In this document: positions 1 through 64,000 of the stretch, one piece after another
How positions within the stretch are numbered: position 1 is the first letter of the stretch
Layout of the letters: the number at the start of each line of letters is the position of its first letter
Made by a program: the position numbers and the translations under genes
The notes under the pieces: generated by a model
What the model saw: the letters and a program-made list of their open reading frames with translations, nothing else
What the model was told of the DNA's origin: nothing
Database searches by the model: none
NCBI GenBank assembly: GCA_963664405.1
Contig: OY761158.1
Coordinates: forward strand, 3,328,001 to 3,392,000
Source: Thermoanaerobaculia bacterium
GTDB taxonomy: Bacteria > Acidobacteriota > Thermoanaerobaculia > Multivoradales > Multivoraceae
DNA: 64,000 nt
Direction of reading: 5' to 3'

Positions 1-1617
1 GGCATTCTGAATCAGGCGCGCCGAGGTGCGCTGCAAACCCCGTTACCCGTCGGCCTACTCTACGACCCGACCGGTAACGTGGTGCTCGATCCCGACGGCC
101 AGGTCCAACGGAGCTTCGAGCACCTGTTCGAGACCTTCGAGCGTATGGGCTCGGCCTCGGCGACGGTCAAACACTTCCGCGAGCAAGGCTTGCGGTTTCC
201 GCGCCGGCCGCGCTTCGGCCCCCACAAGGGAGAGCTGTTGTGGGAGTCGTTGCGCCACTGGCGCGTCCTGAGGGTGCTGCACAATCCCCGCTACGCTGGC
301 GCTTTCTGTTTCGGTCGCACTCACACGCAAAGGCGCGTCAACGGCACCGTCGAGGTCAAGTCGCTTCCGCGGGAGGAGTGGACCGCGCTGTTGCTCGACG
401 CGCACCCCGGATACATTCCCTGGGAACAATTCGAAGAAAACCTGAGACGACTACGAGACAACGCCCAGGCCCACGGCCGAGACCGGCGCAAGAGCCCACC
501 GCGCGAGGGGCCAGCGCTGGTGCAGGGCTTGGTCCTCTGCGGCGTTTGTGGCCATCGGATGACGGTCCGCTATCACACGCGCAGGGGCACTCAGTGGCCC
601 GAGTACGTCTGCCAGCGCGAGGGCATCGACACCGCGACACCCAAGTGTCAGTCGATCCCGGGCAAGGGCATCGATCGGGCCATCGGAGAGCTGCTTGTGG
701 AGACGGTTACGCCTGTGACTCTGGAGGTTGCACTGAAAGTCCAGGTCGAGCTCGATGCACGGATCCACGAGGCCGATTCCCTGCGGCGCCAGCACGTACA
801 GCGAGCTCGACAGGAGGCTGACTTGGCTCGGCGTCGCTTCATGGAGGTCGATCCGGGGAACCGCCTCGTGGTGGATGTCCTCGAGGCCGAGTGGAACGAG
901 AGGCTGCGCGGGCTGCACGACGCACAGGAGGAGCTCGAGCAGCGCCGCCAGCAAGATCACCAACAGCTCGGCGACCAGCAACGAGAAGAGATCCTCGCCC
1001 TCGCCACCGACTTCCCGCGGTTGTGGAACGACCCGAAGACGCCTCAACGCGAGCGCAAGCGCATGGTGCGCTTGCTCATCGAGGACGTCACCTTGACGAA
1101 GGGCGACGAGATCGTTGTCGGTGTCCGCTTCCGAGGTGGCGCGACACGAAGTCTCAAACTGCCCATTCCGCCGACAGCATGGGAGTTACGCCAAACCTCG
1201 AAACAGGTCGTTGCCGAGATTGATACCCTGCTTGATGACTACACCGAGGCCGAGATTGCGAGCATCCTCAACGACAGAGGCCATCTCTCCGGAGAGGGCA
1301 AACGATTTCACGCCGGCATCGTCCGGCGACTGCGCCGTGACTACGACATCAAGAAGAGGTACGACCGACTGCGTGAGGGGGGAATGCTTACCCTCGAAGA
1401 GATGGCTGACCTACTGGGTGTCGCGACCCACACGGTGAAGACATGGCGCAACCACGGCCTGCTGCGTGCCCATGCCTACAACGACAAGAACGAGTGCCTC
1501 TACGAGCATCCCGGCGACGACCCGCCCGTCAAAATGCAGGGCCGAAAACTCTCGCAACGACGGCGCCGCCTCGACGTCGAACCGAACCCTACGGAGGAGG
1601 TGCAGTGTGAAGCGTAG
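1..1617 (+). CDS. Large serine recombinase (recombinase + zinc ribbon + coiled coil + C-terminal HTH), 5'-truncated by window edge
   Basis: Frame open from base 1 (GILNQARRGALQTPLPVGLLYD); LHNPRYAG recombinase motif, LVQGLVLCGVCGHRM...YVC zinc ribbon, RERKRMVRLLIEDV tail. Confidence 0.9.
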   Translation, partial: GILNQARRGALQTPLPVGLLYDPTGNVVLDPDGQVQRSFEHLFETFERMGSASATVKHFREQGLRFPRRPRFGPHKGELLWESLRHWRVLRVLHNPRYAGAFCFGRTHTQRRVNGTVEVKSLPREEWTALLLDAHPGYIPWEQFEENLRRLRDNAQAHGRDRRKSPPREGPALVQGLVLCGVCGHRMTVRYHTRRGTQWPEYVCQREGIDTATPKCQSIPGKGIDRAIGELLVETVTPVTLEVALKVQVELDARIHEADSLRRQHVQRARQEADLARRRFMEVDPGNRLVVDVLEAEWNERLRGLHDAQEELEQRRQQDHQQLGDQQREEILALATDFPRLWNDPKTPQRERKRMVRLLIEDVTLTKGDEIVVGVRFRGGATRSLKLPIPPTAWELRQTSKQVVAEIDTLLDDYTEAEIASILNDRGHLSGEGKRFHAGIVRRLRRDYDIKKRYDRLREGGMLTLEEMADLLGVATHTVKTWRNHGLLRAHAYNDKNECLYEHPGDDPPVKMQGRKLSQRRRRLDVEPNPTEEVQCEA

Positions 1618-2366
1618 CCCTTGGTGCGAGGTCGGTAGGGGCGTGTTCTGGAGTGCTTCAAACCGAGTTCCTGACCAAGATGGGCAAAGATCTAGGCGAC
1701 GTAGCAAGCTCCGTTGTCGGTCAAGATCCTCTGAATGGTAAACGCCTCGATCGGCGAAGAAAGCCATGACCCGCTGGAGAAAGGCTTGGGCGCTGGTCGA
1801 GCGCTCATTCTCGAGGATCTCCACGTAGGCCACCCGCGAGTTGTCATCGATGGCCACGTGGGCAAACTGCCAGCCGGCACCCTGACGGCGCCCCGATAGT
1901 CGCCCGTGATCCGGTGGCCCACGGAACGGATCTTGCCGAGCTTCTTGATGTCCAGGTGCACGAGCTCGCCCGCGTGCTGCTTCTCGTAGCGACGAACCGG
2001 TTCGGGCGGCGCCAGCTGAGGCAGTCGGCCCAAGTCCCAGCGACGCAACCAACGCGAAACGGTGGATCGGGGAATCCCTGTCTTCCAGGCGATCTCAGCC
2101 TGGCTCAGACGCTCCAGCCGAAGAGAGAGGATGCGTTCCCGATCCTTCTTACCCAGCCTCCGGGGACTCTGATGAGGGCAGGACGATCGATCCTGGAGAC
2201 CCTGGGAGCCCTCGGAGCGATAACGCCGCAACCACCGGTACCCCGATCGCGCGCTGAGGCCCTGGGCCTCAGCAGCCTTCCTGACCGTCCAACCTTCTTC
2301 CAACACTCTCTTCACCAGCAGGGCTCGACTCTTCGGGCAGCTTCGGGCATTCTTGTGCAGGTCCAT
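1618..2366 (-). pseudogene. IS481 transposase, frameshifted and truncated
   Basis: MDLHKNARSCPKSRALLVKRV, ELVHLDIKKLG, then HVAIDDNSRVAY, ILTDNGACY and KHSRTRPYRPRTKG spread over different frames. Confidence 0.88.
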
Positions 2367-2466
2367 CCCTTCACTCCTCTCCATGCGTTGTTTTCGTATC
2401 CAAAGCATGGCGGAAGTGGCTGGGATGGACCACCCCTCTTACTGAACAACCTTGTGAGCACTGACA
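1618..2466 (-). mobile_element. IS481-family element, 3'-truncated
   Basis: Left end TGTCAGTGCTCACAAGGTTG (minus, starts 2466); transposase remnants; no right end because the sequence switches to the recombinase gene at ~1618. Confidence 0.85.
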
Positions 2467-2651
2467 CCTAAGAGGAGTGGGTTAGTGGCCGCGGGGTTGG
2501 CTTCCGGTTAGCGCCGTTCGGGTCTTTTTCCCGGACACTCTAGAATCGCTCCGTGGGTCTCGACACATTCCTGCGCGAGGTTGTGCTCCTTCTGGCGTCG
2601 GCCGTGGTCGTGGTTCTGGCCAGCGCGAAGCGTGGAAGTCTGGCTTTCCTT

Positions 2652-3950
2652 CTACTGGGCCACTCGCCATGGCGAAGTACTCGGCCAGCCTTTGAGCTCC
2701 TCTCGGGCCCATTCCGAGCTCTGGTCGGTGTGGCACGAGGTACACGGACTCGGCATGCCGTGCTGCTCCGTCATCGATGGGGGTATGAACTTGAAAGTGT
2801 GACTGCGCACCTTGACCTCGCCGATCGTTTTGGCGATCTTCGGCATATGACAGGCGATGCACTGGCTTCCTTCACTTTCCGGAGCATGATGGGTGTGCTC
2901 TTCGAGCGTACCGCCGGGACCGTTCGGGGAGCGAGGGCCATGACACTGCAGGCACAGAGCATTGTCGGGTCTGGTCAGCTCCGCGCCGTGCTCGGTTCCG
3001 TGTACGTCGTGACAGGCGGAGCACTTCACTCCTCGCGTGTACATCACGCTGGAGACATAGTCGTTCCCCTGCATTCGATTCTTGTGGGCGGATCCGTCGG
3101 GCCAATGAGTGAACGACTCCTCGCCGAGATGGTGCTCCTCTAGCTTCCAGAAGTCACTGAGCCGATCGCCGGGCTCGTATCCGACCGGCCAGTCATAGTA
3201 CGTGCCGGCGATCGGGTTGGTGAGGGGCTGCCCCTGAGAGTGGCATTGAATGCAGACGTCGGCCGCTCGCACGTAGTCGAGCCGGGCTGGATTGGTGATG
3301 TTCTCGCTCTGCGGATCGGCGGCGTGCGCGCTCCCAGCGCCGTGGCACTTCTCACAGCCGACATTCCACTCGGTGACTTCTTTGGTCTCGATGTCGTAGT
3401 TGGTCGAATGACAGCCATCACAGAGAGGCCCGGTAGGCCTTTGCATCTGATCCGCGGGGTAGTGCTCCACCCACCAGTCGGTGCCCTCTCTGACGTAGTA
3501 GGTACGCCACTCCCGGTTGGTCACGTCCCACTGGGCGGGAAAGACGTAGTAATCGCTGCCGATCTTGGTGAAGTAGCGTTGTTTCCACTTGCTGCCGTAG
3601 GTGAAGACGATGTCTTCCTTACTGAAGGTCACCAACTCATGGGGTGTCAAAAAGTCGCCTTTGATGGCTTCGGGGCGCTCCTTGACATCTTGCAGGATGT
3701 TCGCCATCAGAGTGTTTTTCCAGCGGCTATAGAGGCTCCTGTGACAGGACCCGCAGGCCTCCGAGCCGACAAAAGCCTTGCCGGTATCTTCGGCAGGAGG
3801 CTCGACCTGCCCGGCAGCCGGAACTTGGAGAACGATCAATGCGAGAACGGCTGCGTACCCCAGCTTCGCGAGGGGTCGGAGCCGTAGGCTGTCCCGTCGC
3901 CCTCGGGTCTCGAGGCCGGCTCTTCTCCTGTGCCTGAATGAGCATCGCAT
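2652..3950 (-). CDS. Exported octaheme c-type cytochrome
   Basis: Eight CxxCH motifs (CGSCH, CDGCH, CEKCH, CIQCH, CSACH, CLQCH, CIACH, CTSCH); hydrophobic signal segment; exact start uncertain. Confidence 0.88.
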   Translation of the reverse strand: MRCSFRHRRRAGLETRGRRDSLRLRPLAKLGYAAVLALIVLQVPAAGQVEPPAEDTGKAFVGSEACGSCHRSLYSRWKNTLMANILQDVKERPEAIKGDFLTPHELVTFSKEDIVFTYGSKWKQRYFTKIGSDYYVFPAQWDVTNREWRTYYVREGTDWWVEHYPADQMQRPTGPLCDGCHSTNYDIETKEVTEWNVGCEKCHGAGSAHAADPQSENITNPARLDYVRAADVCIQCHSQGQPLTNPIAGTYYDWPVGYEPGDRLSDFWKLEEHHLGEESFTHWPDGSAHKNRMQGNDYVSSVMYTRGVKCSACHDVHGTEHGAELTRPDNALCLQCHGPRSPNGPGGTLEEHTHHAPESEGSQCIACHMPKIAKTIGEVKVRSHTFKFIPPSMTEQHGMPSPCTSCHTDQSSEWAREELKGWPSTSPWRVAQ

Positions 3951-4251
3951 CGCGTTCGCTCCTTTCGTTCGTGCTGTCCGCCGCTCAGAAGGTTAACTGA
4001 AGTCCCAGGAAGCCTAACCCGCCGGCCTCGACACGGGCTCCGGCAACACCACGCCCCCGCCGCGCCCGCTGTCGCGATCTTTAGCGCGACCACCGTTCTC
4101 CCAAGGGCTCTTCCGTAATCTCCCTTCGCAGCTGCCATCAATCCGCGGAGGCTAATACCTGAAGGGCGTAGAAGGAGTAATGACACTCGGAGCGAGATGA
4201 TCGTGTTACAACTAGCTAGCGGTAGCCTTGTTGGCCAGAAAGGTGCCCTGC

Positions 4252-5043
4252 ATGAAACACAGAACGCTCGGCCCGACCGTCCTATTGCTGCTCTGGGCTG
4301 TCGCCTGCGGTGAGCCCAGGGGAAAAGATGACCCGGCGGCCGCGAGTGCAGGGGCCGCCGCAGGCGAGCAGGCTGGCCTGGAAAACGTGCCGTCTTCACA
4401 GCTCTACGATTTCGAGGGGGATCCGCTCGGCATGCTTCCCCACGGCTTCTCAGCGGCCCACTCAGGTCGCGGTGCCGAGGGCCGGTGGGAGGTCATCGAG
4501 GCCGGACCCGCTCCGTCCGGCCACCTCGCAGTCGCGCAGCTCGACGTCGATCGCACCAACTACCGCTTTCCGCTGTTGGTGCTCGACGCGCCTCGGGCGC
4601 GCGATGTGGAGCTGTCGGTGATGGGCCATCCAGTCTCGGGCACAAAAGACCAGGCCATCGGCTTGATATGGAGGTACCAGGACACCGACAACTACTATGT
4701 CCTGCGGGCGAACGCTCTCGAAGACAATGTGGTCCTCTACAAGATGGAGAACGGCGAGCGGACAGATCTTCCTCTCCTCGGCAAGGGACGTTCCTACGGC
4801 ATAGACGTCGACGTGCCGTTGCGGTCCTGGTCGAAGCTCGGCGTGCGCGCAGAGGGGCAGCTCTTCACTGCCTTTCTCGACGGTCGCGAGCTGTTCCAGG
4901 TGACTGACGAGACTTTCCAGAACCCGGGGCGCGTGGGCCTGTGGACCAAAGCCGACAGCGTCACCTGGTTCGACGATCTGCGCTTGGCGACCTTCGATGA
5001 AGGGGCAAGCGGCGAGGCCGCCGATCTGACCGAAGGCGACTGA
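4252..5043 (+). CDS. Lipoprotein with DUF1080/concanavalin-like beta-sandwich domain
   Basis: Lipobox-like WAVAC; GLIWRYQDTDNYYVLRANALEDN and GRVGLWTKADSVTWFDD motifs. Confidence 0.7.
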   Translation: MKHRTLGPTVLLLLWAVACGEPRGKDDPAAASAGAAAGEQAGLENVPSSQLYDFEGDPLGMLPHGFSAAHSGRGAEGRWEVIEAGPAPSGHLAVAQLDVDRTNYRFPLLVLDAPRARDVELSVMGHPVSGTKDQAIGLIWRYQDTDNYYVLRANALEDNVVLYKMENGERTDLPLLGKGRSYGIDVDVPLRSWSKLGVRAEGQLFTAFLDGRELFQVTDETFQNPGRVGLWTKADSVTWFDDLRLATFDEGASGEAADLTEGD

Positions 5044-5047
5044 TGCC

Positions 5048-6070
5048 ATGAGGAAACCTGTCAGCAACTGTGCCCTGCTCGGCTTCGCGCTAGTTTCCGT
5101 CTTCGCCCTCGGATGTGGCTCTGGCAGTGGCGAGGGCGAAGTCGTGGTCTACACCTCAGTCGATCAGGTGTTCTCCGAGCCCGTCTTCCGCTCGTGCGAG
5201 GAGCGCCTCGGGCTCCGAGTCAGGGGCGTCTTCGACACCGAGGAGACGAAGAGCACCGGCATTCTCAATCGTCTCCTCGCCGAGGCCGACCATCCGCAGG
5301 CCGACGTCTTCTGGTCCGGAGACCCGGTGCGGCCGTTTCTGCTCGACGAACGTGGTCTCATCGACCCCTACGTCTCTCCGGAGGCGGCTGCCGTGCCGGT
5401 GGGGTTCCGCGCCGAGGACGGAACCTGGACTGGCATCGCGGCGCGGGCCCGCGTCTTGCTGGTGAATCGTGAGCTCCTCTCCGAGGGGGATCGCCCCGAC
5501 TCGATCCGCGATCTTGCCGATCCGCGCTGGCGTGGGCAGAGCGCCATCGCCAATCCGCTCTTCGGCACCACCACCATGCACGTCGCCGCGCTGGCGGTGA
5601 TCTGGGGCGTAGATGAGGCACGCGCCTTCCTCGAGGCCCTTCAGGACAACCAGGTGCGCGTCGCCAGCTCGAACGGTGAGGTGAGACGTCTCGTCGCTTC
5701 TGGGCAGGTGGCTTTCGGACTGACTGACACCGACGATGCGTTCGTCGCGCTCTCGGAAGGTGATCCCGTCGAGGTTGTCTACCCGGACCAGGACGGCATC
5801 GGAACCCTGGTGATGCCGACCTCCGTGGTGCTGATCGCGGGTGCGCCACATCCTGCTGCGGGCAGACGCCTCGTCGACTGTCTTCTCTCTGCCACAAGCG
5901 AACGTCTGTTGGCAATGAGCGCCGCTCACATGCCGCTCCGCGACGACACGGTGGCCCCTGCTTCGGTACCAGCGGTGTCGAGCCTGAACGCGATGCAGGT
6001 CGACTACGCCGAAGTAGCGAAAACGATGGAGAGCTTGCAACCGTGGCTCCGCGAATGGGTCGGTCTCTGA
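5048..6070 (+). CDS. Fe3+-type ABC transporter substrate-binding lipoprotein
   Basis: FALGC lipobox; VVVYTSVD, RLLAEADHPQADVFWS, GLTDTDD, VVYPDQ. Confidence 0.85.
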   Translation: MRKPVSNCALLGFALVSVFALGCGSGSGEGEVVVYTSVDQVFSEPVFRSCEERLGLRVRGVFDTEETKSTGILNRLLAEADHPQADVFWSGDPVRPFLLDERGLIDPYVSPEAAAVPVGFRAEDGTWTGIAARARVLLVNRELLSEGDRPDSIRDLADPRWRGQSAIANPLFGTTTMHVAALAVIWGVDEARAFLEALQDNQVRVASSNGEVRRLVASGQVAFGLTDTDDAFVALSEGDPVEVVYPDQDGIGTLVMPTSVVLIAGAPHPAAGRRLVDCLLSATSERLLAMSAAHMPLRDDTVAPASVPAVSSLNAMQVDYAEVAKTMESLQPWLREWVGL

Positions 6071-7677
6071 GCCTTGGCGCTGGGGTCGGTCACGGCTGGC
6101 TGCACACGGCCGTGCACGAACGCTGGCGACGTTACCAGCGAGTCGGCGCGCTCGTGCTCGCGACGGTCTGCGTCGCGCTCGTCGCCTCCCTGCCTCTTCT
6201 CGCCCTCGTGGCCGAGCTGACTTCGTCTACTGTCGACAGTCTCAGCCTTCTTCAGCGGTGGGATCTGTGGGCGCTTTTTCTTCGCTCTGCAGCACGAGCT
6301 CTCCTCGTGACCCTCCTTTCCCTGGCCGTCGGCATCCCGCTGGGGTGCCTTTTCGGCCGCAGTGATCTTCCGCTGCGGCGCATACTGTGGCTGGTCCATG
6401 CCTTCCCGCTCTTTCTGCCGCCTTTCCTACTGGCACTGGGTTGGTTTCACCTCGTCGATCTGAGCGGTGTGGCCGGCGCCGGTATCGGCGGTCGTTCGCT
6501 CTCTGGTGAGCCGGCCGTGACTTGGGTGCTGACCTTCGCGCTGGCGCCGATCGTGACCACCCTGACCGCGTTTGCGCTGCGCGGCATCGAGCCTTCTCTC
6601 GAAGAGGCGGCTCTGGTGGTGGCTAGGCCGCTGCACGTGTTCCGCTCGGTCCTGCTCCCGGGCGCCGCGCCTGCCGTCGCCCTCGCCTCTGTCGTCGTCT
6701 TTTCGCTGGCCATCTCCGAGCTCGGGGTGCCTCTGTTTTTTGGCACGCGCGCCTACAACGAAGTGGTGTTTTCCCGCTTGGCGGGGATCGACTTCAACCC
6801 CGGCGAGGCGGTCGCACTGGCGACGCCGCTGCTTGTCGCCGGTCTTCTCCTGGTCGTCGCCGAGCGCCGACTCTTCGGTCGGCGCCGCTTCGATCTGCTC
6901 GGCCTTCGCGAGTCACGACAACCGATAGAGCTTGGACGTTGGCGGAGCCTTGCGACAGCGGTCGTGCTCGCATTGGCGGCAGCGGGGGTGGCTCCGCTCG
7001 CGGGCCTGGTCTGGCGTGCGATGGTAGGCCCGATTCGGCCAGGGCAGAAGCTGGCGTTGGGCGACAGTCTTTGGACGAGCCTGTCGACGGCGTCTATAGC
7101 GGCCGCCGCTGCCACCGCGATCGCTTGCGTTGTCGGGCACGCCCTGGTGCGGAGGTCGAGGATTGCGTCGATCTTGGACGGCTGTCTCTTTCTCGCTTTC
7201 GTGATGCCGTCGGCTGTGCTCGGCGTGGGGTTGATCTCGGCCTGGAACCGGCCGGCGACCCAGTGGGTGTATACAACGACCGCGATTCTGGTGATCGCCG
7301 GCTGTGGTCGGTACGCGATTCTGGCGGTCCGCTCCTCGGCCGTTGCGTTCGCGCAGTCTTCGCCGCAGCTGGAGGAGGGCGGCCAGGTTGCCGGCGCGTC
7401 TTTCTTGCGCCGGCTCGTCATGTTAGTGCTACGGCCCCACTGGCGGGGGTTGGCGCTGGCCTTTCTGCTCACTCTTGTCTTCTGTATGCGAGACCTCGAT
7501 ACCGTCGTCCTCTTCTATCCGCCTGGCGCAGAGCCGCTAACGGTGCGCCTCTTCACCCTCGAAGCCAACGGACCTCCGCGGCTCGTGGCCGCACTGGCGC
7601 TGGTTCAAGTGGTGCTGGTAGCCGGGGCGGTGACCGTGGGCTCGCTGCTGCTGTCGTTGGGGGCTCGACGCCGGTGA
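6043..7677 (+). CDS. Fe3+-type ABC transporter permease (two fused modules)
   Basis: Multiple TM helices; two EAA-type motifs (SLEEAALVV, QLEEGGQVAGA); start approximate. Confidence 0.85.
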   Translation: MAPRMGRSLSLGAGVGHGWLHTAVHERWRRYQRVGALVLATVCVALVASLPLLALVAELTSSTVDSLSLLQRWDLWALFLRSAARALLVTLLSLAVGIPLGCLFGRSDLPLRRILWLVHAFPLFLPPFLLALGWFHLVDLSGVAGAGIGGRSLSGEPAVTWVLTFALAPIVTTLTAFALRGIEPSLEEAALVVARPLHVFRSVLLPGAAPAVALASVVVFSLAISELGVPLFFGTRAYNEVVFSRLAGIDFNPGEAVALATPLLVAGLLLVVAERRLFGRRRFDLLGLRESRQPIELGRWRSLATAVVLALAAAGVAPLAGLVWRAMVGPIRPGQKLALGDSLWTSLSTASIAAAAATAIACVVGHALVRRSRIASILDGCLFLAFVMPSAVLGVGLISAWNRPATQWVYTTTAILVIAGCGRYAILAVRSSAVAFAQSSPQLEEGGQVAGASFLRRLVMLVLRPHWRGLALAFLLTLVFCMRDLDTVVLFYPPGAEPLTVRLFTLEANGPPRLVAALALVQVVLVAGAVTVGSLLLSLGARRR

Positions 7678-8420
7678 AAGAATCGACCGTTCTCCAGATC
7701 GAGGGCCTCGAGCTCGCATTCGGCACTAGGGCCGTCGTCCACGATCTCTCGCTCGCCGTCGCGCAAGGCGAGGTGGTCGCGGTGGCGGGAGCCTCGGGAA
7801 CTGGCAAGACGACTCTCTTGCGTGCCGTGCTCGGTCTAGCTCGGCCGCGCCAGGGTGTCGTCCGTATCGCGGGACGCGAGGTGAGCCGAGGCGCGCGGAT
7901 TCTCGTTCCTCCGGAGGAGAGGAACCTCGCCGTCGTCTTTCAGGATCTGGCTCTGTGGCCGCACCTCACCGTCGCGCGCAATCTCGGGTTCGTGCTCTCG
8001 GCCAAGGGCTTCAAGAGGTCCGATCGACAGGTGCTGGTGGATGAGTGGCTGAAAAGAGTGGGCCTGGGCGACCGAGGTCGCGCCTACCCTGGAGACTTGT
8101 CTGGAGGCGAGCGTCAGCGGGTAGCTCTGGCGCGCGCTTTGGTCTACGAGCCAACAGCTCTGCTGCTCGACGAGCCTTTTGGGAGTCTGGACATCGCGCT
8201 GAAGGAACAGCTCATCGGTTTGGTGCGTGAGCTGCTTGCCGAGCGCCAGGTGCCGACGCTTCTGGTCACCCACGATCCCGACGAGGCCGGCGCCCTGGCC
8301 GACCGGGTAGCCATCCTCGAAGGTGGCACGATCCGACAGATCTGTGCCCCGGAGCAGCTGACGCCGTCGCCTCCTGGGTCCTTCGCCGAGTCGTTCGTCG
8401 GTCGTCTGTTACCGCGTTAG
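7674..8420 (+). CDS. ABC transporter ATP-binding protein
   Basis: GTGA overlap with permease stop; GASGTGKT, LSGGERQRVALARAL, LLLDEP. Confidence 0.92.
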   Translation: MKESTVLQIEGLELAFGTRAVVHDLSLAVAQGEVVAVAGASGTGKTTLLRAVLGLARPRQGVVRIAGREVSRGARILVPPEERNLAVVFQDLALWPHLTVARNLGFVLSAKGFKRSDRQVLVDEWLKRVGLGDRGRAYPGDLSGGERQRVALARALVYEPTALLLDEPFGSLDIALKEQLIGLVRELLAERQVPTLLVTHDPDEAGALADRVAILEGGTIRQICAPEQLTPSPPGSFAESFVGRLLPR

Positions 8421-8657
8421 CGAAGACTTGCGGATGCGGGCGGCGAATGCCGGGATCTCGTATTGATGGCTTGACGTGACCCCTCTGAGCGCGAGGGGCC
8501 GAGCGGTCCCTGCGACGCCTGGATGGTGTCGAAAGTGCAGAGATCGATTTCGAGGCTGCGACGGCGGTGGTCGTCGCAGAGCCGTCGACATCGAGATCGC
8601 GCCGGTCGGGCCGGTGTCGCGTATTTCCTTGCGTTCCACGAGCCCTTTGCTACACTG

Positions 8658-8755
8658 GCTAAAAAGGAAGTCCTTTTTAGCACTGCCTTAGGCTCCCCTC
8701 TCGACCCTTATGGAATGGGGGTTTCCGAGCCTCTAATCTGACTACCCTTTTTAGC
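8658..8755. promoter_or_regulatory. Putative resolvase binding (res-like) site
   Basis: GCTAAAAAGG-AAGT-CCTTTTTAGC perfect inverted repeat (8658-8681) plus third half-site CCTTTTTAGC (8746-8755) just before a resolvase start. Confidence 0.5.
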
Positions 8756-8765
8756 CACCCCATCT

Positions 8766-8825
8766 ATGCCTTCATCCACCAAACGCGTCGCGATCTACGC
8801 CAGGGTCTCGACCATCGACAAGTTT
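8766..8825 (+). pseudogene. Serine resolvase N-terminal remnant
   Basis: MPSSTKRVAIYARVSTIDK contains the YARVS catalytic motif; homology stops after ~19 codons. Confidence 0.7.
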
Positions 8826-8849
8826 GCGGAGGGCCTTCGACGCATGCAT

Positions 8850-9282
8850 GTCTTTTCTTCGCGAGATCGCTGCGAATAGGCGCTCGATCGCACTCGATCG
8901 GTCATCGGCGAGCGCTACCACTACATGCGGAACTTCATCACCGACCGACCGTTGGCCCAATCGAACTACCGATCAAAGTGGCCCGCCTTCGCAAAGATCG
9001 AAGGGATGGCACAGAGAGGTGAGCTGACCGAAGCTCAGGCGGCGCCCTATGGCCAGCGCCCGGCCGAAGAACTCTACGATCTACAAGATGACCCCCACGA
9101 GCTCGTCAACCTCGCAAAGGGGTCTAGACCAGGACATCTTGGTCGAGATGAGAGAGATCGTCGAAGCTTGGATCGAGGATACCGGAGACAAAGGGCAGTT
9201 CCCGGAGTCGAGGGCAGCTCTGCAGATCGTCAAGAATCAGTTTGCGACGATGGCGATCAGTCCGGAGTTTCTCGATCTGTAG
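8850..9282 (+). pseudogene. Sulfatase C-terminal remnant
   Basis: ARDRCE*ALDRTRSVIGERYHYMRNF...RPAEELYDLQDDPHELVNLA, internal stop and a frameshift near 9120. Confidence 0.7.
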
Positions 9283-9310
9283 CAATGCCTGACGGGCCCC
9301 GAGCGCAGCC

Positions 9311-9348
9311 TGTAGCACGCAGCGCAACAATGTGCTTCGTGCTACAAT
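9311..9348 (+). promoter_or_regulatory. vapBC operator palindrome overlapping -10 box
   Basis: TGTAGCACGCAGCGCA-acaa-TGTGCTTCGTGCTACA (14/16 inverted repeat) overlapping TGCTACAAT. Confidence 0.6.
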
Positions 9349-9354
9349 AGCTTG

Positions 9355-9582
9355 ATGAAAAAGATCACGATCCGTGAAATGCGCGCCTCCCTCGGGCGAC
9401 TCGACCAGATCTTGGACGAAGAGGGAGAGCTCCTTCTCACCAGACACGGCAAGACGGTCGCGCGCCTACTACCGGTGAGCCCAAAGCGGCGACTGCCCTC
9501 CCACCGGGATCTTCGTGAACGAATGAGCCGCGTCGGCTCGAGCGCTGAGATCGTGCGTGCCGATCGGGACGACCGAGGGTGA
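9355..9582 (+). CDS. Phd/YefM-family antitoxin
   Basis: MKKITIREMRASLGRL...LLLTRHGKTVARLLP; overlaps PIN toxin start. Confidence 0.85.
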   Translation: MKKITIREMRASLGRLDQILDEEGELLLTRHGKTVARLLPVSPKRRLPSHRDLRERMSRVGSSAEIVRADRDDRG

Positions 9583-10013
9583 CCGCCCCGTATCTGGACA
9601 CTTCGGCCTTAGCCAAGTGGTACATCAACGAGCCGCTCTCCGAACAGGTCGAGGACTACCTTTCCGCCCTGCCCTACGCCCTGATCAGTTCTCTCGTGAT
9701 CGTAGAGATGCGCAGCCTGCTACTGCGCAGAAGGCGCTCCGGCGAAATCGAGTCGGCTCTGGTTGAGCGTATTTGGACGACGTTTCGAGAAGATCAGGCG
9801 ACAGGCTCGCTGGTGGTCCTCGAGGTCAAGGACGAACATCTGAGATCCGCCGAGCGGCTCCTTGACCGAGTCGAAACACCGCTGCGAACGCTCGACGCCT
9901 TGCACCTGGCACTGGCGGAAAGCTCTAAGGCCATCGAGTGCGTAACAGCCGATCGGACCATGGCCGCGGGTGCCCGTGGGCTCGGGTTAAAAGTCAGAAC
10001 TTTCTTCGAGTAG
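9579..10013 (+). CDS. vapC: VapC-family PIN toxin
   Basis: YLDTSALAKWY, LRTLDALHLA, TAD PIN motifs. Confidence 0.9.
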   Translation: MTAPYLDTSALAKWYINEPLSEQVEDYLSALPYALISSLVIVEMRSLLLRRRRSGEIESALVERIWTTFREDQATGSLVVLEVKDEHLRSAERLLDRVETPLRTLDALHLALAESSKAIECVTADRTMAAGARGLGLKVRTFFE

Positions 10014-10020
10014 GGTCGCC

Positions 10021-12795
10021 TCACGGCGAAGCCGGTCGCAACAACGTCAAGAACAACGACTGCTTGGGGTCTTTCGCCAGAAAGCGATCCACCCAATACT
10101 GGCCGGAGGGCGAGGCGACAACCTCGCCGAAGAGGCGCGCGTCGTTGGTCAGGCCATCGGCGAAGCCGCTCTCATAGCCCGCGCGCAAGGCAAGCAGTGC
10201 GGTCCGAGCGGCGTGCCTCCGAGCAGCCGCCAGTTCATTGGCGTCATCCTCACTCGGAGCCGGCGAGGCCATGATCGCAGACACTTCGTCATCCTCGAAG
10301 AGAGCCTCGACATCCGTCGCCTGTTCAGCGGCCAGAGCGTCCCAATCCGCTCGCTCCAACTCTCGGCTACCCGTCATCACCTCGCGAGCGATCTCGAACG
10401 CCCGCACCAGCGCCGTCGAAGAAGGATGAAGCTCGTGTGCCAGGCCCAATCGCACCGCCTCGCCACCGTTCACCGATTCTCCGTTGACCGCCATCTCGGC
10501 TGCCTTGCGCGGTCCGATCAGGCGAGGCAGCCTCTGCATGCCGCCGTAACCGGGAATGATCCCGAGCTTGACCTCGGGCTGGCCCAGGATCGCGTTCTCG
10601 GTGACGATCCGATAGTGGGTGCTCATCGCCAACTCGTTGCCCCCGCCGAGAGCGAATCCGTCGACCAGAGATACGACAGGGATCGAGAGACTCTCGAGAC
10701 CGGTGAAGACGGCCATGTTGTCGGCGGCCAGCCGCTCGAGAGCTGACGCGCTCTTGGCAACGAAGACCTGGATGTCAGCGCCGGCAACGAACGATCTTCC
10801 GGCGCCGCGCAGAATCAGGGCTCCGACGGGCTCTCCTCGTAGAGTCCCAGTTGTCGCCAGCTCTTCGACCATGGTCGCGAGCTGCGCCACCATCTCCTCG
10901 CTCAAGGCGTTCAGAGCCGCGGGCCGGGTAAGAGTGACGATGCCGACCTCATCGATCACACGCAGGTCGAGAAGACGATTGTTGGCCGGTTCTGCGGCCT
11001 CGAGAGACTGGCCGAGATACTCGGACTCGTAGTCGGCGATCGTTCGTCCCGCCCGATCCGCCTGCACCAGTGCGACACCTTTGGGCTTGGTCATCGAGCC
11101 GTCGAGCATCTTCTGTTGGATGGTCGGGAGCTGCTCGAGGTCGACAATCTCGAGATCTTCCTGGCTCATCACGATGCGCTTCTCGGCGAGCAGACGCACG
11201 GTCTCTCGAGCCTGTGCCGAACAGTACATATGGGAGCCAAGGATCGAGACGTCGGAGGCACCGCGAGCGACGATGAAGCCTGAAGGCATCGCGTCGGTCT
11301 CGTCGTGGTCGCGGAGCAGGAAGGTACTGAAGTGAAGCGTGCTCGCGTCGGGTCGCTCGACGATGAAGTCGGGACTGACACGAGGGCCAAAGACTCCCCA
11401 GACGGCTCTGCCGACAGCTCGGGCATTGAGCATGAACTCGGAGTTGTAGACCGGATTGGGCTCGCCTTCCTCGGTCAAGGGGTCCGGCATGTCTTCGCCG
11501 AGCTCGAAAAGATCTCTGTCGATGAGGCTCGAGCGCGCAACGCCGAGTCGATCGAGTGCGGCAATCCCCTCTTCCTCTCGTGAGTGCGAAGCGATCACCG
11601 CGAGCTCAGAGCCACGCTCGAGTGCTGCTTTGGCGAACTCGAGGGCATAGGCGTCGGCTCCCCAGATCAGCCCTCTTCTCCCCGGAAGCAAACCGATCTC
11701 GGCGAAGATCTCCCTCGGCGAGCGATGACGAAAGATCACCTGTTTCTGGCGCATCCACACCCAGCGGGCGTCCATGACCAGGCGCCTTCGATCGTAGAAG
11801 AAGGTCTCTTTGTACTCGCCCTTGAGCCCCTGGCCGGTGGCACCGAAGAACGCGAGCGCACCTTTGGGAGCGAGAACCGAGGCAAGCAGAGGGAAGTTCT
11901 TGCCGCCGGTATGTTCGAACACCTTGTCCACCGCCTGGCCATCATTAGCAGCCAGTACCGCCCGGCGGAAGGGCTCGGTCCTTGCGGCCCAGGCGTCGTA
12001 GTCCTCATCCTCGGACAGAACACCAAAGACCTCAGGTGGAAGCTCGCGACGATTGACAAAGGTGTCGGCGACGCCGCGCTCGATGAGGGACTCGGCCAAT
12101 TCTCTGTTCGAGCCCACCAGGACGACCCGTGCCCCCAATGCCTTCGCGATCTGGGCCCCCGCGAAGCTCGTCCCCTTGCCTCCCCCCATCACCAGAACCG
12201 AGTCTCCGGGACCAACCGCGAGCCGTTCGACCACGGCACGGTAAGCGGTGCCGTAAGTCAGAAGCATGGCCGCCAGCCGCTCCGGGCTGTGGCCACTCAA
12301 CTCGGGTGGCACGGCCACCGCCCGCTCTTCATCGACCACCGCAAATTGCGCATTGAAGCCGTCATGGCTCTCATAACCGCGGATGCTCTGCCCGGTCCAC
12401 GAGTCGAGAATCACGGCTTGCCCGACTCGGACACTGGTGACCGCCGCGCCGGCGTCGACCACAATACCGAGGGCATCGCTGCCGGGGATATGAAGGGTGG
12501 CGCTGTCGCCTCTAGCGAAGACCGGAACCGGAAGTCCGAGCGCGGCGAAATTTGTATTGAAATTGGGACCGGTGGCGAGGATCGAGACCAACACTCGACC
12601 GGCGTCGGCCGCCCCCAGCCGAGGCACGGGCACTTCTTCACAGCGGAGCACCTCTGCCGGGGCGCCGTAGTCGTCTCGATGCAAGGTCAGGGCGAGCATC
12701 GTCTCCGGTATCGAGCTCGCCAGGCTCGGGCAGACTCCAAGCGGCCAGCGTGAAGCTTCCGGTGGCGCACTTTCAGGCTGAGATATCTCGCTCAT
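10021..12795 (-). CDS. Fusion of Ccr/PCS-like enoyl-CoA (carboxylase/)reductase and C-terminal enoyl-CoA hydratase
   Basis: MDR motifs NFN, HIPGSDA, GYE, LTYGTAYR, VFEHTG, DARWVWMRQKQ, GSH; crotonase FVAGADI, GGGNEL, QPEVKLG. Confidence 0.8.
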   Translation of the reverse strand: MSEISQPESAPPEASRWPLGVCPSLASSIPETMLALTLHRDDYGAPAEVLRCEEVPVPRLGAADAGRVLVSILATGPNFNTNFAALGLPVPVFARGDSATLHIPGSDALGIVVDAGAAVTSVRVGQAVILDSWTGQSIRGYESHDGFNAQFAVVDEERAVAVPPELSGHSPERLAAMLLTYGTAYRAVVERLAVGPGDSVLVMGGGKGTSFAGAQIAKALGARVVLVGSNRELAESLIERGVADTFVNRRELPPEVFGVLSEDEDYDAWAARTEPFRRAVLAANDGQAVDKVFEHTGGKNFPLLASVLAPKGALAFFGATGQGLKGEYKETFFYDRRRLVMDARWVWMRQKQVIFRHRSPREIFAEIGLLPGRRGLIWGADAYALEFAKAALERGSELAVIASHSREEEGIAALDRLGVARSSLIDRDLFELGEDMPDPLTEEGEPNPVYNSEFMLNARAVGRAVWGVFGPRVSPDFIVERPDASTLHFSTFLLRDHDETDAMPSGFIVARGASDVSILGSHMYCSAQARETVRLLAEKRIVMSQEDLEIVDLEQLPTIQQKMLDGSMTKPKGVALVQADRAGRTIADYESEYLGQSLEAAEPANNRLLDLRVIDEVGIVTLTRPAALNALSEEMVAQLATMVEELATTGTLRGEPVGALILRGAGRSFVAGADIQVFVAKSASALERLAADNMAVFTGLESLSIPVVSLVDGFALGGGNELAMSTHYRIVTENAILGQPEVKLGIIPGYGGMQRLPRLIGPRKAAEMAVNGESVNGGEAVRLGLAHELHPSSTALVRAFEIAREVMTGSRELERADWDALAAEQATDVEALFEDDEVSAIMASPAPSEDDANELAAARRHAARTALLALRAGYESGFADGLTNDARLFGEVVASPSGQYWVDRFLAKDPKQSLFLTLLRPASP

Positions 12796-12962
12796 GCGGG
12801 GCATCGTAGCGCAGAGAGGCAGCGGAATCTGTTTGCTAACGTCCAGCGCTCGAGCCTGAAAAGCGGCGCAATACGCAGGCGGAGGAGGACTACAGGCGCT
12901 GGTTTCACGGGCGGCTTCGGCTAGCGGAAGCAGCGCTGGCCGATCGAGACCTGAGTCCGAAC

Positions 12963-13027
12963 GCGCCGTCCTCGGCGCCAAACAGCAATCTGATTTCAGA
13001 AGTGCTATTCAGCACTTCTGAAGTCAG
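12963..13027. repeat. REP-like unit (GCGCCGTCCTCGGCGCC + hairpin), possible terminator
   Basis: 17-mer recurs at ~24219, ~37207, ~38974; followed by CTGATTTCAGAAGTGC-tattca-GCACTTCTGAAGTCAG hairpin overlapping the ACAD stop. Confidence 0.65.
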
Positions 13028-14148
13028 CAGAGCAGAAGGTCGGCTAGATGCTTGCGGTGGTGCATCGCGTCGCCGTACTGGCTCTGACACCAGAGTGCCC
13101 GGCGCAAAAAGAGTTGCGCGTCGCACTCATAGGTGAAGCCGAAGGCGCCGTGGAACTGGACAGCCCGATCGCCGGCAAAGGCGAAGGACTCGCTGGCCTC
13201 GGCCTTGAGCATCCTCAACGCCGTCTCGGCCTCAGCTTCTCCGAATACGGTGGCGGCGTGGTACAGATGCGATCGCGAGCGCTCGAGGCCGATGAGAATG
13301 TCGACCGTAGGGTGCTTCAGGGCCTGAAAGCTGCCGATCTTACGGTCGAACTGAGTGCGAGACTTGAGGTAGTCGACAACGATTTCGAGAGTGCCGGCGA
13401 TGCCGCCGCAGGATTCGGCTGAGACCAGCAGCAAAGCCATATCGCCGATCGCGTGTAGAGCCGCGAGCGCGACCTCGCCGCGAATCAAAGAACCGTCGTC
13501 GACTTCGACGCCGTCGAGAGTCAGGCGATAGCTGCGCCTGGTTTCGTCGATAACCGTTTCTCGCTCGAGCGCGGCGTCAGGAATGCGACTCCGCTCCAGC
13601 GCGATCAAAGCGGGCTCGTTGTCGAGAACGGTGGTGACCAGAAAGAGCTCCGCCTCTCCGGCATCGAGCACGAAGCTCTTGGCACCGTGGAGAGTCACCT
13701 TCGACCCCGAGACCTCGGCACGGCTGACACTGCTCTCGAGCGCCCACCCGCCCTCGAGATCAACCGCCGCTAGAGTCGCGATTGCGCCCTCGGCAAGACG
13801 AGGAAGCCACTCTTGTCGTAGTGCCTCGGCGCCGTTTCCGACACCCGCATTCAACAGACCCTGAATCACCAGCTGAGTGCTGAGGAATGGCGAAGCGAAG
13901 AGACAGCGCCCCATCGGCTCCACCAGGCTGACCAGCTCGACCGCTCCCAGCCCGGTGCCGCCGAGCTCCTCGGGAACCGCGATGCCTAGCCACCCGGCGT
14001 CGGTCATCTCGGCCCACAGATCTCGGTCGAAGCCGGTCTCGGAGGTCAGCTGCTCACGAGTAGATTCCACCGACCACTTGTCGCGAAAGAATCGGGTGGC
14101 GATGTCAGCGAGCATCGCCTGCTCGGGTGAGAAGAGGATCCCACTCAT
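13024..14148 (-). CDS. Acyl-CoA dehydrogenase, beta-type subunit
   Basis: RTQFDRKIGSFQALKH, AVQFHGAFGFTYE; ATGA overlap with upstream ACAD. Confidence 0.9.
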   Translation of the reverse strand: MSGILFSPEQAMLADIATRFFRDKWSVESTREQLTSETGFDRDLWAEMTDAGWLGIAVPEELGGTGLGAVELVSLVEPMGRCLFASPFLSTQLVIQGLLNAGVGNGAEALRQEWLPRLAEGAIATLAAVDLEGGWALESSVSRAEVSGSKVTLHGAKSFVLDAGEAELFLVTTVLDNEPALIALERSRIPDAALERETVIDETRRSYRLTLDGVEVDDGSLIRGEVALAALHAIGDMALLLVSAESCGGIAGTLEIVVDYLKSRTQFDRKIGSFQALKHPTVDILIGLERSRSHLYHAATVFGEAEAETALRMLKAEASESFAFAGDRAVQFHGAFGFTYECDAQLFLRRALWCQSQYGDAMHHRKHLADLLLC

Positions 14149-15353
14149 GACTTGTCCAGCCCGAGCACCCGCTCGCCGATGATATTCGCTTGGATCTGGC
14201 TGGTGCCGCCGCCGATCGTGCCGGAGAACGCGTTGAAGTAGGAGCGCTGCCACTTGCCGCCATCCGCTGCCTGCGGATCGCCCACCCAGAGCGCACCGCT
14301 CGACCCCTGGAGCGCGATGGCGAGCTGGAAGAGGCGGCGGCGATGCTCGGTGCCGCGGAGCTTCCCGGAGAGCGGAATCGCGTGCGGTCGCTCGCCCACC
14401 AATGCCGGGATCTTGGCACGCTCGCGGCACAGGCGGTCGCCTTCTTCCTCGATGAGGAATCGGACGAGCTGGTCTCGGATCAGCGGATCTTCGATCGCCG
14501 GGCGACCGTCTCGCTTGGCCCGTCGCGCCAGCTCGACTACATCCCCAACCCGAACGAACATCGACGACAGGCCACCGGCCTGGCCCCCAGTCGCGCCACG
14601 CTCGAACTGAAGCGTGGTCATCGCGATCTGCCAGCCCTGCCCTTCCTCGCCCATCAGGCAATCCGCCGGAATGCGGGCATCGTTGAAGAAGGTCTGGACG
14701 AAGCCGTACTCACCGGTCAGCTTACGAATCGGGCTGGTCTCGACCCCTTCCGCCGTCATCGGCGCCAGGAAGTAGCTCAAGCCGGCGTATTTGTTCGACG
14801 CGGCCGGATCGGTGCGCGCCAGCAGAATCATGTATTTCGCGTACTTTCCCAGGCTCGTCCACATCTTGCTGCCGTTGATCAGGTACTCGTCGCCGTCGCG
14901 CACCGCTCGAGTCTGCACATTGCCCAGGTCCGAGCCGTGATCCGGCTCGGAGAAGCCCTGACACCAGATGTCCTCGGCGCTGAGGATGCGCCGAATGTAG
15001 CGCTGCTTTTCCTCCTCGCTTCCCATGTGGAGGATCAGCGGGCCCGCCCAGTTCAAACCGATGGTGTTGGGTACGAAAGGCACGCCGTGATGAGCCATCT
15101 CGGCATTCACGATGTTCTGGAACGCCTGCGCCTTGCCACCCCCACCGTAGGCCTCCGGCCACGCCATCCCCAGGTACCCGGCTTCGTAGACCTTGCGCTG
15201 CCAATCGCGTAGGAACTCGAACTGCTGGTCGGTACCGACCTCCATGAACGACTCCGGAAGCAGGAAAGAGGGCTTGGGGGGCCGGTTCTCCTCGAGCCAG
15301 GCGACGACCTCGGCGCGAAAGTCTTCTAGTTGGGCGGGCTCAGGCTCTGGCAC
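14145..15353 (-). CDS. Acyl-CoA dehydrogenase, alpha-type subunit
   Basis: WCQGFSEPDHGSDL, NGSKMWTS, TIGGGTSQIQANIIGERVLGL. Confidence 0.92.
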   Translation of the reverse strand: MPEPEPAQLEDFRAEVVAWLEENRPPKPSFLLPESFMEVGTDQQFEFLRDWQRKVYEAGYLGMAWPEAYGGGGKAQAFQNIVNAEMAHHGVPFVPNTIGLNWAGPLILHMGSEEEKQRYIRRILSAEDIWCQGFSEPDHGSDLGNVQTRAVRDGDEYLINGSKMWTSLGKYAKYMILLARTDPAASNKYAGLSYFLAPMTAEGVETSPIRKLTGEYGFVQTFFNDARIPADCLMGEEGQGWQIAMTTLQFERGATGGQAGGLSSMFVRVGDVVELARRAKRDGRPAIEDPLIRDQLVRFLIEEEGDRLCRERAKIPALVGERPHAIPLSGKLRGTEHRRRLFQLAIALQGSSGALWVGDPQAADGGKWQRSYFNAFSGTIGGGTSQIQANIIGERVLGLDKS

Positions 15354-15449
15354 GAATCAATCCTCCGGTTTGAGTCTCGACCAAGTCGAGCGTGAAAGGT
15401 ATCATCGCGCTCTGCTCGCCGTCGGCGAGGCGCCGCCACATTTCTTCCT

Positions 15450-17081
15450 ATGCCAATCCTACGCTCCAACATCGACACCCGCTCCGAGTCCTTTCAGAAG
15501 AACCGTTCCGACGTGCTCGAGCAGCTCGCCGAGATCGATGTCCTCCTCGAGGAGGTTTCGCAGGGCGGCGGCGAGGAGGCGATGGCGAGGCTGCGCTCGC
15601 GCGACAAGATGCCGGTTCGTCGCCGGGTTTCGCTCGCGCTCGACCGCGACACACCCTTTCTCGAGATCAGTCCGCTCGCCGCCTGGAACACCAATTACAC
15701 GGTGGGCTCGGGGTTCCTGGTCGGCATCGGCCAGATCTCGGGGGTCGAATGCGTCATTCTCGCTCACGACCCCTCGGTACGAGCCGGCGCATTCAACGAG
15801 TTCAATGCCAAGAAGCTGATGCGCGGCCTGCAGATCGCCCGCGAGAACCGTCTTCCCTATGTCCAATTCGTCGAGTCGGCCGGCGCCGACCTGCGAGGAT
15901 CGCGGGGCGACGACCCGGAAGCCGCTCTGATGCGGGAAACCGGCCACTTTGCCGAGTCCGGCCGTCTCTTCTACGAGATCTCCGAGTTGTCGCAGATGCG
16001 CATTCCAACCATCTCTCTGGTTTTCGGCGCGTCGACCGCCGGCGGCGCCTACCAGCCCGGGATGAGCGACTACAACATCTTCATCAAGAAGCAATCGATG
16101 GTGTTTCTGGGCGGCCCACCGCTGGTGAAGATGGCGACCGGCGAGGACTCCGACGCGGAAAGTCTCGGCGGTGCCGACATGCATTGCAGGGTCTCAGGCC
16201 TCGGCGACTATCTCGCCGAAGACGAGCTCGACGGAATCCGCATCTGCCGCGAGCTGATGACCCATCTCAACTGGCGCAAGGAGGGCCCAGGTCCGACGCT
16301 ACCGCCCGACGAGCCGATCTACGATCCGGAGGATCTCTTGGGCCTGGTGTCGAGGGACCTGCGCTCACCGCTCGATATCCGAGAGGTCATCGCCCGCGTC
16401 GTCGACGGGTCGCGCTTCGAAGAGTTCAAGCCCGTCTACGGGACGACCCTGATTTGCGGGTGGGCTTCGATCCATGGCTTTCCGGTGGGCATCCTGGGCA
16501 ACAACGGAGCGCTGCTCTCCGAGTCGGCCGAGAAGGCCACCCAGTTCATCCAGCTCTGTAACCAGATCGATGTCCCGCTATTGTTCCTCCACAACATCAC
16601 CGGCTACATCGTCGGCAAGGACTTCGAAGAGGGCGGCATCACCAAGAACGGCTCGAAGATGATCAACGCCGTTACCAACTCGACGGTGCCTCATATCTCG
16701 GTCATCGTCGGCAACTCTTACGGCGCCGGAAACTACGGCATGAGTGGCCGTGCCTACGGCACTCGCTTCGCCTTTATCTGGCCGACCGCCAAGATCGCGG
16801 TCATGGGCCCCAAGCAGATGGCTGGGGTGATGACGATCGTGGGTCGCAACGCGGCGAAGCGGCGGGGTCTCGATTTCGACGAAGAAGCCAACGCAAAAAG
16901 GGCGGAGACAGTGATCCACTGGGGGGAGAAGCGCTCGCTTGCGCTGCACGCGACCTCTCGCGTTTCGGATGACGGTCTCATCGACCCACGCGACACGCGC
17001 ACGACTTTGGGCATCGCCCTTTCGGCCTGCCACAGCCGCGAGGTCAAAGGCACCAAGGGCTACGCGGTATTCAGGATGTAA
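15450..17081 (+). CDS. Acyl-CoA carboxylase carboxyltransferase subunit (AtuC/MccB-like)
   Basis: VESAGADL, STAGGAYQPGMSD, FLGGPPLVKMATGE, SYGAGNYGMSGR. Confidence 0.9.
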   Translation: MPILRSNIDTRSESFQKNRSDVLEQLAEIDVLLEEVSQGGGEEAMARLRSRDKMPVRRRVSLALDRDTPFLEISPLAAWNTNYTVGSGFLVGIGQISGVECVILAHDPSVRAGAFNEFNAKKLMRGLQIARENRLPYVQFVESAGADLRGSRGDDPEAALMRETGHFAESGRLFYEISELSQMRIPTISLVFGASTAGGAYQPGMSDYNIFIKKQSMVFLGGPPLVKMATGEDSDAESLGGADMHCRVSGLGDYLAEDELDGIRICRELMTHLNWRKEGPGPTLPPDEPIYDPEDLLGLVSRDLRSPLDIREVIARVVDGSRFEEFKPVYGTTLICGWASIHGFPVGILGNNGALLSESAEKATQFIQLCNQIDVPLLFLHNITGYIVGKDFEEGGITKNGSKMINAVTNSTVPHISVIVGNSYGAGNYGMSGRAYGTRFAFIWPTAKIAVMGPKQMAGVMTIVGRNAAKRRGLDFDEEANAKRAETVIHWGEKRSLALHATSRVSDDGLIDPRDTRTTLGIALSACHSREVKGTKGYAVFRM

Positions 17082-17083
17082 CC

Positions 17084-19075
17084 TTGGGTAAGTCGATCAC
17101 ACGCCTACTGGTCGCCAACCGAGGCGAGATTGCCCGCCGCATCATGCGCTCGGCGCACGGCATGGGCATCGGCAGTGTCGCGATCTACGCCGACTCGGAC
17201 GCGGATGCGCCCTTCGTCAAAGAGGCGGATCAGGCCATCGCCCTCGGCGGGCGCACCTCGGCCGAGAGCTACCTCGATACCGAAAAGGTCCTCGCCGCCG
17301 CGGCGCGCACAGGCGCCGACGCGGTGCATCCGGGATACGGCTTCCTGGCCGAGAACGCGAGCTTCGCTGCCGCCGTCCGCGATGCGGGACTGATCTGGGT
17401 GGGCCCGAGCCCGGAAGCGATTACCGCAATGGGCGACAAGCTCAGCGCCAAGCGGTTGATGCAAGAGGCCAAGGTGCCGACCCTGCCCGCGGCCGAGCTC
17501 GACGCCGATGCCGACGTTGCCGCGGCTGCAAAAGAGATCGGCTTCCCACTGCTCGTCAAGGCGGCGGCCGGCGGTGGTGGCAAGGGCATGAGAGTGGTCG
17601 ACGACCCCGCCGACCTCGAAGACGCGGTGGCCGGCGCTCGTCGAGAGGCCCTCGCCTCCTTCGGCGACGACACTGTCTTCCTCGAGCGCTGGTTGGCGGT
17701 CAGCCGGCACGTCGAGATCCAGTTGCTAGGCGACGAGCACGGCAACTTGGTTCACTGTTTCGAGCGCGAGTGCTCGATTCAGCGACGCCATCAAAAGGTC
17801 ATCGAAGAGTCGCCATCGCCGGCGGTCACTGCAGAGCTACGACAGCGGATGGGAGACGCAGCGGTCGCCGCGGGTCAGGCCATCGGTTACTCGTCAGCCG
17901 GCACGGTCGAATTCTTGCTCGACGGAAGTGACTTCTGGTTTCTCGAGGTCAACACTCGACTCCAGGTCGAGCATCCGGTGACCGAGATGATCACCGGCCT
18001 CGATCTCGTACGCGAGCAGTTGCGAGTGGCCCAGGGCGAAGAGCTGGGCTTCAATCAAGACGACATCACCATGAGTGGGCACTCGATCGAGGCTCGTCTC
18101 TATGCCGAAGATCCGGCCAACGACTTTCTTCCCACCACCGGTTGTGTTGCCGCCTGGCAGCCTTCGACCTCGGTAGAGGCTCGCTTCGACTCGGCGATCG
18201 AGACCGGCAGCGAAGTGGGGATCGAGTTCGACCCGATGCTGGCAAAGATCATCACTCATGCGCCGACTCGCCAGGAAGCCGCGGGCCGCCTGGCGCGAGC
18301 GCTCGAGACCACCCGCGTGCAAGGTCTGGTGACCAACCGAGACTTTCTCGTCGCGGTCCTTCGCTCGCCGGAGTTTCTCGACGGCGACACCACTACCGAC
18401 TTCATCGAACGAGTCAGCCTGGCACCAAAGCGTCAGTCATCGCGCCAAGAGCTCGAAGAGGCCGCGATCCTGGCGGCGATGGCGGCCCAGGTCGATCGGC
18501 GGCGAGCCGCCAAGTCGCTCGCGACCATCGCTACCGGGTGGCGCAATACGGTAATGCCGCGCGAAGAAGTGAGCTACCGCTCCGTTTCTGACGACGGTGA
18601 AAGGGACCTGCTGGTGGAGTACCGCCGGCGACGGGACGACACCTTGAGTGTCAAGGTCGGCGAAGAAGACCGCGTCGTTTCAGTGCTCTCTCGCCAAGGA
18701 GACGAGATCGCGCTCGTCATCGACGGCCGGCGAGTTGCCGCCACAGTCACGGCTAGGGAGAATCGACGCTACGTGCACGGACCGGCTGGTGATGTGGAAC
18801 TGCTCGAGCTACTTCGCTTCCCCGAACCGGAAATCGAAGGCATCTCGGGCGGCCTGGTCGCCCCCATGCCGGGCAAAGTCATCGCGGTGCACGTAGCCGC
18901 AGGCGACACCGTCGAGGTCGGCCAGCTGCTGCTCGTGCTCGAAGCGATGAAAATGGAGCACCGCATCACCGCACCGACGGCCGGGACGATCTCCGAGCTG
19001 CGCGTTGCGGAGGGAGACCAGGTGGACAACGGTGAGCTGGTAGTGGTTCTGAACGAGGAGGAGTCCGCCGAATAA
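17084..19075 (+). CDS. Biotin carboxylase/biotin carrier subunit (AtuF/MccA-like)
   Basis: LLVANRGEIA, HPGYGFLAEN, ERECSIQRRHQK, EAMKM biotinylation site. Confidence 0.93.
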   Translation: MGKSITRLLVANRGEIARRIMRSAHGMGIGSVAIYADSDADAPFVKEADQAIALGGRTSAESYLDTEKVLAAAARTGADAVHPGYGFLAENASFAAAVRDAGLIWVGPSPEAITAMGDKLSAKRLMQEAKVPTLPAAELDADADVAAAAKEIGFPLLVKAAAGGGGKGMRVVDDPADLEDAVAGARREALASFGDDTVFLERWLAVSRHVEIQLLGDEHGNLVHCFERECSIQRRHQKVIEESPSPAVTAELRQRMGDAAVAAGQAIGYSSAGTVEFLLDGSDFWFLEVNTRLQVEHPVTEMITGLDLVREQLRVAQGEELGFNQDDITMSGHSIEARLYAEDPANDFLPTTGCVAAWQPSTSVEARFDSAIETGSEVGIEFDPMLAKIITHAPTRQEAAGRLARALETTRVQGLVTNRDFLVAVLRSPEFLDGDTTTDFIERVSLAPKRQSSRQELEEAAILAAMAAQVDRRRAAKSLATIATGWRNTVMPREEVSYRSVSDDGERDLLVEYRRRRDDTLSVKVGEEDRVVSVLSRQGDEIALVIDGRRVAATVTARENRRYVHGPAGDVELLELLRFPEPEIEGISGGLVAPMPGKVIAVHVAAGDTVEVGQLLLVLEAMKMEHRITAPTAGTISELRVAEGDQVDNGELVVVLNEEESAE

Positions 19076-19875
19076 TGTCGACTGCCGGACAAGAACACAC
19101 GCTCTACGAAGTCCGCGACTCGGCTGCTTGGATCACGCTCAACCGGCCGGAGGTGCGCAACGCCCTCTCCGGGACCTTGATCACCGAGGTCTACGACCAC
19201 CTGGCGAACGCCCAGGCCGACGACAACGTGCGCTGCATTGTGCTGACAGGGGCCGGCAAAGGCTTCTGTTCCGGCGCCGATCTCAAGAATCGGGCGGTGC
19301 CGGAGGGAAAAGTCGTGGCTTACCCCGACTTGCTCACCGCGATCTGGGAGTGCGAAAAGCCGGTGGTTGCCGCCATCAATGGCCCGGCCTTTGCCGGCGG
19401 TCTCGGCCTCGTCGCAGCTTCCGACATCGTGATTACGGCCGAAGAAGCGATTTTCAGCTTCAGCGAAGTTCGTATCGGCGTCATCCCCGCCATCATCGCG
19501 GTGGTATGCCTGCGAAAGCTCGGCCCTCACCACGGCATGCGGCTCTTCGTCACCGGCGATCGCTTCACCGGCGCTCAGGCGGTGGACTACGGCTTGGCTC
19601 ATCGAGCGGTACCTCGGGCAGAGCTCTACGAGGCCGTCGAAGCTGAGCTCGAGATGATCCGGCTGGGCGGACCGACCGCCGTCGTCGAGTGTAAGAAACT
19701 GGTGCGAGCCCTACCCGATCTCTCGATGAAGGAGGGCTTCGAGCTCACCCAGGGCTGGAGCCGCCGCATGTTTCAAGCCCCGGAAGCTGCCGAAGGCATG
19801 GCGGCCTTTCGCGAAAAGCGCAAGGCCGCCTGGTGCGCGCCGGACGAGACTGGCGACGGCGAGGCTCTGGAGTAG
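19075..19875 (+). CDS. Enoyl-CoA hydratase (AtuE/methylglutaconyl-CoA hydratase-like)
   Basis: LNRPEVRNAL, FCSGADLK, GGLGLVAASD, FSEVRIG. Confidence 0.88.
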   Translation: MSTAGQEHTLYEVRDSAAWITLNRPEVRNALSGTLITEVYDHLANAQADDNVRCIVLTGAGKGFCSGADLKNRAVPEGKVVAYPDLLTAIWECEKPVVAAINGPAFAGGLGLVAASDIVITAEEAIFSFSEVRIGVIPAIIAVVCLRKLGPHHGMRLFVTGDRFTGAQAVDYGLAHRAVPRAELYEAVEAELEMIRLGGPTAVVECKKLVRALPDLSMKEGFELTQGWSRRMFQAPEAAEGMAAFREKRKAAWCAPDETGDGEALE

Positions 19876-20019
19876 GCACGCGAGCATCGCATCGAGCGCT
19901 ACGAGCCGCGTCTCAGGCCTCGCTCAGCTTTGTCATCGAGGCGCCATGAACCGGCGGCGCTTCAGGGTCTGATCAAGCTCTCCTGGCTGGTGACGAGGCT
20001 CACTGTCGTACCGGGCTCC

Positions 20020-20984
20020 TGTGCCTGGTCAAAAATCCGATCTGCTTGACCGGCTTGACCTTGCGGCAGTTCCCCAGGCAGTGTCACAGGATGCTGGAAC
20101 TTACGCTCTTGCTCCTTAGGACTGTCGGATCGGCGCTTCGAAGGCGCGGTTACCTCCTCGCCGAGAACCTCGTGCTGAGACACCCACTGGCGGTGCTTCA
20201 ACGTGGGCTTGGACGGCCGCGGCTCCGACAGACGGATCGCCTGTTCTGGGTGCTTGTGCGTAAGTTCTGGAATGGCTGGCAGGGTGCCCTTGTGCTGGTC
20301 CAGCCGGCCACGGTCGTTCGCTGGCATCGACAGGCGTTCAAGAGCTACTGGACTCGGATCTCTCGACGGGGTCGTCGCGGCCGACCCCCGGTGAGTCGCG
20401 AGATTCGCGAGCTCATCCTCCGCATGGCCAAGGCGAATCCGTTGTGGGGCGCTCCTCTCGGATCCACGGCGAACTCCTGAAGCTCGGAATCGAGGTTTCC
20501 CAGAGCACGGTCGGCCGCTTGATACCGCGGCGCGGTAAGCCGCCGTCGCCGAGCTGGCGATCCTTCCTCGACAACCACGTCCCTGAGTTGGCCTCTCTCG
20601 ACTTCTTCACGATCACGGCCACATTCCGCGTACTCTTCGTTGGGGTCGTGCTCAGACATGACCGACGGCGTGTAGTGCACTTCAACGTCACGGAGCACCC
20701 AACGGCGGAATGGACGGCCCAACAGGTCGTCGAGTTCCCTGAGGCCGGTCGGCTCCATCACCACTACGAGCGCCGGGCGGCTTAGCACCGCCAACGGTCA
20801 GTCGTTCCGGTAGCCGAGTCTCGCGTCCGCGCATAGGTTGCCAAGGGTGTCGGATTCTTCACCAGGACCAACGAAAGATTGGCCGATCGATGGGCCACTA
20901 CGAGAAACGGGAACGCGGACCGCGCCGCCGCCGGCCGCCGCTCCCCCGCGTGCGGAGGCGCGGATGGGGTTTTGACCAGACACA
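20020..20984 (+). mobile_element. Defective IS (integrase-core, IS481/IS3-like) with internal deletion
   Basis: Ends TGTGCCTGGTCAAAA and TTTTGACCAGACACA, inner repeat copy near 20850; AENLVLRH, QPATVVRWHR, NPLWGA/RIHGELLKLG, HFNVTEHPTAEWTAQQ joined directly to LHHHYERRAA. Confidence 0.8.
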
Positions 20985-21216
20985 ACACCCGACGCCCTGG
21001 CGGCGGCAGGTTCGGAAATGAGGCCCTTCACGAGGCCGCCTGCATCAAACGCCGGCTAGCCAGACCCTACTCAAGCAGGGCGACCCCTCCGCAGTGCGAT
21101 CGCGTGTTCTATTTCGCCCACTTTTCTTGCAGGAGTCTTGCAATCGACGGAATGGGTCCGGGTCTCTGGCCGCATCGATACGCCGCTAGATCTCTTGTTT
21201 ACAACGAGAACGAACG

Positions 21217-21293
21217 TGGTGCACCCAGAGGGAGTCGAACCCCCAACTTCCTGATCCGTAGTCAGACACTCTATCCAGTTGAGCTATGGGTGC
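21217..21293 (-). tRNA. tRNA-Arg(ACG)
   Basis: GCACCCATAGCTCAACTGGATAGAG...CTGACT-ACG-GATCAG...GGTTCGACTCC...GGGTGCACCA. Confidence 0.96.
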
Positions 21294-21775
21294 TTAGAGC
21301 GGAGCAGATTCTAGAAGAAGCAGACTCCAGAGGCAAGCTCCCATTTGGCACCAGGGTCTGGTGGAAGTAGTAGGGACGAACCATGATCAGTCGCGTTCCT
21401 TTCGCACACCTCGGATTTGGCCTCGGATCTCCCCACTCGGGAAGCCGATGGTGTGAACGTTGACGTACGTAGAACGGGACTTCATCGCGCGCAGGAGCTT
21501 TCCGAGGTCGCCGCCTCCCAGGCCCTGTGCCGGAACGCCGAGAACGTCCGCAGCGACGATCATCCCTGAGATCTCACCTCCCGGCGCGGCTGGGCAGGCG
21601 GGCGCAAGGTCTCCGCCGCACAGAAACGCGGCCACGCCGCCGTTGGCGCCGGCCTGGCCTAGGTGAATGTGCGCCTGAAGCACATCGCTACCCAGGTGCG
21701 ACAGCCTCAGGACGTACTCGAAGGCGCCTCCGTCAGAGACAACCCTCCCTTCAAACTTCCCGCGAGCCCCGCTAA

Positions 21776-23780
21776 GGGTCGGCGCGGAAATAACTTCACA
21801 TTATCGCCGGAGCGTGTGAGGCCGAGGCGCCACAGGGCGGTCGCTGCATTGGAGGTGGTGGTGAGCTGAGCCCAGGCTGTGGGGCAAGCTCTTCCTGCTC
21901 GGTTCGCGGTCTCGGCGAGAGGGTGTAGTTCCACTTTCCTAGGAAGTCGCTCCTGGCCACCGCGAGCTGCAGCATTTCCTTGTCCGATACCCTGACTCCT
22001 TTCTGGTATTGGCGTTGATCACGGCACGGCTCGACGCGCAGTCCGGTGGATGTCGTCGTGTTGCGGACGAGGTTGACGAGGATCTCGAAACTCTCGAGAG
22101 GAACTCCGGCCCAGTTCTTGCTGATCTCGCTGAACATCCTGTGCTCGATGGGATTCCATTTACTGGTGCCAGTTGGATAGTGGGCGACGGTGATGATGAG
22201 GCCGCACTTGTCTACGAGCTTCTCCTGGAGGTACTTCTTCCAGGCTCGAAGCCGTGCGCCGTTGCTTGCGCCGCTGTCGGCAAGAATGAGGAGACGCTGA
22301 GACGCCGGATAGTGAGATCGACCGTATTTGAGCCACCAGGTCGCGATGCTGTTGACAGCGAACTCCGGCGTGTCCGACGACTGTCCGAGGACGAGAACGC
22401 CGAAGTTCCTCTGAAGATCGTAGATCCCATAGGGGGAGGCGATGGCGAGAGCTTCGGACCGGAAGTCGTGATCCTTGACCCGCTTGGCCTCGCGGCACCA
22501 TGTCTGTCCCTGGTTCTTGAACCGACCGATCAGCTCCTTCTTCTTCGTATCGACGCTGATGATCGGGTCGCCAGCGCTTGTGAAATCCTCGCGCAGTCGC
22601 TTGATGGCCTTGAACTGTGCATCACGATCTGGGGAGTTCCCCGAAGACAGACATTTCCTATTGCTCTTGAGGGAATAGTTCAGGTCTGCGAGCAATCGAC
22701 GCACCACCGTAGCCGATACGATGATGTCAAGGCGTTCGGCAAGGCATTGGGCCACCTTTGCAGCGGTCTCGTGCGTCCATCTTTTTGATGACATGGGATC
22801 ACCAGCTATATCGGCCTCGAGTATGGAATGGATTCCATCGACTATCTCGGGCGTTTTTTTTCCACTCGTTGGTTGCCACCGCCTGCTCTTCGAACTCTTC
22901 CGCGCTCCACGGAGCCGCCGAAGAGCTCGCGACGTCCTTTTGCGACTGTATGAGGGTCCAGGTCCAGAAGATCGGCGATCTTCCGGTCGCCGCCATGCCC
23001 GAGCTTGGTCGCTTCCAGGCCAGCGAAGAGCCGCCGCTGGCGTTCGTCTAGCAGGCTGAAGAATAAAACGATGGCAGCCCTGAGCTCCTCGGGGAGCACT
23101 TCTGGAACGAGGCTGGCAGCTACATCCTGGAGAGCCTGCCGTTCGTTGCGCATCAGCTTCTGCTGACGACGGCGCCCTGTTTCCGAGCACAAGTATACGA
23201 ACCTCTTCCCAACTCTGGATCGTACGATTCTCTTGCTACGAACGAGGTGCAACATCGCGTGCTTGACCTCGACCTGCAGCAGGAGCTCGAGTTCAGAAGC
23301 CGTATAGCCGGCAGCGGACCGGTCCACGGCAGCCACCGCAGTTTCGAGGAGGCTGCCATGCCGACTGAACCTCGCCGAACCGCACGACCACAAACCCAGA
23401 TCGTCGAAATCGGGAATCTCGTTCAAGGTATAGAACCGCCCTCGATCCGAGTAGCTGGCCAAATAGCCCAATCGAGACAGCGAACGGTAGACCGTCATGG
23501 TGGCTCGGGTTCCCATGGCGTCCTTGAGCTCATCCATGGTGGCCATCTGTTCGCTCATCAAGAGCTCGCGCACTGTTGCATCACGATCTTCGGCTCGTAC
23601 CATTTGGTATAGTTCCCCTTCCAAAAGAGGTGACAGGGAAAACTATACCAAATGCGGGCAGGGCTATGCTAGCTCTAAACCTTGCAAACAAGGCGCGTAC
23701 CGGAGGATTATGCGGTGGCTGAAGAAGGGGGCAGTGGTATGGTCACCCCAGATACTGGAAACTTATTTCCGCGCCGACCC
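21776..23780 (-). mobile_element. ISAzo13-family insertion sequence
   Basis: Perfect 18-bp terminal inverted repeats GGGTCGGCGCGGAAATAA; flanks TAA and TTA; frameshifted transposase inside. Confidence 0.92.
21796..23624 (-). CDS. ISAzo13 transposase, orfA (22842-23624) + orfB joined by -1 frameshift
   Basis: LDERQRRLFAGLE in orfA; A8 run at ~22854-22861; ISVDTKKKELIG, HDF, ADSGASNG, SKWNPIEHRMFS in orfB. Confidence 0.88.
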
Positions 23781-24076
23781 TTAGGACTACCGGAACCTCT
23801 TCGTGGCCCGACAGCCGGGCGCTGAGGTGAGCCAGCGACCGCTCTTCTGCAGCGCCAAGGAAAGATGTGCACATGAACGTCGCAGCCATGACAACAAGGA
23901 TGAGCATCGATCTCGATAGTTTCACCGGCAGACTCCTTTCCGAACCCATTAGAATATAGAAATGTCATTATAGCATAAATATGGCCTTCGGGGAGCTCGA
24001 CGTGAACCTCATAAAACTCTAGTCTAGCTCAGCGCATCGGCATGAAACATGTCGCCGCAGCATCACAGGCGTACCT

Positions 24077-24329
24077 CTAGGAACGTCTGGCCGGCCGTTC
24101 AGGGTGCCCCGGATCGCCGCAGCGCAGGAACGAGGCGACGCAGCCGTACTCTGGCGTACTCCTAGGAGCCGATCGACCCTTCACTCTGGCTGGCTGGATG
24201 GCCGGAGGAAATCCGAATGCGCCGTCCTCGGCGCCATGTTCCGCATCCGGAGAAAGTGATACCGATCACTTCCGTAGGATGCGACGAGCACGCGGTGAGG
24301 TGGGGTGCCCTGGGCGGCCGGCAGGCTAG
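24077..24329. repeat. Composite MITE/REP-like element bounded by CTAG
   Basis: Imperfect terminal inverted repeats GCCGGCCGTTCAGGGTGCCCC / GGGGTGCCCTGGGCGGCCGGC with nested GCGCCGTCCTCGGCGCC unit. Confidence 0.65.
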
Positions 24330-25126
24330 TCGATCAGGCCTTCGATAGGCGACGAGGCGGTCGCGTAGAGCTTCATCGGAATACGCCCGGCTCGGCGCGC
24401 CAGCCACCCGCCTTCGATCGCGAGCTTCATCGCACGCGCCATCGCAACCGGATCTTTCGCGCCGGCGACGCCGGTGTTCATGAGTACGCCGTCGGCTCCA
24501 AGCTCCATCGCGATGGCGGCGTCGGAAGCTGTGCCGACGCCGGCATCGACAATCACCGGCACCCCCGCCTGCTCGACGATGATCCGAATATTCGTCGGGT
24601 TGCGAATACCCATGCCCGATCCGATCGGAGCCCCGAGAGGCATTACTGCAGCCGCGCCGAGCTCTTCCAATTTTCGACACATGATCGGGTCGTCATTGGT
24701 GTAGGGAAGGACGACGAAGTCTTCGTTGACCAGTGTCTCGGTGGCCTTGAGAAGCTCCACATTGTCGGGAAAGAGGGTCTTCTCGTCGCCTATCACTTCA
24801 AGCTTCACCCAGTTCCAGCCCCCGAGCTCTCGGGCGAGGCGCGCGGTGCGCACCGCGGCGTCGGCGGTGTAGCACCCAGCAGTGTTGGGAAGCAGATGGT
24901 AGCGAGAGGGGTCGATCTGATCGATGAGCGAAGTGCTACCGAGCTCATCTAGATTCACCCGACGAAGCGCCACGGTGATCATGCCAGTGCCTGATGCTTC
25001 GAAGGCTTGCTTCATCACCTCGGCGTCGTCGTACTTGCCGGTACCCAGAATGAGCCGCGAAGAAAAGGTGTGACCGGCGATCTCGAGAGGCTCGACTTCC
25101 AAAGACGAGCGGTTCTCTTCGGTCAT
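24326..25126 (-). CDS. thiG: Thiazole synthase
   Basis: [40 protein letters not shown]. Confidence 0.96.
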
Positions 25127-25788
25127 ATCGATCCCTCCGCGCTGAAGGAGCCCATCGGTACGTAGTACTGCGTTCCCCGAATCGGGCGTACGAGTTGGTT
25201 CACCAGCTCCTCCAAGTCCCGCTCACGATGAGCGAAGTCCAAATGCCGCGTGTCGACGACGAGCAGCGGTGACGCATCATAGTGGTAGTAGTAGTGATTG
25301 TAAGCATCGATGAGCTCGCCAACATACTCTTCCGAGATACTCCTCTCAGCTTTCATCTGACGTCTCCGGATCCGCTCCATGCAGGTAGGAACATCGGCGG
25401 TGAGAAAGAGCACCAGGTCCGGCTTGGGCACCTGCGGCTCGAGAAGAAGAAAGAGCTTCTCGAAGAGCATGAGCTCGGTATCGGACAGGTTGATGTAGGC
25501 AAAGATGCGATTCTTCTGGAATGCGTAGTCCGCTAGCACCAGACGATTGAAGAGCTCGGGCTGAATCAGATCCTGCTGTTGCTTGAAGCGGGAGAGGAGG
25601 AAGTAGAGCTCGGTCTGAAACGACGCTCCCGGCGTGTCGCGGTAGAAGTCCTCGAGAAAAGGGTTCTCGATGTCTTCGAGAACCTTCACCCCCTCGAAGC
25701 GCTCAGCGAGTCTGTCGACGAGCGTCGTCTTACCCGCGCCGATCGGGCCGTCGACGGTCAGGTATCGGAAGGGAAGGGAGTCGGCCAA
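25123..25788 (-). CDS. Deoxynucleoside kinase
   Basis: [35 protein letters not shown]. Confidence 0.88.
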
Positions 25789-25824
25789 AGGCTGTGCTTG
25801 GCTAGATCGGGGGCCCGAGAAGCC

Positions 25825-26943
25825 CTAGACCGCCGCCGCCTCCAGCGGCTGGTAGAGCGTGTCTCTCTGGATCGGGACGTAACCGGCATCGCGAATGACC
25901 CGCTCGATCGCCTCGCGCTTCATAACCTCTCCCGACGAAGCACCGGCCATCTGGTAGATGTTCTCCTCCAGAACCGTGCCATCGAGGTCGTCGGCGCCGA
26001 AGCTCAGTGCGACCTGGGCCAGTCTGGGCGAGATCATGACCCAGTAGGCCTTGATATGGGGGATGTTGTCGAGGACCAAGCGGGCGGTTGCGATGTGGCG
26101 AAGATCTTCGAGGCCTGTGGTGTGATGAACCAGCCCCAGGTAGTTGTTCTCCGGGTGGTAGGCAAGCGGAATGAAGGCGTTGAACCCACCGGACTCTTGC
26201 TGCAGCGATCGCAAACGCATCAGATGGTCGACCTTGTGCCGCGGCTCTTCGACGTGGCCATAGAGCATTGTGCAGTTGGAGGTGATGCCCATGCCATGAG
26301 CCACGCGGTGAACCTCGAGCCACTCCTCTGCGTCGAGCTTCCCGTCGCAGATCACCTCACGAATCTCGGCGTCGAAGATCTCCGCGCCACCGCCGGGAAG
26401 CGAACCAAGCCCGGCGTCTCGAAGTCTCTGGAGGACCTCGCGGATGGTCAATTTCTCGCGCTGCGCGAACCAGCCGATCTCGATCGAGGTGAAGGCCTTG
26501 AGGTGAGCATCGGGGTAGCGCTCCTTCAGACCACGCAGCATCTCTTCGTACCACGACATCGGCAGCTCCGGGTGGAGGCCGCCGACGATGTGAAACTCGG
26601 TGACCGAGTTACCGCCCTGGCGAGCGGCGTGCTCGTAGACCTCTTCGTGACTCATCTGCCAGGCGTGCTCCTCGCCCGGAAGCGCGGCGAAGCTGCAGAA
26701 CTTGCAGTTGTAGGTGTAGACACAGATGTTGGTCGGGTTGATGTGCCGATTGACGTTGTAATACACCGCGTCGCCGTTCAGCCGGCGGCGCAGATGGTTG
26801 GCCATTCTGCCCAGATGAAGGAGGTGAGGGGTCTCGAAGCAGACCAACGCATCCGCGGCGTCGAAGCTCTCACCGGCCTCGACCTTGGCGGCCAACGGCT
26901 CCAGATCGGCGGGAAAGGTGCGGGGATCGAGTACGTCTGTCAC
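25825..26943 (-). CDS. mqnE: Aminofutalosine synthase (radical SAM)
   Basis: NRHINPTNICVYTYNCKFCSF, EFHIVGGLHP, LPGGGAEIF, HIKAYW, FGADDLDGT. Confidence 0.88.
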   Translation of the reverse strand: MTDVLDPRTFPADLEPLAAKVEAGESFDAADALVCFETPHLLHLGRMANHLRRRLNGDAVYYNVNRHINPTNICVYTYNCKFCSFAALPGEEHAWQMSHEEVYEHAARQGGNSVTEFHIVGGLHPELPMSWYEEMLRGLKERYPDAHLKAFTSIEIGWFAQREKLTIREVLQRLRDAGLGSLPGGGAEIFDAEIREVICDGKLDAEEWLEVHRVAHGMGITSNCTMLYGHVEEPRHKVDHLMRLRSLQQESGGFNAFIPLAYHPENNYLGLVHHTTGLEDLRHIATARLVLDNIPHIKAYWVMISPRLAQVALSFGADDLDGTVLEENIYQMAGASSGEVMKREAIERVIRDAGYVPIQRDTLYQPLEAAAV

Positions 26944-27815
26944 AGCAGGACTATATCAACGGCGGAGGCGACAAAGAGCCAAACCGCAAGTGCGCCGTTG
27001 GCCTGGAAAAAGGCTGCGTTCAGACGACTCAGATCGGTCGGTCGAACCACCCAATGTTGAAAGAAGAGAAGGGCGGCGCAGCCGCCGACACCGACCCAGT
27101 ACGCAGCCGCCAGAACGCCCGGGTGCACGACGGGAAGGACTCCGAGAGCAACCAGCATGCCGAGGTGCAAAAGTGCCGAGATCCATAGCGCCCCCGCGAC
27201 TCCAAAGCGGACCGGGATCGAGTGAAGGCCGCGTGCCTTGTCGAAGTCTTGGTCTTGGAGTGCATAGAGGACATCGAATCCCGCTACCCAAAGAAGCACT
27301 GCAAGGGCCAACACCAAGCCGCCGGTCTCGACCCTGCCGGCAACGGCGATCCAGGCCCCGAGTGGAGCTGCCGAGATTCCCAGGCCGAGCACCAAGTGGG
27401 ATACCGCCGTGAAACGCTTGGTATAGGAGTACAGCAGGACGACAGCGATGGCCACCGGCGACAGCTTCAATGGCAGCGGCCCGAGCTGCCAAGCAGCGAC
27501 GAGCAGAAGTGCGAGGCTAGCGGCGACAAAGGCTGCGGTTGCGGCCGGAGAGAGGAGCCCGGCCGGGAGCTCTCGGTTGGCCGTCCTCGGGTTGGCCGCA
27601 TCGATATGCCGGTCGACCAAGCGGTTGAAGCCCATCGCTGCGCTGCGCGCCCCCACCATGGCGACGACAATCCAGCCAACCACTCCCCAGCGCGGCCAAC
27701 CTCGCGCCGCCAGCATCATGCCGAGGAAGGCGAAGGGGAGAGCGAACACCGTGTGCTCGAACTTGATCATCGCCAGGAAGGTACGAAGGCGCACGCCAGA
27801 CCCGCTAGTCGTCAC
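26940..27815 (-). CDS. ubiA: UbiA-family prenyltransferase (MqnP-like)
   Basis: IKFEHTVFALPF, NRLVDRHIDAANPRT, YSYTKRF, FDVLYALQD. Confidence 0.9.
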   Translation of the reverse strand: MTTSGSGVRLRTFLAMIKFEHTVFALPFAFLGMMLAARGWPRWGVVGWIVVAMVGARSAAMGFNRLVDRHIDAANPRTANRELPAGLLSPAATAAFVAASLALLLVAAWQLGPLPLKLSPVAIAVVLLYSYTKRFTAVSHLVLGLGISAAPLGAWIAVAGRVETGGLVLALAVLLWVAGFDVLYALQDQDFDKARGLHSIPVRFGVAGALWISALLHLGMLVALGVLPVVHPGVLAAAYWVGVGGCAALLFFQHWVVRPTDLSRLNAAFFQANGALAVWLFVASAVDIVLL

Positions 27816-28443
27816 TCCGACCTCCCTGCCAGCGCAACTCCTTGCCACCCACTGCCGCCAATCCAGCAGCATCGAGCAGCCGAAGAACGTAGGCGTCGAG
27901 AAAGCGGCCGAGATCCTCGCCGCCCACGTAGAAGGCTGGGATCGGCGGCAAGAGGATCGCCCCGGCATAGATCAAGCGACGCATATTTTCGACGTGCACT
28001 AGATTGAACGGGGTTTCACGAAAACCCAGGATCAGAGGCCATCTTTCTTTCAGCGCTACCAGGCCGCCCCGATGAATGAGATTCGTCGCGGTACCCGAGG
28101 CGAGGGCACCCAAAGTACCCGAGCTACACGGCACGATCAATGTCGCTCCGAGGCGGTAGGAGCCCGACGCTATCTCGGCGTCCAGCTCTTCGTTCTCGTG
28201 CAAACGGAGGCGACCGTCGAGATCACCCTTGATGCCCGCGGCCGCGACCAAGCGCGCGGCGGCGCCCGAGCCGGCGCCTCCAGTCTCGACCTCGGCCAAC
28301 TCGTGCCGAAGCACCTTTCCGGCGCCCCGTGAGACCACCAAATGAAGGCTCTCGATGTCGCTGAGCTTGGCCAATGCGCGCAACACGTGGATGGGGAGGA
28401 GCATCCCGGAAGCACCGGTCACCAAAAGGGCCACTCGGCTCAT
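27805..28443 (-). CDS. ubiX: Flavin prenyltransferase
   Basis: VTGASG, IASGS, PCSSGTL, LKERWPL...RETP, PPIPAFY. Confidence 0.92.
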   Translation of the reverse strand: MSRVALLVTGASGMLLPIHVLRALAKLSDIESLHLVVSRGAGKVLRHELAEVETGGAGSGAAARLVAAAGIKGDLDGRLRLHENEELDAEIASGSYRLGATLIVPCSSGTLGALASGTATNLIHRGGLVALKERWPLILGFRETPFNLVHVENMRRLIYAGAILLPPIPAFYVGGEDLGRFLDAYVLRLLDAAGLAAVGGKELRWQGGRSDD

Positions 28444-28678
28444 GCGAGCATGGTAGCAACTGTGCCTCGGGCTCCGAGGATGACGACCTGCGCGGCCGTT
28501 TCGCGGCTCCGTGCTACACTCAGGTTCTCCAGGAGGGGCCCTACCATTTCTCGGCCCCACCCCTCGTAAGCGCGAATTGATCGCACAAGAAACTTCGGAC
28601 ATCCGTCCTGGAACTGGAATCCGAGCATTCCGGCCCTGCCCTGCTTAGTAGCGGCAGGCCGATCTATGGAGGCATTTA

Positions 28679-30079
28679 GTGAGCCCCTGGTGGAAGAAAC
28701 CAACCGAAGAAGCAATGGCAGACGCCGGCTTCGAAACCATCGACCGAAGGGAGGAAGCGGCGCCGCCACTTCCGACTCCCGACGACCAACCGCAATCATC
28801 AATCGAGCCCGAGCTCGAAACAACCAAGCCTGACCTCGAAGCTAGGGTCGAAGGCCCTATCACCGCCGCCGACCAGATCGCCGACGCCATCGCCGACGCC
28901 CCTGAGGGCGAAGAGGAGGCACCCAAGCCACGCCCGCGCCGACGCCCTCGGCGCCGGAGCCCGGCTACCAGGACCGACGATATGAACGGCGACGAGAAGC
29001 AGGCGGACGCCGGCAGCGACACTAGCTCCACGGATCAACCCGACGACACTTCCGCAGCGAAGGGCACGCCGGCACGGGCACCGGCAAAGAAGACGGCCGC
29101 CAAAAGAAAGGCGCCGGCAAAGAAGGCGACGGCTCGAAAGAGGGCTCCTGCCAGGAAGGAGCCGGCCGCAAGAGCGGAACCCAAGACGAGAGAGCCCGCC
29201 CCCGAGCGACCGAGCAGCCCGGTCCCCCGCCCCCTCATAGCCGACAGCGACAGCTCCATCGCTCAGCTCGCCGAAGCGATCCGAGAGGCATTCACTGCGG
29301 CTCCTGCGCGCAGCGGGGAGGATGCCGACGAGCGCAAGATCGCGCTCTTTTGCGACCTCGAGAACATTGCCCTCGGTGTGCGCGACTCGGACGTCAAAAA
29401 GTTCGATATCGACCTCGTCCTGGAGCGCCTGCTCGAAAAGGGCAAGATCATCGTCAAGAAGGCCTATGCCGATTGGCAGCGTTACAGCGAGTTCAAGAAG
29501 CCGCTGCACTCAAGCGGCATCGAGCTCATCGACATCCCTCAGAAGTACTACTCAGGCAAGAACAGCGCAGATATCAAGATGGTGGTCGATGCGCTCGAGA
29601 TGTCGTTCTCCAAGGAGCATCTCGACACTTTCGTGTTGCTCTCGGGCGACAGCGATTTCACTCCCCTGGTTCACAAGCTCAAGGAAAACAACAAGCACGT
29701 AATCTGTGTCGGAGTGAAAAGCTCCTCTTCCAAGCTGCTGATCGACAACTGCGACGAATTCATCTACTACGAGGACATCTGGCGCGACAGTCAGCAGGCC
29801 CCAAAGCTGGAGGGGCTCGACGAAAAGGCCGAGGAGATCTTCTTACTCATGAACGACGCCATTCAGGCTTTGTTGCGTGAGAACAAGACGGTGCTCTGGG
29901 GCTCCATGGTCAAACAGACGATGCAACGCAAGCGGCCCTCTTTCAATGAGGGCTACTACGGCTACCGCACCTTCTCCGACGTTCTCGAGGACGCAGAGCG
30001 CAAGGGCATCCTCCATCTAAAGAAAGACACCCGTTCAGGGAGCTACATCATCGCGGGACTCGGACCGCAGTCGACGTAG
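28679..30079 (+). CDS. NYN-domain ribonuclease with OST-HTH/LOTUS C-terminus and disordered basic N-terminus
   Basis: ALFCDLEN, KAYADW, GKNSADIKMVVDA, SGDSDF; FNEGYYGYRTFS; PAKK repeats. Confidence 0.85.
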   Translation: MSPWWKKPTEEAMADAGFETIDRREEAAPPLPTPDDQPQSSIEPELETTKPDLEARVEGPITAADQIADAIADAPEGEEEAPKPRPRRRPRRRSPATRTDDMNGDEKQADAGSDTSSTDQPDDTSAAKGTPARAPAKKTAAKRKAPAKKATARKRAPARKEPAARAEPKTREPAPERPSSPVPRPLIADSDSSIAQLAEAIREAFTAAPARSGEDADERKIALFCDLENIALGVRDSDVKKFDIDLVLERLLEKGKIIVKKAYADWQRYSEFKKPLHSSGIELIDIPQKYYSGKNSADIKMVVDALEMSFSKEHLDTFVLLSGDSDFTPLVHKLKENNKHVICVGVKSSSSKLLIDNCDEFIYYEDIWRDSQQAPKLEGLDEKAEEIFLLMNDAIQALLRENKTVLWGSMVKQTMQRKRPSFNEGYYGYRTFSDVLEDAERKGILHLKKDTRSGSYIIAGLGPQST

Positions 30080-30110
30080 CGAAGCTCAGCCGGTAGCGAG
30101 GCCCGAGGGT

Positions 30111-30225
30111 CCTGGCCGGGGAACGTGCCGCAGGGCCGTTCCCCGGGGCTACGTCGGAGGAGCCGAGCGACGAGCACGGGGGCGCCTAGCCGCGGTGAGG
30201 TGGAGTGCCCTGGACGGCCGGCTAG
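30111..30225. repeat. Composite REP-like repeat between convergent genes
   Basis: GCCGGGGAACGTGCCGCAGGGCCGTTCCCCGGGGCTA (like 37397-37433) and CGGTGAGGTGGAGTGCCCTGG (like 24293, 37312). Confidence 0.65.
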
Positions 30226-30713
30226 GCCTCTGGCCTGGTCCAGCCTGCACCGTCGCGCACCAGGCCTTCTCGCTCCAAGGACTCTCCGAGGACGTCGAGG
30301 AAGCGATGGCTGCGGCGTACCACTGCGAGATTGAGAAAGAACTCGCGCGCTCGCCCGCGCGATTCGATGACGAAGCGGAGCGATTGGGTGCCGGGGCGCG
30401 GTGCGCAGGCGAGAACCGTGTCGAATGCAATGCGTCGAGGCTTGAAGGTGTGCAAAGGCTGGTGACCGAATCCGACCTCGTCGATCTCGACGGCAGGACG
30501 GCCGGCGGTCCACCAGATCTTGAGTAGGCTCACCCAGAACAGCAATCCGTATCCGAGCAATACGGCGAAGGCCTTACCGAGAAACCCGTCGTCAGGGGAG
30601 CGAAGGAGCCAAGCCGATACACCGAGAACGGTGATCGCGCCGACCCCCCACAACATTGCGGTACGGCAGGTGGAGCGCACCCAGGGGCGGAACGCAAAGG
30701 CCTCGCGGCTCAT
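30222..30713 (-). CDS. Hypothetical membrane protein (2 TM + soluble domain)
   Basis: AGG-like RBS context, two hydrophobic helices, co-oriented with tsaD. Confidence 0.65.
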   Translation of the reverse strand: MSREAFAFRPWVRSTCRTAMLWGVGAITVLGVSAWLLRSPDDGFLGKAFAVLLGYGLLFWVSLLKIWWTAGRPAVEIDEVGFGHQPLHTFKPRRIAFDTVLACAPRPGTQSLRFVIESRGRAREFFLNLAVVRRSHRFLDVLGESLEREGLVRDGAGWTRPEA

Positions 30714-30727
30714 TCAAGGAGCACCTA

Positions 30728-30886
30728 GACCAGCGTTTCCAAAGTTCGCGCACATATCTCGGCCCCTTCTGTCCGCTGACGGCGTTTCGCCTCCTCGACA
30801 TATTGCCCAATATGCCTGCGTCGGCGCGCCTGGCCAGCGAACAGAATGAACTCGAGCTATGTACACGAACTTTGGAAACGCTGGTC
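30728..30886. mobile_element. 159-bp MITE with TA flanks
   Basis: 29-bp terminal inverted repeats GACCAGCGTTTCCAAAGTTCGYGYACATA (27/29), TA on both sides. Confidence 0.85.
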
Positions 30887-31974
30887 TAATGGGTCTCGAG
30901 CAAGATCCGACTCGCCGCGTCGACGCCGCGCGGGTCATCGACATGGCCGCGACCCGAGCGCAGCAAAGCGGCGTGAGCAATCATCGCGGCGTTGTCACCG
31001 GAGTACGCAAGGGGAACGAGCCACAGCCTCAGCCCAGCGCTCTCCGCCCAGCGGGTCACTTCGCGGCGCAGCAGCCGATTCGCCGCCACCCCACCTGAAA
31101 CCGCCAGGGTCTCGAACGGACGGCGCCTATGAAGACGTCCAACTCTCTCCAGGAGCTGGGCGACCGCGGCTGCACGGAAACCCGCCATGAGATCGGCGAC
31201 CGCCTCAACCGGGCTGTGTCCCTCGGCCACGCTCGTTTCGATACCGCGCGCCTCGAGTCGATCGAGGTCGAGAAGCGCCTGGCTCTTGAGCCCCGAATAG
31301 GAAAAGTCGAGGCTGTCGCCACAAGTCGCAACGGTAAACGGGTGACGAGCGGCGTCACCAGCCTCCGCGAGCCGGTCGACCTCGGCACCCGCGGGAAATA
31401 CCAAACCAAGGCGCTTGCCGATCTTGTCGAAGGCCTCGCCCATAGCATCGTCACGAGTTTCGGCAATCGTATGCAGCTCTTCGCCGCCCCCTTGAACCTC
31501 GACCAGAAGAGTGTGCCCTCCCGATACGACCAGCCCGACGAAAGACTCCGGCGGTGGCGACGCGGGCTCGCCGTCGTCGCGAAGAAAAGGGGAAAAGAGA
31601 TGGCCCTCGAGATGATGAACTGCATGGAAGGGGAGCTTCAGCGCGAACGCCACGGCTTTGCCGAGAGAGAGTCCGACCAGAAGGGAGCCCACCAGTCCGG
31701 GGCCCCGAGTCGCCGCCACGAGCGTCACATCGTGGAGCGACATGCTCGCGCGAGCCAGTGCTTCTTCGCTCACCGCCGGCCAGTTGCGCAAGTGCTCCCT
31801 CGAAGCGATCTCGGGCACGACTCCACCCCACTCTCGATGGGCGATCTGGCTCGATACAACCGAGGAGATCACCCGCCCGCATCCATCGACCACGGCGCAA
31901 GCGGTGTCGTCACAAGAGGTCTCGATGCCCAGAACGACTGCATCAGGGCGGCTCTCATACGACTCGGAAACCAT
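30886..31974 (-). CDS. tsaD: tRNA threonylcarbamoyltransferase
   Basis: LGIETSCDDT, GGVVPEIASREH, HHLEGH, VSGGHT, DDAMGEAFDK, DNAAMIA. Confidence 0.96.
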   Translation of the reverse strand: MVSESYESRPDAVVLGIETSCDDTACAVVDGCGRVISSVVSSQIAHREWGGVVPEIASREHLRNWPAVSEEALARASMSLHDVTLVAATRGPGLVGSLLVGLSLGKAVAFALKLPFHAVHHLEGHLFSPFLRDDGEPASPPPESFVGLVVSGGHTLLVEVQGGGEELHTIAETRDDAMGEAFDKIGKRLGLVFPAGAEVDRLAEAGDAARHPFTVATCGDSLDFSYSGLKSQALLDLDRLEARGIETSVAEGHSPVEAVADLMAGFRAAAVAQLLERVGRLHRRRPFETLAVSGGVAANRLLRREVTRWAESAGLRLWLVPLAYSGDNAAMIAHAALLRSGRGHVDDPRGVDAASRILLETH

Positions 31975-32073
31975 CCTCGAAGTCTGTCACAGGGCACATG
32001 AGATCGGCTCGCCTTCTGTTATGATCGTCGTCTTCTCCGGCCGTCTTCAGGCCGCTCCTCCAAGCCGACGAGC

Positions 32074-33282
32074 ATGGCACGCCTGCGCAACCTGGACGAC
32101 CTTCTTGCGCAAGACCTCACGGGTGTTGGGGTCTTCCTGAGAGCCGACCTCAATTTACCCCGCTCCGGTAGCAAGATCCTCGACGACACTCGCATGCGCG
32201 CGACCCTGCCGACATTAAAAGCGCTCTCTGCGGCACAGGCACGAACTCTCGTCTTCTCGCACTACGGCCGGCCGCGGGGCGAGCGAAAGGCAGGGCTGAG
32301 CCTGGAGCCGCTGACCCCTCCGCTATCCCGACTCCTCGACGCCGAGGTCTCGTTCGCGCCGGAGTGCGTTGGCACCGTCGCTGCCGAGGCAGCCGCCAAC
32401 ACCCCCCCCGGTGGCTACTGCCTGTTCGAAAATCTTCGATTCCACGCCGGCGAAGAGAGTAACGACCCTGACTTCGCAAACGCGCTGAGTAGCCTGGCCG
32501 GGGCCTACATCAACGACGCCTTCGGCTGCTCCCACCGCGCCCACGCATCCATCGTCGGGGTTGCCGATCGTCTCGAGCGACACGCCGCCGGCCGTCTTCT
32601 GATCAGCGAAACGACCGCTCTTCAACGTCTACTCGAACGCCCAGAGCCGCCCTTCGTCGCCGTCGTCGGTGGAGCCAAGATCCGGAGCAAGATCGACACA
32701 CTCAGGAACCTCCTTTCCCGCCTCGACACCCTCCTCGTCGGTGGTGCAATGGCCAACACCCTTCTCGCCGCGCAGGGGCACGAGCTCGGCGCGTCAAGGG
32801 TCGCCGAGGATGAGCTGGATCTCGCCGGACGCTTGCTGGCAGACGCCGAGGCTCGCCAGGTCGAGGTCGTGCTACCCACCGATCTAGTGGTAACGGACCG
32901 CCCGGGCGAGGGACGCGAGGCGGACATCAAGACCGTAGCGGTCGAAGATGTGGGCGACGGCTGGATGGCCGTCGATCTGGGAGAGTCCACCCTAGCCGAG
33001 TTCGACCGCGCCCTCTCCAAGGCCGGCACCGTATTTTGGAACGGGCCAGTCGGCCTCTTCGAAACACCGCCCTTCGACCAGGGTAGTCGGCACTTGGCGT
33101 GCAGCCTCGCTGCAAGCTCGGCCTACACCGTAGTCGGAGGTGGGGAGACGGTGGCCGTGGTGAACCAGAGCGGCGTCGCTAAAGCCATCGACCACGTGTC
33201 TACCGGAGGTGGCGCGGCCCTCGATCTGCTCGCCGGTAAGGCCCTTCCTGGGGTCGAAGTCCTGATCGGGGGCACAGTGTGA
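32074..33282 (+). CDS. pgk: Phosphoglycerate kinase
   Basis: RADLNLP, SHYGRP, NDAFGCSHRAHAS, WNGPVG, HVSTGGGA. Confidence 0.96.
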   Translation: MARLRNLDDLLAQDLTGVGVFLRADLNLPRSGSKILDDTRMRATLPTLKALSAAQARTLVFSHYGRPRGERKAGLSLEPLTPPLSRLLDAEVSFAPECVGTVAAEAAANTPPGGYCLFENLRFHAGEESNDPDFANALSSLAGAYINDAFGCSHRAHASIVGVADRLERHAAGRLLISETTALQRLLERPEPPFVAVVGGAKIRSKIDTLRNLLSRLDTLLVGGAMANTLLAAQGHELGASRVAEDELDLAGRLLADAEARQVEVVLPTDLVVTDRPGEGREADIKTVAVEDVGDGWMAVDLGESTLAEFDRALSKAGTVFWNGPVGLFETPPFDQGSRHLACSLAASSAYTVVGGGETVAVVNQSGVAKAIDHVSTGGGAALDLLAGKALPGVEVLIGGTV

Positions 33283-34034
33283 GCGGGCGCGGCGTCATCG
33301 TTGCGGCAAACTGGAAAATGAACCTCCGCCGCGAAGAGGCGGTGGCTTACTGTGCAGAGCTGGCGGCGTTCTCGTCCGCTTCGCCAAGCGCCGAGGCAAT
33401 CGTATTTCCACCCTTCCCGCTTCTGTCGACCGTCAACGAAGGCCTTGCCGGCAGCGCCTTCGGCTGGGGCGGCCAGGACGTACACCCCGACGACAGCGGT
33501 GCTCACACCGGCGACACCTCTGCAGTCCATCTTCTCGATTGGGGCTGCCAGTGGGTGCTCTGCGGCCACAGTGAGCGCCGAGCGGATCACCACGAGAGTC
33601 CCGAGCTGGTGGGCGCCAAGGTAGCCGCCGCTCAACGCCATGGCATCACTCCGCTGCTCTGTGTCGGCGAGACCGAAGAAGAGCGCAACGAAGGCCGGAT
33701 GCAGGCGGTCCTAGATACGCAGCTGGCTGCCGCCCTACCGTCGAGCGGGAGCTGGGCCCTTGCCTACGAGCCGGTCTGGGCGATCGGCACCGGCCGCACG
33801 GCGACTCCCGAGATGGCGCAGGAGGCCCACGCATTTCTGCGCGAGACCGTCGCAGCTCGCCAGGGCAACAATGTTGCGGACACCCTGCTCATCCTTTACG
33901 GAGGCTCCGTCAAGCCGGCCAACTGCGAGACTCTACTCGAGCAAAAAGACGTCGACGGTTTCCTTGTCGGCGGCGCAGGCCTTGATCCAAACTCATTCCT
34001 CGATATCATTCGCCGTTGTGGCTCCGTGAGCTGA
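33279..34034 (+). CDS. tpiA: Triosephosphate isomerase
   Basis: ANWKMN, GHSERR, AYEPVWAIGTG, YGGSVK. Confidence 0.97.
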   Translation: MSGRGVIVAANWKMNLRREEAVAYCAELAAFSSASPSAEAIVFPPFPLLSTVNEGLAGSAFGWGGQDVHPDDSGAHTGDTSAVHLLDWGCQWVLCGHSERRADHHESPELVGAKVAAAQRHGITPLLCVGETEEERNEGRMQAVLDTQLAAALPSSGSWALAYEPVWAIGTGRTATPEMAQEAHAFLRETVAARQGNNVADTLLILYGGSVKPANCETLLEQKDVDGFLVGGAGLDPNSFLDIIRRCGSVS

Positions 34035-34055
34035 GCTGCTAGGAGGCAATCCAAC

Positions 34056-34496
34056 GTGATCTATTTCGTCTACACCGTTCACATTTTCATTTCTTTCTTC
34101 TTGATCCTGGTCGTCCTGCTCCAACAGGGTAAGGGCGCCGATCTCTCGGTCTTCGGCGGCGGTAGCACACAAGCCGCGTTCGGAGCTCGAGGTGCAGCCA
34201 CGATCCTGCACAAGCTCACAGTCGCCTGTTTCGTGCTCTTCATTGTCACGACGATGTCGATCGGCATCCTCCAGCGGGGCCAACGAACGTCATCGGTGAT
34301 GACGGACGTCGAGGCCGGTGAAGTGGAGGAGGAGGCCGCGGTTCCAGCCGCGACGGAGACCGATGCAGCGCCCGAGGCGGCGCTCGAAGCGGCTGCCGAG
34401 GCCCCAGCGCCAACCGACCCGGGACCGGGAGCAGAAGAAGCGGCCGCGGAGGCCTCGGACACCCCTGTGGAGGCGGCCCCCGAAAGCGAGAATTGA
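34056..34496 (+). CDS. secG: Preprotein translocase subunit SecG
   Basis: VVLLQQGKGADL, FGARGAATIL; tpiA-secG-tRNA-Leu synteny. Confidence 0.93.
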   Translation: MIYFVYTVHIFISFFLILVVLLQQGKGADLSVFGGGSTQAAFGARGAATILHKLTVACFVLFIVTTMSIGILQRGQRTSSVMTDVEAGEVEEEAAVPAATETDAAPEAALEAAAEAPAPTDPGPGAEEAAAEASDTPVEAAPESEN

Positions 34497-34551
34497 CGAG
34501 ACGATTGTTGCCCTGACAGTGGGTTGGTGTCCTGCTAGACTCGCGCCCCAC

Positions 34552-34636
34552 GCCGAAGTGGCGGAATTGGTAGACGCGCACGGTTGAGGGCCGTGTGGGG
34601 TGACCCGTGCCGGTTCGAGTCCGGCCTTCGGCACCA
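34552..34636 (+). tRNA. tRNA-Leu(GAG)
   Basis: GCCGAAGTGGCGGAATTGGTAGACGCG-CACGGTT-GAG-GGCCGTG, long variable arm, GGTTCGAGTCC...CGGCACCA. Confidence 0.96.
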
Positions 34637-34668
34637 GTAACAAGTTCTCAGAAAGAGGGTCAAGCGAT

Positions 34669-35295
34669 ATGTCGAGCGAGACGGCAGAAGACAGCGGCGC
34701 CAACCAAGCGAGCGAGCCCTCGGAAGAAGAAAAGCAGAAAGCCATAGCGGCCGCCAAGGCTGCAGCTGCCGCCAAAGCCAAGGCTGAAGAGGCTCCACCC
34801 CGACCCCTTCCCTCTCCCGAGGCGATCGAGGCCTGGGCCGGCGGCGCCGACGCCAACGTGGGCATCCTCTTCGAGGACTTGAAGCTCGCCCGCTACGACG
34901 CCTTCAACATGCAGATTCGAGCCAAGGAGCTCGTAGCGCAGCATTGGCAGGTGATCACCGCCATGCAAGCGCCAGACGACGCCGAGTTCGACACGCTGCC
35001 TGAAGTTGGACGGCTGCGCAAGCACTACAAAGATCAGGAGCTCGCTCGCCGGAGGCTCTCGAACCTCCGAGTAGCGTGGCGGGAGCTTCGCGGCAAGCGC
35101 CCGAACCTGTGGGCGGTCCCTGATCTTCTCGCGGCCCTGCGACGCATCCTCGACAAGGGGTTGGAGGTCGACTACAACGAGCTCCTCGCCGCCGCTCGTG
35201 ACTTGTGGAGTACGAGTAGCTCGGAAGCAGGGCAGTCTCAGGTGGCCCAGCTCGAAGCCTGCCTAGCGCTGATTCGTAAGGGCACGAAGAAGTAG
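34669..35295 (+). CDS. Hypothetical helical protein
   Basis: GAGGG RBS, GC3-rich codon usage, Ala/Lys/Glu-rich N-terminus; no family recognised. Confidence 0.65.
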   Translation: MSSETAEDSGANQASEPSEEEKQKAIAAAKAAAAAKAKAEEAPPRPLPSPEAIEAWAGGADANVGILFEDLKLARYDAFNMQIRAKELVAQHWQVITAMQAPDDAEFDTLPEVGRLRKHYKDQELARRRLSNLRVAWRELRGKRPNLWAVPDLLAALRRILDKGLEVDYNELLAAARDLWSTSSSEAGQSQVAQLEACLALIRKGTKK

Positions 35296-35364
35296 CCGCG
35301 AGGCGCGACCGGCTTGCAGGGCCCCAAATGGGCCTCGCGCCGGCAAGAGCAGGCGACTCGCCGT

Positions 35365-35943
35365 CTACCGCGCAGCGCCGTCTAGCCTCACCGACTCGAT
35401 TACGACGGTTTCCTTCGGCACGTTCTGGAGGCCGTTCTTGTTTCCGGTCGCGACGCCGGAGATCTTGTCGACCGTGTCGAGCCCCTCGACCACCTTGCCG
35501 AACACGGCGTAACCCCAACCCTGTCCCTTGTCGGTGTGGTCGAGCATGCGACGGTTATCCACTGAATTGATGAAGAACTGAGCGGTCGCGCTATCGGGGG
35601 CGTTGGTGCGAGCCATTGAAATGGTGCCACGCTCATTGGATACACCGTTATCGGCCTCGTTCTTGATCGGAGCGCGAGTGTCCGTTTTTTTTACCAGGTT
35701 GGCATCGAAACCGCCGCCCTGGATCATGAATTCGGGAATGACGCGATGGAACACCGTGCCGTCATAGTATTTGGCGTCTACGTACTCTAGGAAGTTCTTC
35801 ACCGTGCCGGGCGCCTTGTCGGCGTAGAGCTCCAGAACGATGGTCCCCTGGGTGGTCTTCATCGTAACTCGAGGGTTCTCGGCAGTGGCAGCGGTGGCCA
35901 AGAGACCGAAACAGACAAGCGAAAGCAGCAGTCGTTGCAGCAT
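35365..35943 (-). CDS. Cyclophilin-type peptidyl-prolyl isomerase, exported
   Basis: Signal peptide; FHRVIPEFMIQGGG, SMART, SATAQFFIN, GYAVFGKV. Confidence 0.93.
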   Translation of the reverse strand: MLQRLLLSLVCFGLLATAATAENPRVTMKTTQGTIVLELYADKAPGTVKNFLEYVDAKYYDGTVFHRVIPEFMIQGGGFDANLVKKTDTRAPIKNEADNGVSNERGTISMARTNAPDSATAQFFINSVDNRRMLDHTDKGQGWGYAVFGKVVEGLDTVDKISGVATGNKNGLQNVPKETVVIESVRLDGAAR

Positions 35944-35977
35944 TTTTCCTCCGGCGTCGGACATTAACATGCCACCC

Positions 35978-37201
35978 ATGGACAGCGGACTCGACCTCTC
36001 ACCCCTACCCTTGAATCAGCGACGGTCGTCCGTTCTCGATGTGCTGTTGGTCTTCGCCGGAGCCAACATCGTCACCACGACATTGGTCACCGGTGGCTCG
36101 ATCGGAACCTCGTTCTCGCTCGCGGACGGTGCCGCCGTTGTCTTCATCGGCACTCTCGTTGGCACCGGTATTCTCGCGCTCCTATCTCGCCTCGGGCCTC
36201 GTTTCGCCGTACCGAGCATGGTGCTGCTGCGCCAGCCCTTCGGCGATCGTGGTTCCCAGGCAATCTCGCTGCTGCTGGTGCTGACGAACTTCGCCTGGAT
36301 CGCGCTGAATAACGTAATCGCCGGCAAGGCCCTCGCCAATCTGGCCGGCGGTGAGGAGTGGCTTTGGTCTGTCGCCGTCGGCGCGGCCGCGGTTGCTCTT
36401 ACTCTCTACGGTCCTCGGGCAATGGCCCTCTTCAACCGATTCGCGGTGCCTCTACTCGTGGTGGTCGGCGTCGCACTCACCGTGGCGCTGTCTACGGCCG
36501 AGAATCGAGCTCGTCTGGCGCTGCCGGGTACGGGATCGCTGAGCTGGCTCGGCGGCCTCGACCTGGTCATCGGCTACCAGGTGAGCTGGAGTCTCATGTT
36601 CGCGGACTACACCCGCTTTCAGCGTCGCGAGAGCCGCGCTGCATTGGCCGTCTTTCTGGGCATGACCCTCAGTAGCATGTGGTTGATGACCCTCGGCGCC
36701 GCCGCCGGCAAAATCGGTGGCGCCAACGACCCCACCGCGATGATCCTGGGTGTCGGACTGCCGATCGCGGCCCTCCTGTTGATGGCGCTCTCAACGATCA
36801 CGACCAACTTCGTGAATCTCTATCTGTCCTCGTTGGCGGTCCGCAATCTGTGGAGCGCGGCGCCGGCGGCGCGTACGGTTCTGACCCTTGGCGCCATTGG
36901 GACCGCACTCGGACTCGCCTCACCGAACCTGCTCGACAGCTACGCCGGATTCATGGGCTGGATCGGATCGAGCTTCCTGCCGATCGTTGCCATCGTCATC
37001 GTGCATTTCTTCTCGCTCCACCGAGAACCGGACCTACCCGCCACTCGCACAGGGTCGATCGCCGCGATGGCGGCGTGGGCAGCGGGCGTCGCCACCTATC
37101 TGCTAGCTCTGCACGTCTACTCGAACTGGGGTGCGACGCTGCCGACCCTGTTGGTCTCAGGCCTCTGCTACCGGATACTCTGCCGCCCTTCGAGAGACTG
37201 A
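35978..37201 (+). CDS. NCS1/cytosine permease family transporter (CytX-like)
   Basis: ~12 TM helices; SWSLMFADYTRF, STITTNFVNLY. Confidence 0.8.
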   Translation: MDSGLDLSPLPLNQRRSSVLDVLLVFAGANIVTTTLVTGGSIGTSFSLADGAAVVFIGTLVGTGILALLSRLGPRFAVPSMVLLRQPFGDRGSQAISLLLVLTNFAWIALNNVIAGKALANLAGGEEWLWSVAVGAAAVALTLYGPRAMALFNRFAVPLLVVVGVALTVALSTAENRARLALPGTGSLSWLGGLDLVIGYQVSWSLMFADYTRFQRRESRAALAVFLGMTLSSMWLMTLGAAAGKIGGANDPTAMILGVGLPIAALLLMALSTITTNFVNLYLSSLAVRNLWSAAPAARTVLTLGAIGTALGLASPNLLDSYAGFMGWIGSSFLPIVAIVIVHFFSLHREPDLPATRTGSIAAMAAWAAGVATYLLALHVYSNWGATLPTLLVSGLCYRILCRPSRD

Positions 37202-37206
37202 CACCT

Positions 37207-37441
37207 GCGCCGTCCTCGGCGCCACGTCCTTTGGCCGAAGGAAGGCGAGCTGTCTCCAATAGCTCAAACTCGTGACCCATGAGTCAAGTCTTCCCTGGTG
37301 CGAGCTCGTGCCGGTGAGGTGGGGTGCCCTGGACGCCCGGCCGCTAGGAGTCTGTCCGAGTATTCGGACAGGCGAGTAGTTCTCAGGCGGGGATGGGCCG
37401 GAGAACGGGCCGAAGGCGCGTTCTCCGGGGCTAGGAGCGTG
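37207..37441. repeat. Cluster of REP-like modules flanking the IS1111 insertion
   Basis: GCGCCGTCCTCGGCGCC, CGGTGAGGTGGGGTGCCCTGG, CTAGGAGTCTGTCCGAGTATTCG, GCCGGAGAACG..CGTTCTCCGGGGCTA. Confidence 0.65.
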
Positions 37442-37529
37442 TATCTGGACTCCAATGTCAACAGGGGTGGGTCGGTCTTCTTGTTCTTCGATAGAGGTTT
37501 CCTTGGTGTGTAATCACAGGCAGTATGGA

Positions 37530-37710
37530 GGTCGATGGTGAGTCAAGACAGCAGACGTATCTCCGGCCTGTAGTGGGCGATTATTAGCGCCGGGCCATGA
37601 TGAAGAAATGCGCGTGAGGGAGCCGAATCGTCCGAAAGGGCCTCGAAGGCCAACGCTCCTATCGGCTTTTCCCCCCACGCCAGTCTGACTGGAAACCATC
37701 AGAATTCTCT
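37530..37710 (-). ncRNA. Putative bridge RNA / seekRNA of the IS1111 element
   Basis: Two internal loops carrying TAGGAGCGT + TCGGAC (match target) and TTCATCAT + AGATA (match element ends); boundaries approximate. Confidence 0.75.
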
Positions 37711-37790
37711 ACTCGCGCTGTCGGAGTGTTTGTGAGTGTTCAATTTGAAGTCTTCGGGTGCGTTGGGGTCCAGAGATCGAGGCCAAGGGC

Positions 37791-38831
37791 TCAGGCCGTG
37801 ACTTGCCGTGGAGGCTGCAGCTGGAAGGAGGTCTCGTGGGTCCAGACCGCCCAGACAACGCGTGCGAGCTTGTTGGCGAGGGCAACGGCGGCCCGGTTCC
37901 GTCCCCGCGAGCTCTCGACTCTGAGGGCCCACTGTTCGAGCCTACCGGCGGGTCCCTTTCTCCTCGCCCAGCTGAGCACCGACCTGGCGCCATGAATGAG
38001 GAGAGTTCGTAAGTACGCGTCCCCGCGTTTGCTGATCCTGCCGAGCCACCGCCGAGCGCCACTGGAGTGTTCCCTAGGAGTCAGTCCGAGATAGCTGGCG
38101 AGATGCCGGCCGCTTTTGAAGCGGCGAATGTCTCCGATCCAAGCGACCATGGCTGTGGCCGTGAGTACGCCTACGCCCTTGATCGTCAGGAGTCGCTTCA
38201 CGGCCTCGTCCTGGCGCGCGAGGGCTTGGATCTGTGCCTCGAGCTCTTGGATCTTCGTGGTCAGCTCGTCGATGTGGTCACAGATGCTTTCGAAAAAGGG
38301 TCGCAAGACGAGCGGGATCTCGGTATCCGGATCCGCGAGCCAGACGCGGACGCGCGGCAGGACCTGGGCGCGTCCCTGGGGCAGAAAGAGCCCGAGCTCT
38401 CGTAGGTGCCCGCGCAGAGCATTGATGTGGGCGGTGCGATCGTCCATGAACGACGAACGGATGCGATGGAGCGTGGTCATCGTCTGCTGCTCGAGCGATT
38501 TGACCGGCACGGGTAGGATGTCCTCGTTTCGATGCGCCTCGAGCATGCCCGTGGTATCCGTTCGATCCGATTTATTGCGCAACACATAGCGCCGGGTGAA
38601 ATGCGGTGGCAGCAGGATCACCTCGTGGCCGAGACTCTGAATACGCCGGCCCCAGTAGTGCGCCGAACCGCAGGCTTCCATGAGGACGGTCGCGGGCTTG
38701 ATCTGCGCGAAGAACCTGAGGAATTTCGCCCTGCGCACGCGCTGCCTCTCGGCGACCTTACCCGGCTCGTAAGACACCGCGATCTCGAAGACATCCTTGG
38801 CGATATCGACTGCGATACGTGTACTCTTCAT
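37791..38831 (-). CDS. IS110 DEDD transposase/recombinase
   Basis: AVDIAK, LMEACG, KSDRTD, YLGLTPREHSSG, ISKRGDAYLR, VALANKLAR. Confidence 0.95.
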   Translation of the reverse strand: MKSTRIAVDIAKDVFEIAVSYEPGKVAERQRVRRAKFLRFFAQIKPATVLMEACGSAHYWGRRIQSLGHEVILLPPHFTRRYVLRNKSDRTDTTGMLEAHRNEDILPVPVKSLEQQTMTTLHRIRSSFMDDRTAHINALRGHLRELGLFLPQGRAQVLPRVRVWLADPDTEIPLVLRPFFESICDHIDELTTKIQELEAQIQALARQDEAVKRLLTIKGVGVLTATAMVAWIGDIRRFKSGRHLASYLGLTPREHSSGARRWLGRISKRGDAYLRTLLIHGARSVLSWARRKGPAGRLEQWALRVESSRGRNRAAVALANKLARVVWAVWTHETSFQLQPPRQVTA

Positions 38832-38920
38832 CGTGGACTCCCTTTCTACGATCAACGTTTGCGACTTAGGTGACCCCTGGCACATAGATGCCGAAGTCAC
38901 CGGGGAGTCCATTTCATCAT

Positions 38921-39040
38921 CCGAGTATTCGTCCTGAGCCGTTTCCGTGAGCGAATAGGAAGCAACGCCCAAGTGCGCCGTCCTCGGCGCCGAAAGACAA
39001 CTAGGCGGAGGAAATGATAGCCATCATTTCTGGAGCCTAG
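38921..39040. repeat. Remainder of the REP-like unit interrupted by IS1111
   Basis: CCGAGTATTCG...GCGCCGTCCTCGGCGCC...CTAGGC-GAAATGAT/ATCATTTC-GCCTAG hairpin ending at the yidD stop. Confidence 0.65.
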
Positions 39041-39417
39041 GGCGGGTCCTCGGTTCCTCGGGTCGTCCAGGGGCCGCACTTGAGAAGGCGAACCATCGAG
39101 CGCGCCGTGCCTCTGGCAGCGCCGTACTTTTCGATCGATGCCGCCGCATATCGGCTGCATGTGGGAGTGAAGCGGCAGTGCACTCCCAAAACCGGCATCA
39201 CCCTCGACAGGGTTGCCTGGTAGGCGTGAATGCCGCCGAGAAAGAGGCGTCCCGTCCACTGCTGCTGTGGAGCCCGAGCGAGATCGAAGAACAGCAAGAA
39301 GGCGGCCGCGGGCGCAATCAGAAGCCTCCATCGACGAGGCCGAACCGACGCGACCGCCACAGCCCTCTCGTCCGCGCCCGCGACACGACCGGCATCCCCG
39401 GCCGTGTCGGGGCTCAT
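39037..39417 (-). CDS. yidD: Membrane protein insertion efficiency factor
   Basis: IHAYQ, CRFTPTCSRYA, RLLKCGPW, GTEDPP. Confidence 0.85.
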   Translation of the reverse strand: MSPDTAGDAGRVAGADERAVAVASVRPRRWRLLIAPAAAFLLFFDLARAPQQQWTGRLFLGGIHAYQATLSRVMPVLGVHCRFTPTCSRYAAASIEKYGAARGTARSMVRLLKCGPWTTRGTEDPP

Positions 39418-39427
39418 CCCTTGCGTT

Positions 39428-39853
39428 TCAAAAACGGTCGGCGTACTGGCTGACTCCGGGAACGAGAAAACGCCCGCCACCGACGCCTTTGACAATACAC
39501 ACCACGCGGACGACGAGAGTGGCGATCCAAACCGGAATCATCGCCAACGCTCCTAGGCAACCGAGGCCGGGGATCATCGAAATTACCGTGAAGGCAACCC
39601 ACAAGATGATCTCCGCGACCAAGAGTACGAGCCCGTGCTTGGCATGCCACTGCACCTCTTTGTCTTCCTTCTCTACCAGCAGTGGTACCAACGCCAGAAT
39701 CCACAGGTAGGACAAGACGACCATGACCGTGTTTACATTGCCCTCTCCTCCTCCGGCGGAGGCTGAGGGTGGTGGCGGCGGCCCTCCCGAGGGAGGCTGA
39801 GGTGGTTCAGGCGGACCCGGCGGCGGCGGCGGCGGGGTTTCGGGCTCACTCAT
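39428..39853 (-). CDS. DUF4870-like membrane protein
   Basis: Pro-rich N-terminus, VLSYLWIL, EVQWHAKHGL, 3 TM. Confidence 0.75.
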   Translation of the reverse strand: MSEPETPPPPPPGPPEPPQPPSGGPPPPPSASAGGGEGNVNTVMVVLSYLWILALVPLLVEKEDKEVQWHAKHGLVLLVAEIILWVAFTVISMIPGLGCLGALAMIPVWIATLVVRVVCIVKGVGGGRFLVPGVSQYADRF

Positions 39854-39981
39854 GATAGTCCTCTCCTTAAGCGGAAGGCGCGTCTCGGGCCTTCCCGTTG
39901 CAACGAAGGGTGAACCTCCGCAGTTTAGCCGACAGCCCAAGTCCGCCACAAGCGCGCCTCTCCAGACGCCCCAAACCCTCC

Positions 39982-41133
39982 TCAGCCGGAGGCGACCGAG
40001 TCACGGCGCGCCATCTCGTCGAGCGCTCTCTTGTAGACTTTGCGATAGCCCTCGACTGCAGCTTCGCGACCGAAGCGCTCCTGCGCATCGCGGCGACCTG
40101 CGGTGCCAAATCGCCGGCGCAGCTCTTGGTCACGCAACAGGCGGAGAGCGGCCCGAGACATGCCTTCGACATCGCCGACGGGAAGCAGAAAGCCGGTCTC
40201 GCCATCCACTACCACCTCCGGAAGGCCCCCGGCGGAGCTCGCCACCACGGGCACCTCGCAGGCAAGCGCCTCCAGTGCGGCCAGACCGAAGGACTCTGTC
40301 TCCGACGGCAGCAAGAATAGATCGGCTGAGGCGAGGACATCCTCCACCTCCGCGACAGTGCCGACAAACTCGACCCGCTCTCGAACTCCCAGCTCGCGCG
40401 CCGTCCGTTCCGCAATCGCGAGCTCCGGGCCGTCTCCGACGAGAAGCAGGCGGCAAGGTAGCTCCTGGCAGACGCGAAAGAAGATGTGCACGACATCGGT
40501 GACTCTCTTCACCGGCCGGAAGTTCGAAATGTGTACCAGCACGTGTTCGCCGTCTTCGCCCCATCGCCGCCCGCCGCGCCGCGCCACTGCCTCGGGGTAA
40601 CGAGAGGCGTCGACGAAGTTCGGCACCACGTCGATCTGCTTGTCCACCTCGAGCTTGTCGACTGTCGCTTGGCGCAACGACTCAGAGACCGCGGTAACCG
40701 CATCTGAGCGAAGAATGCCGAAGCGAATCGCGTCGATATAGCTCGGATCATGGCCGATCAGGGTGATGTCGGTGCCGTGGAGGGTCGTAACCACCGCCAC
40801 CGGCTGCGGAGCCAGCATCTGTTTGGCGAGGATCGCAGACACCGCGTGGGGTATCGCGTAGTGAGCGTGGAGGATGTCCAGCCCCTGCTGACGAGCAACC
40901 TCGACCATCTTTGTGGCCAGCGCCAACGAGTAGGGCGGGTACTCGAAGAGCGGATACTGCGTCACCGCCACTTCGTGAAAAAACAATCGTTGCCCCGACC
41001 ACGACCAGCGCGGCGGAACCGCATAGCTCATGACGTGAACTTCGTCACCGGTCTCCGCCAGTGCTCGTGCCAGCTCGGTGGCGATCACACCGGATCCACC
41101 CACCGTCGGGTGACAGCAGATGCCAATCTTCAC
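39982..41133 (-). CDS. bshA: N-acetylglucosaminyl L-malate synthase
   Basis: HPTVGGSGVIATEL, YPLFEYPPY, HAHYAIPHA, HISNFRPVKR, ESFGLAALEA. Confidence 0.93.
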   Translation of the reverse strand: MKIGICCHPTVGGSGVIATELARALAETGDEVHVMSYAVPPRWSWSGQRLFFHEVAVTQYPLFEYPPYSLALATKMVEVARQQGLDILHAHYAIPHAVSAILAKQMLAPQPVAVVTTLHGTDITLIGHDPSYIDAIRFGILRSDAVTAVSESLRQATVDKLEVDKQIDVVPNFVDASRYPEAVARRGGRRWGEDGEHVLVHISNFRPVKRVTDVVHIFFRVCQELPCRLLLVGDGPELAIAERTARELGVRERVEFVGTVAEVEDVLASADLFLLPSETESFGLAALEALACEVPVVASSAGGLPEVVVDGETGFLLPVGDVEGMSRAALRLLRDQELRRRFGTAGRRDAQERFGREAAVEGYRKVYKRALDEMARRDSVASG

Positions 41134-41861
41134 CGCAGCGCTCCCGAGACCAGATGCCACGGGCTGGTCACTGACAGGGGTCCGGCGGAGACAAAGGACT
41201 CACCGTAGGTGGCGCCGATAAGCATGCCGGCATGACGGTCGCGGCCCTCCAGGGCAAGAAGAAACTCGGGAGAGGAGATCTTCGTCGCCGGCGCCAACAG
41301 CTCTTCGGCGCCGGGCTGATGAAGCTGACTCTCATAGGCCTGCAAGGCACTGCGCTTTTGCTCCCAGGTCGAGGTGACATCGACGATGAAGGTCGGAGGA
41401 AGCGGGTCGTGCCCCATATAGCTGAACAGCGCGGAAGATCGATGCGGGGACCCGGCCGTATCGGGCAAGCGCTTTCCCAGGCCGGCGTAGAAAAAGGCGT
41501 CGCGCACCAGATCGTGGGCTCGACCATGATCTGGATGACGATCTCGGGGCGGAGGGCCGAGGACCAGCTCGGGACGCCAGCTCCGCAGCACTTCGATCAC
41601 CCAATCCACTTCCTGGCGACCCTGGCGCAGGCCGCCGTCACCACAGTCGAGGAAGGCAAGCTCCGAGACCCCCAGGGCTGCTGCTGCCGCGGTGGCCTCC
41701 TCGCGGCGTCGCTCGGGTGTCCCCCTGGTACCGGCTTCGCCGGCGGTCAAGTGCAGGATACCCACCGAACGACCCTGCGACGCAAGCAGGGCGAGGGTCG
41801 CACCGCAGCCGATCTCGACATCGTCCGGATGGGCGCCGATCGCAAGCACGTCGACGCTCAA
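41130..41861 (-). CDS. bshB1: Bacillithiol biosynthesis deacetylase
   Basis: GAHPDDVE, GEAGTRGT, DRHPDH, AYESQ; between bshC and bshA. Confidence 0.9.
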   Translation of the reverse strand: MSVDVLAIGAHPDDVEIGCGATLALLASQGRSVGILHLTAGEAGTRGTPERRREEATAAAAALGVSELAFLDCGDGGLRQGRQEVDWVIEVLRSWRPELVLGPPPRDRHPDHGRAHDLVRDAFFYAGLGKRLPDTAGSPHRSSALFSYMGHDPLPPTFIVDVTSTWEQKRSALQAYESQLHQPGAEELLAPATKISSPEFLLALEGRDRHAGMLIGATYGESFVSAGPLSVTSPWHLVSGALR

Positions 41862-43468
41862 GCTTCCACCTCCTGGGGGTCGACGATCTGGATCGCGTCT
41901 GAGCTCACATCGAGCTGCTCCCATGCGCGAAGCGCAAACCCAGGTCCATGCCGCAAGGCGAAGTGGGCGGTGCAGAGGACCCTTTCCTGCGGGCGGCCGA
42001 GCGGGAGGCAAGCCGCGCGAATCGACTCGCATCGTTGACGAAGGGTGTCGTCACGACGGACCGCCGCGGCGTAGGCCTTCGCACTCAAAAGATCCAGCGC
42101 TCGCGCCACCTGATCCCGAGTCTTCCGCCAGGGTCGTTCGAGATCGCGGTCGATGCCGAGGCACGGGTCCCGTAGATCTTCGATGCCCGCTAACACCGCG
42201 GCTCGGGCGGTATCCATCGCACCAGCCCCCAGGTCCTCTGCCAGACGACGCTCGAGCTCGGCCTCACTGCCGAGGATCTCGGTCAGCGGTAGGCCCAGCT
42301 TCTGGAGTTGGCGACGGGGTGCGCGCTCGAGAACCAGCATCTGGGGTCGCAAGGCAGTGAACGGTGCCCCGACGTCGAGAATCGGGTACAGCGAAGACGC
42401 CTGGGCCAAATAGGCCAGCTCTCCGGGACCCATCAGCTGCAACGAGCTCCCGAGTACAGCATCCTGAATCGCCGGTCTCGCCAGCACACCGGGAGACACT
42501 GCGCCTGGATCTTCTTCAATCATCGCCAACAGACTCGAAACCTCTCGGGTCTCGTTCTCGCCGCGCAAGCTCCAGCCCTCTTCCCCCTCCCAAACCACCC
42601 GTCGCCGGGCAGACCCCGAAAGAACGAAGAGAGGGCTCGCTCCCTTCTGTTCGGGGACCTGCAGACGATGGCCGCTGTCGTCGACCCTCTTGGCTGCTTC
42701 CGAGAGTGCGGAGGAGACCTCGGCACGCCGCTCCACCAGCCGCCGCAACCAGGGCCGCTCAGCCTTCTTCAACGCCGGCAACATCGAGTCCAGCAGCAGA
42801 GGCGATCGCTCCCCGAGCAGTCCGACCATGAAACGGCTGAAGGCCTCACCGAATGTGGCTTCGGGGCAATAGGCCGACTCGAGCAGCTCCGATCCCGCGC
42901 TCGACACCTCCGTTCCGTACAGAGCCTCGATCTCTTTCAGGACTCGGGCGAGCTGGGGACCCAGAGGGCGCATTCCGACCGGCATCAGCGGATCGAGATC
43001 TTCGCCGAGGTCGAGGACTTTCGCTCCGGAAGCTGCGAAAGTGGCCCGGGCCACCTCGGCGAAGTCATGATCTTCGGTGGCGACCCAGAACACCCCCACC
43101 GCCGCAACGCCCTGGGCCTCGAGCCGCTCCGCCCACCGCGCGACTGCGATCATCTTGGTCAGGGAGTACAGCGGACCGCCGAAGAGCCCGGCCTGCTGAC
43201 CGCTGACGACGATTGCCGTGTTCGGATCGGCGAAGCGCTCAGCAAGCTCTGCCGCGCGGGGATGACCATAGCCCTGGTTCGCCATGGCAAGCTCTGCCGC
43301 GAGGCTGACCCGGGCGCCCGGAGAAGGGTGCGGCTCGAGGACAGAGCCGGGCCGAAGGAAGCGCAGCGGGCGGAGTAGCTCACAGCATCTTCCTTCGAGG
43401 AGGTCGGCTGCGAGGCCCGAAACCAAATGGGAGGCTGGGAGGTGGAGAAGGGGATTCGCAGTTTCCAT
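41858..43468 (-). CDS. bshC: Bacillithiol biosynthesis cysteine-adding enzyme
   Basis: SGQQAGLFGGPLY, FWVATEDHDFAE, SPGVLARP, GPGELAY, PQERV. Confidence 0.92.
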   Translation of the reverse strand: METANPLLHLPASHLVSGLAADLLEGRCCELLRPLRFLRPGSVLEPHPSPGARVSLAAELAMANQGYGHPRAAELAERFADPNTAIVVSGQQAGLFGGPLYSLTKMIAVARWAERLEAQGVAAVGVFWVATEDHDFAEVARATFAASGAKVLDLGEDLDPLMPVGMRPLGPQLARVLKEIEALYGTEVSSAGSELLESAYCPEATFGEAFSRFMVGLLGERSPLLLDSMLPALKKAERPWLRRLVERRAEVSSALSEAAKRVDDSGHRLQVPEQKGASPLFVLSGSARRRVVWEGEEGWSLRGENETREVSSLLAMIEEDPGAVSPGVLARPAIQDAVLGSSLQLMGPGELAYLAQASSLYPILDVGAPFTALRPQMLVLERAPRRQLQKLGLPLTEILGSEAELERRLAEDLGAGAMDTARAAVLAGIEDLRDPCLGIDRDLERPWRKTRDQVARALDLLSAKAYAAAVRRDDTLRQRCESIRAACLPLGRPQERVLCTAHFALRHGPGFALRAWEQLDVSSDAIQIVDPQEVEA

Positions 43469-43564
43469 TAAGGCCATCAGGCTCGTTTTCGTGACTGGAG
43501 AGTGGCTGGATCGAGTGGGCGCCAACGAATCTTACGCCATGGGAGATACGCTATTCTGGACTCG

Positions 43565-44260
43565 GTGGTTTTGGATTGGATCGAGATTCCCGCAATGACC
43601 TTCTGGATGGGAGGCAGCTGCAGGGAGGAAGAGGGCCCTCGGCACAGTGTCAGCCTGGGCCCCTATCGACTCGCCCGCACCCCGATAACCCGCGACCAGT
43701 ACCAGAGATTCCTGGACGCGTGCGACCATGAGGCACCGGACTTCTGGGAAGAAGAGAGATTCGCCCATCCTCGCATGCCCGCGGTCGGCCCATCCTGGGA
43801 CGACGCGATGGCGTTCTGCCGCTGGGTCGCCGAGACCAGCGGTGAGGCCGTAGGCCTGCCGAGCGAGGCGGAGTGGGAGCTGGCCGCAAAGGCGGGGAGA
43901 GAGGTGCTCTACCCCTGGGGCGACCAGGGTCCGGCCGGCGTTCCCGACTACGAGCGCCGCTGGGTCGAAGGACCCGAGCCGGTGGATCTCTATCCTTCTC
44001 GCCATCCATGGGGTTTCGTAGGACTCGGCGAAAACGTACACGAATGGTGCTCCGACTGGTACGCCCCCAACTACTACGAAGTGTCGCCGATTGAGAGCCC
44101 ACTCGGACCGCAAGAGGGCCGCCGCCGCTCCTCGCGTGGCGGATCGTGGCGCCACCAGATCAAAGTTACCCGCTGCGCGGCCCGCTCGTCGATCCCCCCG
44201 CACATGCGCTACGCCGACTACGGCTTCCGGCTGCGCGCCGGAGGGAGCGGGAGAGAGTGA
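43565..44260 (+). CDS. Formylglycine-generating enzyme (FGE-sulfatase) family protein
   Basis: FWMG, PSEAEWELAA, YPWG, NVHEWCSDWY, RGGSW, GFR; start uncertain. Confidence 0.85.
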   Translation: MVLDWIEIPAMTFWMGGSCREEEGPRHSVSLGPYRLARTPITRDQYQRFLDACDHEAPDFWEEERFAHPRMPAVGPSWDDAMAFCRWVAETSGEAVGLPSEAEWELAAKAGREVLYPWGDQGPAGVPDYERRWVEGPEPVDLYPSRHPWGFVGLGENVHEWCSDWYAPNYYEVSPIESPLGPQEGRRRSSRGGSWRHQIKVTRCAARSSIPPHMRYADYGFRLRAGGSGRE

Positions 44261-44307
44261 GAGAGTAAGACTCACTCTCCCACCGCGTCCACTGTAGAAT
44301 CTATCGG

Positions 44308-45291
44308 ATGTTGCGCTTCGGATCGGTCGTCGTCGACCCGCCACTGCTGCTTGCTCCCATGGCAGGCGTTACCGACAGAGATTTCCGCCTGCTGGTACGC
44401 CGCATTCAAGGGGTTGGTGTGGTCTCGATGGAGTTCATCTCTTCGAGGGCGGTAGTCTCGGGCAACCCACACACGCGAGCTCTCATGGACTTCAGCGCCG
44501 AGGAACGCCCCCTCGCAATCCAGATCTACGGCTCCGATGCCGCCACCATGGCAGAGGCGGCACGTGTCGTAGAAGAGCTCGGCGCCGACATCTGCGACAT
44601 CAATATGGGGTGTCCCGCAAATAAGGTGCTCAAGGGGTGCTCTGGCGCCGCTCTGATGGGCGACCCCGCTCTCGCCGAGCAGATCATCGCGGCCGTGCGT
44701 AAGGCAATCTCGATTCCCCTGACGGTCAAGTTTCGGCTCGGTCTCGATGTCGCCTCGCAGAACTACATCGAGTTGGGCAGAATCTGCGAGGCGAACGGAG
44801 TCGCCGCGGTATCGATGCATGCCCGGACCGCGCGCCAGATGTTCAAAGGGGAGGCCGACTGGTCTCAGATCTCGCTCTTGAAGGAAGCTCTCGACATCCC
44901 GGTCATCGGTAACGGGGACGTCCGGGAGCCCGAAGACGCTATCCGCATGATGGCGAGAACCGGTTGCGACGGGGTGATGGTCGGGCGCGGTGCTACTCGC
45001 AACCCGTGGATCTTCCGCCAAACCGCGGCACGTTTGTGTGGAGCAACACTGCCGGAGCCGACGATCGAAGATCGCAGAGACCTCATCCTCGAGCATTTCC
45101 GTATGGTGAGCGCACGCGAGCCTTCGGCGTACGCGTTACACAAGCTGCGCAAATTCACCGGTTGGTACACCTATGGTCTGCCGCACGGGCGACGCCTGCG
45201 CGGCCGCATCAACGAACTTGCAGACGTACCCTCTTTTCTGGCAGCGGTGGAAGATTTCTTCGCCGAGATCTTGCTAGAGGAAGCCGCCTGA
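44308..45291 (+). CDS. dusB: tRNA dihydrouridine synthase
   Basis: LAPMAGVTD, DINMGCP, HART, IGNGDV, MVGRG. Confidence 0.92.
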   Translation: MLRFGSVVVDPPLLLAPMAGVTDRDFRLLVRRIQGVGVVSMEFISSRAVVSGNPHTRALMDFSAEERPLAIQIYGSDAATMAEAARVVEELGADICDINMGCPANKVLKGCSGAALMGDPALAEQIIAAVRKAISIPLTVKFRLGLDVASQNYIELGRICEANGVAAVSMHARTARQMFKGEADWSQISLLKEALDIPVIGNGDVREPEDAIRMMARTGCDGVMVGRGATRNPWIFRQTAARLCGATLPEPTIEDRRDLILEHFRMVSAREPSAYALHKLRKFTGWYTYGLPHGRRLRGRINELADVPSFLAAVEDFFAEILLEEAA

Positions 45292-45333
45292 AGTCGACTT
45301 TTCGGTGCTCGACGAGGCATCGACACCGTAGCC

Positions 45334-45801
45334 ATGGAAACACAGCATCGGGTCGAGATCGAGGCCGATGTGCCGTTGGCCCTCGAGGCCGTAGCGGACG
45401 CTGCCGAGATGTGGGGCGGCGACTGGGAGCGGCAGGGAGAAGGAGGCCGGCTGACCATCCCCGTTTCTGCCGGCGTTCGCCACGGTCACGTGTCGGGCCA
45501 GATATCGACTCGCCCTCAGGGCCGCGTTTCAGAAGTCGTTCTCCACGTGGAGAGCGTCCATTACCAACTCCATTGGCCATCCCTGGCGGTCCTGCTCTTC
45601 GGAGCAGTCGGTGGGCTCCTCATCGTTGTCGCGCCTTTCTTCCCGCCACTCTTCCCTCTCGTCCCTGTCGGGGTCATTCTCAGTCTCGCCGCTTGGTTCC
45701 TCGTTGTCGCGCGACTGAAAAGCAGAGGGAGCCCCGAGTTCCTCGCTTTCGTGGGAGAGCTGGTTGCGGCGGAGCAAGGGCCGTCGTCCGGCAACGAGTG
45801 A
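45334..45801 (+). CDS. Hypothetical membrane protein
   Basis: Soluble N-domain plus two C-terminal TM helices. Confidence 0.65.
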   Translation: METQHRVEIEADVPLALEAVADAAEMWGGDWERQGEGGRLTIPVSAGVRHGHVSGQISTRPQGRVSEVVLHVESVHYQLHWPSLAVLLFGAVGGLLIVVAPFFPPLFPLVPVGVILSLAAWFLVVARLKSRGSPEFLAFVGELVAAEQGPSSGNE

Positions 45802-45905
45802 GCGCCGGTTTCTGCTATCGGCTGGCTCTGCCGACTGGTACACTAGAGGCCCGCGGGCGCAAGCCCGGCGGCTACGGGCACCGGCCCGAAGGTTCTTTCA
45901 TAATT

Positions 45906-46259
45906 GGGGGCGATCGGTTTAGACGGGGAACTTGGCGCGCTGAAGGTTGCGTGTCGCCTGCTCGTACGACAAACGGGCATTTTTATACCTGCCAATAACG
46001 ACTTGGCTTTGGCGGCCTAGGCTGTCAACGATTCGATAGAGCTGTCTTGATTCGCGGCTTCTAACGGATTGTCATAAATGCGGATCCCCACGGCGGAGGG
46101 AGGTCTCGCTCCTCCGCCTGGGTACTTAGCGAGTACTGGCCTATGGGACGGGGTGCTTTCTCCCAAAGCCTATAGGTAAGACCTCAATCGAAAGCTACGC
46201 ACGTAGACGCCTCGGGGCGTGTTTTCCGGACGTGGGTTCGATTCCCACCGCCTCCACCA
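45906..46259 (+). ncRNA. ssrA: tmRNA
   Basis: 5' GGGGGCG pairs with 3' CGCCTCC-ACCA; T-arm GTGGGTTCGATTCCCAC; tag ANNDLALAA* at 45991-46020. Confidence 0.95.
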
Positions 46260-46450
46260 ATTTTCCTCGCGGAGCGAGGACAATTGGAGGAGCCGCTGGT
46301 CAGTCGGCGGCTCGCTCGCGTGCAAGCACGCGAACTCGGCGAACGATTCCCACTCTTCCCCCTAACTATCCACCGATTCGCGAGTGAAACCGGAGGAGCC
46401 GCTGGTCAGGCGGCGACTCGCGCCCCTCGAAGAGCAGCTCGGCGACGCCG
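46240..46450 (+). repeat. Degenerate ~105-bp tandem repeat starting in the tmRNA 3' end
   Basis: GATTCCCAC at 46240 and 46345; GGAGGAGCCGCTGGTCAG at 46286 and 46392. Confidence 0.65.
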
Positions 46451-46572
46451 GGGAGCATGAGATAGTTGTCACGTGGCAGTCGATACAGGTCGTCGCTGGC
46501 CAAATGAGGCGATAAATCCCGCCGACAGCGCGCAGTCGCTGTGGGCGCACTGGGCGGCGGCGGAGAGCTCTG

Positions 46573-46971
46573 ATGCCTGATCACAGTTATTTCGCCAACT
46601 TGATCTGGCAAATCGCTGACCTGCTGCGCGGTCCCTATCGCCCTGCGCAGTACGAGCGCGTCATGCTGCCGATGACGGTGCTCCGCCGCTTCGACTGCGT
46701 GCTCGCGCCGACCAAGGAGAAGGTGCTAGCGAGTTACGAAAAGCGCAAGGACGGCAAGGTCAAGGGCGACGCTCTCGACGGGATCCTCAACGCTGCCGCC
46801 GGCCAGCGCTTCCATAACCACTCGCAGCTCGACTTCGAGAAGCTGAAAGGCGATCCAGACAACATTGCCCAGCACCTGATGGACTACATCGGCGGCTTCT
46901 CGGGCAACGTGCGGCGCATCTTCGACTACTTCGAGTTCACGGCCGGTTCGTCCGTCCGCCCGGCCTGTTGA
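46573..46971 (+). pseudogene. hsdM: Type I restriction-modification HsdM N-terminal fragment
   Basis: LIWQIADLLRGPYRPAQYERVMLPMTVLRRFDC; ends after YIGGFSGNVRRIFDYFEF, no MTase motifs. Confidence 0.85.
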
Positions 46972-47115
46972 GGCCATCGTCGGCGCGACTCCGATCCTGT
47001 GCATCGGACACCGGTCTTTTGAGAAATCCGACCGCGGATCCATTTTTCGCAGGCTCGGGGCACCCTACTCATCTAAGACGGTTCGCCCACGACTCAGCAA
47101 GAAGGGACCCCGCGA

Positions 47116-47901
47116 ATGGCACCAAAAATCAAGGCATCGTTCCCCGTTATGGTCGGTCCCGGCGTTAAGCCACTGAGCAGCGACGATCGGCGGGCCCTGG
47201 CGGCCTTCCTGGCAGCTCCCGGGCAGCCGGTCAACGTCACGACGTACCACGGCCTTCAGGGCTTCCTGTTTGCGGTCGCCTGCTCACCCGAGCTGATCCT
47301 GCCCTCCACATGGTTGAGCGTCTTGATGGAGGACGACGAGGCCCGATATTCGAGCGCCGAGAAAGCGAGGCAAGCGCTGGACTGGATCGTGGCCCTCTAC
47401 AACGAGACGACGGTCGCCGTCGCCGATCTTGCAACCGCCCCCCCTCTTCCCGCCGACTGTCGCTTTCGCGACGACGTGTTGGCGAACTTGGACCACGACG
47501 CGCCCATTTCCCAGTGGTCGATGGCGTTCGCCGAGACGCATACTTCGCTCGAGGACTCATGGAAGAAGCTATTGCCGGCGGAGCTCGAACAGGACTTCCG
47601 CAGCGCTTTTGTGACACTTGCCTTCTTCGCCTCGCGAAGCGTTGCCGAGAAGGTGGTGGACAACCTCGCGCAACTCGAAACGACGACAGATCCACCTTCG
47701 CTGACGGACCTCGCCACCCAGATGATGGAGAATTTTCCCACGGCGGCTACGAACTACGCGAACATCGGCCGGTCGATAGAGCAGCTGCAGCACTCGTGGT
47801 CGGCCGCCTCCGCCATCAAAACGGGCCGCAATAAGCCCTGCCCTTGCGGCAGCGGGAGGAAGTACAAGAAGTGTTGTCGGAGGCTACATACGCTTGCGTA
47901 A
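47116..47901 (+). CDS. YecA/UPF0149-family protein with SEC-C motif
   Basis: LQGFLFAVACSPELILPSTWL; GRNKPCPCGSGRKYKKCC. Confidence 0.88.
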   Translation: MAPKIKASFPVMVGPGVKPLSSDDRRALAAFLAAPGQPVNVTTYHGLQGFLFAVACSPELILPSTWLSVLMEDDEARYSSAEKARQALDWIVALYNETTVAVADLATAPPLPADCRFRDDVLANLDHDAPISQWSMAFAETHTSLEDSWKKLLPAELEQDFRSAFVTLAFFASRSVAEKVVDNLAQLETTTDPPSLTDLATQMMENFPTAATNYANIGRSIEQLQHSWSAASAIKTGRNKPCPCGSGRKYKKCCRRLHTLA

Positions 47902-47918
47902 TGCACCATAATGAATGC

Positions 47919-48155
47919 GTGCCTGTTCGAATCACTATCAGGGGCGTTCCCGATCTTGTTCGAGACGAGCTGGCCGCCCGCGCGGCGCTACAGCGAAAGT
48001 CGATGCAACAGTATCTTCGTCAAGAGCTCGAACGGATTGCCTCAGGACCGCAGATCGAGACCAGGCTCGACGAGACCAGGCGACGGAAGAAGTCTTTCGG
48101 AACCAGACTCTCAGCCGAAGATATACTCGAGCACAGAGACCTGGATCGCCGGTGA
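47919..48155 (+). CDS. FitA-like ribbon-helix-helix antitoxin
   Basis: ITIRGVPDLVRDELAARAALQRKSMQQYL; GTGA overlap with a PIN start. Confidence 0.75.
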   Translation: MPVRITIRGVPDLVRDELAARAALQRKSMQQYLRQELERIASGPQIETRLDETRRRKKSFGTRLSAEDILEHRDLDRR

Positions 48156-48244
48156 GCGTTGTCGTCGACGCTTCGGTCCTAGTGGCCGCGGTCGTGTGTC
48201 GTCCCGTCAGGCGACGCCACAAGCCGCCCTGGCTCGATCGGTGA
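48152..48244 (+). pseudogene. VapC PIN toxin N-terminal remnant
   Basis: MSVVVDASVLVAA, then homology lost. Confidence 0.7.
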
Positions 48245-48359
48245 TCTCTCGCGCGACGGCGCGGGCCTTGGCTGCGCCGGCGCAGAGGACGTCCTCGACA
48301 AAATCGCGGTGCAGCGTGCCGGAGGGCTGGATGCCTGACAGGTATCGGCGGCGACTCAT
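48207..48359 (-). pseudogene. trpS: Tryptophanyl-tRNA synthetase remnant (N- and C-termini fused, 50 aa)
   Basis: MSRRRYLSGIQPSGTLH joined in frame to RDFVEDVLCAGAAKARAVAREITDRARAACGVA*; GGAG RBS. Confidence 0.75.
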
Positions 48360-48428
48360 CTGCGCTTCTCCCGAGAGGGGACAGTATTGGTATAGCGCGG
48401 CCTCAGGTCAAGGATCCATCCGGCCGGA

Positions 48429-51400
48429 TCATTGCGATCCCTTAAGTAGCGAAGATGGCAGCTGCGCCAGAAGCTTGCGACCGACGATGGCGGCCGCTAT
48501 CAGCACTACAACCAAAGAGAGAATAGCGGCCGGAGCTGCGCTCACTCTGTAGAAGCCAATGGTGACTGCAAGCAGAGCAGCACCCAGGCCAGCCAACGCC
48601 GATGCCTGACGTGAACTGACCGAGCCCACCCTGCGTACCCGTAAGGCGAGACCCGACCAGAGCAGAAGGGCACCGACTATGCTCAACGCGCGCGCCGTGC
48701 TGCGACCCGCCGACGATGCATAGGAGATCGCAAACCAACTGTCTTCCCCCGACTGATTCGCGTATAGCTTATGAAAGGCATAGTGCACACCCTCAGCGGG
48801 AACGGCAATGCGCAGAGGTTCGATGGCCTGGCTCGCGAGCCTAGCCTGGAGCCGATCCATCTCTGCCTTCAGCTCACCGCTCGCCATCGGCGCTCCTGCG
48901 GTGGAGATGTCGAGATTGCCTCGTGCCTGCCGGTAGGCCATATGGGCCGGCAGGTAGATGTCCCACTGCGATTCGGTCACCAAGATGTCGGGCCGAGGAA
49001 GGACTCCTCGCACGGTGCCGAGTCCGCGGATCTTCGAGCCTGGAGTCGCGTAGATCAGCTCGACCGGGAAACCTTCGGTGGAGTTGACGATCTTGAGCAG
49101 CACGCTGCCTTCCTTTTCGGGCTCTCCATTCTCGGCAAGTGCCGGTTGCTCGGGGCGGCCGGCGACGAAGGCGGACCATACCTCGGCGTTCGCCGGTAGC
49201 CGGATGCGCAGGAACTGCTTGCGACTGTTGCGCACCTGAAAACGGGCGATGGTCACCGCCAGGCCGTCACGGGTGAAGAGGGTGCGGTACTCGGCTCGAT
49301 CGATGACCGCCTCTTGCACGTCCAGGAGACGATGACGCGTGACCTTCAACGTGAGTGATGGCGGCGGTTCGTTCTGCACGTACTTGAAAGCGAGCAAGAT
49401 CGGGTGCGTGGTGCGCAGGATCAGCTGTCGAGGCAGCTCGCCGATATCGAAGGTGGTCAGCTGTTCGCTATTGGCCACTTGCACCTCTACCGCGCTCAGC
49501 GCCTCGACCGCCAGCCGTCCCTGTTCGACCTCGGCACCTCGCACGTGGATCGTCGGCACTTCCGCGGCCGCCTCACCGTCGGACAAGATCCGCTCGTAAA
49601 GAAGCTCTAGGCGGAACTGGCCGTCCATCTCCTGGGTGAACTCGACCTCGACCGACTGCCCACCGTCATCCTCGGTTGAAACCTCGTAGTCGCGAATCGA
49701 CGGACCGGTCAGGTTGAGGATATTGACGTCGCCGGGGGCCGTGAGCACCAGCTCCGTGACGCTTCCGGATTTGAGATTGATCTCGACGATCGCCGACGCA
49801 CCGAGAGTGACCTCTCCAAGCGAGATCAAGGTATCAACCTGCGCATCGAACCTGCCCTCCTTGCGCTCCGGCGCCGACGCCGCCACCACTAGCACAGGCG
49901 GGCTCTCGACATACTTGAAGGTGTGGGCTACGGGCAGATCGAAGGCCTGACGAACGAAGGCCGGCAGTTGGTTCTCCCCGACTCGGGTCGCGACGCCGTC
50001 TTCGACCGGCGCTAGCGTGAGCTCCGAGCTCGAAAGCAAGGCAACCATTCCGCGCTGGCGATGGGTCTCGACCGCTCGCAGCAAGGGAACTTCGATGCGC
50101 GCGTCGGCGTCGCCTCCAGCCAGCGAGTGGTCGTAGTGAACTTCAAAAAAAAGCTCTCCTTCGACCTTGCGATCGAGAAAGATCTGCACTTCTCTCTCCT
50201 CACCTTGAGCCGCATCGGCGATGCGCCAATCGGCGACCGCGCCCGAAGCCGAGGTAATCCGGTTGACCTGGACGTCGGGTGGCACCATCAGACGAAGAAG
50301 ACTGGTCTCGCCGCGGGTCATCTCGAAGTGCACTAGAGCTCGTACGTTGAGCACGCCCTCTTCGGCATAGACACCGTGGAAGATCGCCGCATTGGCGCGA
50401 ACCTCGGCGCGAATGTCTGCGGGTACCGCCTCGGCCCACGCGAAGGAGATCGTGGTCGTCATCGGTGCGTAGACCGTGGCAACGGTGTCACCGCCGAGCA
50501 CACGACTGGATACGCTTGCCGCCGGGGTCACAGTGATCTCTTTCTTCCCGGCTAGAGTCAGGTCGAAGCGCGACACCGGCACCTGCGGCACCTGCAAGGA
50601 GACCCGAGGGGGGCCCTCGCCGCGCACCACCGGGACCTGGAAACCGAGCACCACTCGGTGCTTGCCCCGACCTCTGATCAAAGTGGCGAAGTGGCCGTCT
50701 TCGACGAGGATGGGGGCGTCGACTCCGTCGACTTTGAGATCGTTGAGAGTGACGGTTCGGGGAAGCAGCTCGAGGGTAACGGTACCTTCGGTAAAGAGCT
50801 CGACGCCGAAGTCACCCGACCATTGCACCGCATCGCCAACCAGCTGCCCCTTGTAGAGAGCGCGACTGAGGGTATGACCTTGCCGGCTGGGGGTGCGCCA
50901 GGCTATCTGCACACCGGTAGTCGTTGGCACGGTTGCTCGGACCAAGGTGGCTTGACCTTGCGGCTCGACTCGCACTCCCGCCGCGGGAATGACCGTCACA
51001 TCGAGACCACTGCCGGGGAGAGTCGCCCTGAGGCTCATCGACGCCGCCCGCGGCAGCGGAACCGCCATCGCGAACCCCGCCTCGGAACGAGCCGCGTCGA
51101 TGCGATAGCTGAGGCTCATTCGGTGCGAACCCTTCTGACGAGTGATCCAGGCCAGGCCTTCGGGCGTCGGCACCAGTTGTACCTGATTCCCCCCGACGAT
51201 GACACTCTCCACCGGCGTGGCGGCGGGCAGCACCGGGATCAGAGTCCACTCATCCTCGAAGACGTCGATGCTCAGCTCGACGCGCACCACGCCACTCGCC
51301 GCGGGCCCAGGCTGAGTCGCATCTACAGTGACTGTGGCACTGCCGAGCGCAAAGTCCGCCGGGACCGGTCGCGGATGCTGCACGGGGTCGCGGCTGAGAT

Positions 51401-51566
51401 CGATCAGGCGGTTGTAAGCATCAATGGGTATCTGCACTTGTCCGGATACCGGTGGGTCGGAGATCTGGGCTGCAAGCGGTAGAGCCAGGACTAGAGAGGC
51501 GAAGAGCAAGGCCGTCATGCCACCGAGCAACACGGACAGCTTGGGACATTTGTGTAGAGATCTCAT
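48429..51566 (-). CDS. Large exported, membrane-anchored protein of unknown function
   Basis: Signal peptide, repeated beta-rich segments (QRGMVAL / EQGRLAV), C-terminal TM helices. Confidence 0.75.
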   Translation of the reverse strand: MRSLHKCPKLSVLLGGMTALLFASLVLALPLAAQISDPPVSGQVQIPIDAYNRLIDLSRDPVQHPRPVPADFALGSATVTVDATQPGPAASGVVRVELSIDVFEDEWTLIPVLPAATPVESVIVGGNQVQLVPTPEGLAWITRQKGSHRMSLSYRIDAARSEAGFAMAVPLPRAASMSLRATLPGSGLDVTVIPAAGVRVEPQGQATLVRATVPTTTGVQIAWRTPSRQGHTLSRALYKGQLVGDAVQWSGDFGVELFTEGTVTLELLPRTVTLNDLKVDGVDAPILVEDGHFATLIRGRGKHRVVLGFQVPVVRGEGPPRVSLQVPQVPVSRFDLTLAGKKEITVTPAASVSSRVLGGDTVATVYAPMTTTISFAWAEAVPADIRAEVRANAAIFHGVYAEEGVLNVRALVHFEMTRGETSLLRLMVPPDVQVNRITSASGAVADWRIADAAQGEEREVQIFLDRKVEGELFFEVHYDHSLAGGDADARIEVPLLRAVETHRQRGMVALLSSSELTLAPVEDGVATRVGENQLPAFVRQAFDLPVAHTFKYVESPPVLVVAASAPERKEGRFDAQVDTLISLGEVTLGASAIVEINLKSGSVTELVLTAPGDVNILNLTGPSIRDYEVSTEDDGGQSVEVEFTQEMDGQFRLELLYERILSDGEAAAEVPTIHVRGAEVEQGRLAVEALSAVEVQVANSEQLTTFDIGELPRQLILRTTHPILLAFKYVQNEPPPSLTLKVTRHRLLDVQEAVIDRAEYRTLFTRDGLAVTIARFQVRNSRKQFLRIRLPANAEVWSAFVAGRPEQPALAENGEPEKEGSVLLKIVNSTEGFPVELIYATPGSKIRGLGTVRGVLPRPDILVTESQWDIYLPAHMAYRQARGNLDISTAGAPMASGELKAEMDRLQARLASQAIEPLRIAVPAEGVHYAFHKLYANQSGEDSWFAISYASSAGRSTARALSIVGALLLWSGLALRVRRVGSVSSRQASALAGLGAALLAVTIGFYRVSAAPAAILSLVVVLIAAAIVGRKLLAQLPSSLLKGSQ

Positions 51567-51595
51567 GAGCACTCCTTGTGACGGGGTGAGGCGGG

Positions 51596-54301
51596 TCAGC
51601 GACTGTCGCCGATCGCCAGAGCGGGACGCGGCAGCACCTTGAGGTGCCCCGCATAGCGTAGAGATTCCGCAAGCTGGATCTGCCACAGCGGCAGGACCGA
51701 GGGACGGGCAGCGAGGACAGCCAGGTACTCGTCGAGCATGGCGAGATCGGCAACGATGTCGCGATCACGCTCGAGGCCTGGGACCTCGCCGCGCAGGCCC
51801 TGGAGCAGCAGTCGAGCGCGCTCCAGCGTTTGCCCCGCGTCCTCGGGTCGGCCCTCCGCCACTTCTCGTCCGGCGAGGTCGAGAGTGGTGAAGAGCTCGT
51901 GGGCGAGAAGGTTCTTGAAAACGTTCGTCTCCAGCGCACCCGCCGGCCGCTGCTGGCGTGCGAGGTCGAGATGGGACCGGCTCACACCGTTGCGCAGATA
52001 GACCAGATCCTTGTAGCGAACGGTCACGTCGGCGATCTCGCCCGCACCCGGTGCAACCACGTCGAGCAGAAAGACATGGGCGTCGCCTGCGTAGAAGCTC
52101 GGAATGACGATCTGGATACCGTCTTCGTCGTCACCTCGATCGGCGGTGATGCCCAGGTTCTTGGCCAATCGGCGATCGACGCTCTCTTCCGCCTCCCGGA
52201 CCCGGGCAGCGCCGCTCTCGCCGAGGCGCTCGGAGCCCACAACCTCGATCAGTCGAACTCCGGGCGCGAGTCGAATGCGCAGCCGCACGGCTCGAGCGAC
52301 AACCCGACTCACCGCTTCGAGCTCACGCTCGACCAGGGCATCGGCCTCCGTGGCGCTCTGCAACAGGCGCCGGTTGCCCTGCCCAGCGAGGGCGATTCGA
52401 TCGAGCTCTTTGGTGTCAACGCCGTCGCCAATGCCGACCACACCCACTGGAACACCCGCAACGGCACTGACATGGGCCAGCTTTTCGAGCGTTTCACCGG
52501 CAGCGCCGAACGGCTGCGAAGTAGCGAGGAGAACGACGCTGCTGCCGAGCGGCGACGAAGGGTCGTCGCTCGCCGCCACTCGCTCGATCGCGGTCTCGAG
52601 TGCCCGGACGGGATCGAGTGCCTCGCCGTCGCCGCCGCGCTCCAGCAGAAGCCGGTCCATGGCTACCCGAAGCGGGCCGTAGTGAAACTGGCCAGGCTCG
52701 ACGATGACACCGCCGAGGCGCCCCGCCGCAACTAGGCAGAAGCGATCGCCGAGGTCCCTCGCGGCGCCCAGAGAGCTCACTAGGGCGCGCATCGCGGTGA
52801 CGGCCTCGCTGTCCAGCTCGGAGCGCAGATCGAGCACCAGACACAGATTCATCGGTCCGCGCCTCCCGCTCGATCGCGTTGTCGCTTGAAGCCCGACCTG
52901 AAGCAGGACTCTGCCCTCCTGCTCGAGCCCGCTACGGTCCGCGTGCAGATAGGCGGCGAGCGCCGCAGCCGTCGGCGGATCGAAAGGCTGAGTGGTCTGC
53001 CGGGCGGCGTTATGAAGCTGGAGCGGGCGGCCGAGAACGGAGCGAAGCTCGGATCGGTCCTCTCCGGTGACTCTCGATTCGAGAAGGCGCAAAAGTGGAT
53101 CTCCCGGCACATAGGTGTTGGCCCAATAACCGGCAGCCTCCTGGAAGCTCAGATTGTCGGTGCTCTCGCGGCCGGCCAGGAAGCGCACAGCCGAACTGGT
53201 CGCGTCAGCGGGATTGTTGAAGGGGCCGTTCATCCGCGAGTCCTCTTTCTTGTCGGCAAGCTCCTCTCCTGGACGATGGGCCTGGTCGCCGCGGAAGCTA
53301 TCCACCCCTCGAGGCAAATACACATCTCTCTTCCTGAAACGCTCGTCGGGCGGCACCGACTCGGGCAAGACGGCCGCAGCAGAGGAGGATGTCTCACTTC
53401 GCTCGGGTGCCTCGGTGGTCTCTGTGACCGTCTCGCCTAGCGAGGGGAAAGTCTCGACAAGCGAAGGGGGGGTCTCGACAAACGACAGGTCGTCCGCGTG
53501 AGTATTGCCGTCGCGCCCCCGCTCCTGATCAGGGAGGGACAACTGCTTGCTCTCGACCCCGTCTGGGTCCTCGCCGAACGCGAGTGCTCCTCCGAGAGCG
53601 CCGCCGTCCGTTCTCGGCTGGCCCTCCGCTTCGGGGACCGAGCCCGCTTTCTGCGCAGCACGAATGTCCTTCGAGAGAGCGATATTCCGGCCGCCTTCTC
53701 GGTCTTCTTCGTACTTGCGCTCACCCTCCACGATGGCGGGTTCGTCGCCCACATACCCCAAGGCCCGAAGCTCCTCCAAGGCGTCCTCCGGCACCGAGGC
53801 GATCGGCGCTTTCACCTTGCCTGCCGATCGCCGGACGGCTTGCTCCGCACTCTCGACCGCCACCGACACATACTCCTCACTCAGCCCGTCCAGCGCTAGC
53901 TTGTTCCGCTCGAAGAGCCGCGGAGTGACAAAGAAGAGCATGGCAGCAAAACCCGCGACGCCGAGTGACAGCTGGACAGGCCGAGATCGGGTCAGCGTGC
54001 CAACGGCCTCTTTCAAGGCGCCAAGCCACCGACGATCACCTTCCGCCTCACCTTCCACGCAGGGTGTCGATGTGGCCGAAGCAACCACTCTCTCCACCAG
54101 ATCCTGGGGCGCCTGGTATGGAGGCAGGGAAGACAGCTCCGCCTCGATTGCGGCCAGCGCCTCGAGGAAGGGGAAGCAGTCGGAGCAGTCCGTCACGTGG
54201 TCCCGGGCCTGCGGGTTCTGATGCAGAGCCGCCACTCCCTCTGCGGCAAGTAGCTCTTGTGTCAGCTGACAGATCTTCTTCATCGAGAGACCCTTCTTCA
54301 T
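51596..54301 (-). CDS. Zinc-finger anti-sigma factor fused to extracytoplasmic VWA domain
   Basis: HVTDCSDC (HxxxCxxC), TM helix, acidic linker, NLCLVLD...VGIG...LDRIALAGQG VWA fold; ATGA overlap with ECF sigma. Confidence 0.75.
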   Translation of the reverse strand: MKKGLSMKKICQLTQELLAAEGVAALHQNPQARDHVTDCSDCFPFLEALAAIEAELSSLPPYQAPQDLVERVVASATSTPCVEGEAEGDRRWLGALKEAVGTLTRSRPVQLSLGVAGFAAMLFFVTPRLFERNKLALDGLSEEYVSVAVESAEQAVRRSAGKVKAPIASVPEDALEELRALGYVGDEPAIVEGERKYEEDREGGRNIALSKDIRAAQKAGSVPEAEGQPRTDGGALGGALAFGEDPDGVESKQLSLPDQERGRDGNTHADDLSFVETPPSLVETFPSLGETVTETTEAPERSETSSSAAAVLPESVPPDERFRKRDVYLPRGVDSFRGDQAHRPGEELADKKEDSRMNGPFNNPADATSSAVRFLAGRESTDNLSFQEAAGYWANTYVPGDPLLRLLESRVTGEDRSELRSVLGRPLQLHNAARQTTQPFDPPTAAALAAYLHADRSGLEQEGRVLLQVGLQATTRSSGRRGPMNLCLVLDLRSELDSEAVTAMRALVSSLGAARDLGDRFCLVAAGRLGGVIVEPGQFHYGPLRVAMDRLLLERGGDGEALDPVRALETAIERVAASDDPSSPLGSSVVLLATSQPFGAAGETLEKLAHVSAVAGVPVGVVGIGDGVDTKELDRIALAGQGNRRLLQSATEADALVERELEAVSRVVARAVRLRIRLAPGVRLIEVVGSERLGESGAARVREAEESVDRRLAKNLGITADRGDDEDGIQIVIPSFYAGDAHVFLLDVVAPGAGEIADVTVRYKDLVYLRNGVSRSHLDLARQQRPAGALETNVFKNLLAHELFTTLDLAGREVAEGRPEDAGQTLERARLLLQGLRGEVPGLERDRDIVADLAMLDEYLAVLAARPSVLPLWQIQLAESLRYAGHLKVLPRPALAIGDSR

Positions 54302-54903
54302 TGGAAGACCTCGCCTTCGCGGTCGGGGTGAAGCCTCGCCCGGGATCGAGCCAGAGCAAGGCGGGCGCGCCTCAAGCGCGTCTTGACTGTGTTGAGCGGT
54401 ATCGCGAGCGAAGAGGCGACGCTCTTGAGAGCGAGGCCCTCGACGGAAACCAGGAGCAGTACCTCGCGCTGCTCTCGTGGAAGACGCGCGATCTCGCCCT
54501 CCAACCAGGCTGCGGACTCGCGGCCTTCGAGGACCCGCGCGCCATCCGGCGCCGGATCGGCAGGCTCGTGCTCAGGCGCAGCCGCTTGCATGATCTGACG
54601 CACCCGCCTTCTTCGATAGTGGTTGCGGACGGTGTTGGCAACGATGGTGAACACCCAGGGATGAAGCGGGCGATCGGAGCTGTAGCGAGCTGCCGATCGA
54701 TGAACCTTCATGAAGATGTCCTGGAAGAGGTCGTCACGGTCCGCGCCGACGACCCCGGTCCGCGTCAGATAGGAGTAGATGGGCGCCTGATAGCGTGCGA
54801 CCAGCTCGCCGAAAGCGTCGCGGTCGCCGTCGCGATGGCGCTCCAGAAGACGGCCTTCGTCACTCGTCTCAACCGACTGAGGCACTCCGGCTCCCTCGCT
54901 CAT
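54298..54903 (-). CDS. ECF RNA polymerase sigma factor
   Basis: AFGELVARY, DLFQDIFMK, WVFTIVANTVRN, LPREQREVLLL, LNTVKTRLRRAR. Confidence 0.92.
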   Translation of the reverse strand: MSEGAGVPQSVETSDEGRLLERHRDGDRDAFGELVARYQAPIYSYLTRTGVVGADRDDLFQDIFMKVHRSAARYSSDRPLHPWVFTIVANTVRNHYRRRRVRQIMQAAAPEHEPADPAPDGARVLEGRESAAWLEGEIARLPREQREVLLLVSVEGLALKSVASSLAIPLNTVKTRLRRARLALARSRARLHPDREGEVFQ

Positions 54904-55034
54904 CGCCGTGCCTCGAGCCTGCTGCAAAGTGTCCACAACAACGCCATACCCACAAGGCGACGAAAGGTTCCCGTCTTTTCTATGGCTCCGATGGACATCG
55001 CTCTTGTATCCGGACACCACCACGCCCGCTTTCG

Positions 55035-56393
55035 CTACTGTGAGCGGCAGCGGGGCCAGCAACTCATAGCGCGGATCTCGACCAGGCCGGCGCGGGTGCC
55101 CACCCAGAGGGTGTCTCCAACCGCGAGGAGAGCTGTGACGTCGTCGGAAGGAAGACCGTGGTCGCTGCTGATGCGCTTGAGGCGCGCCCCGTCGCGCCGA
55201 TGAAGCAACAGGCCGTCGCCCATGGTCCCAACCGCGACTCGCCTCTGCCACACGGAAACGGCATTGGGATTGACCCATACGTCGTTTGCAAGCGGACTCG
55301 CGGACTCGTCGCCATCGATCGAATGCAGCCCGGCATCGTAGGTGCCGACCCAGACTCGCCGCCCGACCGGCTCGAGTGCGGTAACCCAGCTGTCCGGCAG
55401 CTTGCCGTTGAGCTCGGAGAAGCGCTGCCACCTTCCACTCGTTCGCCGCAGCACACCTCGCATTCCGGCCGCCCACAGAACATCCTGATGAACGAAGGCT
55501 GTGTGCAGCGCCTCTCCCGGCAACTCGATCGAATCCCAGCCCGCCGCCGATTGCAGCCATACTGCCGAACCCGTCGTCACCACCAAGCGACCCTGATCAC
55601 CGCGAATCGCCTGAACGGAGCCACGAACGCCCGCGACCGGCTCGATTCGTGCGCTGACCTCATCCCAACGGCCGAGGCCCGCGCCGCTGCCAACCCAAAG
55701 GGCAGCCCCATCGAAGTGAATGGCATTGATCCACCGCGCGCGCGGCCGGTCGCCGGAATCGACCTCGACCCACACACCGTCCTCGAGCCGCGCCAAGCCA
55801 TTGTCGAAGTAGCCGGCCCAAAGGACCCCATCCTGTGCAGCGAGCGCGGAGACATTCGTTCCCGGCGGGCCGGGGAGACGGATGCTGCGAACCTCGAAAC
55901 CGTCGTAGAGAGACAGTCCGCCCGGGTGGGCGAGGACCAGCAGTCTACCCACCGTCGCCAGGTCGCTGATCCAGGATGGGCTACCGGCGACTGGATCTGC
56001 TCCGGCGCGAAAGAGCCCACCCCCGAAAGTAGCGACCAGACGCCGGCCGTGCGAGACCCCGACAGCGCTGACCGGGAAGCCTGCCACTTGCTCGGTCGAG
56101 GGCGAGACCGCCGAAGTGGGCGAAGAAGCAGCACCCTGGCACCAACCGACAACCGACAGGGGCGCGGCGGAAGGCCGGCGGAACGCCCTCTCCAAGTCGA
56201 CAGGTCTCAGGGTGAGTACCGAACCGGTCGCGGTAGTAGCAACGAGAGCGCCGCTCTCGATCTTCAAGCGCCTCACATCGCTGAAGCTGCAATGACGGCG
56301 GATCTCGAGGTCGCTACGGGAGGCATCCGACCCACCGGCCGCCGCAACATTCACTACGAGCAGCGCGGTCCCGACAAACCTCACGACCCTCAC
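55035..56393 (-). CDS. Exported beta-propeller protein
   Basis: Repeated LWVGT/LWAG blades, LPDSWVTAL, LPSDDVTAL. Confidence 0.8.
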   Translation of the reverse strand: MRVVRFVGTALLVVNVAAAGGSDASRSDLEIRRHCSFSDVRRLKIESGALVATTATGSVLTLRPVDLERAFRRPSAAPLSVVGWCQGAASSPTSAVSPSTEQVAGFPVSAVGVSHGRRLVATFGGGLFRAGADPVAGSPSWISDLATVGRLLVLAHPGGLSLYDGFEVRSIRLPGPPGTNVSALAAQDGVLWAGYFDNGLARLEDGVWVEVDSGDRPRARWINAIHFDGAALWVGSGAGLGRWDEVSARIEPVAGVRGSVQAIRGDQGRLVVTTGSAVWLQSAAGWDSIELPGEALHTAFVHQDVLWAAGMRGVLRRTSGRWQRFSELNGKLPDSWVTALEPVGRRVWVGTYDAGLHSIDGDESASPLANDVWVNPNAVSVWQRRVAVGTMGDGLLLHRRDGARLKRISSDHGLPSDDVTALLAVGDTLWVGTRAGLVEIRAMSCWPRCRSQ

Positions 56394-58971
56394 CTCGACG
56401 CCTCCTGGACGGGGATCTCCACCGCCACGCTTCGGCTGAAGGTGTTGCGAGCGGCATCCACAGCCAAGAAACGAAAGCTGTAGCGTCCGGGCCGATACCA
56501 CTCGGGAAGCTCGTAGTCTCCCCGCCACACCGCCGGCATCTCGTCGTTGATCTCGAGCACCCTGCGCAGCACGACGTACCCCCCCTGGGGCGGGCGGACC
56601 ACGACACTGATTACGTCGGGAATGACGAAGGCCAAAGCACCCTCGGACGGCGAACGAAAAGACAGTGAGTCGAAAACGCCGCCAACGGGGGTGGCTTCAA
56701 AGCGCAGCGTTCGTCCTACCAGCTCGGTCCTGACAGCGAAGCGTGGCGCGGTTTCGTCAACCACGTACTCCGCGGAGGTGGTGATCCAGTCGCCGTGGGG
56801 AAGCACGATGCGAATCTGAATGGTGTAACGGCCCTGTTCCTGATCCTTGGGCACGAGGAAGCGACACACCCAGACACCGCTGACCGGGTCTTTTTCGAGC
56901 TGCTTACGCAGACCGAAGGGAAAGAAGGCAGACACCGAGGTCGCCTCCTCTGGAGCCCTCACCGTAAGCACAGGGTCGCCGGGTTTGATTCGCTCCATGC
57001 TCAGCTCGGCCGGCCCGAAGACTCCTTCGTAACTCATCCCGTCGGGCAGCTCGGAGGGAATCAAGACGGTCTCATAAGGCAGATCGGCGCCCTCTCGGAG
57101 CCTTCGCTCGACCGCGACGAAGGAGGTGTACTTGCTCATCAAGTGGTACTCGAGGGCCAGCCCGAGCACAGCCTCGCGGATCTCGGGAATCTCCCGCCGC
57201 ACTTGAAGGCGCATGAGATCAGCGATCGTGCGTCGCGCCCAGAGCTGCCTCAGGGAGCCATTCTCGGGCTCGCGAGCAGGGAGCTCGACGTCCACCGGAA
57301 TCTCCTCCCAGCCCTGGCCCCGACGACCGCGTAGATAGATCGTTGCCGTCCCCGGCTCGCGATAGCGGCCGACGAGAAAGACCGGCTGCCGATCGAAGAG
57401 ATCGGGAACGGTCGCCGGAAGCGGGCTCTCGACAGAAAGGCCATTCCAATCCGTCTCGACCGAAGTGAGCACAGGCATATTGAGGCGGCGAAAGAAGCGG
57501 TCCACGGCAGGAGCTGGGTCCTCGTCGTTACGCAGGTACTGAGCAAAGCCGCGACCCTCACGAGCCATCTCCCCGATGAGATAGCGGTTGGGCGAGGAGC
57601 CCACGCCGAGCGAGTAGAGACGCGTGTCACCGACGCGCTGCCGGATTGCGTCGAGGATCTGGGTCTCGTTGCCGATGTAACCATCGGTGAGAAAAAAGAC
57701 CATTCGCTGGCGATCGGGGTCGGGAGGGAAGTCGAGCGCAGCCTTGACCCCTTCGATCATCTGCGTTCCTCCAGAGCCACGTAAGCTGTCTACGTAGGTC
57801 GTGCCGAGCCGCCGGTTCTCGACCGTATTCGCCAAAGCGCGGGGAGAAAGTGCCGACGCGGTCTCAGAGAAGCGGATGACCCGAAAGGTGTCGTGCGGGT
57901 TCATACCGGCGATGAACTTCTTCATCAGCGCTTTGGACGCCGTCATCGGGAAGCCCGACATCGACCCCGAGCAGTCGAGGACAAAAACCATCTCCTTGGG
58001 AACCACCTCCTCACTACTGACCTCGGCGGGTGGTTGAACCATCAGCAAGAAATAGCCGACGTCGCCGGTACGATGGGTCAAGAGAGACGTTTCAATCTCT
58101 CTGCCTACGGTCGAATAGCTGAGAACGAAGTCCTTGTTCGGGATCCGCTCCTCCGGCCCCAAGCTCACCAGCACCTGCGAGCCGCCCTGCCAATCGAAGA
58201 TCGGGTCGTGGCTGGGCGAGCCGATCTCGCGCAGCGGGAAACCCGCCGAAATGAGCACTGAGAGCTCGATGTCATGACCACTGCGCAGAGGGCCGGCGGC
58301 AGAACCGGTGGAGTGATGCGGCTCGCGTCAGGCACCACATCGCTATCGAGCGAGGTGCCGGTCCCTTGATGACCGGCACCTCGACCCGGGTTGAAGCGCG
58401 GACCCACCGTCATCGGGAAGGAAAAGGTGTAGACGCCGTCGTCGTAGGCGAGCTCCTGGGTGTAGCGCAATGCGACCACGATCTCCTCCCCAGGACCGAT
58501 ATTCGCCACCGATTGGGTGAAGATATTGGGGCGCTCCTGCTCCAACAAAGCAGCTCGCTTCCCGCTGGCCTTCGCCTTCTCATATTTCTTGCGAGCCGCC
58601 TTGCGCTCTTTGATCTCGGCCGTGACCAGGCGGTCTCCGATGCGGATCACAGACTCGTGCACGGCCGCGTTGGCCGGCAGTGGAAACTTGTAAATGGCCT
58701 CGATGGGTCGTGGACTGGGGTTGGAGAAGAACTGTTGGACTGTGACTCGAGCCACGAAGCCCGAGACCTCGCCAACAACGGAAGTCTTCCGCAGAGGCAA
58801 AGCGAGCGTTCTCTCTCCTTCGGGGCCGATCTCGCCGGTGGTCTCCCAGCGGTACTCCATGACTCCCTGCCGCAGACTTACGTCCTCGGCAAGGGAAGGC
58901 ACCAGGGGTAGCAGGAAGAGAAGAGCGGCAAAGGCAGTGCGTTCTAGGGCAGGTGCGCGGGAAGCTCTCAT
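56390..58971 (-). CDS. Exported VIT-VWA (inter-alpha-trypsin inhibitor-like) protein, frameshift near 58290
   Basis: VIT: ARVTVQQFFSNP, EAIYKFPLP, LLEQERPNIFTQSVANI; VWA: VLDCSGSM, FLTDG, LMSKYTSFVAV. Confidence 0.85.
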
Positions 58972-59008
58972 GAGGTGGACTCCTTTCTGTCGTTACACCT
59001 GAGGTAAG

Positions 59009-59023
59009 GCAACTGCCGTGCCA
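59009..59023 (-). promoter_or_regulatory. Sigma54 -24/-12 promoter for the VIT-VWA operon
   Basis: Minus strand TGGCAC-GGCAG-TTGC, exact consensus, just upstream of the 58971 start. Confidence 0.85.
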
Positions 59024-59065
59024 GGCGTAGGTGACGCCACTTTGGGGTCCGGGCGACCGACGTCC

Positions 59066-59102
59066 GTGTCCAGCTCGACACCAGCCGTGTCCGAGGGGGC
59101 AC
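59066..59102. promoter_or_regulatory. Paired candidate enhancer (bEBP) sites
   Basis: GTGTCCAGCTCGACAC (59066-59081) and GTGTCCGAGGGGGCAC (59087-59102), 21 bp apart. Confidence 0.55.
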
Positions 59103-59146
59103 GTGGTCGCAGCCGGGGCCGCCAGCTACCATAGGTAAAGGAAAGA

Positions 59147-60634
59147 GTGCGAAGGTTGCCTCGAATCAACCAAAAAGAGCGGAGGTCGGTAGCAGCCGCG
59201 ACGGGCTTCGCCCTCGGCCTTGCGCTCACCGCCCTCCTCACCTCCTGCTCCGGCACCAGCTCGGCACCCGATCTGACTCCTACCGGCGTGGAGGAGTGCC
59301 TCCTCTCCGTAGGACCCTTCGCCAGGGACACCGCCGTCGAGATCGCCGTCGACGAGGCCATCGACCTAGCGCACGCACCGACACCTCATAACGACGACGA
59401 GCGCCTCGTCTTTCGGCAACTCTACGAGACCGCGGTCACCCTCGACTGCAACCACCGGCTGCAGCCGGGCCTCGCCGAGAAGTGGAGCAGCACGGATGGA
59501 GGACGTATCTGGACCCTGAGATTGAGACCGAGAGCCCGATTCTGGAGCGGCTCTCTTGTCACCGCCGCCGAAGTTAGAGCGAGCTGGATCACTCACTCTG
59601 CCGGCGACAGAAGAGAGCTACCCTGGGAGTCGCTGCGAGTCGTGGGAGAGCGGGAATTGGTGATGGTCTTCTCTCAACCACGCTCCGATCTCTCATTTCT
59701 TGCTGCCCCTGACTTCGCCGTTTCGCGCAAAGCCGCCTCTGAAGCCTGGCCGGAAGGCACGGGGCCATTCCGCGTCCGAAGCGATCTGAACGGGACGCGA
59801 CCCCAGGAGGGCCTGACCCTGATACCTACCGCCGACGGGATCGCGGGCCGCGAGATCCGACTACGGCAGGCCGGTGCAAGCGACCCGCGGGATCTGCTCG
59901 ACGAAGGGATCGATCTCCTCTTCACCCGCGACTCTTCGGTACTCGAGTACGCCGCGACTCTACCGGGCTTCGAGTCTCGACCCTTGCCCTGGGACCGTTC
60001 ACTCTTGCTTCTGTTGTCCCCTCCGAGAGCGCCTAGGGAGCGTGGCTCCTCGCTGCCACGCGACCTCCTCGACGACCTGGCCGGCGACGCCCTGTCGGGT
60101 GAGGCCAGGGTCGCCAGAAGATCCGGTTGGCTCGACGGGCTCGACGATTGTGATCTCGCCGCCTCTCCCGGAGCTGTGTTGCCTCGCGTATCCCCGAGGG
60201 AGGTGGATCGAATTGTTCACTTCGAGGACGACCCAGATGCCGCCGCCCTCGCGGCCCGCCTCGTCGCTCTCGGTGACCGGGTCGATACCCGCGGTTCCAA
60301 GGCGCAGCTAGAGCGCCTCTTCCTAGGTCCAGTCCCGGCCGTCGCGGCAGGTCTGTCGGCGCAAGAGCTGCAGGCGACCCTCGAGGCGGGCGGCGAAACG
60401 GCCTATCTTCTACACCTGCCAATCCCTGTGAGCGACCGCTGCCTCGCTGCTCGGACTCTCTTCGACCGGGCTCCGTGGCTCTCGCTCGACCTCGCCCGAG
60501 AGCTAGTCGTCCCACTCGTCGAGACCCGCAGGCGGGCGATCGTGCGACGACAAATTGGCGGCGTGAGAGTCGGCTCGCAAGGTACGCCCCTGTTCTACCC
60601 GCCCCGATGGCGAGAAGCGGAGAGCTGGCAGTGA
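59147..60634 (+). CDS. Family-5 solute-binding-like lipoprotein (degenerate)
   Basis: LLTSC lipobox; QLYETAV, LQPGLAEKW, WTLRLRP.ARF, GTGPF; no permease nearby. Confidence 0.7.
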   Translation: MRRLPRINQKERRSVAAATGFALGLALTALLTSCSGTSSAPDLTPTGVEECLLSVGPFARDTAVEIAVDEAIDLAHAPTPHNDDERLVFRQLYETAVTLDCNHRLQPGLAEKWSSTDGGRIWTLRLRPRARFWSGSLVTAAEVRASWITHSAGDRRELPWESLRVVGERELVMVFSQPRSDLSFLAAPDFAVSRKAASEAWPEGTGPFRVRSDLNGTRPQEGLTLIPTADGIAGREIRLRQAGASDPRDLLDEGIDLLFTRDSSVLEYAATLPGFESRPLPWDRSLLLLLSPPRAPRERGSSLPRDLLDDLAGDALSGEARVARRSGWLDGLDDCDLAASPGAVLPRVSPREVDRIVHFEDDPDAAALAARLVALGDRVDTRGSKAQLERLFLGPVPAVAAGLSAQELQATLEAGGETAYLLHLPIPVSDRCLAARTLFDRAPWLSLDLARELVVPLVETRRRAIVRRQIGGVRVGSQGTPLFYPPRWREAESWQ

Positions 60635-62372
60635 GTTTTCGCACCCGTCTGCTTCTTACCTTCGTCGGGCTGGTCTCGCTGCCGATCGCTTTCCTTGCCA
60701 TCGGAGTGCGCACCGAGATGACTCGGCGGGTGAGTAGGGAGTACGAGGAGCGCGTCCGCTCGCTGGCGACGCTCATCGCCGCGGACCTCGAGCGACAAGG
60801 AGATGCGATCGCCACTCGCCTGGCCACCCTCGAAAGTGCCCTGCGCAACGACAACCGATTTCGACTCGCCGCCATCGCCGGCGACAACACCGAGCGGCCC
60901 TACCTCTTGGACTGGGCCAAGCCTGCGATGGAGCTAGCCGGCCTGTCCTTGCTCAAGCTTCACGACCAAGAAGGTCGGGTCTTGAGCTCTGGCAGTTTTC
61001 GTAATGACTATGGTCGACTCGAGCCCGCTTTCCCTGCATCACTCGCAGAACTTGGAGACCAGCCTGCCCTTATCCAAGCACGAGCGCCCGAGGGGTCGTA
61101 TCTTGCTCTCGTCCGTAGCGAGACCTTCGCGATTGGAGAAAGGGAGTTTTCCCTGGCAGGCGGCGTCACGGTCGACCGGCGATTCCTTGTCCGGCTCGCA
61201 GGCGGTGGCGGACTCCAGGTGTCCCTGCTGTTTCCCGGTGGCGGTTTCTCCTCCGATGCCGCGATTGACCAGCGTCTCTCCGCCCAGGCTACTCCCTTCG
61301 CAGATCGCATCGTCGACGAGCTCGAGCTCCCTATCGTCCAAACCGTCTCCGACGGAGGAAGCGAGACTTCGGTCGCAAGAATCGTAGTAACCCAGACCCT
61401 CGACTCGCTGGTGCCCTCGAGCACAGCGTCGCGACTTGGTTCTTCAGAGCGGTCGCACTGATCGGAGCTCTCACTCTACTGGTGGCCGCCCTTCTAACCT
61501 CCCTTATCAGCCGCCCCCTGTCGACCCTCGCTCGCAAGACCGCGGATCTCGACCTGGATCATCTCGACCTGGACTTCTCCAGCACCAGAAAGGACGAGCT
61601 CGGCGCGCTGTCTCGTATGCTGGCCTCAATGACGACAAGATTGGGAGCGAGCGCGACCCAGCTCCGCGCCGCCGAGCGCCGCGCCGCCGTCGGTGATCTA
61701 GCCAGGCAGGTCAACCATGACATCAAGAACGCACTCACTCCACTACGCAATGTCGTGCGTCATATGACCGAAGTCGCCAGTCGCGATCCCGACCAGCTCG
61801 CCGGCGTCCTGGCCGACCGTCAAGCGACCCTCGACTCGAGCATGGACTACTTGCAGACCCTGGCCGGCCGCTATGCCCGCCTTTCACCGACCGCACAAAA
61901 AGTGCGCTGCGATGTCAACGTTCTCATCGAGCAGATCGTGCGAGATACGGCGTGCCAAGACGGAGTCGACTTGCGAACCAAGCTCGAGCCAGTGCCGCGG
62001 GTTTTGGCCGATCCACTCTCGCTGCGCCGCATCCTCGAGAACCTGATCGCCAACGCCGTCGAGAGTCTCGACCAGGAACCTCGCCGAATTACCGTCGCCT
62101 CTTCGTCGGTCGATCACCAGATCGACGGCGAGCAGATCCGCATCGCGGTCACGGATACCGGGCGTGGTATGTCAGCAGAGGAGCGGAGGCGAATCTTCGA
62201 CGATTTCTTCACCACCAAAGATCAAGGTACAGGCCTGGGATTGTCTATTGTGCGACGCCTCGTCCTCGACCTCGGCGGGACCCTGCGGGTCGAGAGCCAA
62301 CCCGGTCGAGGATCGTGCTTCGTAGTCGAGGTGCCGGGGATCCGTCCAGATGGCCGAGGTGAGACCAGATGA
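60631..62372 (+). CDS. HAMP sensor histidine kinase, frameshift near 61410
   Basis: TM-periplasmic domain-TM, DELGAL HAMP, NHDIKNALT, NLIANA, DTGRG, GTGLGL. Confidence 0.85.
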
Positions 62373-63754
62373 AGACTGTACTCGTGGTCGACGATATGCG
62401 GGCCTTGGCCGAGCAATACAGCTACGACCTCAAGAGAGTCGGCGGCTTCGAGACCCTGATCGCCGGCGGTGGCCAAGAAGCCATAGAGCTCGCCTCCCGA
62501 GAAGCCGTCGACTGCATCGTTCTCGACCTCGAAATGCCAGGTGTCGACGGCTTCGACGTTCTGCGACATCTACGCGACGAGAAGATCGAGACGCCGGTTA
62601 TCGTATACACGGGCACCGCCAGCTACGACCGCTGTGCGCAAGCCGTGCGTCTCGGCGCCTACAGCTTCATCGACAAAGCCGAGCCGATGGAGCGCGTAGT
62701 CCAAGAGATCCGCAACGCGCTAGAGAGCGGTCGGCTGGTTTCCGCAGTGCGCTCTCTGGAGATCAGATTGGATGCGGAGTCTTCACTGGTCGGCACCAGT
62801 GCGGCGATGCTGGAGCTCAGGCAGGCAATGGCCAGGGTCGCGCCGATCCCCAGCCAGGTTCTGATCGTCGGCGAGAGCGGATCCGGCAAAGAGTTGGTGG
62901 CTCGAGATCTCCATCGCATCAGCGCCCCCCCGCGAGCGCCGTTCGTCGCTCTCAACTGCGCAGCCCTTCAGGAGAATCTGATCGACAGTGAGCTCTTCGG
63001 CCATGAACACGGCGCCTTCACCGGCGCCAACCGCCTGCGCAAGGGCGCGTTTGAGCTGGCCGGGCACGGCACTCTCTTTCTCGATGAAATTGGCGAGCTA
63101 CCGCTGCCATCTCAAGCCAAGCTATTGCGGGTCATCGAAGAACGACGGCTACTCCGTGTCGGCGGGAGCCGTGAAGTCTCTGTGGAAACTCGGGTCCTGG
63201 CTGCGACCAACCGCGATCTCGAAGCCGAGATCGAAGCAGGCCGCTTTCGCCAAGACCTCTATTACCGTCTCGCGGTCCACGTTCTCGAGCTACCGCCGCT
63301 GCGCGAACGCCTCAGTGACATTCCCCAGCTGGTCGAGCATCTGCTGGCCGCGATCTGCGACCGCTTCGGCATCCGTCAACGAACCGTCGACGCCCGAGCT
63401 ATCGAGGCACTACAGGCCTACGACTGGGCAAAGAACAACGTGCGCGAGCTTCGGAACATCCTCGAGCGGATGGTCATCGCCACTGATGACAGCGTGCTCG
63501 GGCTATCGAGCGTACCCCCGGAGATCCTCCACCCCTCACCAGGACGCTCAGCGCGGAGCTCCGAGGACGGCGAGCAGACGTTCAGGTCGCTCAAGGCCGA
63601 AGCGGAGAGACGCATTCTCCTCAGAGCCCTCCGGCAGCACAATTGGCACATCACTAAAACGGCTCACGCACTCGGACTCGCTGACCACTCGAGCCTGCTC
63701 AAGATCATGAAGCGCCACGGCCTGCGTTCGAGTGGACACACTCCGACGCCCTAG
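62369..63754 (+). CDS. Sigma54-dependent response regulator (NtrC family)
   Basis: Receiver LVVDD/LDLEMP; [29 protein letters not shown]; C-terminal HTH. Confidence 0.95.
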
Positions 63755-63772
63755 TCGTGTGCGCTCGCACAC
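63724..63772. promoter_or_regulatory. Paired candidate enhancer (bEBP) sites
   Basis: GCGTTCGAGTGGACAC (63724-63739) and GTGTGCGCTCGCACAC (63757-63772). Confidence 0.5.
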
Positions 63773-63873
63773 GAACTGACGGAAATGAGGGGCCAGCTAC
63801 GGGGCCGGCCTCAGCGCCATAACTCCCTGAGAAAAAACGCGGTTGCGGTCGTAGGCTCGAGCGATCCCTGCAC

Positions 63874-63890
63874 TCGGCAGGCCTCTTGCG
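63874..63890 (+). promoter_or_regulatory. Sigma54 -24/-12 promoter
   Basis: TCGGCAGGCCTCTTGCG: GG-N10-GC with TTGC. Confidence 0.65.
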
Positions 63891-63954
63891 ATGGAGAGGT
63901 CATACGCGTGTCCGCCTGTCGCGGTGCACCGAGTCCAACGGAGGATCGAAGAAA

Positions 63955-64000
63955 ATGAAGCTGGAAAACAAACACTCTCATCATCGCGTCGGCTTCCTCG
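63955..64000 (+). CDS. Start of a probable exported protein, truncated by window edge
   Basis: GGAGGA RBS, MKLENKTLLIIASAS signal-like start. Confidence 0.55.
   Translation, partial: MKLENKHSHHRVGFL

Follow-up and report, generated by a model that had tools for sequence, protein, structure and literature searches.

A reductase-crotonase fusion protein of a Thermoanaerobaculia bacterium related to propionyl-CoA synthase

Introduction

Few known enzymes fix CO2 as efficiently as the enoyl-CoA carboxylase/reductases (ECRs). Propionyl-CoA synthase (PCS), in which a ligase, a dehydratase and a reductase follow one another in this order, is the textbook example of an enzyme that forms its own reaction chamber, and thereby sequesters toxic acrylyl-CoA.

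In crotonyl-CoA carboxylase/reductase (CCR) of Kitasatospora setae (KsCcr), the CO2 pocket is formed by Asn81, Phe170 or Tyr, Glu171 and His365, and the variant F170Y retains full carboxylation (PMC6628652). PCS is described as a reductase for which carboxylation is only a promiscuous activity (PMC10176493), and PCS-type enzymes as mainly reducing (PMC10176493, PMC10266731). The carboxylation of acrylyl-CoA is a step of HOPAC, a synthetic cycle termed 'new-to-nature' by its authors (PMC10266731).

Here we describe a gene from a Thermoanaerobaculia bacterium, located in a stretch of 64,000 nucleotides (hereafter the window; contig OY761158.1, positions 3,328,001 to 3,392,000). A preliminary description, made from the letters of the sequence, had proposed that it encodes a reductase fused to a crotonase, which dehydrates a 3-hydroxyacyl-CoA and reductively carboxylates the product.

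Results

Gene and domain organisation

The gene occupies positions 10021..12795 of the window on the minus strand, as do all the features described below. It lies within an open reading frame of 10021-12981, of which the ATG at 12795 is M63; from this start the protein has 924 residues, with the stop codon at 10021-10023. The frame is intact, and the more than 120 full-length homologues (63-98% identity) mark it out as a true gene and exclude a chance frame. Pfam identifies ADH_N at residues 66-163, ADH_zinc_N at 212-328 and ECH_1 (PF00378) at 617-822 (E 8.8e-40; 137.1 bits, cut-off 27), all of which pass their cut-offs, while no AMP-binding (ligase) domain is matched anywhere in the protein. 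The translation and the Pfam matches thus confirm that an MDR/ECR reductase of about 600 residues (1-600) and a crotonase (601-924) are joined in one chain, in the order reductase then dehydratase and with no ligase, as had been proposed.

The reductase begins with a CCR-type N-terminal segment and a GroES-like catalytic domain (residues 16-185, positions 12241..12750), which is aligned with the CCR structure 4gi2 from residue 16, includes the ADH_N match, and holds N80-T81 (NFNT), S106-D107 (GSD) and Y141-E142 (GYE), the motif residues being invariant. The first Rossmann domain (residues 186-357, positions 11725..12240) is delimited by ADH_zinc_N, by the end of the 4gi2 alignment at residue 357 and by conservation. 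It has an invariant glycine motif, GGGKGTS, at 204-210, and its C-terminal end, DARWVWMRQKQVIFRH, resembles the ...MRQKRIQGSH element of CCRs; H357 is variable among the homologues. A second, degenerate Rossmann-like α/β domain (residues 363-515, positions 11251..11709), recognised from the structural model and from alignments to PCS, contains GRRGLIWGAD at 372-381. The catalytic domain of the reductase is completed by a C-terminal portion (residues 516-600, positions 10996..11250) with the invariant G520-S521-H522, which was located from the MAFFT alignment and from a second match to the CCR model TIGR01751. The crotonase core (residues 601-810, positions 10366..10995) is defined by ECH_1 and by invariant motifs that include the catalytic E721 (GGGNE) and E741 (QPE). 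It is followed by a C-terminal extension (residues 811-924, positions 10024..10365), which is helical in the model and aligns with PCS residues ~1100-1202.

The motifs quoted in the preliminary description are all found: besides NFNT at 78-81 and GRRGLIWGAD, the stretches RGYESH (139-144), ILGSHMY (518-524), LGGGNEL (716-722) and GQPEVKLGI (738-746) contain them. In an alignment of 30 family members, N78/F79/N80, G140/Y141/E142, G520/S521/H522, G717-E721 and Q739/P740/E741 are invariant (30/30), so that both catalytic glutamate motifs of the crotonase are indeed kept.

The second Rossmann-like domain

A second α/β domain does underlie the apparent degenerate Rossmann segment: in the AlphaFold model the β-α-β pattern recurs at 374-520. 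The domain is present in all of the PCS-type proteins, and this extra stretch of ~150-190 residues is gapped in 12/12 CCR equivalogs in the MAFFT alignment. With phmmer, residues 35-495 align with 1223-1691 of the PCS-type protein P0206 as one stretch, straight through the inserted domain. Superposition with VIA places 541 residues of the model (11-595) on the PCS reductase domain, compared to 373-389 on CCRs. TIGR01751 matches the protein twice, at positions 4-335 and then 188-397. An internal duplication of 186-360 and 361-545 was not significant by pairwise local alignment (z 1.6), nor by hhalign of the two half-alignments (P 0.19), and 'duplication' therefore has its basis in the fold and in the two HMM matches.

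Comparison with PCS and CCR

No PDB entry matches the protein better than PCS of Erythrobacter sp. NAP1 (6EQO), whether by sequence (E 1.5e-45, covering the dehydratase and reductase parts) or by fold (Foldseek E 1.9e-31; VIA Z 30.6, rmsd 3.1, against PCS 1226-1841), and the earlier comparison with PCS was apt. In both proteins the ECR-type reductase is enlarged by the second Rossmann-like insert, the crotonase (617-908 here, 906-1202 in PCS) is extended C-terminally by a helical region, and the motifs NFN, GYE and G(S/T)H occur. The window protein differs from PCS in missing the AMP-forming ligase domain (AMP-binding is at 356-636 in P0206) and in having the reductase before the dehydratase, rather than the ligase-dehydratase-reductase order of PCS. 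The two reductases share only ~30% identity. The pocket Asn is followed by Thr in this family and by Asp in PCS, and GSD stands in place of GSG. The family has in addition an MRQK-FRH element, and is missing a loop of ~18 residues before GYE that is found in CCRs as well as in PCS. The absence of a ligase and the reversed domain order rule out that the protein is a PCS. It is a ligase-less, domain-swapped relative of PCS within the ECR superfamily, and among enzymes that have been studied PCS is the closest to its family.

The CCR structure 4gi2 matches the protein at E 6.8e-32. The likeness to CCR extends to the N-terminal CCR-type segment, the MDR fold, the four CO2-pocket positions and a second-shell Thr and Ser. 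However, CCRs (TIGR01751; for example 4GI2 and K. setae 6OWE) have a single Rossmann domain and ~400-450 residues, and do not carry a fused crotonase. A CCR equivalog is ruled out, since TIGR01751 gives 178.6 bits where its cut-off demands 378.55; when the genome was searched, this model gave two separate matches in the protein, of 142 and 34.5 bits.

The preliminary description had matched an Asn, an aromatic residue, a Glu and a His to the CO2 pocket of CCR. In the alignments N80, Y141, E142 and H522 do fall at these positions, H522 being placed against the CCR GSH by MAFFT, and each is invariant in 30/30 sequences; they would thus be the counterparts of the KsCcr pocket residues. PCS-type proteins also have NFN, GYE and G(T/S)H, and since PCS is mainly a reductase, the pocket residues cannot discriminate a carboxylase from a reductase. 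The second shell of the family, with NFNT and GSD (the Thr82 and Ser119 equivalents), is CCR-like, whereas PCS has NFND and GSG.

In a tree of 25 rows, obtained by a quick search, the 12 CCR rows lie on one side of a branch with SH-aLRT 99, and the family on the opposite side, grouped with the double-Rossmann enzymes. The latter show a three-way split into the family, which is on a long branch (stem length 1.84), a PCS clade and a MaoC-type clade. Within this double-Rossmann group, a hydratase also follows an enlarged reductase in P0194 (939 residues) and P0219 (854 residues), in which the hydratase is a crotonase, and P0149 (711 residues), in which it is MaoC; they are only 30-35% identical to the window protein. 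P0194 is within the PCS clade and P0149 in the third clade, so that these look like independent fusions.

Family distribution and gene neighbours

Members of the family occur in at least 134 species-representative genomes, nearly all metagenome-assembled. It is tight (63-77% identity across phyla), and has a patchy distribution over several phyla. Current annotations are generic, either 'enoyl-CoA hydratase-related' or 'zinc-binding dehydrogenase', and literature searches found no description of this fusion family.

Neither clustering of the open reading frames in 80 related loci, nor a Pfam scan of 80/146 nearest-neighbour frames, found a family-wide partner besides a malonyl-CoA-reductase-like module. 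This module, of ~1,630 residues, is directly downstream in 25/80 loci, all within one Deferrimicrobiota-type clade. Of 22 such loci examined, 19 have it fused in frame, and the other 3 have it as a separate adjoining gene. Its C-terminal 1,159 residues were modelled as four SDR domains, and although the model is mediocre (pLDDT 63), Foldseek ranks 1-25 are all bifunctional malonyl-CoA reductase (8hjw_A, E 1.4e-27, compared to ~1e-9 for single SDRs). By sequence alone, malonyl-CoA reductase is only ~10 bits better than generic SDRs, and the N-terminal ~500 residues have no Pfam or PDB match. An ADP-forming acyl-CoA ligase is divergently placed in 7/80 loci, and is nearest to 3-hydroxypropionate, 4-hydroxybutyrate and acetate ligases.

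It is worth adding that a gene of the 4-hydroxybutyryl-CoA-dehydratase family (HpaB_N) occurs in 4/5 module-bearing genomes.

As Rosetta-stone evidence, the predicted malonyl-CoA-reductase-like module points to 3-hydroxypropionate (C3) chemistry. The module is absent from the window's genome, where searches gave only generic SDR matches of ~30% identity, and is missing also from 5 further genomes in which the fusion occurs. Being confined to one clade and absent here, it may not allow the C3 assignment to be transferred to this organism.

The window's own genome

In the window, acyl-CoA dehydrogenase and carboxylase genes adjoin the fusion gene. These neighbours are rarely found beside the fusion elsewhere (small and large acyl-CoA dehydrogenase (ACAD) subunits, 0/80 and 1/80; CT and BC carboxylase subunits, 2/80 and 0/80; PIN, 0/80), and a hairpin with a 12-bp stem lies between the fusion gene and the dehydrogenase genes. 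The genome has about 30 crotonase paralogues. It has no match to the ADP-forming ligase at E <= 1e-10, and 0/10 TIGR01751 matches pass the cut-off for a canonical CCR. There are three full-length matches to B12-dependent mutases and one weak partial match, as well as eight HpcH/CitE-like matches. In an NCBIfam scan, the three acyl-CoA mutases pass only the generic N-terminal domain model TIGR00641 and no full-length mutase equivalog, and no malyl-CoA-lyase or other model specific to the ethylmalonyl-CoA pathway was passed by these mutases or by seven HpcH/CitE-type frames.

Discussion

On the basis of these observations, we propose that the protein is a bifunctional, PCS-like 3-hydroxyacyl-CoA dehydratase/enoyl-CoA reductase, with 3-hydroxypropionyl-CoA as the likeliest substrate, a reading to which we give a probability of about one half. 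That a 3-hydroxyacyl-CoA would be dehydrated and the product reduced in one chain, as originally suggested, is well supported by homology. The C-terminal crotonase would dehydrate a short 3-hydroxyacyl-CoA to the 2-enoyl-CoA, and the N-terminal PCS-type reductase would transfer a hydride from NADPH to the β-carbon. The resulting enolate would then be protonated, to give a saturated acyl-CoA, or might to some degree capture CO2. The likeliest route would run from 3-hydroxypropionyl-CoA through acrylyl-CoA to propionyl-CoA. The fusion would retain a reactive and thermodynamically disfavoured enoyl intermediate, as PCS does. The architecture, the homology, the conserved catalytic residues and the spread of the family are seen directly. 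From them we infer in which direction the flux runs, that the substrate is C3, that NADPH is the cofactor, and how reduction and carboxylation are balanced.

The protein might instead be a true reductive carboxylase, which converts acrylyl- or crotonyl-CoA formed in situ, together with CO2, into methylmalonyl- or ethylmalonyl-CoA without ATP. The four pocket positions are all present and invariant, and Tyr at the position of Phe170 is tolerated, if the F170Y variant of KsCcr is a guide (PMC6628652). The second shell resembles that of CCRs more than that of PCS, and the genome has no canonical CCR. Yet the same four residues occur in PCS-type enzymes, reported as mainly reducing (PMC10176493, PMC10266731). 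The TIGR01751 score is far below its cut-off, the tree separates the family from the CCRs, and the loop before GYE is missing. There is also no clear partner from the ethylmalonyl-CoA pathway among the 10 candidates in the organism's own genome (3 mutases and 7 HpcH/CitE-type). We therefore consider carboxylation as the main activity possible but doubtful.

A dehydratase/reductase for longer substrates, which turns (S)-3-hydroxybutyryl-CoA or a longer homologue into the saturated acyl-CoA, would serve in reverse β-oxidation, or in storage-polymer or lipid metabolism, and in this organism would have nothing to do with 3-hydroxypropionate. It would suit a crotonase whose scores against the short-chain crotonases 3pea, 6lvp and 5z7r (124-130 bits) and against the 3-hydroxypropionyl-CoA dehydratase 5zai (110.6 bits) are about equal. 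The many crotonase paralogues, the genes beside the fusion, and a genome with neither the malonyl-CoA-reductase-like module nor the ADP-forming ligase are all in keeping with it. Against this, the dehydrogenase and carboxylase neighbours are not kept elsewhere (0, 1, 2 and 0 of 80 loci), the hairpin divides the dehydrogenase genes from the fusion, and the sole conserved partner found anywhere suggests C3 chemistry; we regard a role with C4 or longer substrates as unlikely. Crotonase-fold enzymes are catalytically diverse, and it could be imagined that each domain has a substrate unrelated to that of the other, or that the crotonase is an isomerase or hydrolase, with no two-step channel. However, both hydratase glutamates are invariant, and a reductase is found fused to a hydratase repeatedly and independently, this being a crotonase in P0194 and P0219 and MaoC in P0149 and P0167. 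Such recurrence argues for a coupled hydratase-reductase pair. We hold separate functions to be very improbable.

As the proposed dehydratase/reductase, the family would be the PCS reductase/dehydratase pair in a form that nature has pared down and reordered. With all of the known CO2-pocket residues kept, and a second shell that is more like CCR than PCS, it offers a natural test of what determines reduction as against carboxylation. A bolder idea, which we consider a long shot, is that nature has in this family an acrylyl-CoA carboxylase that needs no ATP and carries its own dehydratase (3-hydroxypropionyl-CoA to acrylyl-CoA to methylmalonyl-CoA), and that the Deferrimicrobiota-type megaenzyme functions in a hydroxypropionate-type route. 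If so, this megaenzyme of ~2,500 residues would take malonyl-CoA nearly to (methyl)malonyl- or propionyl-CoA, within a hydroxypropionate-type route of bacteria, for carbon fixation or for propionate, that has so far escaped recognition. The HpaB_N genes of the module-bearing genomes would be in line with this. The organism of the window, which has no such partners, would use the enzyme as a stand-alone carboxylating salvage step. The fusion with the module offers a concrete starting point for tests of hydroxypropionate-type metabolism beyond Chloroflexota and archaea.

Gene and domain organisation

The gene lies in an open reading frame at 10021–12981 of the window, on the minus strand. The start used in the preliminary description (12795) is an ATG at residue 63 of this frame, giving a product of 924 residues. 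Among homologues W17, L19, P23 and P30 hardly vary, so that conservation starts before the next methionine (M33), and the protein aligns to the crotonyl-CoA carboxylase/reductase (CCR) 4gi2 from residue 16 onward; the start that gives the 924-residue long form is therefore preferred. Above cut-off, Pfam identifies ADH_N (residues 66–163), ADH_zinc_N (212–328) and ECH_1 (617–822, E 8.8e-40), in agreement with the proposed order of reductase followed by crotonase. The six motifs quoted in the preliminary description are all found at their positions, and are invariant in 30/30 aligned family members.

Fold of the reductase

The top NCBIfam match is the CCR equivalog model at 178.6 bits; this is far under the cut-off of 378.55, and CCR equivalog membership was rejected. 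The best PDB sequence match of the whole protein is propionyl-CoA synthase (PCS; 6EQO, E 1.5e-45), with crotonase residues 617–908 matching the PCS dehydratase (906–1202) and reductase residues 24–321 matching PCS 1243–1557. When the reductase part is searched alone, CCR 4gi2 ranks first (E 6.8e-32, residues 16–357) and PCS fifth.

Structure prediction and comparison with both enzymes, as suggested in the preliminary description, show that PCS aligns over a far greater length. The AlphaFold model (pLDDT 81.2, pTM 0.79) has 6eqo as its top Foldseek match (E 1.9e-31, 650 columns). Re-alignment to 6eqo_B using VIA gives Z 30.6 and an rmsd of 3.1 Å over 541 residues, model residues 11–595 being equivalent to PCS 1226–1841, whereas just 373–389 residues of the same span align with CCRs. 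The extra ~150–190 residues (about 363–515) thus form a domain that is found in PCS and absent from CCRs. A MAFFT alignment has residues here in every double-Rossmann protein and a gap in 12/12 CCR-type proteins, these being the ones that score above the CCR cut-off or just short of it.

The second, degenerate Rossmann segment noticed earlier is borne out: the model has a second β-α-β series within ~363–515, PCS superimposes on it, and the CCR HMM matches the protein twice, at model positions 4–335 and 188–397 (E 1.9e-8). Two direct tests for internal duplication in the protein both fell short of significance, and we therefore describe the segment as a second Rossmann-like domain that probably arose by duplication. 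The glycine motif GGGKGTS is invariant in the first copy; the second retains just W378-G379-x-D381. The first copy ends in DARWVWMRQKQVIFRH, aligned by phmmer to CCR DARYVWMRQKRIQGSH and peculiar to this family alone. H357, at this end, is not conserved, and G520-S521-H522 after the second copy are invariant.

Residues aligned with the CO2 pocket

Passages of Stoffel et al. (PMC6628652) place the CO2 pocket of Kitasatospora setae Ccr at N81, F170, E171 and H365, and report that F170Y keeps full carboxylation and that the second-shell changes T82D and S119A slow the enzyme more than 50-fold. Sequence alignment locates the Asn/Tyr/Glu/His positions proposed earlier, as N80, Y141, E142 and H522, with T81 and S106 in the second shell. 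The PCS-type counterparts are NFN-D, G-S-G, GYE and G(T/A)H. PCS thus shares NFN and GYE with the family but has Asp in place of T81, and G-S-G, while CCR shares the pocket (Tyr or Phe at the second position) together with the second-shell Thr and Ser. Judged from these residues, the second shell of the family is closer to true CCRs than is that of PCS.

Sections of PMC10176493 and PMC10266731 describe PCS as turning 3-hydroxypropionate into propionyl-CoA, with carboxylation just a promiscuous activity that was raised by engineering. Since PCS is there a reductase with promiscuous carboxylation only, the four pocket residues, as read from the alignment, cannot tell a carboxylase from a reductase. 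An ~18-residue loop just before GYE, present in both CCRs and PCS-type proteins, is missing in the family according to the MAFFT alignment (window 12364–12381, in the region of residues 134–146). The low-confidence parts of the AlphaFold model are the active-site loops 134–146, 713–725 and 734–746.

Relatives and distribution

A word-indexed protein search gave 422 matches, the best 120 of which have 822–982 residues and 63–98% identity to the window's protein. ECH Pfam domains are recorded for all of these 120, and ADH_zinc_N plus ADH_N for most; they are named only as 'enoyl-CoA hydratase(-related)', 'zinc-binding dehydrogenase' or 'hypothetical'. No description of the reductase–crotonase family was found in the literature searched.

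An exhaustive search of representative proteins (3,213 matches at E ≤ 1e-3; 44 at ≤ 1e-30) gave a tight family at identities of at least 60%, then a gap down to about 35%. Below it are PCS-type proteins (P0206, 1,833 residues, aligned to residues 35–495 in one stretch), reductase–MaoC fusions (P0149, a reductase plus MaoC hydratase of 711 residues, and P0167, with HpcH and MaoC), stand-alone double-Rossmann reductases of 591–608 residues, and two further reductase–crotonase fusions (P0194 and P0219). The fusions of ECR-type reductases noted among database proteins (P0149, P0167 and P0180) include, besides the 711-residue one, a protein of 2,640 residues in which a double-Rossmann reductase is combined with MaoC and an HpcH/HpaI lyase domain, and a bona fide CCR of 591 residues with C-terminal CBS domains.

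In a 25-row tree of reductases, from which the N-terminally truncated P0219 was omitted, the CCR equivalogs fall together on one side (SH-aLRT 99). The family, on a stem of length 1.84, forms an unresolved trichotomy with the PCS clade, within which P0194 is nested, and the MaoC clade.

Relatives are encoded in 134 stretches of species-representative genomes. The 80 loci kept, nearly all from metagenome-assembled genomes (MAGs), come from Acidobacteriota, Thermodesulfobacteriota, Deferrimicrobiota-type 'Deltaproteobacteria', Actinomycetota, Gammaproteobacteria and Chloroflexota. A family tree of the window and 70 of these loci (the other 10, partial or interrupted, were left out) has three groups; in the one that includes the window, members of four phyla are interspersed at short distances. 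The gene is present in 5/24 other genomes of the same taxonomic family, and none of 16 genomes belonging to the order's other families was found to have it. The gene is accessory and horizontally mobile. The window's own genome has a single copy, and no canonical CCR was found there.

Gene neighbourhoods

In the window, a PimC/PimD-like heteromeric acyl-CoA dehydrogenase pair (13024–15353) lies upstream on the same (minus) strand, and divergent from it (15450–19875) are genes for a carboxyltransferase, for a biotin carboxylase/BCCP that has a BT domain and for an enoyl-CoA hydratase; all these genes (13024–19875) make up a catabolic cluster of the methylcrotonyl- or geranyl-CoA-carboxylase type. 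Each of these neighbours that was looked for stands next to the fusion in at most 2 of the 80 loci, and the adjacency is therefore treated as weak evidence. Directly after the stop of the dehydrogenase small subunit, 200 nt ahead of the fusion start, is a perfect hairpin with a 12-bp stem (12995–13022: TTCAGAAGTGCT, loop GAAT, AGCACTTCTGAA). It has no T-run, and one 10-base half is repeated at 23095. At the beginning of the window are a serine-recombinase-type gene and an IS481 transposase represented by its N-terminal part (79–2408). These, and a convergent PIN-domain gene ending 8 nt from the fusion stop (9579–10013), are mobile or toxin–antitoxin-type genes that fit the patchy distribution.

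The 80 loci share no neighbourhood, with one exception. Directly downstream on the same strand, 25 of them carry a module of ~1,630 residues resembling malonyl-CoA reductase (MCR). Contigs are long enough to judge its frame in 22 loci: in 19 it continues the fusion's open frame, giving proteins of about 2,500 residues (e.g. P0123), and in three (L018, L065, L068) it forms a gene of its own next to the fusion. The frame ends early in L051, L060 and L070. Such megaenzymes (L063:1184–8929; also L034, L035, L040, L050, L057 and others, from Deferrimicrobiota-type MAGs) consist of the reductase–crotonase, a ~500-residue region and the four-SDR module. The ~500-residue region (L063:3950–5449) matched nothing in Pfam or among PDB sequences; it may serve as a structural spacer, or may be a CoA-activating or -transferring domain that has escaped recognition.

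Among PDB sequences the module is most similar to 8hjw and 8hi4, both bifunctional malonyl-CoA reductases, at just about 10 bits over generic SDRs. Module residues 1086–1303 match MCR 5–213, and 533–745 match MCR 571–779, so that the order of the two halves is the reverse of that in MCR. A model of the last 1,159 residues, to be read with care (pLDDT 63), has four SDR-like units; malonyl-CoA reductase structures occupy all of the top 25 Foldseek ranks (8hjw_A, E 1.4e-27, 1,332 columns), with single SDRs near 1e-9. In seven of the 80 loci (L065:5213–7264, minus strand; also L018, L020, L061, L068, L080, L009) a gene for an ADP-forming acyl-CoA ligase is found upstream in divergent orientation; the ligase is nearest to the NCBIfam acetate, 4-hydroxybutyrate and 3-hydroxypropionate CoA ligase models and under all their cut-offs. 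All module-bearing loci fall in one clade of the family tree, and thus count as one evolutionary association; the module was not found in the window's genome or in five other genomes carrying the fusion.

The HpaB_N family includes 4-hydroxybutyryl-CoA dehydratase. Four of the five megaenzyme genomes searched (those with L057, L050, L034 and L035) have HpaB_N-family matches of 250–310 bits, two of them in open frames of 1,022–1,070 residues; the window's genome has none. In two Thermodesulfobacteriota-type loci (L031:12750–14303 and L058, about 12809–14371) the fusion is followed directly by a carboxyltransferase, of either the acyl-CoA carboxylase beta or the methylmalonyl-CoA decarboxylase alpha type.

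Predicted function

The architecture given in the preliminary description is confirmed, and its dehydratase-plus-reductase logic is upheld by homology with the PCS dehydratase and reductase; the predicted function is most likely like that of the dehydratase–reductase half of PCS. Reductive carboxylation, the other part of that proposal, is a less probable candidate reaction. The product of malonyl-CoA reductase is 3-hydroxypropionate, and the MCR-like module and ligase near the fusion are the strongest pointer to a C3 substrate. The module would convert malonyl-CoA to 3-hydroxypropionate, the ligase would form 3-hydroxypropionyl-CoA, and the fusion would convert this to propionyl-CoA or methylmalonyl-CoA. 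The fusion belongs neither to the CCR equivalog family nor to PCS proper, and represents a distinct, widely spread and uncharacterised family.

What the first reader, a model, noticed from the sequence alone, without database searches (positions are those of the whole stretch)
37430..38935. IS1111-type element with a readable bridge/seekRNA programmed against a chromosomal repeat
Seen: removing 37443-38920 rejoins CTAGGAGCGTG-T-CCGAGTATTCG (one shared T). The ~350-nt region downstream of the transposase, read on the minus strand, has one loop AGCCGA-TAGGAGCGT-tGGCCttcgaGGCC-ctt-TCGGAC-gaTTCGGCT whose segments match the target top strand (TAGGAGCGT; plus 37653-37661 vs 37432-37440) and bottom strand (TCGGAC; 37630-37635). 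A second loop carries TTCATCAT (37597-37604) and AGATA (37558-37562), matching the two element ends as joined in a circle. Established: IS110/IS1111 DEDD recombinases use such RNAs. Inference: a new, intact, naturally programmed ortholog with target, donor and guides all visible; the left target guide ends short of the shared base, so the register may differ from IS621.
Basis: partly seen in the sequence, partly recalled or inferred. Interest (0 to 1): 0.85.

Follow-up and report, generated by a model that had tools for sequence, protein, structure and literature searches.

The report
RNA-guided insertion sequence in a repeat
This is an intact mobile element of the known IS1111 kind that carries its own guide RNA aimed at a short repeat found about 90 times in the host chromosome, so it is a clean new example rather than a new mechanism.

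Summary
Window 37443-38920 is a 1478-bp IS1111-group element of the IS110 family, with its transposase on the minus strand. The genome holds 3 near-identical copies, all in the same site. Removing the element restores the 23-nt head of a chromosomal repeat. That genome has 64 exact copies of the 15 guide-covered bases, against 0.017 expected.

The 3' non-coding region encodes a ~185-nt RNA (37542-37726, minus). [quoted passage not shown] Its 7 helices covary.

The two target-matching segments lie in one internal loop. Across about 38 guide classes they covary with the flanks (0 of 10,000 permutations). AGAUAC covaries with the right end.

The left-end match UUCAUCAU is different. It forms a covarying helix with an upstream UGAUGG, so it is not a plain loop guide.

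The register is the same as in ISPa25, which has the same RNA. The shared base is not conserved among relatives.

Verdict: a new member of a known kind, of moderate to low interest.

The parts
37431..37442 (+). Half of the target: the first 12 nt (CTAGGAGCGTGT) of the repeat head. In element orientation this is the flank beyond the right end.
   Evidence: It is identical at all 3 copies, and the flanks diverge beyond it. The contig of the collapsed element starts at 37431.
37443..38920 (-). The insertion sequence, 1478 bp. The T at 37442 or 38920 can belong to either side.
   Evidence: The genome holds 3 copies covering 1-1478 at 100% rounded identity. They differ at 5 positions in all. Removing the element restores a canonical repeat head.
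37447..37453 (-). Right-end subterminal inverted repeat (GGAGTCC on the minus strand), followed by the terminal AGAT(A).
   Evidence: It is conserved in relatives.
37456..37461 (-). TTGACA, a candidate -35 box of a promoter formed only when the two ends are joined in a circle. It would lie 17 nt upstream of TGAAAT in the left end.
   Evidence: Read from the sequence. TTGACA or a similar hexamer stands at this place in relatives. Function is inferred.
37542..37726 (-). Bridge/seekRNA, long form of about 185 nt, with seven helices (P1-P7).
   Evidence: Covariance model R1 scores it 138.7 bits, E 1.3e-37. Across the alignment 91.7% of cells are paired, 24 of 35 pairs show double changes, and 0 of 500 shuffles reach the observed values.
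37653..37661 (-). Target guide T (UAGGAGCGU) on the 5' side of the target loop (loop 37652-37661). It is complementary to the top strand, in element orientation, at positions +2 to +10 right of the insertion point.
   Evidence: It covaries with the right-end flank: mean 7.76 of 10 against 5.22 +/- 0.18 in permutations, 0 of 10,000.
37630..37635 (-). Target guide B (UCGGAC) on the 3' side of the same loop (loop 37628-37638). It is identical to the top strand at the last 5 bases left of the insertion point plus the first base to its right, so it would pair with the bottom strand.
   Evidence: It covaries with the left flank: mean 4.0 of 6 against 1.96 +/- 0.17, 0 of 10,000.
37639..37651 (-). Hairpin P5 (GGCC-UUCGA-GGCC) that separates the two target guides.
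37597..37604 (-). UUCAUCAU, complementary to the first 8 nt of the joined left end (ATGATGAA). Bases 37598-37603 are also the 3' strand of helix P-alpha.
37696..37701 (-). UGAUGG, the 5' strand of helix P-alpha. It has the same letters as positions 1-5 of the left end (TGATG).
   Evidence: RNAalifold proposed this helix. It was not part of model R1, yet 93.6% of cells pair and one pair reads GC:54 / CG:31.
37557..37562 (-). AGAUAC, identical to the last 5 nt of the right end plus the first flank base. It is single-stranded, between helices P6 and P1.
   Evidence: Six end types among relatives each carry the matching RNA segment; 61 of 74 records match at all 6 letters.
37791..38831 (-). Transposase gene, 346 aa.
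   Evidence: Pfam PF01548 (E 5.2e-11) and PF02371 (E 2.2e-27). NCBIfam NF033542, 316.8 bits against a cut-off of 140. D9, E52, D89, D92 and the GLTP-E-SSG stretch at 249-258 are invariant in 13 relatives.
38835..38841 (-). A third GGAGTCC, overlapping the ribosome-binding site. It pairs with the left-end inverted repeat in the 5' leader.
   Evidence: Fold of 38820-38925 (minus): -37.8 kcal/mol, z -2.49, 2 of 200 shuffles fold as well.
38904..38920 (-). Left end: terminal (A)TGATGAAAT followed by the subterminal inverted repeat GGACTCC (38904-38910).
38921..38931 (+). The other half of the target (CCGAGTATTCG). The 128-bp type of repeat unit continues from here to about 39040.
37345..37430 (+). 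Neighbouring unoccupied repeat unit (87-bp type). Its head has 2 changes (CTAGGAGTCTGTCCGAG...).

Best explanation
Window 37443-38920 is an intact IS1111-group insertion sequence of the IS110 family. It encodes a DEDD/RuvC-type RNA-guided transposase. Downstream of that gene it encodes a ~185-nt bridge/seekRNA.

Shown here:

- The element sits at one precise position in the 23-nt head of a chromosomal repeat, without duplicating any target bases.
- The RNA has a conserved seven-helix structure.
- One internal loop carries a 9-nt segment complementary to the target's top strand at +2 to +10 right of the insertion point.
- The same loop carries a 6-nt segment matching the top strand from -5 to +1, so that segment would pair with the bottom strand.
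- Both segments change together with the flanks across relatives.
- AGAUAC changes together with the right end.

Inferred from the published IS1111 and IS621 systems:

1. The element excises as a circle.
2. Joining the ends puts TTGACA 17 nt upstream of TGAAAT, which makes a junction promoter.
3. The transposase mRNA and the RNA are transcribed together, and the RNA is then processed.
4. The transposase-RNA complex pairs the target loop with both strands of a repeat head and pairs the donor segments with the joined ends.
5. Strands are exchanged at GGA|CAC (element orientation).

In the integrated copy a 9-bp hairpin between the left-end repeat and the ribosome-binding site probably keeps translation low.

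The left-end match UUCAUCAU is paired with an upstream UGAUGG in the free RNA. If it acts as a donor guide, that helix has to open first.
For: Family: Pfam PF01548 and PF02371; NCBIfam 'IS110 family RNA-guided transposase', 316.8 bits against a cut-off of 140; IS621 transposase structure 8wt6 at E 1.5e-10.

Mobility and site specificity:

- There are 3 copies differing at 5 positions in all, and their transposases are identical.
- All 3 copies, and 2 full copies plus remnants of a 71%-identical relative, lie at the same junctions. That gives 6 right-end and 6 left-end junctions at this target.
- The genome holds 64 exact empty 15-mers, and 94 within 2 mismatches.

RNA: model R1 finds it in 95 matches over 100 sources, downstream of the transposase gene. 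91.7% of cells are paired against 79.8% when shuffled, 24 of 35 pairs show double changes, and 0 of 500 shuffles reach the observed values.

Guides:

- T guide against the right flank: 7.76 of 10 against 5.22 +/- 0.18.
- B guide against the left flank: 4.0 of 6 against 1.96 +/- 0.17.
- Each gave 0 of 10,000 permutations, on 38 guide classes.
- AGAUAC against the right end: six end types, each with its matching RNA segment.

A third relative in the same genome (C1:592105-592285) has a different T guide, which matches 7 nt of its own different flank.

ISPa25, a named IS1111 member, has the same RNA (112.3 bits, E 5.2e-32). Its guides fit its attC-type flanks in the same register.

Published mechanism: PMC11187229 (sections 6, 9, 10, 13 and 14 read) and PMC11208160 (section 12 and passages read).
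Against: - No RNA data exist for this organism, because no listed run is on record as RNA. Expression, RNA ends and processing are therefore unknown.
- No contig showed a circle junction. Contigs drop rare forms, so this is weak.
- The single-sequence fold is no better than shuffles (z -0.22 for 348 nt, z -1.20 for 161 nt). Support for the structure comes from comparison only.
- Alignment A3 was fitted to the model's structure, so its pair counts lean towards it. The sequences are related, so the shuffle counts are not probabilities.
- The left-end 'guide' lies in a covarying helix.
- In relatives the ends were placed by fixed distances from the inverted repeats, not by empty sites.
- The promoter scan cannot see a junction promoter, and the -10 candidate TGAAAT lacks the A at position 2.
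Confidence: 0.9

Rival explanations
1. Only the target loop is a guide, as in the seekRNA model. The transposase recognises the ends through the subterminal inverted repeats. The left-end match exists because UUCAUCA is a strand of structural helix P-alpha, and because the left-end TGATGNNAT is conserved as the -10 part of the junction promoter. The RNA would then be a seekRNA with a scaffold, not a two-handed bridge.
For: - For ISEc11 the 82-nt short seekRNA, which holds only the target matches, supported movement at 42%, against 15% for the long form (PMC11187229, section 10, read).
- Helix P-alpha pairs in 93.6% of cells and was not part of the model.
- Where helix and left-end pairing disagree, the helix is kept 31 to 10, over 235 cells from 40 distinct classes.
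- Position 2 of the segment mismatches the left end in 17 of 53 classes.
- Left-end positions 1-5 hardly vary, so their complementarity carries little information.
Against: - AGAUAC follows the right end through six end types. Protein-only recognition of the ends does not predict that.
- Positions 6 and 7 of the left-end match follow the left end: 42 of 53 and 31 of 53 exact, and 48 of 53 at position 7 if U-G is allowed.
Confidence: 0.3
2. The matches are not guides. The non-coding region merely holds a captured or chance fragment of the repeat it sits in.
For: One 9-mer match between a 350-nt region and a 23-nt target would arise by chance in a few percent of cases (my estimate, not a call).
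Against: - The two matches are on opposite strands, are separated by a conserved hairpin, and lie in one loop.
- They covary with the flanks in about 38 classes, 0 of 10,000 permutations.
- Relatives with other targets carry other segments at the same RNA positions.
Confidence: 0.02
3. The copies are fossils. The element once worked as described but no longer moves in this genome.
For: No new insertion sites or circle junctions were seen in the contigs of 4 runs. The same three flanks recur in those runs (loose ends).
Against: - The reading frame is open in all 3 copies and the proteins are identical despite 3 nucleotide differences inside the gene.
- The ends, inverted repeats and guides are intact and match the target exactly.
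- 64 exact targets remain free.
Confidence: 0.1

Closest known systems
ISPa25 / ISKpn4 / ISPst6: IS1111-family elements that insert into attC sites of integron cassettes (Siddiquee et al. 2024, PMC11187229)
   Same: - ISPa25 is the best named hit among plasmid records, at 49.7% amino-acid identity over 97% of the protein.
- It has the same RNA by covariance model (112.3 bits, E 5.2e-32).
- The inverted repeats and end types are alike.
[quoted passage not shown]
- The register is the same: the B guide ends on the first base right of the insertion point, and the T guide covers +2 to +10.
- Many metagenomic relatives found here have attC-like flanks (...TTGTTAGG).
   Different: The target is a chromosomal repeat head (CTAGGAGCGTGT|CCGAGTATTCG), not an attC site. 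The guide letters are different. Protein identity is only about 50%. Whether this element already has an ISfinder name could not be checked.
ISEc11 seekRNA (IS1111 family; experimentally reprogrammed, PMC11187229)
   Same: Both have a downstream non-coding region, a transposase of about 340 aa, subterminal inverted repeats, two short matches to opposite strands of the target with the top-strand match first, and no target duplication.
   Different: The paper says the two ISEc11 matches overlap in the target. Here they abut (-5 to +1 and +2 to +10). I made no direct sequence comparison with ISEc11.
IS621 bridge RNA (IS110 group; PMC11208160, PMC11208158; structures 8wt6-8wt9)
   Same: Both combine a DEDD/RuvC recombinase carrying the PF02371 domain with one non-coding RNA. 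In both, loop segments pair with both strands of the target, and further segments match the joined ends. Both target a repetitive extragenic element.
   Different: - Here the RNA lies downstream of the gene, not upstream.
- The order of the top- and bottom-strand matches is reversed.
- The inverted repeats are long.
- The donor-matching bases sit at a multi-branch junction, partly inside a helix, rather than in a simple internal loop.
- Only one base is shared between ends and target, not a CT dinucleotide, and among relatives even that base is not conserved.
- Protein similarity is limited to the C-terminal half (E 1.5e-10).
ISPpu9 / ISPpu10 and other IS110-family elements that insert into REP sequences (PMC12288879; Tobes and Pareja 2006, seen only in reference lists)
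   Same: Both make site-specific insertions at a fixed position in a palindrome-bearing intergenic repeat, often within arrays of such repeats. A folded 5' leader limits translation in ISPpu9. A comparable hairpin is predicted here.
   Different: ISPpu9 shares an AG dinucleotide with its target and uses its own promoter. I made no sequence comparison with it.

Membership tests
IS110 family (RNA-guided DEDD transposases) | Transposase with the DEDD_Tnp_IS110 (PF01548) and Transposase_20 (PF02371) domains | tested here: met
   PF01548 at E 5.2e-11 and PF02371 at E 2.2e-27. NCBIfam NF033542 at 316.8 bits against a cut-off of 140.
IS110 family (RNA-guided DEDD transposases) | Catalytic D-E-D-D residues and the G(L)-P----S(T)G motif | tested here: met
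   D9, E52, D89, D92 and G249-L-T-P-R-E-H-S-S-G258 are invariant in 13 aligned relatives. That these residues are the catalytic ones rests on the literature (PMC11187229, section 6).
IS110 family (RNA-guided DEDD transposases) | Site-specific insertion without a target duplication | tested here: met
   All 3 copies, and the 71% relative, sit at the same position. The rejoined flanks equal uninterrupted repeat heads.
IS1111 group | Subterminal inverted repeats of 7-17 bp | tested here: met
   GGACTCC lies 10 nt inside the left end and GGAGTCC lies 4-5 nt inside the right end. Counting the preceding T, the repeat is 8 bp.
IS1111 group | The longer non-coding region lies downstream of the transposase gene | tested here: met
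   348 nt downstream (37443-37790) against 89 nt upstream (38832-38920).
IS1111 group | Transposase of 330-350 aa, related over its full length to IS1111-type transposases | tested here: met
   It has 346 aa. It is 49.7% identical over residues 1-336 to an ISPa25-family transposase. No comparison with IS1111 itself was made.
IS1111-type seekRNA / bridge RNA | The RNA segment complementary to the target's top strand lies 5' of the segment complementary to the bottom strand, and both are unpaired | tested here: met
   The T loop is 37652-37661 and the B loop 37628-37638. They flank hairpin P5.
IS1111-type seekRNA / bridge RNA | Guide segments change together with the target among relatives (natural reprogramming) | tested here: met
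   Permutation tests on 38 classes gave 0 of 10,000 for each guide. A third relative in the same genome has another guide and another flank.
IS1111-type seekRNA / bridge RNA | The RNA is made, binds the transposase and is required for movement | not testable with these tools
   No RNA run is listed. This needs experiments.
IS621-type bridge RNA (IS110 group) | RNA encoded upstream of the gene, in the left end | tested here: not met
   The RNA lies downstream of the gene.
IS621-type bridge RNA (IS110 group) | A core dinucleotide shared by donor and target | tested here: not met
   Only one base is shared here. The corresponding base is A in 20 of 53 related classes. The ends of relatives were placed by anchors, not by empty sites.
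IS621-type bridge RNA (IS110 group) | Donor guides in a simple internal loop | tested here: not met
   The left-end match is a strand of helix P-alpha. AGAUAC is single-stranded between P6 and P1 at a multi-branch junction.
Rfam families | A match to a curated RNA family | tested here: not met
   There were 0 matches at E up to 1 in 37000-39400.

The most novel reading that the evidence does not exclude
In this clade of IS1111-type RNAs, which includes ISPa25, the segment that could pair with the left end of the element is held in a conserved helix. Its partner is an upstream strand with the same letters as that end, a 'left-end mimic'. Donor binding would then be gated by a conformational switch, or the donor's left end would be read in a way unlike IS621.

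In addition, the target base next to the insertion point seems to be read by the guide rather than needing to equal a base of the element. If so, there would be no fixed core.
Probability: 0.3. Interest if true: 0.55.

Novelty: new member of a known kind. Interest (0 to 1): 0.3.

Why it matters
The element is a clean natural example of RNA-guided recombination. Three things can be read directly from one genome: the empty targets (64 exact), the occupied sites and the guides.

The roughly 95 related RNAs collected here form a natural reprogramming series for the IS1111 branch, which has been studied less than IS621.

For people who engineer these systems, two points may be useful:

- The two registers of the top-strand guide occur about equally often.
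- The helix that masks the left-end match could bear on how donor recognition works in this branch.

For the biology of the genome it is ordinary: one more insertion sequence that lives in a harmless intergenic repeat.

Tried and rejected
- Rfam scan of 37000-39400 at E up to 1: no match.
- Single-sequence folds: no better than shuffles. I therefore relied on comparative structure.
- Scan of genome contigs with the single protein: only 6 loci. The phylum search and the metagenome scan with an alignment gave the set I used.
- Public runs: no RNA holder listed.
- Contigs of runs X1, X2, X3 and X5 laid on 37200-39200: no joint corresponding to a circle or to an empty site at this locus. Contigs drop rare forms.
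- Promoter scan of 37400-39000: 0 promoter-like sites. It cannot see a promoter that spans the joined ends.
- I considered a 2-nt core (AC in the target, AT in the joined ends). I rejected it because all 6 right-end and 6 left-end junctions read the same, whereas a mismatched core should give mixed junctions.
- I considered that the target-like stretch inside the transposase gene (38071-38095) is a functional site. I did not follow it up. The 71% relative does not have it.
- Supplementary files of the papers were not opened. [quoted passage not shown] They may already show the helix I call P-alpha. I found no mention of it in the text I read.

Rows dropped from the tests, out of the 95 rows of alignment A3:

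- 67 entered the T-guide test. The other 28 had no inverted repeat within 500 nt (1 mismatch allowed), had fewer than 16 nt of flank, or had an end type outside five types that I listed after seeing the data.
- 61 entered the B-guide test.
- 62 entered the left-end test.
- 74 entered the right-end test.
Full report
**What is there.** Window 37443-38920 (1478 bp) carries one long gene on the minus strand, 38831 down to 37791, of 346 aa. The protein has the two Pfam domains of IS110-family transposases, PF01548 (E 5.2e-11) and PF02371 (E 2.2e-27). It scores 316.8 bits against NCBIfam NF033542, 'IS110 family RNA-guided transposase', whose cut-off is 140. Its C-terminal half matches the solved IS621 transposase (8wt6, E 1.5e-10). 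In an alignment of 13 relatives D9, E52, D89, D92 and the stretch G249-LTPREHSS-G258 are invariant. The element has subterminal inverted repeats: GGACTCC lies 10 nt inside the left end and GGAGTCC lies 4-5 nt inside the right end. It has 89 nt upstream of the gene and 348 nt downstream. These are the features that set the IS1111 group apart from the IS110 group (PMC11187229, section 6; PMC11208160, section 12; both read).

**The ends and the target.** The host genome is one contig of 6.78 Mb. It holds three copies that cover the whole 1478 bp.
- The copies differ at five positions in all.
- Three of those differences lie in the gene, yet the three proteins are identical.
- All three copies have CTAGGAGCGTGT on one side and CCGAG(T/A)ATTCG on the other. 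Beyond the 12 nt on the left, the flanks are unrelated.
- Rejoining the flanks gives the 23-nt head of a chromosomal repeat that exists in two forms, units of 87 bp and of 128 bp, often in arrays.
- The 15 bases of that head covered by the two RNA segments occur 64 times exactly, 77 times with up to one mismatch and 94 times with up to two. Composition predicts 0.017.
- A second element, 71% identical in DNA and 73% in protein, sits in the same site with the same ends, in two full copies plus remnants.
- In all there are six right-end and six left-end junctions at this target, and all read alike.
- Contigs from four public runs collapse the element into a single contig spanning 37431-38931. 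Its depth is about 2.6 times that of the unique flanks.

**The RNA.** I aligned the regions downstream of the gene from 16 relatives and built a covariance model with seven helices. I then searched it against the window and 99 loci that hold relatives of the transposase, taken from genomes of the same phylum, from a genome collection and from metagenomes.
- It matched 95 times, nearly always full-length and downstream of the gene. The window's match is 37542-37726 on the minus strand, 138.7 bits.
- On the resulting alignment 91.7% of cells form pairs, against 79.8% after shuffling.
- 24 of 35 pairs show changes on both sides.
- None of 500 shuffles reached the observed values, and sliding the partners by 1-3 columns destroys the signal.
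- The alignment was fitted to this structure and the sequences are related, so these figures show consistency. They are not probabilities.
- The window's sequence alone does not fold better than shuffles.
- Rfam has no matching family.

**The target guides.**
- Its 5' side holds UAGGAGCGU (37653-37661). In element orientation this is complementary to the top strand at +2 to +10 right of the insertion point.
- Its 3' side holds UCGGAC (37630-37635). This equals the top strand from five bases left of the insertion point to the first base right of it, so it would pair with the bottom strand.
- The order, top-strand match first, is the one reported for IS1111-type seekRNAs and the reverse of the IS110 type (PMC11187229, abstract and section 9).

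I tested covariation by comparing each RNA's loop segments with its own flanks and with the flanks of other elements.
- For the 5' segment, 38 guide classes from 67 usable rows gave a mean of 7.76 matches of 10, against 5.22 +/- 0.18 in permutations. None of 10,000 permutations was as high. A stricter clustering into 16 classes gave 7.81 against 5.03 +/- 0.30.
- For the 3' segment, 38 classes from 61 rows gave 4.0 of 6, against 1.96 +/- 0.17, again with none of 10,000 as high.
- A third relative in the same genome (RNA at C1:592105-592285) has CGAAAGGCU in place of UAGGAGCGU. Its flank begins CGCCTTTCTGG, which matches 7 nt of that guide.

**The register.** In this element the 5' segment stops one base short of the insertion point. 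The first base to the right (C) is covered only by the 3' segment.
- Among the 25 of 38 class representatives with at least 8 of 10 matches, 11 use this register, 12 use one shifted by a base and 2 use another.
- The last base of the 3' segment is C, and so is the first flank base, in 53 of 71 rows.
- ISPa25 is a named IS1111 member that inserts into integron attC sites and is discussed in PMC11187229 (section 9). It is the best named hit among plasmid records, at 49.7% identity.
- ISPa25 has the same RNA (112.3 bits, E 5.2e-32). Its guides fit its flanks in the same register as here.
- Many metagenomic relatives have attC-like flanks ending in TTGTTAGG.

**The shared base.** Here one base (A in element orientation) could belong either to the end or to the target. 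In relatives, the base left of the left end is A in only 20 of 53 distinct classes. The second-last base of the 3' guide tends to follow it (examples). This suggests that no base needs to be shared. The caveat is that in relatives I placed the ends at fixed distances from the inverted repeats, not by empty sites.

**The donor segments.** AGAUAC (37557-37562) is single-stranded between helices P6 and P1. It equals the last five bases of the right end plus the first flank base.
- Among 74 rows, six RNA variants occur: AGAUAC, AUAUAC, AUACAC, AUACCC, AGACAU and AUAUAG.
- Each goes with the matching right end. 61 rows match at all six letters, and the rest differ only in the flank base. 33 of 10,000 permutations of the six classes were as high.

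RNAalifold, however, paired six of its bases with an upstream UGAUGG (37696-37701).
- This helix, which I call P-alpha, was not part of the covariance model.
- It still pairs in 93.6% of cells, has 61 cells with changes on both sides, and has one pair that reads GC in 54 sequences and CG in 31. None of 500 shuffles matched that.
- Over 235 cells from 40 distinct classes, the segment pairs with both partners in 186, with the RNA strand only in 31, with the left end only in 10, and with neither in 8.
- Left-end positions 1-5 (TGATG) hardly vary.
- Positions 6 and 7 do vary, and the RNA follows them: 42 and 31 of 53 exact, and 48 of 53 at position 7 if U-G is allowed.

My reading is that this segment has two partners. 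It is masked in the free RNA, and it may pair with the left end once the helix opens. Alternatively it is only structural. In that case the left end would be conserved for another reason, such as the -10 part of a junction promoter. Durrant et al. note that in many IS1111 RNAs the potential donor-binding bases lie in a multi-loop (PMC11208160, section 12). For ISEc11 the short RNA holding only the target matches was sufficient (PMC11187229, section 10). Both statements fit a weaker or different role for donor pairing in this branch.

**Expression.** No promoter-like site was found inside the integrated element. The 5' leader folds so that the left-end repeat GGACUCCCC pairs with GGGAGUCC at the ribosome-binding site (-37.8 kcal/mol, z -2.49). 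Joining the ends would place TTGACA (37456-37461) 17 nt upstream of TGAAAT, with a TG two bases before it. Relatives keep TTGACA or a similar hexamer at that place. A junction promoter is known for ISEc11, but I saw that citation only in reference lists. For this element it remains an inference.

**What could not be done.** No RNA data exist for this organism in the runs on offer. The contigs showed no circle junction. ISfinder could not be consulted, so the element may already have a name. Supplementary figures that show published IS1111 RNA folds were not available to me.

**Verdict.**
- The left-end match lies in a helix.
- The register is normal for the branch.
- The shared base is not a conserved core.

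The element is a new member of a known kind. What goes beyond the ordinary is the comparative set of about 95 RNAs and the masked left-end segment, which is worth a test.

Noticed in passing
window 37345-37430 and 38921-39040; genome-wide list: Two chromosomal repeat families, with units of about 87 bp and about 128 bp, share the same 23-nt head and often stand in arrays. There are about 94 heads within 2 mismatches of the 15-mer. The 87-bp type holds a 6-bp hairpin (GTCCGA-GAAT-TCGGAC) and a second, longer hairpin. No Rfam family matches them in the stretch scanned.
   Followed up: partly
window 38071-38095 (inside the transposase gene): CCTAGGAGTCAGTCCGAGATAGC resembles the target head. It shares 16 of 17 letters with the variant head at 37345-37361. 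It encodes the conserved YLGLTPRE stretch, using codons that are unusual for a genome with 63% G+C. The 71% relative does not have it. It may be chance, or it may be a site of unknown use.
   Followed up: no
genome C1:~592000-593400 (L126): This is a third relative in the same genome. It has an open transposase frame and a full RNA (141.5 bits) with a different guide and a different flank. No left-end inverted repeat was found, so the copy may be truncated.
   Followed up: partly
genome C1:6025684-6028358 (L004, L006, L131, L132): A partial copy and a full copy of the 71% relative stand in tandem, separated by one 87-bp repeat unit. Each occupies the head of a neighbouring unit.
   Followed up: partly
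window 38820-38925 (minus): In the 5' leader the left-end inverted repeat pairs with a third GGAGTCC at the ribosome-binding site (9 bp, z -2.49). Relatives also have GGAGTC just upstream of the start codon. This is probably a block on translation of read-through transcripts.
   Followed up: partly
loci L046-L125 (metagenomes): Many relatives have left flanks like ...GTCAGCTGCA and right flanks like C...TTGTTAGGC. These resemble the attC-type targets listed for ISKpn4 and ISPst6 (Table 1 of PMC13604230, passage read). This suggests that the branch is largely made up of elements that target integron cassette sites.
   Followed up: partly
L018, L019, L025 (three genomes of one family): These look like single-copy elements that share part of their left flank, possibly one old insertion inherited vertically. 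Their left end (CTGATGTAAT) departs from their own RNA segment at two positions, and their 3' target guides differ from one another.
   Followed up: no
window 39547-39555 (minus): This is a third exact TAGGAGCGT in the window. It is not followed by the rest of the repeat head, since the 15-mer search allowing 2 mismatches does not find it. It is probably chance.
   Followed up: no
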